DNA of 64,000 nucleotides from Eledone cirrhosa. Taxonomy: Eukaryota. Below are positions 1 to 64,000 of the stretch, piece by piece; position 1 is the first letter of the stretch, and each line of letters begins with the position of its first letter. Made by a program: the position numbers and the translations under genes. The stretch lies in assembly GCA_964016885.1 (NCBI GenBank), contig OZ024743.1, forward strand, positions 152,830,001-152,894,000, written 5' to 3'. Under the pieces are notes generated by a model, which was not told where the DNA came from, made no database searches, and was given only the letters and a program-made list of their open reading frames with translations.

Positions 1-424
1 AATCACTTTCTTGTAAGCTAGTTGTGTATTCAACACACCATAATCGACTTGTTTTTATACAGTCACTATAAATCTTATAAACTGACATTTTTCATTGCCA
101 CACAGCATTGTGTATCTTATACAAGCACCACAGTCTTCCTTTTATATAGAAATAAATTCCTTTGATGCCAACAGATGTGGCAGTTCTATATACAATTTTT
201 TTTTGTTTTCCTCAGATCTTAGCCACTATGATATAAGTAACTATACTTCTTTTACAAATTACGTTACTTAGTTTCCAGAACTTATTTATTACTTGCAACA
301 AGTATCACAACACAATTCAATTTAGTCTTACTTATGCTGTCATATATTCCAGTAAATTTAGTGTGACTAAGTTCTGCCTAATGACAAGTCTGTAAAAGGT
401 TTGAGTTCTTGTCTACTTCCTTCT

Positions 425-560
425 CTAGTTGGTGAAATGGCAGTTATTAAGATATCAAATTACTTGCCTTGCAATATTTGCTCCAGCTCTTTGCACTTGG
501 AGTTCAAATTCAACTGTGGCCTGCTTTACTGTTCATCCTTTCAGAGTAAATAAAGTACCA
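425..560 (+). mobile_element. Old, diverged tRNA-type SINE copy
   Basis: GGTGAAATGGCAG head, GAGTTCAAATTC B-box-like motif and TTCATCCTTTCAGAGTAAATAAAGTACCA core; resembles the younger SINEs at 36118 and 46603. Confidence 0.5.
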
Positions 561-2088
561 ATCTAAAGTGATAGATTGGCGGAATTTTTAGAATGCCAGA
601 TGTGATACCTTGCAGTATTTGTTCTGGCTCGGTGTGTTTCGTGAATTCATATCCCACTTCCTGTTACCAGAAAAATGGTGCGCTGATAAGATTGAAGCAC
701 CTATCATTAAAGCGCTCCAAGAAACTCCTATAACAAAACCCTATAGAAGGCAGGTTAAGCCAATGCAAGGGTGAGCTGTAACAACACCTACTACCTTCTC
801 AACTAAAATACATGACTATTATTCTGATGCTGAGTGGCTTCTGTGACACTTGTAAATAACTGGTAGTGTATCTTTGCAGATCCTTGAATATTTAAGTATT
901 TTTGTGCAAGGCATTTGGATACTTTCCAGGTTTTGATCTTTTGCTGAACTTTGGTTTTGCAAGAGAACAAAGTTTGATTTCTAAGGTTCCAATGTACATC
1001 CATTTAAATGGGAGGGTGGAAGCTTCAAGGATTATGATGAAGAGTTTTGATTTCCATATGTATTTCAAATTTGTTTCTGAGGCTGCAGTTTTCTTTAATA
1101 ATTCTTCTAAGCCTTTCAAACGTTGCTCACTCATCTCACTGTGTGCATTTGTTGAATCATAGAAGGCCAAATAAAAGTCTCTTTTAAGTTCATGGATTGC
1201 CACATTAGAAGATTTCTTCTGTAGTTTTATATTTTTCTCCATGGATTAGTTAGGAGGAGGGTTTGTACCCATGACCTTTACATGCCCTCAGAGACTGGTG
1301 AAATCGATGCATACAAACATAATCTGCATTCAATCTAACTGAACTTTATGTTCTTTTTTATATTCATTGTGATTCGTTTTGTATTTGTTATGACACTTTT
1401 TACCAAAATTCTCACCGTTGGTCTTTAATGTACCTGTTTCAAAATATCAAGATAAAAAGAAAGTAAATGCTTGGAAGAAGTCTTTTAATCTTTTTATCCA
1501 GCACATTAGTGCTTGGTGTAGAGATAAATGTTTTCTTTCCACACGTGCATTAGAAGTTAAATATTCATTTTCAATGTTGCAAGCGTTTGGAAACTACTAA
1601 AAATAGTGTGTAGTTGGACTGAATATCAGTATGAATCTGAAGGGTATGTAGTTAGAGTTCAAAGCAAATGAAATATTTGAATAAAGGTTTGTTTATATAA
1701 GAAGAATAATAGACATGTAATTAAGGTTAAACATGAAGACTATGGTAAGATGTGATGTGAATTGATAATCATACAGAATGCGTATCAGTTAATTTAGTGT
1801 CTGTGCCTAGATTAAGCAATCTAACATGAGAAATGAGGTGTAAATTAAGAGAGACCATGCAAATGACTTTGAGCTATATTTATTTGGAAACATAGAAACA
1901 GAGTTGAACAAGTCTTGACAAAATCTGAAGAACACTTAATACATCAACCATGCACCAAATCACATGGGGTATGTATGTTATCCAAATTTCATTCCACCGC
2001 AAGACTATATGTTCAATAACATGAGGTGTCTCCTTCAATATTTCTTTCACTGTAAGACTGTGTATGCTTTAAACATAAAAATATTAGT

Positions 2089-2156
2089 ACCCCCCCCCCC
2101 CCCCCCTCCTCCTCCTCCTCCTCATCATCATCATCATCATCATCATCTTCATCATC
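2089..2156. repeat. Compound microsatellite poly-C/(CCT)n/(CAT)n
   Basis: Directly visible; explains the poly-P/poly-H ORF 1964-2170. Confidence 0.9.
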
Positions 2157-2823
2157 GCATGTGTAGTTAAAAAGTTTGTTCTGCAATTACATGGTACTGG
2201 GTTCAGTCATACTATATGACCCTTTTGCGATTTGTCTTCTACTAGAGTGGCAAGCAGATACCCTGTGAATAGAATTTGGTACATGGAAGTTACACAGAAT
2301 CCTGGTTTATACTATTAAAGCAATTTGAAAAGTCTTTAATAAAACATATTGAATTTAACATGAACATATGTATCTATTTCTATAGCTACAGTGTAACAAA
2401 ATTCATTAATTTTGTCATCGTATAACAAAAAGACTTTGAAGAGAACAGAAAACCTTATATAATAACATGTTTCAACTAGATCAGAAGGTTTTATATAGTT
2501 AACATGCATATATTCAATAGGTTTTCTATTTTATTTTATCCTTTATATAAATATAAGTTTGTTTCATTCATTTTTGGGTATGAACAAAGCTTATAATTAC
2601 AACTTCTATAATTCCAGTTCAAAATGAAATTTATAACCTGCTCGAAATCCTTAGCTTTTTCACACCATTATTTACACTCCCCCACCCCCATGCACACATA
2701 CACATATATATATTTTCTATCTATCTATTTATCTATACATCTATCGATCTACCTCTTTATCCATTTCTCTCTCTCACTCTCTCTTTCTTTCTTTATATAT
2801 ATATATATAATTATCATCATCGT

Positions 2824-2855
<32 letters not shown>

Positions 2856-3030
2856 CATCATCATCATAATCGTTTAACGTCCATCTTCCACGCTAGCATG
2901 GGTTAGATGGTTTTGTTCCATTTGATGCGGGAATGGTCGCGAGAATGTGTCTTGCTTGTATGGAAGTGTCTCTGGCAGATTTTACAGCTGGATGCCCTTC
3001 CTAACACCAACCACATTTACAGTATGGACT
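2856..3030 (-). mobile_element. RTE LINE 3' UTR/tail fragment
   Basis: (CAT)n tail plus CCACGCTAGCATGG and CAGCTGGATGCCCTTCCTAACACCAACC, shared with the 3' end of the RTE at 9722-11235. Confidence 0.7.
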
Positions 3031-3090
3031 ATATATATATATATGTAAAAGGTAAACAGAAACAAAACAAATGGCACAGTAGGAAGAAGG

Positions 3091-3128
3091 GCTTAATGTT
3101 TCGGATGCTAGTCTTTCATCAGTAGAAA
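3091..3128 (-). ncRNA. Degenerate minimal type-I hammerhead ribozyme in a short dispersed repeat (about 3045-3225)
   Basis: Minus strand: tcta CTGATGA aagac tagc atcc GAAA cattaag. The paralog at 41171-41206 restores the consensus CTGATGA-aGGAC-tagc-GTCC-GAAA-cgtTA. Confidence 0.55.
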
Positions 3129-3728
3129 GAATGAGAAATTAGAAAGACTGAGGGAACGGGCAGGGTAGAATTGGAAAAAAACCTTTTTGAGAAAAATAAG
3201 AAGTCCATCCATGTTGTCATCTCTTGATATTCATTTTATTAAGCCTAAATAGTGAGTCTTGCTACTCTGGAGTTTCATAGGGTCATTCTATGCTACCACT
3301 TGACTGATAGAACTGACCAGCACAACAAGTGACCTAATACCACTAACTCCCCTAAATCGCTTCCTACATAAATTTAAGAAAGATTCTTCACACCTCATTA
3401 TACACATGAGAAGGCTTTCCACATACAAGGTAAAACAGCTGGGCATCACGGTTGGGTTTATACCTTTCTCTATATCAACTCTGCTCTTTCCCATGCAAAC
3501 AGTACTACCCTGATTTGTGGTTTCCATTATTTGCCTTTCAACCTTTTCAGGTCGATAAAAATGTCAAGTACTGGCATCGATTCTTCCTCTAAATTTCTTT
3601 CCCAATTCACTTTTTTCTCTTTCTATATATATACATCTTTGAAAGAAATCTGCTTTATTCAGATTTGGAGAGGAGATGGACTACCTCAGGACCCTACATC
3701 CATACACCACCATAACATATATATATAC

Positions 3729-3803
3729 ACAGGGTGTCCCAAAAAATTTATATACACTTCAACAGCATTGTAATCAAAGTGTGTATACATTTTTTCAGAA
3801 CAC
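3729..3803. mobile_element. Tiny Tc1/mariner-like MITE
   Basis: Starts CAGGGTGTCCCAAAAAA...TATACACTT with an imperfect inverted end AAGTGTGTATA...TTTTTTCAGAACAC. Confidence 0.45.
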
Positions 3804-5383
3804 TAAACTGGTTGCACACATCATCAATCATGCTATATATGGTGGAGTCATACCCAAAGACTGGTGCAGCAGTATTCTCATAAATTGCTACAAAGGTAAA
3901 GGGGATGCTCTGGAGTGGAGCAATTATAGAGGCATAAAGCTGATGGATCACGTTATGAAACTGGCAGAAAGGATATTAGTGCAACTACTTAGAGAAAGGG
4001 TCAACTAGATGAGATGCAGTTTGGTTTTGTGCCTGGGAGAAGTACAACACATGCCCTCTTCTTAGTGAGACAACTACAAGAGAGGTTCTTAGAGAAGAAT
4101 AAGCCACTATACTTAGCTTTTGTTGACCTAGAGAAGGCCTTTGATAGGGTACCCCTATCTGTCATCTGGTGGTCCCTGAGGAAACTAGGTGTTGAGGAAT
4201 GGCTTGCGAGGACAGTTCAAGCTATGTACAGAGGTACTGTCAGTAAAGTCAGGGTAGGAATGGAGTTTAGTGAGGAATTCCAGATACAAGTAAGAGTACA
4301 TAAGGGTTTGGTCCTCAGCTCACTCTTGTTCATTATAGTCCTCCAAGCCATAACAGAGGAGTTTAAGACTGGCTGCCCATTGGAACTTCTCTATGCTGAC
4401 GATCTGGTCCTTATAACAGAATCAAAAGAGGAACTAGAGAATAAATCCTGGCTATGGAAACAGTTGGAATTAAGAGGACTGAAAGTGAACCTAGCTAAGA
4501 CAAAAGTGTTGATAAGTAAGTAAAAAAGAGGACAACACTCTGATTCCGTCAGGGAAATGGCCATGTTCGATATGCAGAAAAGGAACTGGCATAAATTCTA
4601 TAAAATGTACACAATGCAGATCTTGGGGACACAAGAGATGTAGTGGGATAGCAGGCAAACTAACAGGTAGGGAAAAATACATATGCAGTAGATGTAGAGG
4701 GAAATTTGACAGTAGAAGTCTTAGAGATAGACACATTTTTCAAATGCAAGTAGGTTCTATAGAAGTGGTTGATAGCTTCCGGTCCCTAGGTGATCAGATT
4801 AGCATACTGTTCCAAGGCCATAGTATCTAGAATAAGGACAGGTTGGAAGAAGTTTAGGGAGCTGCTTCCTCTGCTGATAAAGAAGGGTTTCTCCCTGCAT
4901 ATGAAAGGCCGGTTATATGATTCCTGTGTGAGATGTACGATGCTGCGTGATTGTGAGACATGGGCAGGAACTGCAGGGGATATGCAATGGCTGGAAAGAA
5001 ATGAAGCAAGCATGCTCCGTTGGATGTGTAATGTCAATGTACATGAACGACCAAGCATGGATGAGTTGAGAGAGAAACTGTGTATAAGAGGGATAAGTTG
5101 TAGTGTGCGGGAGAGAAGACTGTGATGGTATGGATATGTGATGTGCATGGAGGATGACCGCTGGGTAAAGAAGTGCCAAGAAATGCCACTAGAAGGAAGA
5201 CACAGTAGAGGAAGACTACGAAAATCATGGGCGGAAGTGGTGAGAGCGGACCTCAGATCACTGAAGCTCATGGGGGAGATGACCAAGGAACATGACAAGT
5301 GGAGAGATGCTGTGCTGAATAGGACCTATCCCACCATTGCAAGCAGGGAAAAGCAGATGTAAACTGATGATGATGATGATGAT
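3801..5383 (+). mobile_element. 5'-truncated, frameshifted RTE-clade LINE (RT, PHD finger, thumb, (TGA)n tail)
   Basis: ORF pieces KGKGDALEWSNYRGIKL, QFGFVPGRST, AFVDLEKAFDRV, LLYADDLVL and WC/RRL-like thumb; ends GATGTAAACTGATGATGAT. Confidence 0.93.
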
Positions 5384-6140
5384 ATATAGTACAGTTGAAT
5401 TTTGCAATAAATGTCTAAAGTTGGTAGAGTACTTAATCTGAGAGATGAGTTGTATTATATAAATATCTTTTATGACATTTTTTATGTAATAAAAATATTT
5501 ATCTTTTCCGTCATGCTACAGTAAAATTTATAGTGGCTATACTAACAGATTACAAAAGCATTGCCATTGCTTGCTTTGTCTTTCTGTGGTGAAGATTGAG
5601 ACATTTGGTTGTTTGTTTTTAGGACTAGCTGACTGAGGATATCCTTGAGCAGTCCTAATTGTTGATTAGCAATTTTTAATATTTGCAAATAGCGATTTCT
5701 TGGCAGGCTTCAAACTGTATGGTTAAGGAGATTGAAATGTAAGAATTTTAAAATATTTTCTTTATTAAATTTCTTTAATTTTTTTTATTGTTCTCTTATA
5801 TTCTATTTGGATATTATCATTTCATGACTGTAACGCTGTGAGTTCACTCTGATACAGGTTTTCACACCTGTTATTATTGAGAAAATTCCCTGAGCAACAT
5901 GGTCAAAATAATAGCATTGCATTGATCAAATTTCCTATTGTATACAAATATGTATATGTGTGTGTTCGGGGGGTTCCTGTGTGCGTGTATATATATATAT
6001 ATATGCAAAAGGTAATCAGAAATAACAACACAATCGGTAGAGTATCTGGAAGGAATATATTAGTTTAACACTTGTTTTGCATAGTTACGGCTTTCTAACT
6101 GTTTATCTATAAACATACCGTATTTCTGTAGAAATACAAA

Positions 6141-9100
6141 ATCATCATCATCATCATTTTACGTCCGCTTTTCCCTGCTTGCAAGGGTGGGATGGGTCCT
6201 ATTCAGCACAGCATCTCCCACTTGTCTTGGTCCTTTGTCATCTCCTCCATGAGTTTCAGCAATCTGAGGTTTGCTCTCACCACCTCCGCCCATGTTTTCG
6301 TGGTCTTCCTCTACTGTGTCTTCCTTCTAGTGGCATTTCTTGGCACTTCTTTACCCAGTGGTTATCCTCCATGTGCATCACATGTTTATACCATCGCAGT
6401 CTTCTCTCCTGCACACTACAACTTATCCCTCTTATACACAGTTTCTCTCTCAACACATCCATGCTTGGTCGCTTACGCACATTGACATTGCACATCCAAT
6501 GGAGCATGCTTGCTTCATTTCTTTCCAGCTGTCACATATTCTCTGCAGTTGCTGCCCATGTCTCACTACCATGCAGCATTGCACAGCTCACACAGGTATC
6601 ATATAACCAGCCTTTCGTACACAGGGAGAAACACTTCTTTGTCAGCAGAGGAAGCAGCTCCCTAAACTTCTTTCAACCTGTCCTTATTCTAGATACTATG
6701 GCCTCGGAACACTATGCTAATCTGATCACCTAGGGACCGGAAGCTATCAACCACTTCTATAGAATCTACTTGCATTTGAAATATGTGTTTATCATTGCGA
6801 ATTCTACTGACAAATTTCCCTCTACATCTACTGCACATGTATTTTCCCTACCTGTTAGTTTGCCTGCTATCCCACTACATCTCATGTGTATCCAAGATCT
6901 GCATTGTGTACATTTTATAGAATTTATGCCAGTTCCTTTTCTGCATATCGAACATGGCCATTTCCCTGACGGAATCAGAGTTTTGTCCTCTTTTTTACTT
7001 ACTTATCAACACTTTTGTCTTAGCTAGGTTCACTCTCAGTCCTCTTAATTTCAACTGTTTCCATAGCCAGGATTTATTCTCTAGCTCCTCTATTGATTCT
7101 GCTATAAGAACCATATCGTCAGCATAGAGAAGTTCCCAAGGGCAGCCAGTCTTAAACTCCCCTGTTATGGCTTGGAGGACTGTAATGAACATGAGCGGGC
7201 TGAGGACCAAACCCTGATGTATCCTACTTGTATCTGGAATTCCTCACTAAACTCTATTCCTATCGTCACTTTACTGACAGTACCACTGTACAAAGCTTCC
7301 GCTGTCCTCGCAAGCCATTCCTCAACACCTAGTTTCTTTAGGGACCACCAGATGACAGATCGGGGTACCCTATCAAAGGCCTTCTCTAAGTCAACAAAAG
7401 CTATGTATAGAGGTTTATTCTTCTCTAAGAACCTCTCTTGTTGTTGTCTCACTAAGAAGAGGGCATGTTGTACTTCTCCCAGGCACAAAACCAAACTGTA
7501 TCTCATCTAGTTTGACCCTTTCTCTAATTAGTTGCACTAATTTCCTTTCTGCCACTTTCATAACCTGATCCACCAGTTTCATGCCTCTATAATTGCTCCT
7601 CTCCAGAGCATCCCTTTGTAGCAATTTATGAGAATATTGCTGCACCGGTCTTTGGGTATGACTCCGCCATATATAGCTTGATTGATGATGTGTGCAACCA
7701 GTTTTGTGCCTACGTTCCTTGATGCGTACAGCATCTCAGCAACTATCCCCGACGGTCCAGTGGCCTTACCATTTTTCATTTCCTTAATTGCCTCTTGGAA
7801 CCTATATTCGTCAATCTTAATAGCTGATCCCTCTGTCTGATCTACTGGGGGTAATTTCTCTCTTTCCCATTCGTTATCCACATTCCTCAGTCTCTCATAA
7901 TGACATTTCCAGGCATCCTTTTTTGATCATTCGTGACACTAAGTACAGCGGCATCATTCCAGACATACTTATCTCCAACAACATTTTGATTTGCACTGAC
8001 ACACTGCCTTGCAATGTGAAACACTGCACATTACTGATCTTCCCATCACAGAACATTGACAAACCTCCTACTCTCCGCCTCCCTGCGTGCTAAGTACACC
8101 TGACGTCTAGCTTCTCTCTTAGTGTCTGTATATTCTTCCCTACTCCCACCATTTTTCCAAGCGTTCCATGCTAGTCTTTTGTCTCTAATAGCCTTATCTA
8201 CCGTGCTGTTCCACCACCAGGTCACTCTCTCTCTGGTTGGAGCTCTTCTCCATCCACAAGTTTCTTCAGTAGCCTGCAGCGAGTTGTCACGTAAGAAATT
8301 CCAGTTATCATCTATGTCATATGACTCTAAATCGTCTTCTTTTTCGTCATACACATCTTGAAGGGCTTTCCTAAATTTATATTTTAGTGAAAGGTCTTTA
8401 AGCTTCCAGACCTTTCTTCACGCCTTCCTGTATGTCTCATTCTGTCTCTTCCTCACTAAGATGTCACTAACGACTACCTATGTTGTGGGGTACATTCTTC
8501 CCCGGGGTATGTCTTAGTATTTGACACCATCTGTCTGTCTCACTGCCTAACTAGCAAGAAGTCAATCTGGCTTATGTGCTCGCCTGATTTGTAGGTTCTT
8601 AGGTGGTTGGCAGGTTTCTGGAAGTTAGTGTTGCAAATGGTTAGTGCACTTGCATCTCAAAATTCAAGAAGCCTCACTCCTTCTTCATTTCTTGAGCTGT
8701 AACCCTGCACACCATGTACCCCAGTGTATCCATCCTGGAGCTGTCCAACATGTCCATTGAAGTCCCCTGCTAGCATAACGATGTCTCTGTCCTCTGCCAT
8801 TGAGGCTGTTTGTAAACGTTGCTCGTAAAGCAGTCTTTCCCTTCTTTACCTAGGCCTGCCTAGGAAGCATAGGCAGAGATGATTGTCAGTAGTCTGTTGC
8901 TTACAACTAATCTAAGCTTAATTATTCTATTACTAACTCTAACTACCTCTATTGTCTTATCGATTCATCTCTCAGCCAGTAAAATACCTACCCCACCTAA
9001 CCCATCATCATTAACCCCCCCCCCCCCCGAAAAGCTTATAACTAAGATGTTTTCCTGCGATTAGTCTTGCAGAGGCACCTCTCCATCTCACATCTTGCAT

Positions 9101-9260
9101 GCAGCACACATCCACATGCCTGCTCTCCAGCATCTCCACCATCTCACCAGATCTACCTGTTAGAGTGCCAACATTAAGTGTGGCAACTCTGAAATGCGAC
9201 GTCTTCATATTCTTGTTCCTTTTGTCAATACATATCTGTATACAGCTATGCATGAATCTA
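6141..9260 (-). mobile_element. Near full-length decayed RTE-clade LINE (APE + RT), same subfamily as 3801-5383
   Basis: APE N-terminus RVATLNVGTLTGRSGEMVEML..DVCCMQDVRW, TWWWNS, KATGPSGIVAEML, AFVDLEKAFDRV and LYADD; (CAT)n tail at 6141-6157. Confidence 0.93.
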
Positions 9261-9265
9261 AATCC

Positions 9266-9425
9266 TAATGTGGTTGGTGTTAGGAAGGGCATCCAGCTGT
9301 AGAAAACCTGCCAGATACAGTCCTATGAGTGAGAAACGGACCCCTATCAATTTTGTCTCAAGTGGGACAATTCCCGTCTAGCCCATGCTAGCATGGACGA
9401 TAGACGTTAAACCGTGATGATGAAT
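9266..9425 (+). mobile_element. RTE 3' UTR/tail fragment, inverted relative to 9740-9898
   Basis: GGTTGGTGTTAGGAAGGGCATCCAGCTGTAGAAA...CCATGCTAGCATGGACGATAGACGTTAAACCGTGATGATGA. Confidence 0.75.
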
Positions 9426-9544
9426 ATGATATGTATTGAGCCAACTTTTGCATATTCATATGCAAATGAGATTAATCCCCTCATTTACACAGACAAGAAA
9501 ACCATATATTTTCGCCTGTTTTCATGTACAGCAGTCGCAAGAGT

Positions 9545-9603
9545 GGGAGGGATCATCCTGATGAGAACCAGTTAAGTTCGAAATGCACAAACGATTGTCC
9601 CCC
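9545..9603 (+). ncRNA. Decayed type-I hammerhead ribozyme
   Basis: CTGATGA GAAC cagttaa GTTC GAAA tgca ca aacgattgtcccc. Core and stem II are intact; the NUH triplet and stem I are mutated. Confidence 0.55.
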
Positions 9604-9721
9604 TTGCTTCTGCTAGACACCACTAGAGGGCGAAAGCCCCAGTGTTTTACATAGCCACCGCTTTCTAAATGTTTATCTATAAACATACCGCATTTCTTTA
9701 AAATACGAAATTTCGATACAT

Positions 9722-11235
9722 ATCATCATCATCATCATCATCATCATCATTGTTTAACGTCTATCGTCCATGCTAGCACGGGTTAGATGGGAATTGTCCC
9801 ACTTGAGGCAAAATTGATAGGGTGTCCGTGTCTCACTCGTATAGGACTGTATCTGGCAGATTTTCTACAGCTGGATGCCCTTCCTAACACCAACCACATT
9901 TACAGTGTGGACTGGGAGCCTTTTTACTGTGTCTCCTACACGACCACTTTACGGCGTGGACTGGGTGCTTTTTTGTCATGACACGTACACAACTTCTTTA
10001 GTTTGGACTGGATGTTCTGTGGTACCAACCTAACTTTATAGAGAAAGGGTGGTGTTTGTGGGAGGATGGAGTAGGGGTAGTGGGTTGAGGTGTATATTTG
10101 GTTAAGAGGTGCCTACTGATTATAGGTTTAACTTTGTACGTAGGGAAGGCGGGTCTTCTGTATTACTGCGTAGTGCCAAAGGTCTCAATCCAGTGACATC
10201 GTCTTAGAGAGGTGCAAGTGTGTAAGGTCGGATTTTATCAAGTCATCCTATGTTTTTCTGGGTCTACCTACTCCATAACTACCATCAATTTTGATCGCCC
10301 TGCACATTTTTATACAGGTGTCGTCTTTCATGCGCATCACATGACCATACCAATGTAATCTTCTCTCAAGTAAATAGCATCAGATCCCTCTTATTACTAA
10401 TTTCTCACTTAGTTCGTTTATGTTTTGCTGTTCGTGTATATTACTATTACACACCCAACGGAGCATGCATGCTTTGTTCCTTTCCAATCTGCACAGGTCC
10501 TCTGCACACAATGCCCATGTCTCACTGCCATGTAACATTGCCCTTTGTATACAAGCATCATACAATCTGCCTTTCATTTTTAAAGAGAAACCTTTTGTGG
10601 CTAACAGCGGTATAAGCTCTCTGAACTTTTTCCATCCCATTCTAACTCTGGCCACTGTACTTTTAGAGCACCCTCCACCACTGCTGGTTTTGTCACCCAG
10701 GTAATGGAAAGTGTCCACTATTTCTAGAGAAACATCTGGGCGTATAAGGCACTAGTACCCCGTGGGCACTTGCTACTTATTGCACCTGAGCATTGGCCAC
10801 ATATAAATCTATATTCTTAGATAGCTTACCTGTGATCCCACTACATCTTTTATGTACCAATAGTTTGCATTTGGGGCATAGAATGGAATTTCTACCTACT
10901 CCTTTCCTACACACTGAGCATGGCCATTTCCCAGAGGGCACCTGTGCCCTATTTTCCTTTCTACATACTAGAACTTTAGTATTAGACAAGTTAACTTTAA
11001 GGCCTTTTGATTCTAGGCCATGCTTCTAATGTTTTGAATTTCTTCTCTAGTTCAGCTATAGATTCAGCTATGGGAGTTAGATCATCTGCATAGAGAAATT
11101 CCCATGCACAGCCCTTCTTCAACTCTTCAGTTATAGCCTGTAGGGCAATAATAAACAGGAGGGGGCTAAGGACGGAGCCTTGATGAACACCTAGTTTTAT
11201 GATAAATTTTTCACTATAATCATTGTTAATTCTAA
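9722..11235 (-). mobile_element. 5'-truncated RTE LINE with long 3' UTR
   Basis: GVHQGSVLSPLLF, FLYADDL, KWPCSVCRKG..CPKC..VHKRCSG and FHYLGD..GGGCS; 3' UTR with subrepeats and a (CAT)n tail at 9722-9750. Confidence 0.9.
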
Positions 11236-11421
11236 CCATATATATATTTATTTATTTATATATATATTTACATAATGAAAAGGCAAATTATATTACTACA
11301 ATAATGAAAAAGCAAGTTATATTACTAACTACTTCCAATTTCTTTTATTATTTTCAAAATTATTTTGGTGATCATAGCCAGTATCTATCATTAGAATATT
11401 GTAACAAAGGGGAAATATATC

Positions 11422-12110
11422 GTCATCATCAGTATCTTTGTTTTAACGACCTCTTTTCCTGCTAGCAACGGTTGGACATGTTTACATAGAACAACTTAGT
11501 ACTAAAGTGGGGTTACTGATCTGTCAGACATGTCAGGGATCTACATCCTGTTTATGTATGGTCACATATTCTACTGAGTGCAAAGGCGAGCATGTCATAA
11601 CTTTGACATAACTGAGGGTCCTCCCAATCCTTTGTCAAACTTTCTATAGCTGGATGGCTTTCCTAGCACCAACCACTTTACAATGTGTACTGGGTGCATC
11701 TATCGTGTTGGGAGGCTGTCATATCTTGGCATGCCTGAGGGGATCTTTCTAGCCCTTTGTTTGGCAAGCTTTTGTTGTTAGATGATCATCATATCACCAA
11801 CTACTTTAAAGCATGTGCTGGGTGTATTTATCATGTAGATTACCAAACACTAGGGAGGCTGTCGTGTTTTTGACAGGACTGAAGGGTCCTCCCAACACTT
11901 TGTTTGACAAGCTTTCTATGACTAGATGCCCTTTCTATCCCTAAACACTAGGGAGGCTATCATGTCCTTGACACGACTGAAGGATCCTCCTACCTCTTCT
12001 TTTGGCAAGCCATCCATGGTTGGATGCCTTTCTCATCACCGACCACTTCACTGCGTGTACTGAGTGCATTAATCATGTAGATCACCAAAATTAGAGAGGC
12101 TTCTGTTCCA
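11422..12110 (-). mobile_element. Old RTE-type 3' UTR with diverged tandem subrepeats
   Basis: Repeated GGATG(G/C)C(C/T)TTCC..CACCAACCACTT..GTGTACTGGGTG..GGGAGGCTGTC units; related copy at about 61170-61400. Confidence 0.55.
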
Positions 12111-12131
12111 AGGTATGACTGACAGGGCGTC

Positions 12132-13010
12132 TCAACTCCACCCCCAAGAGGCATTTTTTTTTTTTTTTACAAGAGCATCCTGGGTTGTCCTCTGGTGTTT
12201 TTTTGTGGTTACTTCTGACTTCATCAATGGGCCACAAGCATAGCTAACTTTTACTGACTGCCTGTTAAATATCTCATACCTATGCTGGGGTGGGACGTGC
12301 TTATCTATTAGTTTTAATAATTTTCTTAAGTAACTCTTCACTCTAGGGAGTAGGGTGATGTGAAGTAGATGATTCTTATATTCTTATTCTTACTTTTATA
12401 TTGGTTGCTAGTATTTGGTATATATGTAATCCCATCCTTGATACCACTATCACTAGGTAATTTATTATAGTATGGGGTGGTCTTATCGAATATTTCTTTT
12501 AAGGAAGATAGATTTGTGATCTTACGACTAATGTAAGGGACATGGTTTTTATATACTAATGGAGAATGGCAGGACCCTCTGTTTGATATATCTTAATTCT
12601 TCATTGGACATATGGCTATATCTAAATCTTCATTGGACATGTGGCTATATCTAAATCAATGTCCAAGAAATTTGCATTAGTTAATTTAGTGTCCATTGAT
12701 ATATTGAGCCCTTACAGTAGTTTTCAGGAAGATTCAGCATGATACTGTAATCCCATCCTTGAACGTCTATATTAGGTTCTTATAAAACTTATCTAGGGAG
12801 TGACCATTTTTGTTATGGGAAACTGCCAGGCCATCATCATTTTATATGCCAATAGTGTGGTCTGGGAATTTATCCTTGAGAGTATGAAGTATAATCAATC
12901 CAACCAAATCACAACCAACGCTGTCATACAACTCCATTGAGACATCGAATGGATCCCCTGGATTCGATTTTTTAACCCAGGTGAAGTTGGTTAGGGTACT
13001 CATGGAATTT
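12132..13010 (-). mobile_element. Decayed Penelope-like element RT/thumb fragment (Naiad/Chlamys-like motifs)
   Basis: Minus-strand translation WVKK..PFDVSMELYDSVGCDLVGLIIL...IGI*NDDGLAV (YRDDG-type motif) and LLKLIDKHVPPQHRYEIFNRQSVKVSYAC. Confidence 0.8.
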
Positions 13011-13565
13011 TATATTATTAAACTTATGTAATAAGTCTGCTTCAAATGGTAAGAAAATGCTACATGCAGAAGTGGAAATGCACAATCTAAGCTACATGTG
13101 GGATATAAAGCCATTATTAGTACCGAAATTGTGTTGAAGATAATTATACTATAATATTCTATCTCTGTAATTTGTATATAGCACTGTTTCTTTATCTGTT
13201 CTACAGAATCATTCAACACTACACACACACACATATATATACATGTACACAGACACACACACACAAATATACACATACACACACATATTTAAAAAGTGCT
13301 TAATTTATACCTGCAAAATAAGTGACAGAACTGAGTGACAGAGTAAGAAGTGACAGAACTGAGTGAGAATATATCAAACCATGTATCTTCAGTATATGGG
13401 TATATACACAGGTGTCAAGTTTAAACCATTTCAAGAATTGTTGAATGGTTTAAGCTTGACTGTCAAACGGATGTGTATTGAAAAATATCTCCACTCTATA
13501 TATTTAAAGCATTGAGCAGTCATTTCAATATTGTTCTTCCTTGTCTCTTGACAAGTGACAAGTAA

Positions 13566-13649
<84 letters not shown>

Positions 13650-13749
13650 CACACACACGCACACACACACACACAGACACAGACACACACGCACACATAT
13701 ATATACGCCTAAGGTGTATTTTGAACCTTAAATCACAGCCATATACACT

Positions 13750-14462
13750 TGACACTATTGTCTGCAGCAAGCCAATACATCCATCATATAAAATCTGCTG
13801 ATCAGAAACCAACTGCATTGGGTAGGATATTTAAGATGGATGGGAGATGAGAGTTTGCCTAAGCGAATATGACATGGAGAGTTAACACATGGTAAACACC
13901 CCAGACACAAACCCAAGAAGTGTTTCAGGGATGTTGCCAAAGGCAACCTGAAAACTCTTGGTATTAGTGTTGAGGATTCGCAAGATGAGGCAGAAAGTAG
14001 ATCTGGTTAGAGAAGTCTAGTTTATGATGGTTGTGATCGTTTTGATGTCAAAAGAATGGAAAATTCAGTGTTTAAAAGAGCACTCTGAGGATATCTAGTC
14101 AGAACATGCCTGGAACATTGCAAACATTGCAAAAATATTGTTTCTCATGCTGGGCTTGCTAGTCATTTAAGAGCTCACCGAAATCAGCAGGCTGGGGCCA
14201 ATTATGTTGGTCTCTTCCCTGAAAGCCTGTTGGGTATTCATGTCAATTTTATGACAAAGCTTGTAGATTTGCTGCTTGACTCAAGCAGCACATGAGAGTG
14301 CATATGGTGCAAGTTATGTTCAGGACTATCTGGGAGCCTCATGTGTGTCACATCTGTAAAAAGGTATGCTGGAACGAGGCAGGTTTGTATGCCTTTTGTG
14401 GGCTCATGGCTGTTCAGCACAATGTTGAAGAGATGGCTCTCTCCTGTTAGGAAGTGTCAGTT
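13750..14462 (+). mobile_element. RTE (BovB-like) 3' fragment with C2H2-like knuckles
   Basis: QLHWVGYLRWMGDESLPKRI*HGELTHGKHPRHKPKKCFRD followed by C..C...LASHLRAH-like motifs. Confidence 0.7.
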
Positions 14463-14694
14463 ATCATATATATATATATATATATTCATTTAAGTTTGCT
14501 GATTCACCACTGAATAGAACTGGTCATTCTGTATAGCCAACCATGATGTAATATTAGGAAAAGCTCTTAACGTTATGCAACTCATCAAGTCTTAGATGTT
14601 GAATCTTGGTGGTGTGAAAATGGAGTTAATTATTATTGAGTAAAATGACAGGGGGCTGGACTGGTGAAATTCCTTCAAAGATTTATTTCAGCAA

Positions 14695-14752
14695 ACACTA
14701 TGTATGTTTCAGTGGCCAGGGTACATAGAATCCTGGTGACATCATCAGGTGT
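14695..14752 (-). ncRNA. Type-I hammerhead ribozyme (left arm, stem III degenerate)
   Basis: acac CTGATGA t gtcaccagg...cctggccac t GAAA cataca TA gtgt. Confidence 0.6.
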
Positions 14753-15116
14753 ATATTGCATAATAATTATATAATAAAGGAATAATTTTAGAACATTAGA
14801 TTGACCCCCAACAGAATATATATCTCTGTAAACTGTTCTCCTTTACCACTAGCATGTATCCAAATAGCAGTGAATGGTAAGGTGGTAATAATAAACATAC
14901 TAAGCATACATGCCCCTGACCAAACTGGTAAGACAAAATTGATGAGAATTCCCACTTGAAGTCAATCAGCCAAACTGACAACAACTGGCCCTCTTGATCA
15001 CCTTCGAGTCAAACATTTTTTTTATGTTTTCTTATCTGCTTTCTCTCCTTATAGCCTCTTGGATTGTGTTTACCATTATTCCTTTATTTATTCCATTATT
15101 CCTTATTATACAATAT

Positions 15117-15174
15117 ACACCTGATGATGTCACTAGGATCCTACATAACCTGGCCACTGAAATGTACATAGTGT
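15117..15174 (+). ncRNA. Type-I hammerhead ribozyme (right arm)
   Basis: Stem I acac/gtgt; CTGATGA at 15121; GAAA at 15159; palindromic stem III TGTACA; AUA cleavage triplet. Confidence 0.72.
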
Positions 15175-15261
15175 TTGCTGAAATAAATCTTTGAAGGAAT
15201 TTCACCAGTTCGGCCTCTTGTCAATAATATATGATGATGATGATGATGATGATGATATATA

Positions 15262-16372
15262 TCTAATTCGATATGTGTATTTCCACATTCACTCGAATTG
15301 TTTTCGCGGATATAGGGGTCATCTCCCTTGTCTAATGCCATGTGCGTTTTTCACCGCTAGTTGACTCCTCTGCCGCCAGGAAAAAACTCGTTGATAACGT
15401 AAACTCCGTTCCACTTACTCTAGTAGGCTTTTATATTTATATGTGAGCTGATAGAGTACAGTCTAAGGATTTACAGAAACCCATGAAGCTAGATTTAACA
15501 CCTTTCTAGTGGGTCCGGGTATGATTTTACATTCATTTAAATTATTGACGTATTGTTTTATTGATATTTTTTATCTGTTTGGCCCGAATCTTCCTTTATC
15601 GATTTTAAATCGTATGGTTGATTGTAGACTTGTTCTATATGTGACGGTATTTTAACGATAGTTATAGCTCTGATTCATCTGAATTATTGAGCCCTCTGCC
15701 GCTCATATCGAATTTCGTTTATCGTGAACTCGTGCGCCGATTTTTCGATACTCGATCTTTCTAATATATTTAGCTCTGGACATAGCTATCCACCAGTTAA
15801 TTTTATTGCTCATTTTTTGTCGATTCTATTGAGTGATGAATAGCTTTTGTTTTATTTTAACATGTCTATTGAGCACTCTAATTCGATATGTGTATTTCCA
15901 CATTCACTCGAATTGTTTTCGCGGATATAGGGGTCATCTCCCTTGTCTAATGCCATGTGCGTTTTTCACCGCTAGTTGACTCCTCTGCCGCCAGGAAAAA
16001 ACTCGTTGATAACGTAAACTCCGTTCCACTTACTCTAGTAGGCTTTTATATTTATATGTGAGCTGATAGAGTACAGTCTAAGGATTTACAGAAACCCATG
16101 AAGCTAGATTTAACACCTTTCTAGTGGGTCCGGGTATGATTTTACATTCATTTAAATTATTGACGTATTGTTTTATTGATATTTTTTATCTGTTTGGCCC
16201 GAATCTTCCTTTATCGATTTTAAATCGTATGGTTGCTTGTAGACTTGTTCTATATGTGACGGTATTTTAACGATAGTTATAGCTCTGATTCATCTGAATT
16301 ATTGAGCCCTCTGCCGCTCATATCGAATTTCGTTTATCGTGAACTCGTGCGCCGATTTTTCGATACTCGATC

Positions 16373-16380
<8 letters not shown>
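15262..16380. repeat. Partial tandem repeat, 615-nt unit, about 1.8 near-identical copies
   Basis: TCTAATTCGATATGTG starts at 15262 and 15877; the second copy runs into (TA)n at 16380. Confidence 0.92.
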
Positions 16381-16415
<35 letters not shown>

Positions 16416-16480
16416 CTTTGAAGGAATTTCACCAGTCCGGCCTCTTGTCAATAATATATGATGATGATGATGATGATGAA

Positions 16481-16509
<29 letters not shown>

Positions 16510-16511
<2 letters not shown>

Positions 16512-17370
16512 TATCATCATCATTTTACTTGCATAGATTGGATGGGTCTTTCTCAGTACACCATCTCTCCACTTGTCACATTCCATTGTCCTCTCCTTGT
16601 GTTTCAGTGATCTGAGATCAGTTCTCCTCACTTCATCTTAGTCTTCCTTGATTCCCCTCTACTGCAGCTACCTTTCACTATAGAATTATGTGGCACTTCT
16701 TTACCCACTGATCATCATCCATATGCATTATATGTTCATATCAATGCAGTCTTCTCTCATGCACACTACTTCTGATTCCTCGTATACTCAGTTTCTTGCT
16801 CAGTTCATCCATGCCTTGTCATTCTCACATGTTATCATTGTACATACATCGAAGCATGTTTGCCTCATTTTTCTCTGGCCATTGCATGTTCTTTTGTGTT
16901 CACTGCCCATGTCTCACTGCCATGCAGCATGGCACTTCACACACAGGCATCATATAGCTGTCCTTCCATTTGTAGGGAGAAACCTTAGGTTGTTAGCAGT
17001 GAAAGCAGTTTCCTATTTTTCTTCCATCCTCTCCTTTTTCTTGGAACTATGCTCTCCAAGCACCACCACCTACTTATATTACCTAGTTAGCAGAAGCTAT
17101 CAACCAATTTCTGTGTATCATTCCAGAGTTTGGACATTTATATTATTTATTTTATTATCAGCGATAAAATAAAGTACCAGTAATGCACTGAGATAATTGC
17201 TGGCCTTGTCCCAATAGTAGAAACAATTATTAGCATTCTCACTATCAATTGTTCCTGAACATCTGCATACAAAGTCTTTCTTTCCTGTTAGTCTGCCTGT
17301 TATCCTAATACAACTCTTGTGTACCCAAGACTTGCATTGTGTACATCTTTTTGTCTACTCCTTTTCTACA
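16510..17370 (-). mobile_element. Old RTE 3' fragment interrupted by a SINE 3' piece (about 17160-17232)
   Basis: Homologous to the thumb/PHD region of 6141-7000 with a (CAT)n tail; SINE tail GATAAAATAAAGTACCAG...GTAGAAACAATTATT. Confidence 0.7.
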
Positions 17371-20300
17371 TATTGATTTATATACATATATTTTATATGT
17401 ATATAAATCAGAATGTCTTTTGAAGTAAGGGAGGACATAATATGAATATTTCCAGTCAAGTGGTGTATCCTCAGTGAGTTAATGAATAATTCAAATTTTT
17501 TATATCTCTGTTTATGGTTGAAGAGCTCAGTTTGGAAATCTGTTTGTTAATGAAATGTTAATAAGCAAGTTCTCACTAAACAAACATGAGATTTCTCTAA
17601 TCTATTAGACAGAATCACTAATTACATGCTATAATCAATATCACATTATTTAAAAAACAAACAAGAAATAGACTCTGGTGGAATTGGCTTTTCAACCAAA
17701 AAATAATCAATCTAGACATATTCTTCAAATCCTATTTTGTTTTAAAAAAAAGGAAATAAAAAGAAAGAAAGAAAAATAGTAATAAAACAAGTCATAGTTG
17801 TTGATAAAAAGGTTTCTGTTTTGTTTGAATGAATTGAGAATAATGTATCCAACTGACATAAAATTTGAGCAAATGAATGAACAGTGTGTGTATTGAATAA
17901 TACTAGTTTTTCAAACATTAGAATTTAGGAGGATATATAGACCCTATAATATTTTTCAACTCTCTTTAATTAGGTGAGTTTCATCTGGTGACTATTCATT
18001 TTTGAAATATAATTGGTTAACAGATGAAAAAAAAAGAAGAAAAATTAACATAAACTACAGGAAACTTCAGGAGATTTAATTTGGCATATCAAGTTTTTTT
18101 TTTAATCCTTGTCACATTTTACTTAATTGTTTAAAAATAGTTTCACAAACCACCTGAAATGTAAAGAAAATGGGGCTGATGAAATGCTCCCTGATATTGA
18201 TCTTAAATCTAGCAACAATCACTTGTTGCCCCAGAGTTATTTCTGCCCATCTTTTGGTATATACATGGTATATATATACATGGTATATATAAAAAGGAAA
18301 TGAGCCAATTGTTAGAATAGATTAAGGAAACTGTTTCCATTGGGCTTTCCATTGATGTTATTATCTGCTATCTGCAACTCATAGCAGGTGTCACAATTTT
18401 TCTGTTTCAGGAGGTATGATATCGACTCAGAATGCACAGAGAAGAACATCATATTTGACTCTTAAACAATCCTGCCAATACACCAACCGTGGGCTGGTAA
18501 TTCATTTATTGACCTCAAAAGGATGAAAAGGAAAGTTGACCATAGTGGGATATGAACTCAGAGTGCAGAATGCCAGAAACACTGGGGCATTTAATCTCAG
18601 GCTCAAGTGATCCTGCCAATTTGCCACCATAGGTAGTATAAATAGAATTGTTATCTAATGAGTCATTTTTATCCGAAATTGGGTGGTTGGGAATTTAGAG
18701 ACATTTGACCACTTTTAGCAATTTCAATGATAGCATAGTGACACCATTACTTTTTAACAGCTACACGTTTTCTTTAAATCAATCAATCACCTTATATTAA
18801 AACATTTTATCCAGGTTATTTTCTTTCATCCTTTTACACAAGTTTTCCTTTATCAAAAGGAATAACTGAGATCTATTTCCATAAACAGCATTATAATGAT
18901 GGTCTGAGCACTAGGTTTGCAGATCAATTTGATCATTGAACAATGGAAAAGAGAATGTTAATGCAAAATTACTGTTGCAGATATAGGAAAACAATAAACA
19001 GAGCACAAGTGAAATAGAGGATGATTATAGTCAATGTCTGCTGAAGGTATGTAATTTTATTTTCCTTCATGTTCATGTTAACAGTTAATGAAATAAAATT
19101 ATAAGGAAAATTATATTTCTAGACAACAACAATGTAATAACTATAATAAAAATGTAATGAAAGTTTAATAATTGTAATAAAATTGTAATAATTCTAATAA
19201 AATAAAACCTAGACTTTCATATGTACAGGATAATGAATATTTTCTTCTCTCTGAATTGTATTTATTATTTTTATTGTTTTCATATATCTGGGACACTAAT
19301 TTTACATTAACCTTCTCCTTTTCATTGTTCTGTGACAGTAATTTTGAATTAACTTTCTCCTTTTTCATTGTTCTGTGACCAAATTGATCTGAGCCTATTT
19401 AGTTTAAGATCTCTGCAACCGTTTGCCTTCCTGTGACAGTAATTCTTCATGTCAGCTAGATTAATTAATTTTTCGAGATCAAAATCTATTCAGCTATGTG
19501 AACAGGAATTTGTATTACCCACTAGAGATGCATTGTTGCTTAGAATATCTAATAACTTTGCAAATATAAAACTCGGTATGGAGTTGTGTAATTATACTAT
19601 GAAGAATCTCCCAAAGCAACTGGTCACCTGCAGATTTAATAAAAACAGATGTCAACTCACTCTCAGACTAAATAGTTTTTCCTGTATATTATCCTCTATA
19701 GAAATACAGCTCTATAAAGCTTGACCATTTCTCATATTTTGACCTCATCTAATATTCTTTGAAACCAGGAAAGACAAATAGCTTATACAAGAAAATTAAG
19801 AAATAAAATCAAGATACTGAATATGATTTCTTTTTACTTTCATTAAAACAAACCCTAGAAGTTACAGAAAATTGGTGATTAGTCACTGTCTTCTTTTATA
19901 ATTCCATCACATCTAGGATGATTTTTAGGAATATTAAATCAACCCCATTTATTGACTAGTACTTTATTTTATTAGTTGTAGAAGTATGAATAGAATAGTT
20001 AACCTTAGTGAGACTTGAGCATAAAGAGCCATAACTAAATGCCGCAAGCATTTTTTCTGATGCTTTAATAATTCTACCATGAGAAAGGAAATGAATTTCA
20101 TATATCTTGATCATTCTGTACCATGCAGAAAAGATGAGTGATGCATGAGGATAATGATAAAGGAGATGCATGAGGATAATGATAAATTATCAGGCAAAAT
20201 GTATAGGTAGCACAAAAAATTAATCTGTTATGTACATTCAATATAAACACAATCAGTTCCAGGAAACTATACTTTCTCATTGTTGTTGTTTAGCCTGAAG

Positions 20301-21654
20301 TCAACCCTGATCAAGCAGACATGGTCAAAGACATTCTAATCATGAACAACCAGTTTTTTCAGAAGGTATATCTAAGACTATATTATGTAATCTGGATTTA
20401 ATTAAGATGGTTTAAGTAACTAAGTAGAGGCTCCCTCATTGGCTATATATTATTTGAGTAATGTCAGAAAAACCTACATCCTTGACAAATCAATTACTGG
20501 CAGCCTTTTACAGAAAAGACAATTTTCAATTTAGAAAACTACTGTATTTAAATAAGACAAAGTATAAAATAAGAAAATTTTAAATAAAATTTATTACAAA
20601 CTTTGCAAGAATGGAAAGCAAAATTTAATACTCTCCTCTTCAACTGAAAACCATTAAAATTGTTTTTCTTTTAATATGCCATCCAAAATGTAGTAATAGC
20701 ATCCATAAGGTAAGTAAATCTGATTATCATATAGATAAATGCAAGAGTAAGGTATCAAAGGTAACGATTGAAAAACAAAAACAACTAATCATGCTTCATG
20801 TGCCAGAATAAAATAGAGAACACTATTTTGAGTAGACCACAGAAAATGTTATCTAAATATATTATGAGATAGATATAAGATAAAAGCAGGCATTTCAACA
20901 CGATCCACCCAAAATATAAACACTTGTAAGCTTCTATGCTCTAATAAACATTGCACTAAATTTTTCAACTAGTTTTATCACAAGATAATATTTATCCACA
21001 AAAATTTGTCTTGCTTGCGAGTTAAAACTTCTCTAGCTCATAAGAAATCTAAGAGTTTGCAACTTGATAAAAAGAAATGCCCAAACCATCTATGTTAATG
21101 TTCTGTAGTACAGAAAATACACAATATTATATTCATGTCAACAAGGAACTCTCTATGCAGTTTCCAGACTTGCTAGAAATAGCAGTCAAATATCCTTCCA
21201 ATCTCATTTTATTGTTTTGGTAATGTAGTAATAGAAACTATACTTGATATATAAAAAAAATGTGGATGGTCACAATTGGAATGCCTTTGATCATAGGTCT
21301 ACTAGATGAGAGCTGATATGTGCCTAAACAATAAAAATGGTGACAATATCCCATTAACACTACGCAGTATTAAATCTGCCATGTTTTATGAATATTTTTT
21401 CTATATAGCAATAGCTAACTGTGTAACACCAATATCAATTGTTATTGTTTAGCAAAGCTTGAGAGGTTTAAATGCCGTATCAATAAATCTCCTTTGTCAT
21501 ATATTATCAATTTGTACCTCTGTATGTATTTAAGTAATGTTCTTTATATTTGGCATTAGTCAAAAAATTATCAAAGCTGTATAAACGTTTTGTCATTAAT
21601 GTTATTTTAATTTCAATTGAAATGTGTGTTACAATTATTATATAATTATTCAAT

Positions 21655-21823
21655 GATAGAGGGTCCGACGCCATGCTTTCCAGCATAGTTACGTCCCTTT
21701 ATGATCTGAGTTCAAATCCCGCCGAGGTTGACTTTGCCTTTCATCCTTACGGGGTCGATAAAATAAAGTACCAGTAATACACTGGGCAATTGCTGGCCTT
21801 GTGCCTAAAGTAGAAACAATTAT
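21655..21823 (+). mobile_element. tRNA-type SINE, 5'-truncated, with target-site duplication
   Basis: GAGTTCAAATCCCGCCGAGG..CTTTGCCTTTCATCC..GGGGTCGATAAAATAAAGTACCAG; TTATATAATTATTCAATGA duplicated on both sides. Confidence 0.88.
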
Positions 21824-22074
21824 ATAATTATTCAATGAAATGTATAAATATGTAATGCTTATGTTATGAAATTACTCATTATAATGTTAGATATATACTA
21901 AATCCAATATATATATATATATATATTATAAAGAGTCAGGACCCAGATGGCTGTGCTCTTGCCATTTCAACCGTCTTGCAGACTCAACCATCGGGGTTCT
22001 GACTCTACATAATATAACCATACTCTACTACCCCATGTATTGAGTACTCTGTTGAGTAATGGTCTAACCACTTT

Positions 22075-22447
22075 CAAACTGAATCCATCCTGATGGTGTC
22101 ATACAGTAATACAGAAGTCTCAACTTCCCATGGGTACAAGCCGAAGCTGAAGCATATAGACAATATGCCCCCACCTCCTCTCACTGCAAAGTGGTCGTGG
22201 AGGTGCCACGACAAAAAAAGCACCCAGCCCACACAGTAAAGTGGCCGTGTAGGATCCACGGTAAAAAAACACCCAGTACTCACTGTAAATGAGGTTGGTT
22301 TTTAGGAAGGGCATCCAGCTGTAGAAATCAAGTCAAAATCAGTTCCCATGTGAGCAAGAGAAGGTCACTCAACCTAGCATTGCCCATACCAGGACAACCC
22401 ACCTAACCCATGCTAGCGTGGAAGAATGGAAGTAAAACAGTGATTAT
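22075..22447 (+). mobile_element. RTE 3' UTR fragment
   Basis: CAGTAATACAGAAG..., AGGAAGGGCATCCAGCTGTAGAAA and CCATGCTAGCGTGGAAG tail. Confidence 0.75.
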
Positions 22448-22449
22448 GA

Positions 22450-23390
22450 GTATAGTATCAACATGATCTCTCAGTTTCTTGTCCAGAAAGTCCACAAGAT
22501 CCAGCAAGCGAGTCATCTGCACATTGTTGCCACCCTCATGACGCGTGAAGAAGAAGATGCATTGTCACTCATGCCTATCCCTAGGTCTCGTATAGATTTC
22601 GACATGGGGATTTCGATCCCTCCTGGTCTGGTGTAGCTGTCTTGTATTGCCTTTGTATTTGCAGGTTGGTATTGTAGGGCTTGAAATTTTCCAGCATTAA
22701 ACTGCATGTTGTTGTCTTTAGGCCATTTGTATATGGCATCCAGATCTTGTTGTAAAAGGGCAGCATCAGCCCGGTTTTTGTTTGCCTGTGCTACCTTTGT
22801 GTCATCAGCATAGCTCGTGAGGGATGTTGTATGTACTAAAGAGGGCATGTCTGAGAGAGCCACCAAAAACAGTAGTGGTGTCATGTCTGCCCTGGGGCAA
22901 CCCACTTGTTATCGATGTTTCCTTTGAGAAGGCCCCATTAGCTGCAATTGTCTGGCTTCAGTCTTTTAAGAAATCATGCAGCCACTCACCTATTTTTCCA
23001 GTTATGCCAAGTCTGTGTAGTTTGTGACAAATCATTCCGTGGTCGACCTGTCAAAGGCCTTTACAAAGTAAAGATATATCACGTCCACATGTGAGTTGTC
23101 CAACAGTTGTCTCAGAACCCAGTCATAGTATTGTAACAGCTGTGTAAGGCAGCTTCTTCCTGGGCAAAAACCATGCTGCATGCTAGTTCGGTGGTAATTT
23201 TCCTCGAGGAATCAGATCAGTTTCTTTCTGATGATTCGTTCCATGACCTACTGATATGTGACGTCAGGGAAACTAGCTTATAGTTTTTTGCCTCCGCTCT
23301 GTTTCCTCTTTTATGGATAGGGAATATTGTGCATTCTTTTAGCTTTCTGGGTAGTTTACCACTAGCCAAAGAACTTCTGAAGTGTTCTTG
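22450..23390 (-). mobile_element. CR1-like LINE RT fragment
   Basis: PLLFLVALSDMP...SYADDTKV...LQQDLDAIYKW..DNNMQFNAGKFQ; upstream VDVIYLYFVKAFD-like motif. Confidence 0.82.
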
Positions 23391-23968
23391 CTAATTTAGA
23401 TATATGTATATAGTTACCTATTATTTTTCTAATCCGGTTCTAGAGTAAAATTTGTCTTGGAAGCATTATTAATTTTATAAGTTGGTCCTAATCTGAAAAT
23501 ATAAATTCTAAGTCTGTTCCAACAGAACAAAGGTGGGGCTGAAATAAAATTATAGTAAAAGAAAAGCAATAAACATTTGAAATACTTGGACTAGGTACTA
23601 CTTGAGATTACATTTCCCTAGGAAGTTAAATAGAAAATACACATACACAAAGCTGAAAACTTTTATAAATATTTTCCAAAGATGCACTAGGAGCAAAGCT
23701 GTTGATATGGAAATGGAAGTTAAAACAACTAACACTTCAGTTTTAGTCGCCTTGGTTCTTAGTTCTTGCAATTGAAAATAACACCTCTGTGTCTATAGTT
23801 TGCAGATGATTGAAAAAGAAAAGAAAAAGAAAACTGAGCTAGTTTGTTTATGGTAACTGGAGGTGCCCAACCTTGATTTCAACATTCAGAGATTAAAACA
23901 ATGAAGATAATCATCAAAGACTTACTTAAGGAAGTCATTTGAAATTACTCTTTGACTTTAGTTTAAAA

Positions 23969-24001
<33 letters not shown>

Positions 24002-24045
24002 CATAAACAATAATATATACAAACACAATGAATGTATGTAAATTT

Positions 24046-24095
<50 letters not shown>

Positions 24096-24190
24096 ATATA
24101 TGAGTGTATGTTTATGTAAGGGTATTTGTAATCTGTATATATTATATATTACAATTAGTTTGTTTAAATAAATGTATAAAAAAAGTATAG

Positions 24191-24221
<31 letters not shown>

Positions 24222-24926
24222 AATACCCACGTTAAATTGCACAAAAGTACATTGAAATAACTTTTTCACAATCTGTTTTACATCTTTTTTCTTACATCCT
24301 TCCTTTCTCTCCCACATATTTTCCTGTCTCCCTTTCCCTGTTTTTTTAAAATATATATATGTACTATATGTATGTGAATTTTGTATATCTAAAGTATGTT
24401 TAATAAATAAACATTTTGAAAGCCCAGCTATGAATATTGAAAGGTTGAGGGCCAGTGCCATCTAGCAGATTCCAGAAGCAGTAAGAGACAACTCTTTATG
24501 CATATTTTGAGCTACTGGTTCTCATCGAGACAGTGCTTCCCTGCTCTCTACTGGAACTTGAAAACAGGCGAAAATATATAGTATTTTTGCCTGTGTAGAT
24601 AAGCTGTTTAACCTCATTTGTATTGTGTATGCTCTGATATGCAGATTCGTATTGGCAACATACAATTTCTGTAAAACCATTGAGCGTGTGGATATCGGTG
24701 ACCCTATAAAATATATGATTGTCTGGCTCATTATTGTTATTATAAAAATATGTGATTACATCACAGTCTGGAAACTATATGAGGTGGAGTCTTCAAACCA
24801 GCATACACAAGTATTAGTTGATCAGCACATACAACTGAGAAACAATTACTGATTGATGAAAATGAATGGACCAAATATATATAATAATAATAATAATGAT
24901 GATGATGATGATGATGATAATAATAA

Positions 24927-27900
24927 TGCTTTCTTTATTAACCACAAGGGTTTACACAAAGTAGACATTAAGGACAGTACAGGACAATACAGGACGGTAC
25001 TAATGGGCATTTCTGCATGTAAAAAAACAAAACAGCAAAGGATGTAATAAAAGAACAATGAAAAATTCCCCACTAGTGGGGAGACTTCCAAGGGCCATCG
25101 TGGAGAAAGCCCATTAAAAAGGCCATGGTGGCCCTGACAACCAGGGCAATTGTCCTCTCCCAGTTTTCCACCTTCAGTTTACAGGCATATACTCAGATTA
25201 GGTCCACTCACTCGGGCCATTCTTGCCTCTCTCACCCATCTTTCAACAAAAAGCTGGGAAGAGAGCATTTCCCTCTCTACCCTGATTTTCCTTTTCAAAT
25301 GAAATTGGAAAAAGTTAATCAGGGCATCACCGAAGATGTAAGTGCTCATCTTCAGCCCTTTCAGACGCATCCACCATACTATCTCTTTCGCCATGGCCAC
25401 AAGACAGATAAAAACTGCCTGCCCTTCCTGGCTAAAGGAAGAGGGTGGGGCAATCCTCACAATGGACTCAGCTGATAGTCAGATCCGTTCTACATGCGAC
25501 AGCTAATTGATTTTCGTCGACGCCTAGAGTTTCCCCAAGTACGTCGTCGCTCTTCCCCTCCACTAATCCTCTATAGAACACCAAGGTGGAGTTTCCACCG
25601 ATCACATTGCCCGACTGGTCGAGAGCTGTGAGCGCCTGAAGACATTCCAGTCTCCAAGCGCCCCTCTCGGTCTTCGCTTGACCCAGGACTGCAGCTCCAT
25701 CAAGGAGATGAGCTGAGGAAAGACGCGTCTAGAAAACGGCGACCACACCTGATCACCGTCGAGGAAGAGGTGGAGATGTCGTAGCCTGAGCATGTGTCTC
25801 CGCATCATATACCACGGCATGCCCAGCCCTCCACGTAGCGGGTGTTGACAGCAGATGGACCGCCTGATCATCGGAGTGCGTCCCTTCCACAAAAAGCGAA
25901 AGAGCAAACGCTCCAGCGCAGTCAGGCGAGGCTTAGGACAAGGCACGACGGTCAGGCGGTAGTAGATGACGGACGCGATGTATGCGTTAGCCACCTCCGC
26001 TCGCCCTTTCAGGTATAGCTTCCTCTTCGCCGATTTCTGGGTGAGAGAAGCCACCCTGCTCGTCACCACGGCATGGACCTGCCTCTCCAGGTGCCGAGCT
26101 GCAGGCCCACTGACTTTTCCTGGTTAATCATTGCTCCTGTCACCGCTTCATATTCTCTTAGTGTAATACCGATCGCCTCCATGTGTTTGGCGTTCGACAC
26201 CACTACGGTGACATCGTCTGAATATGCTGACACGGATCTTCCGCATCCTAGTTCGCGCCGGACCCCCCCCCCCCCCCTCAACGTCTCCAGTTTGTGCAGT
26301 AATGGCTCGAGAGTTAATACGTACAACAGGGACGAGAGGGGACATCCTTGGCGGACCGAACGCATGATGTTGAACGGTTCCGAAAGGTGACCATTCACTC
26401 TCACCACAGAGCAGATGTCGCTGTGCATGGCAGCGATCCAGCCTCTGAAGACGGGCCCAAAGCAAGCCGCCCTCAGGGCTGCCGCCAGGTAACGAAGGTC
26501 GATCCTATCGAAACCATTCGATTGATCTACATTGATCAAGGATCCACCCGTGCCAGGTTCCCTAGTTACCCTCTCCACGATGTATCGCATGAGGTGGAGA
26601 TTGTCGTGGATGTATCTGTCGGGAATGGCGCATGTCTGCGCCTCTCCCACCAGACCACCAACTACAAGCGCCAACCTCTTTGCTAGCACCTTGGCCAAAA
26701 TCTTGAACGCTGTGTTTAGCAGAGTTATGGGCCTGAAATTATCTATGTTATCCCCCTTGTTCGGATCCTTTCTCAGCAGCGCCACCGGACCTCGGCTCAC
26801 AGAGCTGGGAATTCTCCCGTTCTGTTGCCAGTTGCAGGAGACGTCCGCTAGAGGCCTACGAACAAGTCTGGCATCTGTACGTAAAGTTCATAGGGCAGAC
26901 CATCCAAACCAGGCGATTTAGCCCTTGTGCAGCCCGTCATTGCCTCCCGTACTTCAGCGGCTGTTATCGGCTTTTCGCAATACTCCGCCTCAGTGGCCGA
27001 GAGCCGCGGTAGTCCGTCGAGGTAGACACTAAAGTCCATCCTCGATCCGGCCCGCCGCTGCCAACAAACAGCCGAGCGAAATGTCGCTGAAAAGCTTCAC
27101 ACATTTGCCCTGGATCGAGTAGCATGAGCCCGTCGTGGTCCACCAAAGACCGGATCGTGGCTTTGTTGCCACGACGCGCCTCCGCCACTCGGGCCCATTG
27201 AACGGCTTTCGTCCCCTCCCCTCGTGTCTGAGAGCACGCACCCTAGATCTGACAACGGAGCCTTCGTGTTTTGCATTGAAGAATTGGTCAAGGGCCAATT
27301 AGGCCGCAAGTACGTCGGTCGCGATGCCTTTGTTAAGCGCCTCGTCTAATTTTCTAAGTAGTACTCCCTCTGCTCTATTTTTCTCTATTGCTAAAGCCTT
27401 ACTAAACCTAATGGACTCTGTTCTAATCGCTCTTTTCAGAGCAAACCACCACTTGTTGTTGACGATGGCTCCCGTCAACGCCCGCTTAACTAGTTCGCTA
27501 ATCCGGTCTCTGTAGGCCTTGCGCGATGGTAAGGACGCTTTTAGCTTCCAGTAGCCGGGTCCTTGTCTATGAAGCCTATCTAAGTCAACCACACAGATCA
27601 GGAATTTGTGGTCCGTGTAGCTGACTATCTTAAATTGTGGACAGCCTATGCTAGACCTATCTATTTCCCTACAAAATACTCTATCTAGATATGATCTGGA
27701 TGACCCGATATGGTTTGTCCAAGTCCACATTGGCACATTAGGGAAATCCAATCGGACCTGTCAGACAGTTCAAAACGCCTGAGCAGGTTGGTGAAGCTCT
27801 TGCACCCTCCTCCCCTATCCGTAAATCCCACACAGTCCCAGCGTGCATCTAAGATCCCGTTTCAGTCGCCCACTAACACTAAAGAGCAGGACGTTCCAAG

Positions 27901-28846
27901 AAAGGTCTCCAGACACCGGAAGAAATCAGGCCGCCCTGCTCCTGTCGGGGCATAGACGGCCACTAGCCTGAAAGCTTTCCCGTCTCCGCTGGTCACGTTT
28001 AGCACCACCAACTTACCTTCTGGGTCCAGGAAGATGGCCCGTATGGCGAGATCCAAACCTCTCCGAAAAAGCACAGCAACTCCCCCCCCCCCCGATCCAG
28101 GGCGGCTGGGAGATGCGTACATATCGTAGCCGCCGAAGATCGGTGCGAAGACCCGTGCTTCGGAGATTCTGGTCTCGACACATTTGCGGTGGTGTTGATG
28201 TTTGTGTTGTTATTCTCATTGCTGTTGTTGCTGTTGTTATTGTTATTTTTAGTTTCAGTTGTAGTGGAGTTGGTGGTGGTGTCAGTGGTGTTCGGCTTGG
28301 AACAGTCGATTCTGGGTGAATCCATTTTGATGTCACGAGATAATAATTTTTTTTTTTGGGGGGGGGGGTTCTGTTGTCGCTGTGGTGGTGGTGGTGGTAT
28401 CAGTGGTGTTCGTTGTTGTTTTTGACATTGTGGTGGTGGGGGTGGCGGCCTTAACACCTGCAGTTATTGGTAATGGCGGGAAATCCAAGTCTTTATGCGG
28501 CAATTCTAAAACATTGAGACTGCTATTAATTATATTTTCAGTGTTGGGAACTGTAGCAAGGCTCACAGTGGTTTTGGTGGTGGGGGAGGGGTGGTGTTGG
28601 TCTGTTAAAAACAGAAAATTTGTTGTCCATGTTTTTTTTTTCAAAGAAATAATTTGTTTGATAAATAAAAAGTTTAAGTTTTGGGCTCAAGACCCCAATA
28701 TTTTTTTGTGTCTTTTTCAGAAAGCAATATATGTGAACTTATAAACACTTAACAACAAAAATTTTCCATAACTGGCAATTTGAAACAACTGAAAACAACA
28801 AACCTTTGTGGAGCTCACGATAATACAATTTCCTACGTAGGTCGCC
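24927..28846 (-). mobile_element. Tx1/L1-clade LINE (APE + RT, frameshifted) inserted in an (AAT)n tract
   Basis: GGGVAVLF..LVAVYAP..LVLVGD, SRSYLDRVF..YTDH..PGYWK, KSPGLDGLPYELY, NFRPITLLNTAFKILAK, SVRQGCPLS, AYSDD and GGLGMP; AATAAA at the 3' end; (AAT)n on both flanks. Confidence 0.92.
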
Positions 28847-28857
28847 AATAATAATAA

Positions 28858-28990
28858 TAATTGTTTCTACGTTTGGCACAAGGCCAGCAATTAACCAGTA
28901 CATTACTGGTACTTTATTTTATCGACCCCGTAAGGATGAAAAGCAAAGTTAACCTCGGCGGGATTTGAACTCAGAATGGCAAGTTACGGC
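28858..28990 (-). mobile_element. tRNA-type SINE, 5'-truncated
   Basis: Reverse complement of the SINE core and tail. Confidence 0.85.
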
Positions 28991-30137
28991 CCTTTCCATT
29001 ATTATTATATATATATATATATATCTCTGGTCCATTCATGTTCATTAATCAGTAATTGTTTCTTAGTTGTATGTGCTGCTCAACTAATACTTGTATATGC
29101 TGTTTTTAAGACTCCACCTCATATAGTTTCCAGGCTGTGATGTAATTACATATGTTTATGTATGATGAAGTTTTTGTATATAAATGAAGAGTAAGGCAAT
29201 CTTCAGGAATCTTACATAATTCTATTCCTTATGTCATTGCTTTTATACACATTTCAATGTTATCAATTATGTAATTGATGTAATCTCGTTAGACAATTAT
29301 TATGTAATTCTTTATACTCTGATATATACATATGTAATTCTTTATACTCTGGTTGAGTATTCTGGATGTTATCACCTGAAGCCCAGCAAACATAAATCTT
29401 GGTAAAAGACTCCCTATCGAGCACTATTTGGGACATGTCTACTTCAATCATTAACTGAATGTAGTTCACCTATGATCTTTTCTCATCTCTTCTGCTTCAA
29501 CATTAGTGATTAGAAGGTTATTTGACCCTTTATGGGTATTTCAATTTTATTAGTAGACGTCTCTCAGATTGTAAATGTTGTGTTTTATTAGTGCCAGGTC
29601 TAAGAAATGGACTCCAATTCCAGTACCAAGACTATTAAAAACTCCCTTTGTCTATCACATGTTGATTAACCTGATAGCAAAACACATAAAGCCATGTCAG
29701 TCGTGTGGGGTGAAAAAACTTGATTTGCAAGTAATACAATATCACCAATGAAAACCATGACAACGACAATAGCAACATCAGTGACTATAACAACTACAAC
29801 AATATCAACAGAGAGATGATGGAGAAACATGAGAAATATGATACTTATGATATTGTCTTATAGATCAAGCATCACTTGTGTTACAAAATACTCTTTGAGA
29901 GGAGTATGACGTAGGAGAGATACAATCGTTATTAATTATGAAAAGATATCGTTATTAATTATGAAAAGCTGGCCTTGTGCCAAAAGTAGAAACAATTAAT
30001 TATGAAAAGATATGGATGTAATTATAATTGTAATCAGGATGAAAATACAGAAAAGAAAAATATATATATATATATATTCAGCACTGTTTTCCTTTTTCCT
30101 TTTCATATCTACAGATATTGCTACATATACATATATA

Positions 30138-30635
30138 TCATCATCATCATCATCATTATTTAATGTTCATTTTCCATGCTAGCATGGGCCAGACAAGTTG
30201 TCCGGTTTGAAGCAAGTCAAGTCATGAGACTGTGTTTGCTCATACAGAACTGTTTGAGGCTGGGGTTCTATGGTTGGATGCCCTTTCTAATGCCAAATAC
30301 ATGGTGTGTGCTGGGTGCTTCTTATCATGATACCTACATGATCACTTCACTGTGTGAACTGGGTGCCTTGTATCATGGCATGATACGACCACTTTATTAT
30401 GTAGAATGGAACTGGGTTGCATGATGTAAATGTGTGCTAGAAGGGTGGGGTGATTAGGATATGAGTGGAGTTATGGCGTGTGAGGTGTATGGAAGGGGGA
30501 GGGAGGATAGGGGTTAAGTGGTGCATACTAGATCTATACTTCAACTCGTGCACATGAAAAGGCAGGTCTTCTATATTACTGCATAATGCCAAACATCTCA
30601 ATTCTGTCATCATCTTTGAGAGATGCAATTGTGCA
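30138..30635 (-). mobile_element. RTE 3' UTR fragment (older)
   Basis: (CAT)n tail, TTCCATGCTAGCATGGG, GGATGCCCTTTCTAA and GGTCTTCTATATTACTGC. Confidence 0.7.
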
Positions 30636-30894
30636 AGATGTATATATATACATATATAATTCCAAGTAATCAGTATTGGTTGTTCACATATAGCTCGGTT
30701 GCCAACATTGAGTTCCATACTATGGTGAGCATATCAAAAACAGAATCATATAATGACAACACATCAAATAACTGTTATTCAATGACTGATGTCTTTGATG
30801 CCTTTGAAATGTGCATATCAGGAAGATGTAATAAACTGAAGATGCATATGTGATACCATATCTCTTCTATTACATATATATATATATCAAATAT

Positions 30895-31612
30895 ATTGGT
30901 GTTTCTATTCACAATTAATTTTGCGAGCAACAACAAGTTGTCTGGGTGATTGGTAGTTACCACAATTCCGGTTTGTATTTATTTTCTTAATTTTTTCTTA
31001 AATTGAGACAAGCAAACCCAATTGTCTATAGTTAGTATTCTTTTCACCTTAGCGAATCCGGTCCCTTACGATTTGAACACATATATGTATATGTCTGTGT
31101 TCGTTTTTCTTTTATATTCTATTATGATATACGGCTCAGAAATATCTCTTTCTTAGAGCTATTTTATTGTAAGAGACTATTTTCAGTTCCTAACTTTGAT
31201 ATATTCGGCTCCGTTAATTTGTTGAGCTATTTCAAATGTCGAGTAAACCTGGCTGCTATTTTTAGTGGTGTGGGTTTATGAGACACACTAGGATGCCATG
31301 TGCGCTGTTTTATGTATTTTATATATAGCATACTTGGATGTGTCTAGGATACTATTTCATCACCCACTGATGAGCTTGGATTGGTGTTCCTATTCACAAT
31401 TAATTTTGCGAAACAACAACAAGTTGTCTGGGTGATTGGTAGTTACCACAATTCCGATTTGTATTTATTTTCTTAATTTTTTCTTAAATTGAGACAAGCA
31501 AACCCAATTGTCTATAGTTAGTATTCTTTTCACCTTAGCGAATCAGGTCCCATACGATTTGAACACATATATGTATATGTCTGTGTTTGTTTTTCTTTTA
31601 TATTCTATTATA
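30895..31612 (+). repeat. Partial tandem repeat, 485-486-nt unit (about 1.5 copies), hammerhead-bearing (retrozyme/pLTR-like)
   Basis: ATTGGTGTT.CTATTCACAATT starts at 30895 and 31380; the 3' end runs into a TA-rich tract. Confidence 0.9.
31359..31436 (+). ncRNA. Canonical type-I hammerhead ribozyme
   Basis: Stem I ATCACCCA/TGGGTGAT (8 bp); CTGATGA 31367-31373; stem II closes GC/GC; GAAA 31410-31413; stem III CAAC/GTTG; GUC triplet with predicted cut after 31428. Confidence 0.88.
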
Positions 31613-31665
31613 ATATATATAAATATATATTTATGTATATATATATATTTATGTATATATATATT

Positions 31666-31735
<70 letters not shown>

Positions 31736-32281
31736 TTTTTAAATGGTTTTTCTTTCTAAGTATTCGCTACACATTTAATATTTAATATTTACTGTGATTG
31801 TCGCATATAAGACAGTTGCGGGTGTGTATCTGATTAGTGTGGGTGTATAAGTGCCCATATCTAACACGTCTGCGCGATACATGGCCATAGGTGTGGGAGC
31901 CTACAGGCCGGCAGGGATGCGACAAGATGCGACTGGTTCAATCATACAACCCCTTACCCTCTACAGTAGTAATTCCGATATAAGAAACAACTTTGATTGA
32001 CAGGTGGCAATTGAAAGGAACCAAAATGCCGATGACGTGTACAATTCTTGACCACTCATACAATGAAAACAACAGGATCTAAGCTGCCAAGTGAAGGCCA
32101 CGGGTGTAACCGGACATTTGGAAACTCTGCTTCGTAGAATCGAGACATATATGAGGATCTTACGATTTCAGAGTCAGGTTTGATCATTACATCGATCATG
32201 CCTCGAGCTGGTTGCCAGAGAAACGATTGTAATATGTCTAATAAATATTATTCGTCGCACCACTGATTCTCCATTTCTTAT

Positions 32282-34680
<2,399 letters not shown>

Positions 34681-34925
34681 ACATATGAGCATATTTTGTT
34701 AAAAGAATGGGCATATTCATGCAAGTTAATCTGCAAAGAATCAATAAAATTCAATAGTTTGTACTTTTATTCAAATATTTTCAATAATAATTTTAAAATC
34801 ATATTTTGAATATTCTAATAGAGAAAGAAGAAAAAGTAAAATAGTTATTTTAACTACACATGTGTGAGTGTATATGTGTATATATATGCATGTTTTTTTT
34901 AGTGTGTGTATGTGCATCTTATATG

Positions 34926-34991
<66 letters not shown>

Positions 34992-34999
34992 TGTGTGTG

Positions 35000-35037
<38 letters not shown>

Positions 35038-36117
35038 ATTACATATGATACATGAAAATACATACACAAAACTATTGTGTATGTGTGTCTGTTTTTTTTT
35101 CATTCATGACTATGTTTTAAATAAGAAAGACAGAAATGATGGCATACTTTAAGTGAAATCTCAATGCCTAAAAGGATTCTAGTTAGCTGTCACATTTTAT
35201 CACTGCTTAATCAATATCAAATACATCCATTCATGTTTATAACATCTAAACATCTCCAAAGGTGAGAAATAGGCCATTAATACAATAATCTGAGTTTTTT
35301 TGTTGTTGTGTGTAGCCATATTTTTTTTTTTGTTTTTGTATTAATGGACAAAAAATAATGTTCATTCATTTGAAAATGTACATTTTTCTTAGGCATAAAG
35401 TTTTAATTATCTTTTATTTCTTTTTTAGAAGAAAAAACAATAAGATAGGTGAATCCTCCCCCCAATCTGTATTTATAATAGGAACAATAACTGTGAGGTT
35501 AAGACATCAAATCACATGGTCACAAATTGTAAACCTACTGCAGCTCATTTTGTTATACTTCCAGGCACTGCACAATACTTTGCACTTTGCTTCCCTCAAA
35601 ATGCCAGGCTAACAAAGTAAGTTCCACATCTAATTCTTGCTTGACTGGCTTGCTTGACTTGGCTAAGAAAGGCTATGATGCCATAAGAAAAATTGCCATT
35701 ACAATTGTTTAAATTTATCTCATAATATAAGAAAAAAGGGAAAAACTGGCAAAAACAAATTGCCAAAAGAAAAGAGTTCGTTCAGGCAAACATGTAACCC
35801 TCTAAAATACAAAAAGGAACGCAGGCAAAAGTATATATAATGAACAGTAAAGAATAGATTATAGTTTTTAAAAAAGATTGTTCTGTTCAATCCTCATAAG
35901 ATGATATAGGCATGTTTGAAAATATTAATATTAAATGTAGTAAAATAATACATTGTTTAAAATCTTGGCATAATCATTTACATAAATAATTGGTTCTACT
36001 TTTGGCACAAGGCCAGAAATCATCCCAGTACATTACTGGTACTTTATTTTATCAACCACGTGACGATGAAAGTCAAAGTTAAACCTTAGAGGTATTTAAA
36101 CTCAGACCGTAAATAAT

Positions 36118-36301
36118 TGTTTCTACTTTAGGCACAAGGCCAGCAATTACCCAGTGCATTACTGGTACTTTATTTTATCGACCCCGTAAGGATGAAAGGC
36201 AAAGTCAACCTCGGCGGGATTTGAACTCAGATCGTAAAGGAACGTAACTATGCTGGAAAGCATGGCGTCCGACCCTCTACCGATACTGCCAATCCACCGC
36301 C
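36118..36301 (-). mobile_element. Full-length tRNA-type SINE nested in an older SINE (about 35988-36110)
   Basis: GGCGGTGGATTGGCAG head, GAGTTCAAATCC B-box, core and tail; TSD CCGTAAATAAT. A further 3' fragment lies at 36508-36613. Confidence 0.9.
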
Positions 36302-37021
36302 GTAAATAATGACTGGCTATCATTTCTCTCTGTATATGGAAACATAAGCTTGATTGGCTTCTGATGAAAAGCTTTTAAACAGCTTTACTGCATATATAAA
36401 AAAACAACAAAGTGTGCTTGCACTTATTTATACTCACGATGAGGCTTAAAACTATACTTATATTTGTACTTATATCTACATTTTAATTTTCTAAAAAAAA
36501 ACAATAAATAATTGTTTCTACTTTTGGCACAAGGCCAGCTATTACCCAGTGCATTACTGGTACTTTATTTTATCGACCTCGTAAGGATGAAAGGCAAAGT
36601 TAACCTCGGCGGGAATAAATAATGATAGTAATCTTCTTCTAGCAAGGAAAATTGTTGATGATAATGATGACATACATATACATATATATGTAAAGTTATG
36701 TTTGTATACATATAGAGTGGGTAACCAAGACTTCTCCATATGTAGGCATGTAAACATGCCAGAAAATACAATGCCCTTGCAAACTGAATTAATTTTCAGA
36801 TGTATTTGACCCTTATTAGAAAGTATGTTTACCATCCAAACAATCACAAGGAAACATTTATTTGAAGGGCATATATAACCATTCACTCTTATTATTATTC
36901 TGAAATGGACATACTAATTTGCATATAATTAATGGTCATGTTGGTAATTAATTAAGATATATATTAAGAGTGCACAAGCATCTGAAGTGTGTGTATATAT
37001 ATATATAATGATGATGTCATG

Positions 37022-37122
<101 letters not shown>

Positions 37123-37286
37123 TTAGGATTGGTGCTCTGAAATAGCGATGTATACATGAATGTATGTATAGTATATTTGGTAATATACTGTATGTTTAAT
37201 TAAAAACATTTTGAAGACCTTGTGCTATTATTTTAAAGTAGTGACTATGTCACTTACTAATTTTTTCAGCAAAGGAAGGGAGAGAA

Positions 37287-37327
37287 GCTGACAGATTCTG
37301 TTTCACACTGTTGGTGTTCCTCAGAGC
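37287..37327 (-). ncRNA. Minimal type-I hammerhead ribozyme
   Basis: gct CTGAGGA ACAC caaca GTGT GAAA CAG aat CTG TC agc; GUC triplet. Confidence 0.8.
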
Positions 37328-37537
37328 AACGTACTCGCTGATCTGCCGAAAATTATAGAGGCTGGATTCTATAGAATTTCAGTAATAATCAGGAACTTAT
37401 TATACAGAGCGATTGCCTTCCTTTGCTGAAAAAATAGGTAAGTGACATAGTCCCTACTTAAAAATAATAGAGCAAGGTCTTCAAAATGTTTTTAATTAAA
37501 CATACAGTATATTACCAAATATACTATACATATATTC

Positions 37538-38008
37538 GGCATACGTCAAAACGGCCAGTCTCAAAAGTGAAACTAATTTTTGACAGTTACGTACACGTTA
37601 TAAGAGTTATTTAAATTTATATATATAAAATAAAGGAGCAAATAAGAGCATGATATGAAGTCAGTCATGTGTGTGTGTATATATGTGTGTGTGTGTGTAA
37701 ACGAATGTAAAAGAATATATGTAGGGCATAGATAAGGTTTCCTAGAATTTTACACACATACACATATATACACACACACGTGTATATATTATAGTGTGTA
37801 TGTGTGCATATATAAGTGTATATGTGTGTGTATTTTTACATTCGTTTACACACACACACACATATATACACACGCACATGACTGACTTCATATCATGCTC
37901 GTATTTGCTCCTTTATTTTATATATATAAATTTAAATAACTCTTATAACGTGTACGTAACTGTCAAAAGTTAGTTTCACTTTTGAGACCGGCCGTTTTGA
38001 TGTATGCC
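37538..38008. mobile_element. MITE with about 175-nt TIRs and a 9-bp TSD (MULE- or Merlin-like)
   Basis: GGCATAC...GTATGCC termini; TSD CATATATTC at 37529-37537 and 38009-38017. Confidence 0.9.
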
Positions 38009-38569
38009 CATATATTCATGTATACATCGCTATTTCAGAGCACCAATCCTAATTTTTAATTTTTGCTGGACCGGCAATCGCTCTGTATAATCAGTTCCTG
38101 ACTATTATAATACGCGCACGTGTATATATACACACATTTTGAGTATTACAATTAAAATGAATAAGAATTAAAAACTAAAAATTCAAGATTTAAAATTAAG
38201 TGTTGAGGCAAGTTTTTTCATCTTCCTTGTTGAGAAGGAGACTGGAAAAATGGAATCCTGTGTATATAAAGAGAGGCGTAGTCATGGTAGTACCAGCAGC
38301 AGTGATGGTAGTTGTATTTTTTCACTCAGAACAAAATTATTTTAAGAAGGAGACATTCTGTAAATATGTATATCTCAATTGTATTAATGGACTGGTCAAC
38401 AGTTCAGATGGGTGTAGCAAAGAGGGGAATTGTAAGCTAGAGACAAATACTATGGGATTGGCAACAGTAGTATATATATATATGTGTGTGTGTGTATGTG
38501 TGTGTTTTACTATAAATACAAACATACACACACACACACACAGACACGAGCACACATATATATAACTGG

Positions 38570-38925
38570 TTGGTGTAAGCAGCGTTGGGTACATGGGAAG
38601 TCGAGTCTTTTGAATTACTGTGTGACACTAGAGGTCACGGTCGTGTGTCATCACCCTTGAGAGGTGCAATTGGATAAGGTCGGCTTTTATCACCTTATCC
38701 CAGTTCTTCTTGGGTCTCCCCACTCTGCGGCTTCCATTGACTTCTAGTGCTCTGCATCTTTTTATGCAGCTGTCATCCTTCATATGCATCCCATGTCCAT
38801 ACCAATGTCACCTCCTCTCCTGCACACAGCATTTGATTCCTCTTATACTCAGTCTCTCTCTCAATTCGTTTATACTTTGCTGTTCGCGTATATTACTATT
38901 ACACATCCATCGGAGCATGCAGGCT
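38570..38925 (-). mobile_element. RTE 3' coding/UTR fragment
   Basis: Homologous to 10200-10470 (ACMLRW, LRWYGHV-like thumb). Confidence 0.7.
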
Positions 38926-39339
38926 TATATATATATATATATATATATACTGAAAAGAAGTATTCTTTGCTAGCCAAAACATAATTTAATTTGGCAAGAA
39001 GGATCTGCAAAATTGTATCTATTTTAATCATTTGGGTTACCCAACTCCAATAATCAAAGAAAATATTGCTTGTTCAGGAATTGCAAATGACATAAGATAC
39101 TTCAGATAGTTTCAATGCATGTCTGTATGTTTCAACATAAAAACCTAAGAAATGCTAAAGCATGTATCATTCATTGAGGAAAGACTCAAGAATGAAAGGG
39201 ATACTTGAAACAAAAACTAAACAATTAAAAGTAAAATGCAATCAGTATCATTGAAGAAATAACTAATCATATCCAAATTGACTTGTGAAAATACAATTTT
39301 AACAGTCAAAAACTATCGAATCAGTATTGAAGATATAAC

Positions 39340-39478
39340 TTATAAATTCAGGACAGATATTTACGGAAAAGAATCTCTTAACTTGCCTATCAGGAACATT
39401 AACTTATGCTATTAAATGTAACAGATGTAATACAGATTACATAGGTAAAATTGGAATAGCTTTGAGTAAAAGATTAAT
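39340..39478 (+). mobile_element. PLE GIY-YIG fragment
   Basis: Translates INSGQIFTEKNLLTCLSGTLTYAIKCNRCNTDYIGKIGIALSKRL. Confidence 0.6.
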
Positions 39479-40108
39479 GATGATGATATACATACAATAT
39501 ATGGATTCAAATGGTGTCACAGTCGACACTGGCTTTTATTCTTCTGGTGCTCATAAAATAAATACCAGTCTACATAAATATCGGGGTATGAGTGGTGAAT
39601 TTAATGGACTATGATATTGAAGGCAGTGGCCACAATTGAACACAGTGACAATCTAATGCTGACTGATGCCAGGAAAAGATGAAAAAACTAACATAAAAGA
39701 AGGAAGACCAATGAAAAACAAAATTAAATATCTAATATCTATTAGTCAATTTTCAATTTATTCTGACAAATTTAATTCATAGCAGAAATGGTTATGAATA
39801 GGAAAATATGCAATTAGAATTACTTCGAAGATATGAAATTAGGAAAATAACAACATTCTTCTTTATATTCATTATAAAGAATTTAAAGTCTACTTGCAAT
39901 ATATCAGACACTTGATATTTTCCACTTCTTTAGGACGAAATGAAGACAGAATTTCCAATCAATAATGGATTCAATTTCTTAAATCAAACTTGATGGCAAG
40001 TTGGTACAAAATCTATATGTTATTCCTTGTAATAAAGTCTATGACAATATGACAATAGCAATTTAAATATATGTCATAACTTTAGAAATATATAAATACA
40101 CGCTCAGA

Positions 40109-40141
<33 letters not shown>

Positions 40142-40143
<2 letters not shown>

Positions 40144-40630
40144 CATCATCACCGTTTTACGTTGATTCTTCCATGCTTGCATGGGTTAGATGGGTTGTTC
40201 TGTTGTGACCGATGTTAGGTCGGGTGACCTTGTCTTACTCATATAGGAACTGATTTTCGCTTGATTTCTACAGCTGAATGCCCTTCCTAACACCAACCTC
40301 ATTTACAGTGAGTGCTGGGTGTATTTTTTTCGTGGCACCTATATGACCACTTTACAGAGGGAGGGGTAGGGGACATATTGTCTATATGCTTCAACTTCGG
40401 CTTGTTCTCGTCGGTAGTCAGGTCTTCTGTATTACTGCATGACTCCAGAGGTCATGGTCCTGTGTCATCGCCGTTGAGGGGTGCAATTGGGCAAGGTCCG
40501 CTTTTATCACCTCATCCCAGGTCTTCTTGGGTCCCCCCCCCCACTCCAAGGCTTCCATCACCTTTTTATGCAGCTGTTATCCTTCATAAGCATCACATGT
40601 CCATACCAACGCATCCACCTCTCCTACACA
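40142..40630 (-). mobile_element. RTE 3' end fragment
   Basis: (CAT)n tail, CCATGCTTGCATGGG and CAGCTGAATGCCCTTCCTAACACCAACC. Confidence 0.75.
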
Positions 40631-40868
40631 CACACACACATACACATATATATATATATATATATTTTTTTTTTATTATGCCCGCTCTGCTTGTCTTCTA
40701 CACATAACTCTCCTTCAATATTAACTCCACTATAATATTTAACATCGCCGTTCTAAGCACTGAGCACGCTTTGCTTCGTCTAAAGGCATCTAATATATTA
40801 TATCACAGTTCATTCTCTTCTATTCTTATGATATATGTCTCTTTTCTTGATATATATATAACAACATT

Positions 40869-40989
40869 TTATATAGAAATGGCTTCTACAGGACTAGAAT
40901 TGTTTCATTCGAAGAGAATCATCAGGCTTCCCAGACGATTTCCTTTGAATGAAACAGTTCTAGTCCTGCCTTTAGCCATTTCTATATAA
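40869..40989. repeat. About 120-nt foldback with relic hammerhead cores in both arms
   Basis: TTATATAGAAATGGCT..CAGGACTAGAATTGTTTCATTC / GAATGAAACAGTTCTAGTCCTG..AGCCATTTCTATATAA. Confidence 0.7.
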
Positions 40990-41170
40990 CATTTTGCTGT
41001 ATACACTGTACTAATATATTGAGTACCTTACTTACTGTGGTTAACACTGATACATACATTTATAAATATAAATATATATGTATGTAAAAGGTAAACAGAA
41101 ATAACAACACAATCGGTACAGTATATGGAAGGTATATATTAGGTTAACGCTTGATATAGCAGGAAGAGGG

Positions 41171-41206
41171 TCTTAACGTTTTGGACGCTAGTCCTTAATC
41201 AGAAGA
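41171..41206 (-). ncRNA. Degenerate minimal hammerhead in a short repeat (about 41083-41315)
   Basis: tctt CTGATTA aGGAC tagc GTCC AAAA cgtTA aga; two core substitutions; same family as 3091-3128. Confidence 0.55.
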
Positions 41207-41311
41207 AAGAATGAGAAATAAAATAGATTGAGGGGATGGGCGGCGTGGAATTGGAAAAAATGTCTTTAGATAAAAATAACAGGTCCATTCATGTTGACAT
41301 CTCTTGCAAAA

Positions 41312-41373
<62 letters not shown>

Positions 41374-41565
41374 GTATAGGATTATCCAAGATGTAGTAAT
41401 GGTTAATTACTACACTTGATATGGTTGACGTACGGTAAGAGGTTACTCTACGAGTTATGGAAGAATTGTTGAAGAAACTTAGTTCCTGATCCTTCTATAT
41501 TCCGGAGTGTATATAAAGAATGAATAATAACAGGTAGACATCATAAAAAGGTAATTTATTCCGTG

Positions 41566-41677
41566 TGCTTACAAGTGTTTCTACGGTGGTACTACAGCCT
41601 AGTTATGCTATGTGCAAATTCACAAGTACTTGCAGAACTCAAATATCCAACGCTGTGACCACTGTTTCCTCAGAGCA
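41566..41677 (-). ncRNA. Type-I hammerhead with long stem II (left pLTR)
   Basis: tgct CTGAGGA a acagtggt..acagc...gctgt..accaccgt a GAAA cacttg TA agca. Confidence 0.75.
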
Positions 41678-42167
41678 GAATGGTAAAATGTACAATGTAA
41701 ATACCCTTAAGTGGGGTTGTTGGGGAAGATAGAGTAGAAAAGGAAGAGAGAAAAGTAGGGAGAGGGAGAGAGAGAGAAAGATATGCAGGGGTTGGAGAAG
41801 TAGGAGAGAGTGGTTTATAGATATCTTAATCAAAATGTTATGGTAGGGGTTTTATTATACTGGTTACTTTTGGAGAGATGCGTTGATAGTTATGGTCGGA
41901 ATTATTTATTGCCCCAGAGGGCAGGTTCATAGATGTTGAGAGGGAGGTAGGCCAAAGGCGAGAGACAGAGAGTGTAATGGATGTAGAGAGAGAGGTAGAG
42001 AGGGGACAGACGAAGTTTGTGTGGTGAGTGAACTTTGGGTTTGTAGTAGTAATCTAGGAATTGCACTGAGTTACCATTTATAGTGATAAGCAGTGTATTG
42101 TCTTGTAGTGTGGGGGGAAGAGAAGGTGGTTAGCTAGAAAGCGGTGTTATAGTTACGGGTTCGAATG

Positions 42168-42900
42168 TTAAGTTATTTTATAGTGAGAGAATTTAGCTTT
42201 TAGTTTGTGGTTGCAGTATAATGATCGTTCAATTCTATCGTTAAGTAGTTTGTTTTGGGATTTTAATATGTAAAAGAGCTCAAGGTTACATAACCTGCAG
42301 TACTTCAATCCACTCCGATATGCACTTGCGCTGGAAAGTATATCCCATTTTAAGGTGAACTGTTGGTTGTGTTCACGGAGTTGCCAGGTCTTGTTGGCGA
42401 GCGTGGTCACAAAACGGTGATTGGGATGTTTGATTGAGAATCGATGACGGTACCAGCGAGATTTAAACGAAGTGGTGGTAGATCCGATATAATACCATTT
42501 CTGGTCGTTCGATTCAACCTTGCATTGGTAAACAATGTTGGACTTTAGGCATTCATTCTTCAATGGACATCTTTCAGGTAGATGGCAGTTACATTCTTTG
42601 TTGTGGGTAGCGGGTATACCATGGATAGGTTGTGATAGCGGTACAGGTGGGTTGTGTAATACCCGTCTCCCATTTAGTGGTTGGGAGGCAGATATTGCGT
42701 TCTGCCCATCTGTTACTAAAATGTTTTGTTTTGTAGAGTTGTTTAATTGCCTTAGGTTAAGTTTTTTTATGTATGCTTCAAGGTTTGGTGCCGTCAGGTA
42801 TGATAGTCTAATAGTTTTAGAGTTCAGAATTTTGCTGTATTTATGGGAACTAGGGAAGTGTTTGTTGATTAACTTAAAGAATGAAAGAGATAGTTTTGTA
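42168..42900 (-). CDS. Uninterrupted PLE thumb/linker + GIY-YIG endonuclease reading frame, 5'-truncated (Naiad-like)
   Basis: FFKLINKHFP..KILN..TIRLSY, CNC....CPL...C, NIVYQC..YYIGSTTTSFKSRW.RH, CRLCNLE and LLNDR.E...CNH. The ORF start at 42944 comes from the inverted arm. Confidence 0.88.
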
Positions 42901-43471
42901 CTACTTAACGATAGAATTGAACGATCATTATACTGCAACCACAAACTAAAAGCTAAATTCTCTCACTATAAAATAACTTAACATTCGAACCCGTAACTAT
43001 AACACCGCTTTCTAGCTAACCACCTTCTCTTCCCCCCACACTACAAGACAATACACTGCTTATCACTATAAATGGTAACTCAGTGCAATTCCTAGATTAC
43101 TACTACAAACCCAAAGTTCACTCACCACACACACTTCGTCTGTCCCCTCTCTACCTCTCTCTCTACATCCATTACACTCTCTGTCTCTCGCCTTTGGCCT
43201 ACCTCCCTCTCAACATCTATGAACCTGCCCTCTGGGGCAATAAATAATTCCGACCATAACTATCAACGCATCTCTCCAAAAGTAACCAGTATAATAAAAC
43301 CCCTACCATAACATTTTGATTAAGATATCTATAAACCACTCTCTCCTACTTCTCCAACCCCTGCATATCTTTCTCTCTCTCTCCCTCTCCCTACTTTTCT
43401 CTCTTCCTTTTCTACTCTATCTTCCCCAACAACCCCACTTAAGGGTATTTACATTGTACATTTTACCATTC

Positions 43472-43583
43472 TGCTCTGAGGAAACAGTGGTCACAGCATT
43501 GGATATTTGAGTTCTGCAAGTACTTGTGAATTTGCACATAGCATAACTAGGCTGTAGTACCACCGTGGAAACACTTGTAAGCA
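43472..43583 (+). ncRNA. Type-I hammerhead with long stem II (right pLTR)
   Basis: Stem I tgct/agca; CTGAGGA at 43476; GAAA at 43568; GUA triplet. Confidence 0.75.
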
Positions 43584-43630
43584 CACGGAATAAATTACCT
43601 TTTTATGATGTCTACCTGTTATTATTCATT

Positions 43631-43709
<79 letters not shown>

Positions 43710-43802
43710 TTTTGCAAGAGATGTCAACATGAATGGACCTGTTATTTTTATCTAAAGACATTTTTTCCAATTCCATCCCGCCCATCCCCTCAATCTATTT
43801 AT

Positions 43803-44178
43803 ATCATCATCATCGTTTAACGTCTATATTCCACGCTTGCATGGGTTTGGACGGGAGTTTTCCCACTTGAGGCAAGAGTGGTTGTCTTGCTCGCATAGGA
43901 CTGTCTGGCGGGTTTTCTACGGCTGGATGCCCTTCCTAACAGCGACCACATGTATAGTGTGGAGTGGGAGGTTTTTACCGTGTTACCTACACGGCCACAT
44001 TACAGCGTGGACTGTGTGTTTTTTTGTCGTGACACCTACACGACCTCATTTGTTTCGGCCTGGATGTTGTGGTACCAACATAACTTTACATTGAAAGGGG
44101 TGCTGTGGATGGGGTGGGGGTAGTGGGACGGAGGTGTATTTTGTTAGAGGTGCCTACTGACTGTAGTAGGTTTTACTT

Positions 44179-44180
<2 letters not shown>
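43803..44180 (-). mobile_element. RTE 3' UTR fragment
   Basis: Homologous to 9740-10140. Confidence 0.75.
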
Positions 44181-44260
<80 letters not shown>

Positions 44261-44558
44261 TATATATAGAGACAAGTAAAATTCTGACCATGTCGCCAAG
44301 CAGTTTCAGTTGGAATTTTACCTATCTTATTTCTAAACCTACTCTGTATCTCTCCATGCATTATGTCCTCCAATGATTAGTGGTCTTCTCGGGCTCAGGA
44401 CCGCAGACTCTCTCTTTACTTATATATATATATATATATATACATACTCACAAACACACATACATATATATATACACATATCAAAGTACTGTAGTTTGCT
44501 TGAAGCATTGCTGAATAGGAAATATAAAGGTGACAAGATAATGATAGAATTTTACCAC

Positions 44559-44712
44559 AGCAAATTTAATTATCCCAAAATATTTTCATGTTTAATTATC
44601 CCAAAATATTTTCAGGTTTAGTCAAGGGACTATCTCTGACTGATGCCTTAAGACCTTCACAGGGACACTCCCTTGATAATGGGCTTTCAAATTTGGGATA
44701 ATTAAATTTGCT
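44559..44712. repeat. Short foldback/MITE
   Basis: AGCAAATTTAATTATCCCAAA ... TTTGGGATAATTAAATTTGCT, with an inner TCAAGGGA/TCCCTTGA pair. Confidence 0.65.
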
Positions 44713-44768
44713 AAGCATTTTCTAATGCATTGTATGGCTTTTAAATTTATTCAAATATATATATATAT

Positions 44769-44817
<49 letters not shown>

Positions 44818-45215
44818 TTTATATATTATGCTTGTGTATAGTAGTAGAGTAATTTAGTAGAAATTTTAGAAATGCTTTTGTTACATAAATATTGTCCAGA
44901 AAAATAAACCAATGGAAGAACAGATACAAACACCATTGTCTGTAGGGAAACTTCCAAGTCAATTTAGTACTTCTCTTTATCAAAGAAACGTCTGGTGGGT
45001 TTTCATATGATATCTTGGGTGGAGGGAAAAATGTTTATCTACTTGCAATGTAGACTCACGTTTATCATGAAATATAAGAATTATCTCTTTGAAAGAGGAC
45101 AATTGATTAGCAACTGATAACTTATCAGATTCAAAGAAAGGCCCCAAGTAATTTCACAGGTTGGAAGACATAAGTAAAATAGAAGAGATAGAAATGATTA
45201 TAATGATATTTTGAA

Positions 45216-45246
<31 letters not shown>

Positions 45247-45276
45247 GGTGTATAGGTGTATATATATATATAGGTG

Positions 45277-45391
<115 letters not shown>

Positions 45392-45652
45392 ACGTAGTTA
45401 AGAAAGCCACAACAATGCAGAGGGAAATCTCGAGGTAGGAAGTGAATGATAGATAGGAGAAACAGGTGAAAGTGAAAATTGAGAGAGACAAAGATAAAAA
45501 CAAAACAAAGGTAGAAGGGTTACCGTTGTGGAGATTTAATCCCAATATTTCGGGCTCACGCCCATCAACGGGGGAAAGTTCCAAAAGGGTGGGAACAGGC
45601 CAAGCGGAGAAAGTTGTGATGTCGTTAAGACAGGAATTAGAATTAACACCCT

Positions 45653-45688
<36 letters not shown>

Positions 45689-46442
45689 CATGTATACATA
45701 CACTAACACACACATATGTATGTATATATAAAAATGGAAATGGTCTAAGTTCCCCACCCCTCTTCTTGAAGCTTCTCCCACTCTTTACACATCCACACAC
45801 GTTCCACCTCTTCACCAACTTAGCCACATACATTGACACAACCGTTTACCAGTTATACCCATATGACCCCTATTTTTAACCCCACCAATGTCACCAAATA
45901 ATTAACTAACAGATCAACACCACCCACCACTAACACTACTAAACCCCTGTCTACCTCCAAACTCCACCGCTCTACCACCCATAAACACATACATCTGATC
46001 CATCAACAATACACACATATCCAACAACTACTAACTTCTAACTACCCTGTATCACCAATATACACACACTCTGTCATCACATCTCCCTCCTAAACCACTT
46101 CTGTTCAGTGTGTGTCACCACATCTCTCGATTCCATCCCTCATATCACCACTTCATTAACCCCCACCCTCACATGCATGCATAAAAAATAATTTTGCTAC
46201 GATAACACATAAAGACACAAACCCACACGTAAAATACACACACATACAAACTGAAGCAACAATACAGATGTATCAATTTTATCCCTTCGGCACACTCACA
46301 ATTACACCCTCCACTTCGGCCCCCACTCTTGAACACCAGACCTCTTGCCTACCAGCCCAAACCTATCAATATTTTCCTAACATTCGTTTCCTGACTTTCA
46401 CACAAAAATTTTATGCACCTACCTGTTCTCTCCTATCTGCAC

Positions 46443-46478
46443 TTTTCTGATGAAGGACTTCGATCTAAAACGTAGAAC
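46443..46478 (+). ncRNA. Decayed minimal hammerhead at the end of a C/A-rich UTR-like segment (about 45720-46505)
   Basis: tttt CTGATGA aggac TTCG atct AAAA cg TA gaa; the GAAA motif and stem II are mutated. Confidence 0.45.
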
Positions 46479-46602
46479 CCTCCTCCACGTATGTTTATAA
46501 ATAAATACACACACACACACACTATTTTCAGAGCACCAGTCCTAATACCTAATTTTTACTGGACCGGCAATCGCTCTGTATAATCAGCTCCTGATTATTA
46601 CT

Positions 46603-46790
46603 GGCGGTGGATTGGCAGTATCGGTAGAGGGTCGGGCGCCATGCTTTGAAGCATAGAGTTACCTCCCTTTATGATCTGAGTTCAAATCCCGCCGAGGTTA
46701 ACTTTGCCTTTCATCCTGACGGGGTCGATAAAATAAAGTACCAGTAATGCACTGGGATAATTGCTGGCCTGGTGCCAAAAGTAGAAACAA
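46603..46790 (+). mobile_element. Full-length tRNA-type SINE with TSD
   Basis: GGCGGTGGATTGGCAG...GTAGAAACA; ATTATTACT(GG) duplicated at 46594 and 46790. Confidence 0.9.
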
Positions 46791-46853
46791 TTATTACTGG
46801 GATTCTATAAGAATCCAGCTTCTATAATTTTCGGCGAAAGCAGGGGAGTATGT

Positions 46854-46895
46854 GACTCTGATGAATGCCAACCAGCGTGAAACAGACTGTCAGCT
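46854..46895 (+). ncRNA. Minimal type-I hammerhead (paralog of 37287-37327)
   Basis: gact CTGATGA ATGC caacca GCGT GAAA cagactg TC agct. Confidence 0.7.
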
Positions 46896-47313
46896 TCTCT
46901 CCCTTCTTTCGCTGAAAAGACGTAAGTGACATAGTCACTACTTTAAAACTGATAGCGTATGGTCTTCTAAATGATTTTAATATTACCAAATATACTATAA
47001 ATACATTCAATTATTATTTATTCATACATCTCTACGAAAGTCAACGTGGCTAGAATATTTCCTATTCATGATCTGAAGATGTCAGTCCTTGATTTTAGGT
47101 AAATATCCAGTGACTATAGAACCTGTAAGATACTGAATTTCTTACTTAGACCGGACAAGCAGTTTTTGCTTCCATTATCCACTGGAAAGTGCTCAGAAAG
47201 AGAACACTATATAAAAGCGGAAGCATATATAACTTTGCACACACCTCTAAGCGTGAATCTAATAAGGTTTTGTATTTTTGCATCACTGTGCTTGTTTTGT
47301 TTATTTTTACTTC

Positions 47314-47407
<94 letters not shown>

Positions 47408-48506
47408 GATTACAACTGTGACATAAACAGGTACTTAAGATTTGTTGGGTTCTGGACCCCAAATCATTCAGCCTGTCCTAAGAAAAATATAAATAAAGAT
47501 GGCCGCCTGGGATTGATTGTGCTTTCCTTTTAGAAATATATCATAAGAGTTTAAACAAAAGCAGATAATTTACTCCTAAACAAAAACGACGAACTGGTAA
47601 CTGCATGCAAACACAGATTGCGGAAGACTTACCTTGCCCTCAAACCCCTAACGAATAAGATAAGGAAAACCCCAACTTATATAGGTAGATGTACCTCTTT
47701 TCTTATCCTTTATGTTTTCTTCTTCCCTTTGTCTCCTCCTATCACTTCTTTCCACCACCGATCTTCTTCCTCATTCGTTTTTCTCCCTTTCGCCTACCCC
47801 GAGGCAGCCCATCGGGCCTCCTTAGCCTCACAACCCCCACGCCAGTAACTTATAGATAGCATTGGCCGATTACGCTATACTAACTATTCATAGCAGCTGT
47901 GTTAGACCCCAGAGATGTGGTATTAATTTTTAATACCCAATTTTCAATAATTCTCATCTAGCAACTGATTCTATAGCATTGGCCGAAAAAGCAGAACAAA
48001 CTACATATAGCAGCTGTGTTAGACTCCTTAGTTTTTGTTTTATTTCACTTCTTACTTTCCAATCTTACATTCTGATATATCTTTCTCTTATTTTTTATTA
48101 TATTTTTTCATTGTTCCCTAATCTCATTTGATCTACCAATTCTATAACGTCCCTCCTCCTTTTTCTAAAGAAACCTTTTTTCGCCTACCTCCTCTGGCCT
48201 ACTTTCATACACATTCCTTAGAATTTGCTGTGTAGATTTCACCTTCTACGCTTGACCGGCTCTACCCACTCCGCTATCGTTCTACAGGCAAGTTCAGCCA
48301 CCCCATGTCGCACCTACTGCCATGATAGACTTTTCTGTGTCTGCTACAAATTTTGACCAATCCCCTTGACAACTACAATCTTCCAATATAAGGAAGTACC
48401 CCTTGAAAAGTTCGGCTATTTATTTACCAGACTAAAAAAACTCTTACTTTAGTCCAGAAATAGCCGTCGAAACGGTTTGAGCTCTGCTGTCGGGTTCATA
48501 CTTTCT

Positions 48507-48579
<73 letters not shown>

Positions 48580-49028
48580 TTTTACTCTTTTACCTGTTCC
48601 AGCCATCCGGCTGAGGCCATGCTGGGGCACTACTCTTGGCAGAGAGATTGTAACATGACACAGGCAAAATTACTACTATAGTTAAATGCCTATGTCAACA
48701 GACTTAGCTTTGGATGGTTACGGGAGACCCAAACCTGCAGAAGACGGGAACTCCAGTTACATCATGGAGATACACACAGGATTTGCATATGCATTATGCA
48801 ACTTCTGATGTATCTTCCAGGAGTCCCAGACACCTATCGAAGAGGCTTATCAATAGAAATTGATTCTAGTTGACTCGACATGGTACAGGTTAGTCTTGAT
48901 AAATGTGTACACCTACAGATTTGCATCACCTGTTTCAAATAAAAATCTTTACTGTTCTGAGTTTTACTCGATGGACAACAACTTCCTTTTTACATATTTT
49001 TGTCTATATCCGCTTATGAACATGAATA

Positions 49029-49062
<34 letters not shown>

Positions 49063-49487
49063 TATAAGTAGTGTAAATAGATGGAGCGTATTTTCTCTAG
49101 ATGTTGCTTGTACAAAGTTAGGAAATATAACATACAAATGTTTCGACATATATACATAAATTATAAATGCTTAGACACACAAAGAGAGATAGTCACACAT
49201 TGACACATGCACACACACTTACAAATACACACACACAAGCACACTTAGTGTCTAGAAGGGTTTTATTTGAGAATAATCATTAATTAATTATTAATTTTAA
49301 GATATTGCTGTGATGGAGTGTTGCATTACAAAAAGTATTTTAATAATCATGGGAAACAATCTAAGATGTTTAATTCCCAATTATATATATATTCCTGTAT
49401 ATATATTTATCATAAATTGAGATATAAACTCAAAATAGTCTTTTACAATTAAATAGATCAAAGAAGGGAATCTTTCCAAGCCGTGTA

Positions 49488-49778
49488 ATATAATTGGATA
49501 TATGAGAGGGATGAACACAGATACAAGTATACATGTGTTCCAATTACAAATGACCAAGTTAGCTAGGTTGAAAAAATACTAATTTAAAACAATATGGTTT
49601 GTCTGACTCGATTTGAAGTAATAAATCATTAAATATATTTTTTATTGATTTATTAGTTTAAATCGAGTCAGGCAAACTATATTGTTTAAAAATAGTATTT
49701 TTTTACCCTAGCTAACTTGGTCATTTGCAATTGAAACACGTGTATACTTATATATGTGATCATCCCTCTCATATATCC

Positions 49779-49786
<8 letters not shown>
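49488..49786. repeat. About 300-nt foldback element (about 145-nt arms, minimal spacer)
   Basis: ATATAATTGGATATATGAGAGGGATGA.. / ..TCATCCCTCTCATATATCCAATTATAT, pairing to a centre near 49637. Confidence 0.85.
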
Positions 49787-49834
<48 letters not shown>

Positions 49835-50097
49835 GGAAAAAATGAAACGATATTTCATTTCCCACTCTTAGTACGGCTGTTACTTAAATATAAGTATGTA
49901 CACGTACATACATATATGTATACCGACGTACAGTAGTATGTATATATATATATACATACATGCACACATATATATATGCACGTATGGATTCACCGAACAT
50001 TTATTATAATGCTCGGTGTGTTTGTAAACAAACATCCCGTATTAAGCCGTAGTGTCTAGCAACCACCGTTGTTCGTTTGTTCAACACTGACAAAGGA

Positions 50098-50144
50098 ACG
50101 CTGTACTAGTTTCAAGCTTGCTAGCTATCGTCCGTCAGCAACGT
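50098..50144 (-). ncRNA. Hammerhead copy with the core disrupted by a 4-nt duplication
   Basis: CTGACGGACGA instead of CTGACGA; otherwise as 50524-50566. Confidence 0.65.
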
Positions 50145-50523
50145 ATACCTTCCTGCCAGATTGTTGAACGTATATACTTACCTTATGCATATTAACGGCT
50201 GAGTAGCCCAATTTGCATATAGAGTGGGTTAATCGGCCGGGTGCACCGAAAACGATAAACGGAAAAAATGAAACGATATTTCATTTCCCACTCTTAGTAC
50301 GGCTGTTACTTAAATATAAGTATGTACACGTACATACATATATGTATACCGACGTACAGTAGTATGTATATATATATATACATACATGCACACATATATA
50401 TATGCACGTATGGATTCACCGAATATTTATTATAATGCTCGGTGTGTTTGTAAACAAACATCCCGTATTAAGCCGTAGTGTCTAGCAACCACCGTTGCTC
50501 GTTTGTTCAACACTGACAAAGGA

Positions 50524-50566
50524 ACGCTGTACTAGTTTCAAGCTTGTTAGCTATCGTCAGCAACGT
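50524..50566 (-). ncRNA. Minimal type-I hammerhead ribozyme
   Basis: ACGTTG CTGACGA t AGCT aaca AGCT t GAAA CTAG TA CAGCGT: 6-bp stem I, palindromic stem III, GUA triplet; predicted cut between 50530 and 50529. Confidence 0.87.
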
Positions 50567-52821
50567 ATACCTTCCTGCCAGATTGTTGAACGTATATACT
50601 TACCTTATGCATATTAACGGCTGAGTAGCCCAATTTGCATATCGAGTGGGTTAATCGGCCGGGTGCACCGAAAACGATAAACGGAAAAAATGAAACGATA
50701 TTTCATTTCCCACTCTTAGTACGGCTGTTACTTAAATATAAGTATGTACACGTACATACATATATGTATACCGACGTACAGTAGTATGTATATATATATA
50801 TACATACATGCACACATATATATATGCACGTATGGATTCACCGAACATTTATTATAATGCTCGGTGTGTTTGTAAACAAACATCCCGTATTAAGCCGTAG
50901 TGTCTAGCAACCACCGTTGCTCGTTTGTTCAACACTGACAAAGGAACGCTTTTGCGAAAGTTTGCCAAAAAAAATGAGTTGCGCAAAGTGCTAGAAATAA
51001 CAGCCAAAGTTGATGGGTCAAGAGGCCAGCGACCATAGAAATAAGCATTCTGAATAAATGCGCAGTTTTCAACGTCAAATTTACGTGGTAAATTTTTAAA
51101 CCGGCAAATAGGAGAATATAGCTTAAGGCTGGATAATCCTTGGCAAGAAACATTATCTATGGCGTGTGTTATCTCAGTGAGTCAACATGTGTGCTCCCAC
51201 ACACGTGCCGAAACAAGGTTAAAGTCAAGATGAATAAACAAAAAATATTTCTTTTGCGCGAGAAAATGATAGTGGAACAGCTCGTTGGCAGCCATTTTGA
51301 AAATATTGTGTGTGAACGTGACAATATGATGAAGAAGAAGGAAAGGCTATATTCACTTTGTATACAAATATGGCGGGAGTTCCATTTGTGTGTGAAAGTT
51401 ATGAAAAGTAGCGAAAAAGGCTTAGTTGAATGAGTAAGCGAGCTGTGATGTTCATCAAAATTGACATGTTGAATATAAGAATACAGGAGTCCAAGTCTTT
51501 TTGAGTGTTCGTTGTGAGAAGAACGAAGGATATATCCAGTGAGTGAAACACATTTAAACGATGTAAATACGTGAGGTGAAAAACAAAATGTTTTCTTGTT
51601 TGTTTGCTGCTGAGAAAAAATCGTTCGGAGAAAAAATCCATGTGGAATGTAGTTAGAGGAATTTTTTATTTTTGAAATACTGCTAATTAATTTTCTTTTT
51701 TCCATATTCACACAACACCAGATCCTATTATTTTTTCTCGGGGTCACCAATTATAACAGGGTGACTGAGGGTTGTATGTACAATATTTATTTACGAAGAT
51801 TGAGTTATGTAGAGCCGAATAGCTGGCATGCTAAGAGAGATAAAACAATGAATTAAGGATTTCAGAAGACATGGTCCATTGGCTGAAGTGTTGCCAGGCC
51901 GTGGTTAAGTTGTTGTGTTACATGTTGGCTAGTGCTTTCACGACGAAAGAAAGTTAGGTGTTTACCTTTTCACAGACAGGAAGCGAGAGAGTATACCATC
52001 GGCGGAATGCGCCTGGCCGAAGGCCAGCAGCCGAAAGGTGAAAAGAGAGGGAGATAGCTTTCAGCTCTCTTGTTTTGCAAAGACTTTTTTATTTTTCTTG
52101 TTCTGCAACATTAATTGTGTAATTGCCATAATTTTTATATACATACAAGGCGTGTACATATTCTGTTTTTCTTGCACACTACACAACCACGTTTGTTTCA
52201 CCTTTTGGTTCATACACTGAGCAATAGATATTTGTGTCCCTCTAACTCTTACACTACAAAATGTTTTCTCTTTGATCACACATTTCACAAATCACATCCT
52301 CAAAACACTGGTCTTCTTTTTTCACGTACACATTCACTCAATAGCTCGAGAATGCCTCGCTATTTTTTTTTACCACATGCATTCGCTCAAGTCATGTGCT
52401 GTGGAGCAAACTGTTACTTTTAGGCAGCATGCTTACGGCCATTCAGTTCACACATTACGGTTATCTTCACTGCTCAGTTAGACTTTTTGTCACGCAATTC
52501 ACAGGCAGCTCAACCCAAATTGCAACAGGCTCATTCATCGCGCCTGCATAAATCTGGTCAAAGTCATTTTATAGTTTATTTCTTTTTTCGCTTCCTGACA
52601 CACACATCTTGCCATATCATCTCTACATCGACTCAGTCCTATACTCGATGATCACAAAATTTCCCAACGTTCTGGACACTTCTTGGGCTATTGTCATGAC
52701 AAATGCACCACTGGCCCATTACTATACGATATTTCGCTCTTTTGTTGTACAAAAGATCTGGCAGGGGGATAATGTACAGCCACCTGAAATAACATCTGTG
52801 AAATATACAGCTCCATCTATC

Positions 52822-53250
52822 TGTTAGCTAGCTACCTCACCGTGAAACAAACAACCCTTAAAATCCACCAGAATAGAACGCCTACGCAGCGGCTAAACAT
52901 AAAACGATTATTTCTGTATAAATAGAGTGGTTCCAAACACTTTCGCCAGTCGACTTTGGCAGAGTCAACTCGCGTATCGTTGTTCTTCCCCTCTGCCACG
53001 CTTGTCACTCACACACGCCTTGTACCTTGTATCGTCGCTTCATGTGAAAATAAATAGCTGATCGAAACTACATCTCTCGCCTTGCTCGTCCTTTCAACTT
53101 GTGCTTTCGTCTGTCCATCCTTACCGTATGTGACAACAGTTCTTTTAAGAGCTATCTTCAGATCTGATCAGACCGTATGCGATAACAGTCCTTCTAAGGG
53201 CTATCACGGATCTGATCAGAAGTAGTGACCAGACTGACTAACCACGTCGC

Positions 53251-53254
<4 letters not shown>
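52822..53254 (+). mobile_element. Possible solo LTR or LTR end
   Basis: TGTTAGC...GCTACA termini, TATAAATAG at about 52917, AATAAA at about 53049, an internal about 49-nt tandem pair at 53124-53220; no clear TSD. Confidence 0.35.
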
Positions 53255-53312
<58 letters not shown>

Positions 53313-53539
53313 TATAAATTCAGCGAGATTCGCATTTCGGCGAGTAGAAAAAACGTAACGCAAATTCCGAGTCATGCTGTCAAGGGATCCATGGGATAAA
53401 AAAGATCAGAGCAATAAACATAGGTTATAAAGGCCATACAAACTGAGAAGGCAGTCAAGAAGCCATGTGTGTGTGTGTAAAAGGTAAACAGAAATAACAA
53501 CACATTTGGTACAGTATATGGAAGGAATATATTAGGACG

Positions 53540-54290
53540 ACGATTTCGAAAGCCATTTCCTTCATATATCTTCTTGCTTTATCCAGCGTGGATAACCCCC
53601 CACCCTGAACCAAGCTGCTCTTACCCTTGCCCGTGAAACCAACCGTACCACAGCTCTTTCACCTCACCAGCGCCGTCCCAACACCCACCTTCCTTTCCCT
53701 TTCCCCTACCAGCCCATCACCCTACCCCTCCGGCAACATATCTTCTGTTCCTAACGCACCCTCTCTTCTGACCCCGTCGCTTCTTTTTTTCCTAGCCCAC
53801 TTATTAGCACATTTAAGCGCACCCGTAACCTCCGAGACCTCTGGTACGTAGTTCCTTCTCGTCGTCTATAACGACTCCATCCGGCGCTCATCCTTGTTCT
53901 CGTCCCTCTGCTACACTTGTCCTTTCCTTTACACCTTCACCACTCTCACAGGCACTAACGGGTCATTCCATATCCGGCACTCCTTCACCTGCACTTCCAT
54001 CCACGTTGTCTATGCCCTCCAATGTTCCGTTGAGGGCCCTTATACATCGGATAAACGGGACGCCATTTGGCGGACCGTTTTGCTGAACATTTGAAGGATA
54101 TACGTCTCAGTATGGATACTACTGTCACCCGTCAATTTTGTTCCCCATGTCATTCATCCATATATGACTCCTGGGTGTTTTTTTTACCAATCACAGGCTT
54201 CGCTCCCCAGGACTGAACAGAGTCTGATTTACCGCCTTGGGTCCTGTTTCCCTCATGGACTCAACTCCCCTCCTCAATTTCATTAATACC
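53540..54290 (+). mobile_element. PLE GIY-YIG fragment (Neptune-like), frameshifted
   Basis: GSFHIRHSFTCTSIHVVYALQC..YIG*TGRHLADRFAEHLKDIR...LIYRLGSCFPHGLN. Confidence 0.82.
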
Positions 54291-54919
54291 CCGTCCATTA
54301 TCACGCACGCGCTTATACATTCACCCCTAGATTCCTATGGCTCTCTTATGTTCAGAAACATATATTCTTACAGCTAATACAGACCAGCAAAATACGCACA
54401 CTCCGCTTTTCCCTTCACAGCTTTGTATATACACACACTCATACACACACACACCTTATAGTAACATACTTTTGCTCATAGCTTCGTACTTACAAGTACA
54501 CTTATATATACACACACATATCCTCTTAGCTTCGTACGGACGTATAATAACACACACACACACGCGCGCCCGTGCGCGCACAAGTATAGCTCTTTGTACA
54601 AAACGTTTTTTTTTAAAGGTAGATAGAAATAACGAAGCACATTGAAGAAATATATTAGTTTAACGCTTGAAATAACAGGAAAATAATCTAGTATTTCATC
54701 AGAAGATAAAATAGAAAGATAAAAAGTGAGAAGAGGAAGGCACAGAAAACACGAGAAAAAAATCTCATGTGTGTCAGCCATTTTGGAGATTTTCTGGTCA
54801 AGGGTATCTTTTTTGTTAGAGAGGTTTAGGAAGGAAGTAATCATTTTATATTGGACATGTATGTTTGGTGTGTAAGCTTGCCTCTGTGTGTTTCGTACTT
54901 TTGGTACTTATTAAAGCTC

Positions 54920-55205
54920 ACTACTCCTTCTGTTTGCTGAAAAGTATGTGTGTTGGATTCTTATAGAATTCCAGTAACAATCAGGAACTGATTATACAGA
55001 GCGGTCGCCGGTCCAGCAGAAATTGAAAATTAGAATTGGTGCTCTGAAATAGCGATATATATATGAATGTATATATGAATGTATATACAGTGTATTTTGC
55101 AATACACTGTATGCATAATTAAAAATATTTTGAAGACCATACGCTATTGTTTTAAAATAGTGACAATATTTAAATTTTCAGCAAACAGGGGAGCTCTGAC
55201 AGTTT
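54920..55205 (-). repeat. Third copy of the 315-320-nt hammerhead family, starting near the cleavage site
   Basis: GGATTC.TATAGAATTCCAGTAA.AATCAGGAACT..GGTCCAGCA..GGTGCTCTGAAATAGCG..TTCAGCAAAC..CTGACAG. Confidence 0.72.
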
Positions 55206-55210
55206 ATCTC

Positions 55211-55309
<99 letters not shown>

Positions 55310-55343
55310 AAGTGAAAGGGAGAGAGATTTAAACGCGTCGAAG

Positions 55344-55514
55344 TCAGCTCAATGTACAATCAAGGTGACTGCGTCCCGACTATTTTTCGAAATCTCATCA
55401 GATATGCTAGCTTATATGAGCAAAAGCATGTCTTTGCACATATAAGCTCGCATATATTATGAGATGTTGAAAAAGAGTTGGGCACCATCGCCTTGATTGC
55501 ACATCTGAGTTGAT
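55344..55514. repeat. Diverged about 170-nt foldback
   Basis: TCAGCTCA.ATGTACAATCAAGGTGA..AGCTTATATG / CATATAAGCT..TCGCCTTGATTGCACAT.TGAGTTGA. Confidence 0.7.
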
Positions 55515-55891
55515 TGATATAGAAACAATTTTAATATGGAAACAAAGTTGTTACATATGCTGCAACACTGACCACGACTCTTTTAAATCTATTTACACTC
55601 TCTGCACACTACAGCCGTAACTCTGGAATACAACTCAAACAAAATGGGCCTCATAATAGCATTAAGGGATTTGATCGGCACACCCCCTATAACTGTTGTT
55701 ACACACCTAATATATATATATATATATCAGTCCCTGTGATAAACACACGACACTCCAGGGTAACAAGACTCACTTTTTAACCTTAATATAAATGAATATA
55801 TTTATATAGTGTATGTGATTCAGTGAATTACTTGTGGCAGTACCAAAGTAACCACTCGATGCACAGGCAGAATGTATATATTAAAGAAAAC

Positions 55892-56190
55892 GATGAAGTT
55901 TCTTTTACATGTAGTTAGTTTTTTTATTGTGTATTGAATGGTTATGTGCGTTTCACAGAGGATTGGATCAACGTCACCCATAGACGTCATTGACCTGACT
56001 TCCATTATCGATCTGTTCATCAAACAGGCAATTCAACAAAAATTACACTGTTTTTGTCGAATTACCAGTCTGAGGAGCAGATTGATGATGGAGTCGGGTC
56101 CATAACTTCTATGAGTGACCTTGAGCCATTCTTCTGCGAAACGTACATAACAGGTTGATACACAATAAAAAACTAACTACGAAACTTCAT
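55892..56190. repeat. Diverged about 300-nt head-to-head foldback with a hammerhead in each arm
   Basis: GTAGTTAGTTTTTTTATTGTGTAT.. / ..ATACACAATAAAAAACTAACTAC; centre near 56045. Confidence 0.78.
56065..56154 (+). ncRNA. Type-I hammerhead with long stem II (partner relic at 55939-56028, minus strand)
   Basis: ccagt CTGAGGA GCAGA...TCTGC GAAA cgtaca TA acagg; partner cctgt TTGATGA ACAGA...TCTGT GAAA cgcaca TA acc. Confidence 0.65.
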
Positions 56191-57129
56191 ACCAACATAC
56201 ATTATATGAACCAGATATTCTCTGTATTCTAACACTAACTCATGTCTCACTGACAAAGTGTTAAAAATTAAAAACATTGGGTATGTTACTTGTAGGATCA
56301 AGTTTATTTCACTATTTGAACTTTTTGCACTATCATTTGCAGTTGAAGGCCAGAATCATATAATATGTTTTATGTAGGTATAGTGTTTGTACTTAACAGT
56401 AATGAATAGAATACATGAAACTAAATATTACTGGCATCAGTAAAGAATTATAAAAATATAGTCTTCAAACTGTGACTACTTTATCATATTTGATACCTTC
56501 CCTTGAGAAAAATTCTCACTTTATATGTTGATGTTGACTAGATAACTAAAACTATTGATAGTGACAATTTAGATATTGCTTCTAAGTGACAATTAGATTA
56601 ACAAACTCTATATAAATATTGACTACACTGTACTGAATGCATTTTATAGTGACAATTTTTTTTCTGAATCTACTTCTGTTTCTACAATACAAAACTTTGT
56701 TTTAAAGTCTTTACCATCAACATCGTCGCTGTTTTCGCATGCTTGCATAATTCTATATCAGAACATTTTTTAACAAAGTTATGTTTCTAAACCCCAACAA
56801 ATTTGTGAGTATTTTCAAAACTATACCTAGCATAAACACAGGGAGGTAGGGGCTTTATGCAATGAGAAAGCTATCCTAAAATAACCACAGTGAGACTACA
56901 AAAATATCTAATGATGAATAAAGGAAAACTGATACAAATAGTCATGAAACATGAACAAAACAAAAAATGTTTTCAATCTTTAAGAAAACAAATAAATTCA
57001 TAACAAAAGCTGAATTGGCAGATAATTATGAGGAAACAGAAACAAAGAATAAACAACAGAAATTGTGAAAAAAGTAATATCTAAATTGAAAACAGATTTT
57101 CATGCTAAAATGGTGTTAAGGAAAACCTC

Positions 57130-59500
57130 AACATGACCAATACTTGAAAAAACTTAAGCAGGTGGTGTATTCGTGCCAACGCTTACCAATGGTCATGAAT
57201 CTTGGGTAATGACTGAAAGAATATGATTGCGAATACAAGTGGCTGAAATGGGGTTCCTCTGGAGGGTCGTTGGAGTAACATTATTTCATAGAGAGTGTAG
57301 TTTGGCGATCAGGGAGTCGCTACATATAGAGCTGCTAATTCTTTGAATTGAGAGATCACAGCTCTGATACTATAGGCATGTGGTTAGAATGTCTCAGGAA
57401 ATAATCACTGGACAGATTTTATAGTCAAAACCAACCAGCAGGCAACCCAGGGGTAGACCATGAGCAAGGAAGAGGAGGAGAAATCATAGAGATGTTAGAG
57501 CAAAAGGAAATTGATATATGCTGTGTGCAAGAGACTAGATGGAGAGAAGAGTCTGCTAGTGTCCTTGTAGACAACAATCGGTGCTACACATTTTTCTGGA
57601 TGGAAAATGACAATGAGTTGGGTGGTGTAGGTATAATATTAGCTGAGAAATTGGTAGATAAGGTAATCTCAGTGAACAGGGTGAATGCAAGAATCATTAA
57701 ACTCAAACTCGTCCTGAAAAAACAATTGCTACAATTATATACGCTTATGCACCCCAATCTAGGTTGCCAGAGGAACTTAAGGATAGGTTTTATGAGTTCT
57801 TGATGCACACTACTGCCCTAACAAATGAGAATGACTCCCTACTCATTTTGGGGACTTTGGGAAACAGGGGACTTTGGGAAACATTGTGACAGCTTCTATA
57901 GAGTCCATGGAGGCTATGGGTTTGGCACAAGAAACGAAGAAGGCTTCAGGCTTCTAGAATTCCGTGACACAAATGACATGTCGATATGTAACACAAACAT
58001 CAAAATATCTGACAACCACCTGATCACCTATAGATCAGGGGAGCATTCTAGTCAGATAGATTTTATCCTTATCAGAGGACGAGATAAATTGAAGGTTGTA
58101 AACACAAAAGCCTTCCCTGGTGAGCCATATATAGGGGAGCAGTCAGCAAAGGTAGGGTTAACAATGACTACAGCAAGGAATTTAACATAGAGGCTGGTGT
58201 CCACCTGGGCTCCGTTCTTTGCCCTCTCCTGTATATTATTGTATTGCAAGTTATAACAGAGAAGTTTAAGACTGGCTGCCCATCCGATATGCAGATGATC
58301 TTACACTTATAACTGAATCTATGGTGGAACTAGAGAAGAAATTCCAAACATGGAAGCAAGGCCTAGAAAGTAGGGGTCTCAAAATCAACCTGAGAAAGAC
58401 TAAGGTCCTCATAAGTAGAAGAGAAAACAGTACCCAGATCCCTTCAGGGAAATGGCTTTGCTCAGTATGTAGGAAAGGTGTAGGCAGAAATTGCATTCTA
58501 TGTTCCAAATGCAAACTATGGTTACACAAGAGATGTAGTGGGACCTCAAGAAGTTTAGCCAAGAATGTAGGCTTTACATGTAGCAGTTGCACTGGGACAG
58601 TAAGCAGCAAATAACCACAGGAAACAAGCACTATCAAATTCTGAGAGATCTTGGTAGAAGCAGTAGACAGCTTCTGCTACCGACGTGACTGAATTAGCAG
58701 CAGAGGTGGGTGTTCTGAAAGTACAGTAACCAGGGTAAGAACGGAATGGAACATTTCAGGGAGCTACTACCACTGCTAGCTGCAAAAGGCTTTTCCCTAA
58801 AATGTGTGCATATGAACAGCAATGTTGTTTGCTAGTGAGACCTGGGTGTTGTGTGCAGAAGAGTTCCATAGATTAGAAAAAATGAAGCTTGGAGACCCAA
58901 GAGGACCAGGGATGAGGTGATAAAAGCTGATCTTGCCCATTTGCACTTCTCAAAGGTGATGACACAGGACCGAGATCTCTGGCATTACGCAGTAATACAG
59001 AAGACCCAACTTCCCATGGGTGCAAGTGAAAACTGAAGCATATAGACAGCATGCCCCAACCCCCTTCCACTGTAAAGTGGTCGTGTAGGTGTCACAACAA
59101 AAAACAACCAGCCAGTCCACACTGTAAAGTAGTCTTGTAGGTGCCACAGTAAAAAGCACCCAGTACTCACTGTAAATGAGGTTGGTGTTAGGAAGGGCAT
59201 CCAGCTGTAGAAATCAAGCCAAAATCAGTTCTGTATGAGCAAGACATGGTCACTTGACCTGGCATTGCCCACAGCAGGACAACTCATGTAACCCATGCTA
59301 GAGTGGAAGAATGGATGTAAAAGTGTAATGATGTTGATGATGATGAGCTCAGTTGGTCTCGCTTGGGGATCTAGCCAGATCAGTTGGAAATGGTTGCTTC
59401 TGACAGGACCCACTGGAAGGAGTGTTTGAGGACTGTGCCCCCTGACCCTCTCAGGAGTAATTGGGTGAAAGAAGAAGAAGAAGAAGAAGAAGAAGAAGAA
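57130..59500 (+). mobile_element. Expander/Rex3-like RTE 3' fragment split by a nested RTE
   Basis: VFVPTLTNGHESWVMTERI*LRIQVAEMGFL..RQPRGRP (57165-57460) resumes after 59345 and ends in (GAA)n. Confidence 0.65.
57480..59345 (+). mobile_element. Internally deleted RTE (APE, RT/PHD, 3' UTR)
   Basis: IDICCVQETRW, GGVGIIL, HGGYGFGTRNEEG, SQIDFIL, YADDL and CSVCRKG..CSKC..LHKRCSG..CSSC; AGGAAGGGCATCCAGCTG UTR; (TGA)n tail. Confidence 0.88.
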
Positions 59501-61696
59501 ACAATAAAAATGCATAATGAAACAGAACATAGCAAGTAACTGTAGAATATGTGGAGGTGGGGGAGAAATAATGAACTATATTGTCAATTCCTTTCCAAAA
59601 TAAAATATATTCTCAAATAAGAGGAAATCAGAGATCAATAATTTTATTTTCTTATTGTCAGTGAACTCTTCGATTTTGTAGTGGATGTTCGTGTTGAGAG
59701 GGGTTGAGCTGTCTACTGATCACCATCTATATATCTGCTGCCTGAGACTAACTAACTCCAAGAAAGACAACAAAACTGGCAGGTCAATCTCAACCTACAG
59801 TATAATGTGGGAAGCATTGGTGCATAAGGAAGTCAGGATCAAGTATTCAGATCCTTAACAACTTAAAACTAAAATCCCTAGTCTTAATGTAAACTTTTTA
59901 TCACAGATAGCCACCTCAGTGATTTTGTATAAGATGTTCTCTATGTATTTGCTTCTCTGAATGAAATTTATTTTAGTGATCTCTTTTTAATGAGATGGTA
60001 TATATATTGGTGACAAATTCTACTTATGTCTAATATTTGCTGCTGCCTAAATGTTGAGCTGATAGACAATTTATATTCATTGCTATTTCTAATGGCAATT
60101 TAGACTTGTCATTTTGTCCGGATATACAAATATTTACTTTGTTAGATCTACACATGCATGTAATATTTTATTTTTTCATGCACCATACAGGATCTATGAG
60201 AATGGGCTAACTTCTATTAATGGGTATATATATATTATTTTTTTTTTATACCCTACAGAATTCCCACTGACAAAAAGTTGTTCTGTTATCAGTGGTCGTC
60301 TCAAACTATTGGAATGGTCAACTTGATTCTTCAACTTGGAAACTACAACAAGGGATCTTAGTGATGCCTTCTAGCTTTAGGTTACTTACCTAAGACTATA
60401 TTCTGAGGGAACATTGCTTGTGAAGTGTTCTTTTTAGACTACTTCCAAACAAAAAGCTGTGTGCTAAACAAAAAAATAATCGTGTGATATTTAGCCTGAG
60501 TTTAAGCCAAGTTGTCTTGTTTGAGATCAATAACATAAATAAGCATTTGAAAGCACTGCTCTAGCACGGCCCTTTCCTCCAAACTGAAATCAAGATAATA
60601 TCAGAATATAAAATGTAATATATAAAGTGAATGCAGAATGAAAATGCCTTGAAAAATCTCTTTAAATATAAGGATGAGCAAAAATAGGAAACAAATTCCC
60701 AAGGAAACGTTTTGAAACTGCTAAAAATAAACATTCAAAAATATGCTTCTTCTCCTGAGGTGACATAAATAGTGGAACAAAACTGCAGAAAAGAAAAAAA
60801 TATATATCTTTCTAAAATTATTAGCAATCCACAGCAACTATTTATCATATTTTACTGGAAATAAATAATATTTGTTATAAAAATGGTCTACTTATTTTAA
60901 ATTAGATACATTTTTTTAGGAAAATTTTATTTGCATGCCTCGGATCAGCAGCAATGTTTTTTTTTACAAAATCACTCTGATAAGTTACATGCTTTCAAAT
61001 GCCTTTTTGCACATATATTTCATTACTAAAATGTAAGTAAATTGAACATATTTTTATATTATATTTCTAAAATGTAACAAAATTGAACATTCAAGTCAAT
61101 GTTATTTTGGGATTCTGATACAGTTTCACATTGTGTATACCTGTGTCCACATACATACACACAGATATCATCATCATCATGGAATGCACACTGAAGGGTC
61201 CTTCCAACACGTTGTTTGGTAAGCTTTCTACAGCTGTATACCGTACTTATCACCAACCACTTTACAGTGTGTACTGGTTGTGTTTATCATGTAGATAACC
61301 AAAAGTAGAGAGGTTGCTGCACTGTGACACGACTGAAGGTTCCTCTCAATCTTTTGTTTTATAAGCATGCTTTCTAGATTGGGGTGCCCTTCCTATCACC
61401 AACCACCAGTGGGCAGGTGATAGGAGAGTGTTAATTATAAAGTTATGGCAAGTGTGGTGTGATTTGACAGGGTGATGCTGAGTGGGAAAGAGAATATGGT
61501 GTGAGAACACTAAAGTGGTGGATATGGTGTGTGTTTGAGGGGAGCGAGAATTGTTTTGTTATGAATGCTTGGGTGGGGTTAGTACTCATGAGCACCAGGA
61601 AGGGATGGTATAGTGATGGAGAGAATAGCTGAGTGTTAGTAGAGAGTGTATAGGTGGAGTGTATTGAGGTGAAGAGAGTAGCTACTAGGGTGTGAT

Positions 61697-61848
61697 AATT
61701 GTTTCTATTTTAGGCACAAGGCCAGCAATTACCCAGTACATTACCGGTACTTTATTTTATCGACCCCGTAAGGATGAAAGGCAAAGTTAACCTCGGCGGG
61801 ATTTGAACTCAGATCATAAAGGGACGTAACTCTATGCTTCAAAGCATG
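61697..61848 (-). mobile_element. tRNA-type SINE, 5'-truncated
   Basis: Reverse complement of the SINE core and tail. Confidence 0.85.
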
Positions 61849-62279
61849 ATAATGATGGTATCTAAGGGTTTTAGTGGGTGCAGCAGCTAAGGAATAAATG
61901 CAAGAGGGGTAATGCATGGGGTGGGGGTGTAATGATGATGAGGATAGCTACTAAGGAGTGCTAGTGGACAAGGCATGAGTAGGTTGCATAACAGTGAGAA
62001 GAGTGGCTAACTGAGTGCAAGAGTGAGGCAATGTAGAGGTTTTTGAGGTGGCAGCAGCTAATATGGGAATGCTTGGTGGTGGTGGTAGGAGAGGTGCAGT
62101 GATGGTGAGGATAGCTGCTACAGAGTGCTAGTGGGAGGAGAAGGAATAAGTCAGGCCACACTGTATACTGTTAAGGAGTGGTAGTGGAAGTGGTGGTGGC
62201 GAGGGGGGGGGGGGTTAAAAAAGATATCATTATATGGTGTTGGCTAGCTCTTCAACATCACAGTGCCAGCTCTTGCAGC

Positions 62280-62540
62280 CCTTTATCATTTATGTTGTGA
62301 GATTTAGTTTTTTAAGGCTGGTTTTCACAACCTCATTCCATGTGTGCCTGGGTGTGCCTCCTCCATGGGTTCCAGCTACTGGGGTTTCTCTGCATGTTTT
62401 CATGCAGTTGCTATCTTCCATACGCATCAAATCTACATACCAATACAGTTTTCTCTCTTGCACACCACATCCAATTCCTCTTATGCTAAGTTGTTCACTC
62501 AGTTTGCTTATACTATATCACTCATGCACACCAACATGAC
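62280..62540 (-). mobile_element. Old RTE thumb fragment
   Basis: Similar to 38680-38900. Confidence 0.5.
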
Positions 62541-62761
62541 TATGATATCACTATACTCATTTTCTCATACTTGCTCAAATATCGTCATACGTCACCTCAA
62601 CCAAAAATAATTACAATTAAAATATACAAATATCTGGTGCCTCTTATTGGTATTTGGAGTGCTAGTCTATCACAATCATATTCCCAGTTATTCGTTCTCA
62701 AATGCTAGGTGAATGAAAGTATGTAGAATTAAGTGCCTCCCACCCCCAGTGGTGAATGTAA

Positions 62762-62895
62762 GACTTGTGACTTATGACGTGATAATATAATATACATTAC
62801 TATAATATAATTTACATGATTGTGACTTTACATGACTTGTGACTTATGACGTGATAATATAATATACATTACTATAATATAATTTACATGATTGT
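62762..62895. repeat. Local tandem duplication (period 73 nt)
   Basis: GACTTGTGACTTATGACGTGATAATATAATATACATTACTATAATATAATTTACATGATTGT occurs at 62762 and 62835. Confidence 0.85.
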
Positions 62896-64000
62896 TATAC
62901 ATTACCATGGTTTGGTTTCATATTTGATCCATAATGGATATATTACTTTTGCTACATAATATTCCAGAAAAAAATACCACTGAAATTGTAAGTTAAGTTT
63001 GATAAAATTATTGATTTTTCTTAGCCTTTATGAAGCAGATCTATGATTAGACATTCGAGCTCTAACCAAACTTTTCTGAGATAGTGTCTCTGGGATTATA
63101 TTATCTAATGTATCTTCCTTTTTTAAGAGATTAGGGTGGAATTTAAAAGAAACTTGGAGCAGGTTAAATGACTACAATGTCTTGGGAGTTTATGAAAGTC
63201 ATACATGTGGTATAATTTCTGAAGAGCTATTAGTTTATAAAGTCATGAAAAGATGACAAAAACAATGTCATTCTGGAGAAAAGAGAGAGTGTTTGTTATT
63301 CAGAGTAGTTCTTTGAAGGTAATAAATTTGAGGAGAAACTAAAGCAGTAGAGAAATGTATATAATAAAAGGTTTTCATTGATCCTAGAGTTTATCCAGGG
63401 AGTTTTAGAAGCAGCTGAAAAGATAAAGGATATATCAAACATATTAGTGAGCTGGTAATTATTATCCTTGACACCAGTATTAAGGCCTTAATTTGTGCCT
63501 GACATAAGAAGCTTCTACGTAGCTAAATTGTTTGCCTGTAGGCTCTACCCATTGCTGATGTCATACATTAAACGTTTTCTGTCAGACTTCTTCATTATCA
63601 TGTATGTTGTTATGATTCGTTCCAAACCATATTCTAGCAAAAGTATTTTACCTAGGGGTCTAGTTTGGTTTTCTACAGAGTAATCATCATACCACATTCT
63701 ATTGCTTTTGAAACTAAGCCACACACAGACATTATCCACATGCACCAAAGGCCTCAAGCCAAATTTGCACTATTTTCATAACAGAAACTTTAAAACATTC
63801 ACCATGATGACATGTGAATTTAACCCCTGTTAACCATGTTAAGCGTAAAACAGTACACATATAGAGGAAACAGAGTTGTATTGCACCACCCTTACACATG
63901 TTACTGTATGCAAACACTAGGTTTCAGAATCTAATAAACTCACAGAGTGACTTCCCATTTATAATATTGTCAAAGTTGGCTTTTCTCTTTAGAACCAGAA

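What the first reader, a model, noticed from the sequence alone, without database searches (positions are those of the whole stretch)
30895..31612. 486-nt unit carrying a textbook, probably active hammerhead
It has a perfect 8-bp stem I, intact CUGAUGA and GAAA, a 4-bp stem III and a GUC triplet, so it should cleave as a monomer, unlike the minimal forms. GUC sites recur one unit apart (about 30942 and 31428), defining an about 486-nt monomer with no credible ORF. The first copy is truncated within stem II and has a damaged GAAA.
Basis: partly seen in the sequence, partly recalled or inferred. Interest (0 to 1): 0.75.

Follow-up and report, generated by a model that had tools for sequence, protein, structure and literature searches.

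The report
Penelope-borne retrozyme with pseudoknotted hammerhead
This is a cut-short copy of a half-kilobase non-coding repeat, found at hundreds of places in this animal genome, that carries a hammerhead motif predicted to cut its own RNA and is likely copied by Penelope-type jumping-gene enzymes; its odd feature is a predicted long helix, kept by paired mutations, between the ribozyme's oversized second loop and the sequence just upstream, which likely helps or controls the cut.

Summary
The hammerhead letters, the 486-nt spacing and the broken first copy are as described, but the motif is not textbook: stem II is 2 bp plus a 32-nt loop, Rfam misses it, and the best nested fold is a misfold 4.8 kcal/mol below the active one. 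The locus is one 5'-truncated, 1.5-unit copy of a non-coding family of about 496 nt; with one whole ribozyme it cannot release a monomer itself. No copy joined to an ORF was found. Copies sit in (TA)n; 97 of 112 arms end at two sites 85 nt apart, usually one per arm: the Penelope tail. The hairpin behind the far end also precedes Hydra-clade ORF starts here, so Hydra enzymes are the likely carriers; no exact partner was found. Across related families the 5' flank pairs with loop II with compensatory changes, likely a pseudoknot or switch. No RNA data. The class is published (non-LTR retrozymes, Penelope-derived), and this scan noted similar families, pseudoknots and hairpins before on other DNA of this genome. 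New variant of a known kind.

The parts
30895..31617 (+). Whole insertion: one arm, 5'-truncated, about 1.5 units, ending at family end site A
   Evidence: L001: start 448, end 189 on the 496-nt reference
30895..30942 (+). Remnant of the upstream hammerhead: 3' part of loop II, GAG for GAAA, stem III, GUC; no CUGAUGA
30943..31428 (+). One unit, cut site to cut site (486 nt; family about 496; 12 nt missing after about 31193)
31359..31436 (+). Type I hammerhead: stem I 31359-66/31429-36, core 31367-73, 2-bp stem II, 32-nt loop II 31376-31407, GAAA 31410-13, stem III, predicted cut after C31428
31340..31358 (+). 5' flank F, predicted to pair with loop II
31378..31397 (+). Loop II segment L, partner of F (18-19 possible pairs in the superfamily); its two halves can instead pair with each other (stem IIb, about 31379-83 with 31397-401)
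31438..31447 (+). Small hairpin 3' of stem I with one compensatory pair; also at 30952-30961
   Evidence: (columns 123-128: UA 56, CG 8)
31132..31160 (+). Hairpin A (GCTC...GAGC) directly behind end site A (31131; second occurrence of the site 31617)
31206..31228 (+). Hairpin B (GCTCC...GTTGAGC) directly behind end site B (about 31204); same motif precedes Hydra-clade ORF starts
31132..31204 (+). Tail between end sites A and B (85 nt in the family, 73 here)
31618..31732 (.). (TA)n tract at the 3' junction; a shorter TA-rich tract lies at 30870-30894

Best explanation
It is a 5'-truncated, 1.5-unit copy of a non-coding hammerhead retrozyme family of about 496 nt that is likely copied into (TA)n by the endonuclease and reverse transcriptase of Penelope-like elements, likely of the Hydra clade, from an RNA longer than one unit, likely a circle. 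Steps: (1, inferred) a rare locus with two whole ribozymes is transcribed, cut after GUC and ligated; (2, inferred from the ends and from PMC11167929) the Penelope protein nicks both strands of a TA tract and starts copying inside the RNA at two fixed points, each just 5' of a GCTC...GAGC hairpin, one per strand; (3, shown) copies run back through the cut site without a scar, stop at scattered points, and give one-armed or back-to-back two-armed insertions with an 85-nt tail on one side; (4, predicted) the ribozyme does not rely on the usual loop 1-loop 2 contact: its 5' flank pairs with the long loop II, and part of this helix likely stays as a pseudoknot that props up the 2-bp stem II, while the full helix would hold it off. 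The window's own copy is likely a dead end.
For: Ends: 97 of 112 arms from 66 insertions end at A (47) or B (50); of 46 two-armed insertions 32 have one A and one B, 2 B+B, 0 A+A, 12 have an end elsewhere; 85 of 112 arms run into (TA)3 within 16 nt. PMC11167929 shows in vitro that a Penelope protein cuts and extends both strands at AT-rich DNA and starts at two internal RNA sites whose interval is the tail. No ORF: upstream of the unit lies more unit or host DNA. More than one unit: 38 of 112 arms exceed 496 nt; repeats within one arm differ by 4.5% (34 pairs) and the two arms of one insertion by 4.2% (87 pairs) against about 6.7% between insertions; at 19 polymorphic sites repeats agree in 190 of 222 comparisons (86%) against 55% expected; 88 of 92 crossings of the cut site carry no deletion. 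Partner class: the pattern hairpin plus S-x-K-N-I-P codons has 244 hits, control 0; 28 of the 30 loci read are Hydra-type ORF starts of several families; in the window's own Hydra family end B lies directly before such a hairpin and the ATG; Hydra elements insert in (TA)n. Ribozyme: compensatory pairs in stem III (3), stem I (UA 51, AU 13); position 17 is never G in 69 rows. Flank helix: 83.8% of cells paired over 19 pairs, compensatory at columns 14-65 (UA 28, GC 25), 15-64 (AU 58, GC 8), 18-60 (AU 41, UA 17), many G.U changes; slid controls for the whole structure 31-46% against 88%; duplex energy with loop II has its deepest median at F (-14.6 against mostly -3 to -6); a more distant family with rewritten stem I and loop II keeps the pairing. 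Pseudoknots with 1-2-bp stem II give fast hammerheads (PMC3088659).
Against: No RNA run holds the stretch, so cleavage, expression and circles are unshown. No Hydra pLTR aligns with the unit beyond shuffles (best scores 48, shuffle maxima 30-67), and the anchored comparison with the window's Hydra family is modest (ranks 43 and 19 of 496). The count of pairs with change on both sides (12) does not exceed shuffles (10.7; 135 of 500), the compensatory cells come from a few family-level events, two of the 19 pairs are open in over half the rows including this family, and RNAalifold recovers only three pairs of stem III. In nested ensembles of four natural circular monomers the active fold has probability 0.00 and the flank helix does not dominate (0.1-4.9 expected pairs). 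5' ends do not pile up at the cut site (1 of 112, an alignment overrun; 0 of 30 within 3 nt), which gives no in vivo sign of cutting. Agreement within insertions is 84-86%, not the 96% that background mutation predicts; the excess sits mostly at CpG and TA-repeat sites, but a few insertions (L090, L053, L037) may have two templates. Only one same-strand pair 496 nt apart stands among the 98 exact hits. In PMC11167929 cutting was not needed for insertion; in the 2026 preprint 1 of 9 tested dimers cut.
Confidence: 0.72

Rival explanations
1. Same element and carriers, but the template is an uncut linear read-through of a rare homogeneous tandem master; the hammerhead is a passenger or cuts late, and no circle is needed.
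For: No pile-up of 5' ends at the cut site; active fold disfavoured by a median 5.6 kcal/mol in 66 of 87 related motifs scored; PMC11167929 found unprocessed RNA the main substrate; only 1 of 112 arms exceeds two units cleanly (L028).
Against: Each subfamily would need its own homogenised master; repeats in one arm are as alike as two arms of one insertion; tandem pairs of whole ribozymes are rare; stems I and III and the NUH rule are kept across families of 67-93% identity.
Confidence: 0.3
2. The flank-loop II helix is an off-switch only: it forms during transcription and blocks stem II, and the active ribozyme uses the extended stem II (IIa plus IIb) with no pseudoknot.
For: The transcript up to 31412 folds into the flank helix (-17.4 kcal/mol; z only -1.2); only 7-10 nt (70 of 76 motifs measured) link the far end of the helix to the closing GC, too few in my estimate to span 19 pairs; stem IIb has its own compensatory pair (AU 45, UA 10).
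Against: In circular ensembles the helix does not dominate; it leaves the catalytic core unpaired; stem IIb is broken in about half of this family by the A variant at position 451, which improves the flank helix.
Confidence: 0.3
3. It is only the pseudo-LTR (end piece) of an autonomous Penelope-like element whose ORF was lost by 5' truncation.
For: All insertion marks are those of such elements; the sample is a fraction of at least 1,316 arms.
Against: Arms longer than a unit continue into more unit, never into ORF (38 of 112); read-through past end B leads to unit sequence, whereas in Hydra elements it leads to an ATG within about 45 nt; the two Hydra ORF ends near family copies are on the other strand (L028) or about 880 nt away across unrelated DNA (L204).
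Confidence: 0.06
4. One reading: a textbook ribozyme that cuts freely, releasing a 486-nt monomer from this locus.
For: Core, stem I and stem III of the second copy are intact.
Against: One whole ribozyme only; upstream copy lacks CUGAUGA and GAAA; misfold favoured by 4.8 kcal/mol; a private A-to-T change at 31355 breaks one flank pair; the two repeats already differ by 7 substitutions in 237.
Confidence: 0.05

Closest known systems
Metazoan non-LTR retrozymes (PMC7229834, parts 2-4 of 6 read; bioRxiv 10.64898/2026.07.22.740005, parts 1-3 of 5 read)
   Same: Non-coding AT-rich tandem unit with a type I hammerhead, no LTR features, co-occurring with Penelope-like elements that are proposed as carriers.
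   Different: Unit about 496 nt (170-400 in PMC7229834; 51-972 in the preprint); dispersed 1-2-unit truncated arms instead of arrays; 2-bp stem II with 32-nt loop and a covarying flank helix; fixed paired ends and a shared start hairpin tie it to one clade. It fails the preprint's working rule of two whole ribozymes at this locus.
Hydra clade of Penelope-like elements (PMC8557442: passages, section 11, parts of the supplement read)
   Same: (TA)n targets, 5' truncation, inverted 5' arm, one-sided tail, hammerhead near the 3' end, GCTCC...GAGC hairpin behind the far end.
   Different: No ORF; tail 85 nt against the 30-40 stated for Penelope-like elements and 139 in the window's Hydra family; the listed Hydra hammerheads have 3-7-bp stem II with loops of 3-10 nt; no alignable pLTR.
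Poseidon element of the green anole, in vitro (PMC11167929, parts 1-2 of 4 read)
   Same: Two internal start sites downstream of the hammerhead, both strands extended, AT-rich targets.
   Different: There the sites lie inside an ORF about 111 nt from its start and the ribozyme needs the protein; here they lie 189 and 274 nt past the cut in a non-coding RNA.
Pseudoknotted hammerheads (PMC3088659, passages read)
   Same: Very short stem II with a base-paired contact between the stem II loop and the stem I side.
   Different: Published pseudoknots are about 4-6 bp; here 18-19 pairs are possible, more than can likely coexist with a closed stem II, with a competing stem IIb.

Membership tests
Type I hammerhead ribozyme | Core C3 U4 G5 A6 N7 G8 A9, G12 A13 A14 A15, U16 H17 | tested here: met
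   U16 in 64 of 69 rows and no G17 in 69 (the other core columns were fixed by the search pattern)
Type I hammerhead ribozyme | Three helices, stem I open, supported by covariation | tested here: met
   stem I 90% paired with one compensatory pair, stem III three, stem II 2 bp (no covariation possible to see)
Type I hammerhead ribozyme | Canonical 4-bp stem II with loop 1-loop 2 contact (textbook form) | tested here: not met
   2 bp plus 32-nt loop; no Rfam hit at gathering score
Type I hammerhead ribozyme | Self-cleavage 3' of position 17 | not testable with these tools
   no assay; no RNA run
Non-LTR retrozyme | Non-coding unit of a few hundred nt with a type I hammerhead, repeated head to tail | tested here: met
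Non-LTR retrozyme | At least two consecutive whole ribozymes at the locus (preprint's rule for an active copy) | tested here: not met
   one at this locus; met by L011 in the family
Non-LTR retrozyme | Expressed as linear and circular unit-length RNA | not testable with these tools
   no RNA holder listed
Non-LTR retrozyme | Target-site duplication longer than 4 bp when present | tested here: inconclusive
   junctions lie in (TA)n
Penelope-like element, autonomous (pLTR) | RT plus GIY-YIG ORF between the terminal repeats | tested here: not met
Penelope-like insertion pattern | 5' truncation, partial tandem, inverted 5' arm, tail on one side only | tested here: met
Dependent of Hydra-clade elements | (TA)n target and shared signal behind the end | tested here: met
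Dependent of Hydra-clade elements | Alignable similarity to the pLTR of one autonomous family | tested here: not met
   only some families sampled
Pseudoknotted hammerhead | Covarying pairs between loop II and the stem I side | tested here: met
   few independent events
Pseudoknotted hammerhead | Contact raises the cleavage rate | not testable with these tools
   needs mutants

The most novel reading that the evidence does not exclude
The ribozyme is a built-in two-state switch: the full flank-loop II helix keeps the RNA circle from cutting itself again, and partial opening (by strand exchange with stem IIb or by the Hydra protein bound at the twin hairpins) leaves a pseudoknot that turns it on. 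That would be a self-pairing answer to how animal retrozyme circles survive their own ribozyme, in a parasite that reads a defined Hydra start signal.
Probability: 0.25. Interest if true: 0.75.

Novelty: new variant of a known kind. Interest (0 to 1): 0.5.

Why it matters
PMC7229834 leaves two points open: which enzymes move animal retrozymes, and what stops the circles from re-cutting, since their ribozymes look unblocked. This family gives concrete handles on both: two fixed start points marked by a hairpin shared with Hydra-clade ORF starts in the same genome, and a covarying helix that can be broken and repaired in a test tube. It also suggests that long-loop motifs dismissed as half cores (PMC8557442) can be whole hammerheads that standard models miss. 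The locus itself is an ordinary decayed copy.

Tried and rejected
No RNA holder was listed for the unit; laying the three listed runs (one sample, kind not on record, contigs only) showed family variants but nothing on expression. Rfam at both thresholds: no hit at gathering score. RNAalifold on A2 found three pairs only. The adjacent Neptune-like element (32380-34900, minus) as partner: no DNA match to the unit, short tail without the hairpin; rejected. Naiad as partner, suggested by the long gap between the core halves: not tested, dropped when the Hydra hairpin matched. A-to-I editing scars: none (A>G 4.6 against T>C 7.5 per 1000 rare changes). Extension of stem I into 31351-58 with 31437-43: family changes favour the separate 3' hairpin. 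Metagenome scan with the loose pattern: 120 loci, none aligns with the unit; chance matches. The figure of 3,218 candidates is not a copy number. Alignment A1 held one row on the wrong strand and was not used. L007 was left out of the within-insertion figures because its alignment ran into a diverged neighbour; with it the tandem figure is 7.4%. Paper searches returned no description of a retrozyme hammerhead with a flank-loop II helix or of Hydra-dependent non-coding elements; subscription journals are mostly missing, the preprint's supplements are closed and the supplement of PMC7229834 was not read, and either could hold such a case.

Full report
1. What is there. The window is G000:C4:152830001-152894000 in a 3.0-Gb genome; earlier scan notes call it a cephalopod, which I did not test. 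The stretch 30895-31617 holds a 238-column direct repeat, 486 nt apart, 96.6% alike, between a TA-rich tract and (TA)n at 31618-31732. The second repeat lies in a complete type I hammerhead: stem I 31359-66/31429-36, CUGAUGA 31367-73, GAAA 31410-13, stem III of five pairs counting A15.1-U16.1, GUC ending at 31428 (numbering as in PMC4209133, parts 1-2 of 4 read). The first repeat begins inside loop II, has no CUGAUGA and reads GAG for GAAA. The longest ATG ORF in the unit is 45 aa. Rfam gives no hit at gathering score and only a 20-bit match to RAGATH-1. The best nested fold pairs the core with the 3' strand of stem III, 4.8 kcal/mol below the constrained active fold.

2. The family. An exact 22-mer of the motif occurs 98 times, a looser core pattern 657 times, a 21-mer near the 3' end 1,316 times, a more distant family 121 times; all controls 0. 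The 90 loci reduce to 66 insertions with 112 arms. On the 496-nt monomer of L011, numbered from the cut, 47 arms end at 186-192 (A), 50 at 272-275 (B), 15 elsewhere. Of 46 two-armed insertions 32 have one A and one B, 2 have B twice, none A twice, 12 have an end elsewhere; 85 of 112 arms run into TA repeats; 5' ends are scattered. These loci were chosen by likeness to the ribozyme region, so the share crossing the cut site (87 of 112) is inflated. The pattern is the one PMC8557442 gives for Penelope-like elements: 5' truncation, partial tandem, inverted 5' copy, tail at one end, here 85 nt long. PMC11167929 explains the tail as the interval between two internal start sites of reverse transcription, with both target strands cut and extended. 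The window's copy is a single arm ending at A, of the subfamily with G at 451, lacking 12 nt of the tail.

3. No ORF. Upstream of the unit lies more unit or host DNA. In the 89 related loci (one duplicate, one unrelated) homology spans the unit at 67-93% and tandem periods are mostly 464-531 (outliers 399, 402, 952). tblastn over L001-L090 and L121-L150 and a Hydra C-terminal profile over about 300 held loci found Penelope fragments in flanks, none joined to the unit; the nearest cases are L028 (other strand) and L204 (about 880 nt away).

4. Template. 38 of 112 arms are longer than a unit, one clearly longer than two. Without L007, repeats within an arm differ by 4.5% and the two arms of an insertion by 4.2%, against about 6.7% between insertions. 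At 19 polymorphic sites agreement is 190 of 222 within arms and 366 of 436 between arms, against 55% expected; the misses fall mostly on CpG and TA-repeat sites, while subfamily markers such as 264 disagree in 3 of 43. 88 of 92 crossings of the cut site have no deletion. So a unit was likely read more than once from one template lineage. A circle is the simplest source; a homogeneous linear multimer, or gene conversion, is not excluded. 5' ends do not gather at the cut, so cut linear monomers are not the visible template. The 4% divergence marks the sampled copies as old enough to be decayed.

5. Carrier. Both ends are followed in the RNA by a GCTC...GAGC hairpin (31132-60, 31206-28), kept with changed loops in the related families. 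An earlier scan note pointed to the Hydra clade. The window holds a Hydra-type element (GIY-YIG at E 2.6e-4; CxCx5C linker and DKT motif as) whose family has two ends 139 nt apart, the far one directly before a similar hairpin and the ATG. A pattern joining the hairpin to the codons of the Hydra N-terminal motif has 244 hits, control 0; 28 of the 30 loci read are Hydra-type ORF starts (my reading). The 3' end of coral Hydra-2_Amil in the supplement of PMC8557442 shows the same hairpin behind its hammerhead (by eye). Against: no Hydra pLTR aligns with the unit and the anchored match to the window's Hydra family is modest. The Neptune-like neighbour has a different tail. I put Hydra as carrier at about 0.7.

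6. The ribozyme's odd part. Alignment A2 holds the window and 68 of 87 related motifs; 19 were dropped for truncation or indels in the region. Columns fixed by the search pattern say nothing. Stem III has three compensatory pairs, stem I one, the 3' hairpin one, and position 17 is never G, so the fold is maintained between families. The 5' flank (31340-58) can pair with loop II (31378-97) over 19 pairs, 83.8% of cells, with compensatory changes at three pairs (25, 8 and 17 rows) and many G.U changes, which favour RNA of this strand. Cells with change on both sides exceed all 500 shuffles, but the number of such pairs does not (135 of 500), rows are related, and RNAalifold found only stem III. 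The duplex with loop II is deepest at the flank (median -14.6; second dip -9.3 at the 3' hairpin) and best of all windows in 53 of 88. A family with rewritten stem I and loop II keeps the pairing in three segments in about 25 of 30 loci, the rest being cut off or deleted there. A rival pairing inside the loop, stem IIb, also has a compensatory pair. Only 7-10 nt link the helix end to the closing GC in 70 of 76 motifs; by my rough geometry the full helix and a closed stem II cannot coexist, a part can. The active fold has probability 0.00 in nested ensembles of four circular monomers and the flank helix does not dominate either, so the ribozyme likely needs a tertiary prop or a protein, as the anole one does. 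PMC3088659 shows fast hammerheads with 1-2-bp stem II held by a pseudoknot (passages). I favour a partial pseudoknot in the active state, with the full helix as a brake; this is prediction.

7. Comparison and verdict. It works like a non-LTR retrozyme moved by Penelope-like enzymes, as proposed in PMC7229834 and argued in the 2026 preprint. The family meets the sequence criteria; RNA criteria are untested; this locus fails the two-ribozyme rule. What my nine paper searches did not find is the flank helix and a clade-level start signal. The scan has noted related families, such pseudoknots and twin hairpins elsewhere in this genome, nothing by sequence or near this place; my note on the helix came before those look-ups, the Hydra lead after. 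New variant of a known kind, interest 0.5.

Noticed in passing
window 49412-49791: Second, more distant member of the same superfamily (70-74% alike): two short back-to-back arms, one ending at B (minus) and one at A (plus), without the ribozyme.
   Followed up: partly
window 41370-42962, minus: Hydra-type Penelope-like element, 97-99% like its best 40 relatives, with a hammerhead whose stem II region spans about 80 nt (near 41673-41578) and two ends 139 nt apart.
   Followed up: partly
window 32380-34900, minus: Neptune-like element (label from the cysteine linker) between (TA)n tracts, with its own hammerhead-like motif near 32615; relatives in the genome have open frames of about 1,160 aa.
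   Followed up: partly
window 46858 (+) and 37324 (-): Two related minimal hammerhead-like motifs with a very short stem III loop.
   Followed up: no
window 15121 (+) and 14748 (-): Back-to-back pair of hammerhead-like motifs with a long stem II region; a similar motif stands in L102 and L301.
   Followed up: no
window 9558 (+) and 3122 (-): Two further hammerhead-core matches, stems not checked.
   Followed up: no
L006 680-1462 (same place as L078): A 30-nt piece of loop II of this element is expanded to about 27 tandem copies in the inverted arm: a minisatellite born from the ribozyme loop.
   Followed up: no
G000:C2:313353331-313753603: At least 12 Hydra ORF starts on one strand, many about 22-23 kb apart, suggesting a large segmental tandem array.
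   Followed up: no
family position 117 (window 31059 and 31545): An apparent CpG site is A in most copies and T in fewer, C in few: C-to-A outnumbers C-to-T there.
   Followed up: no
window 3993-8417, 25602-27760, 57405-58190: Fragments of non-LTR retrotransposon ORFs (RT and endonuclease-like, by eye).
   Followed up: no
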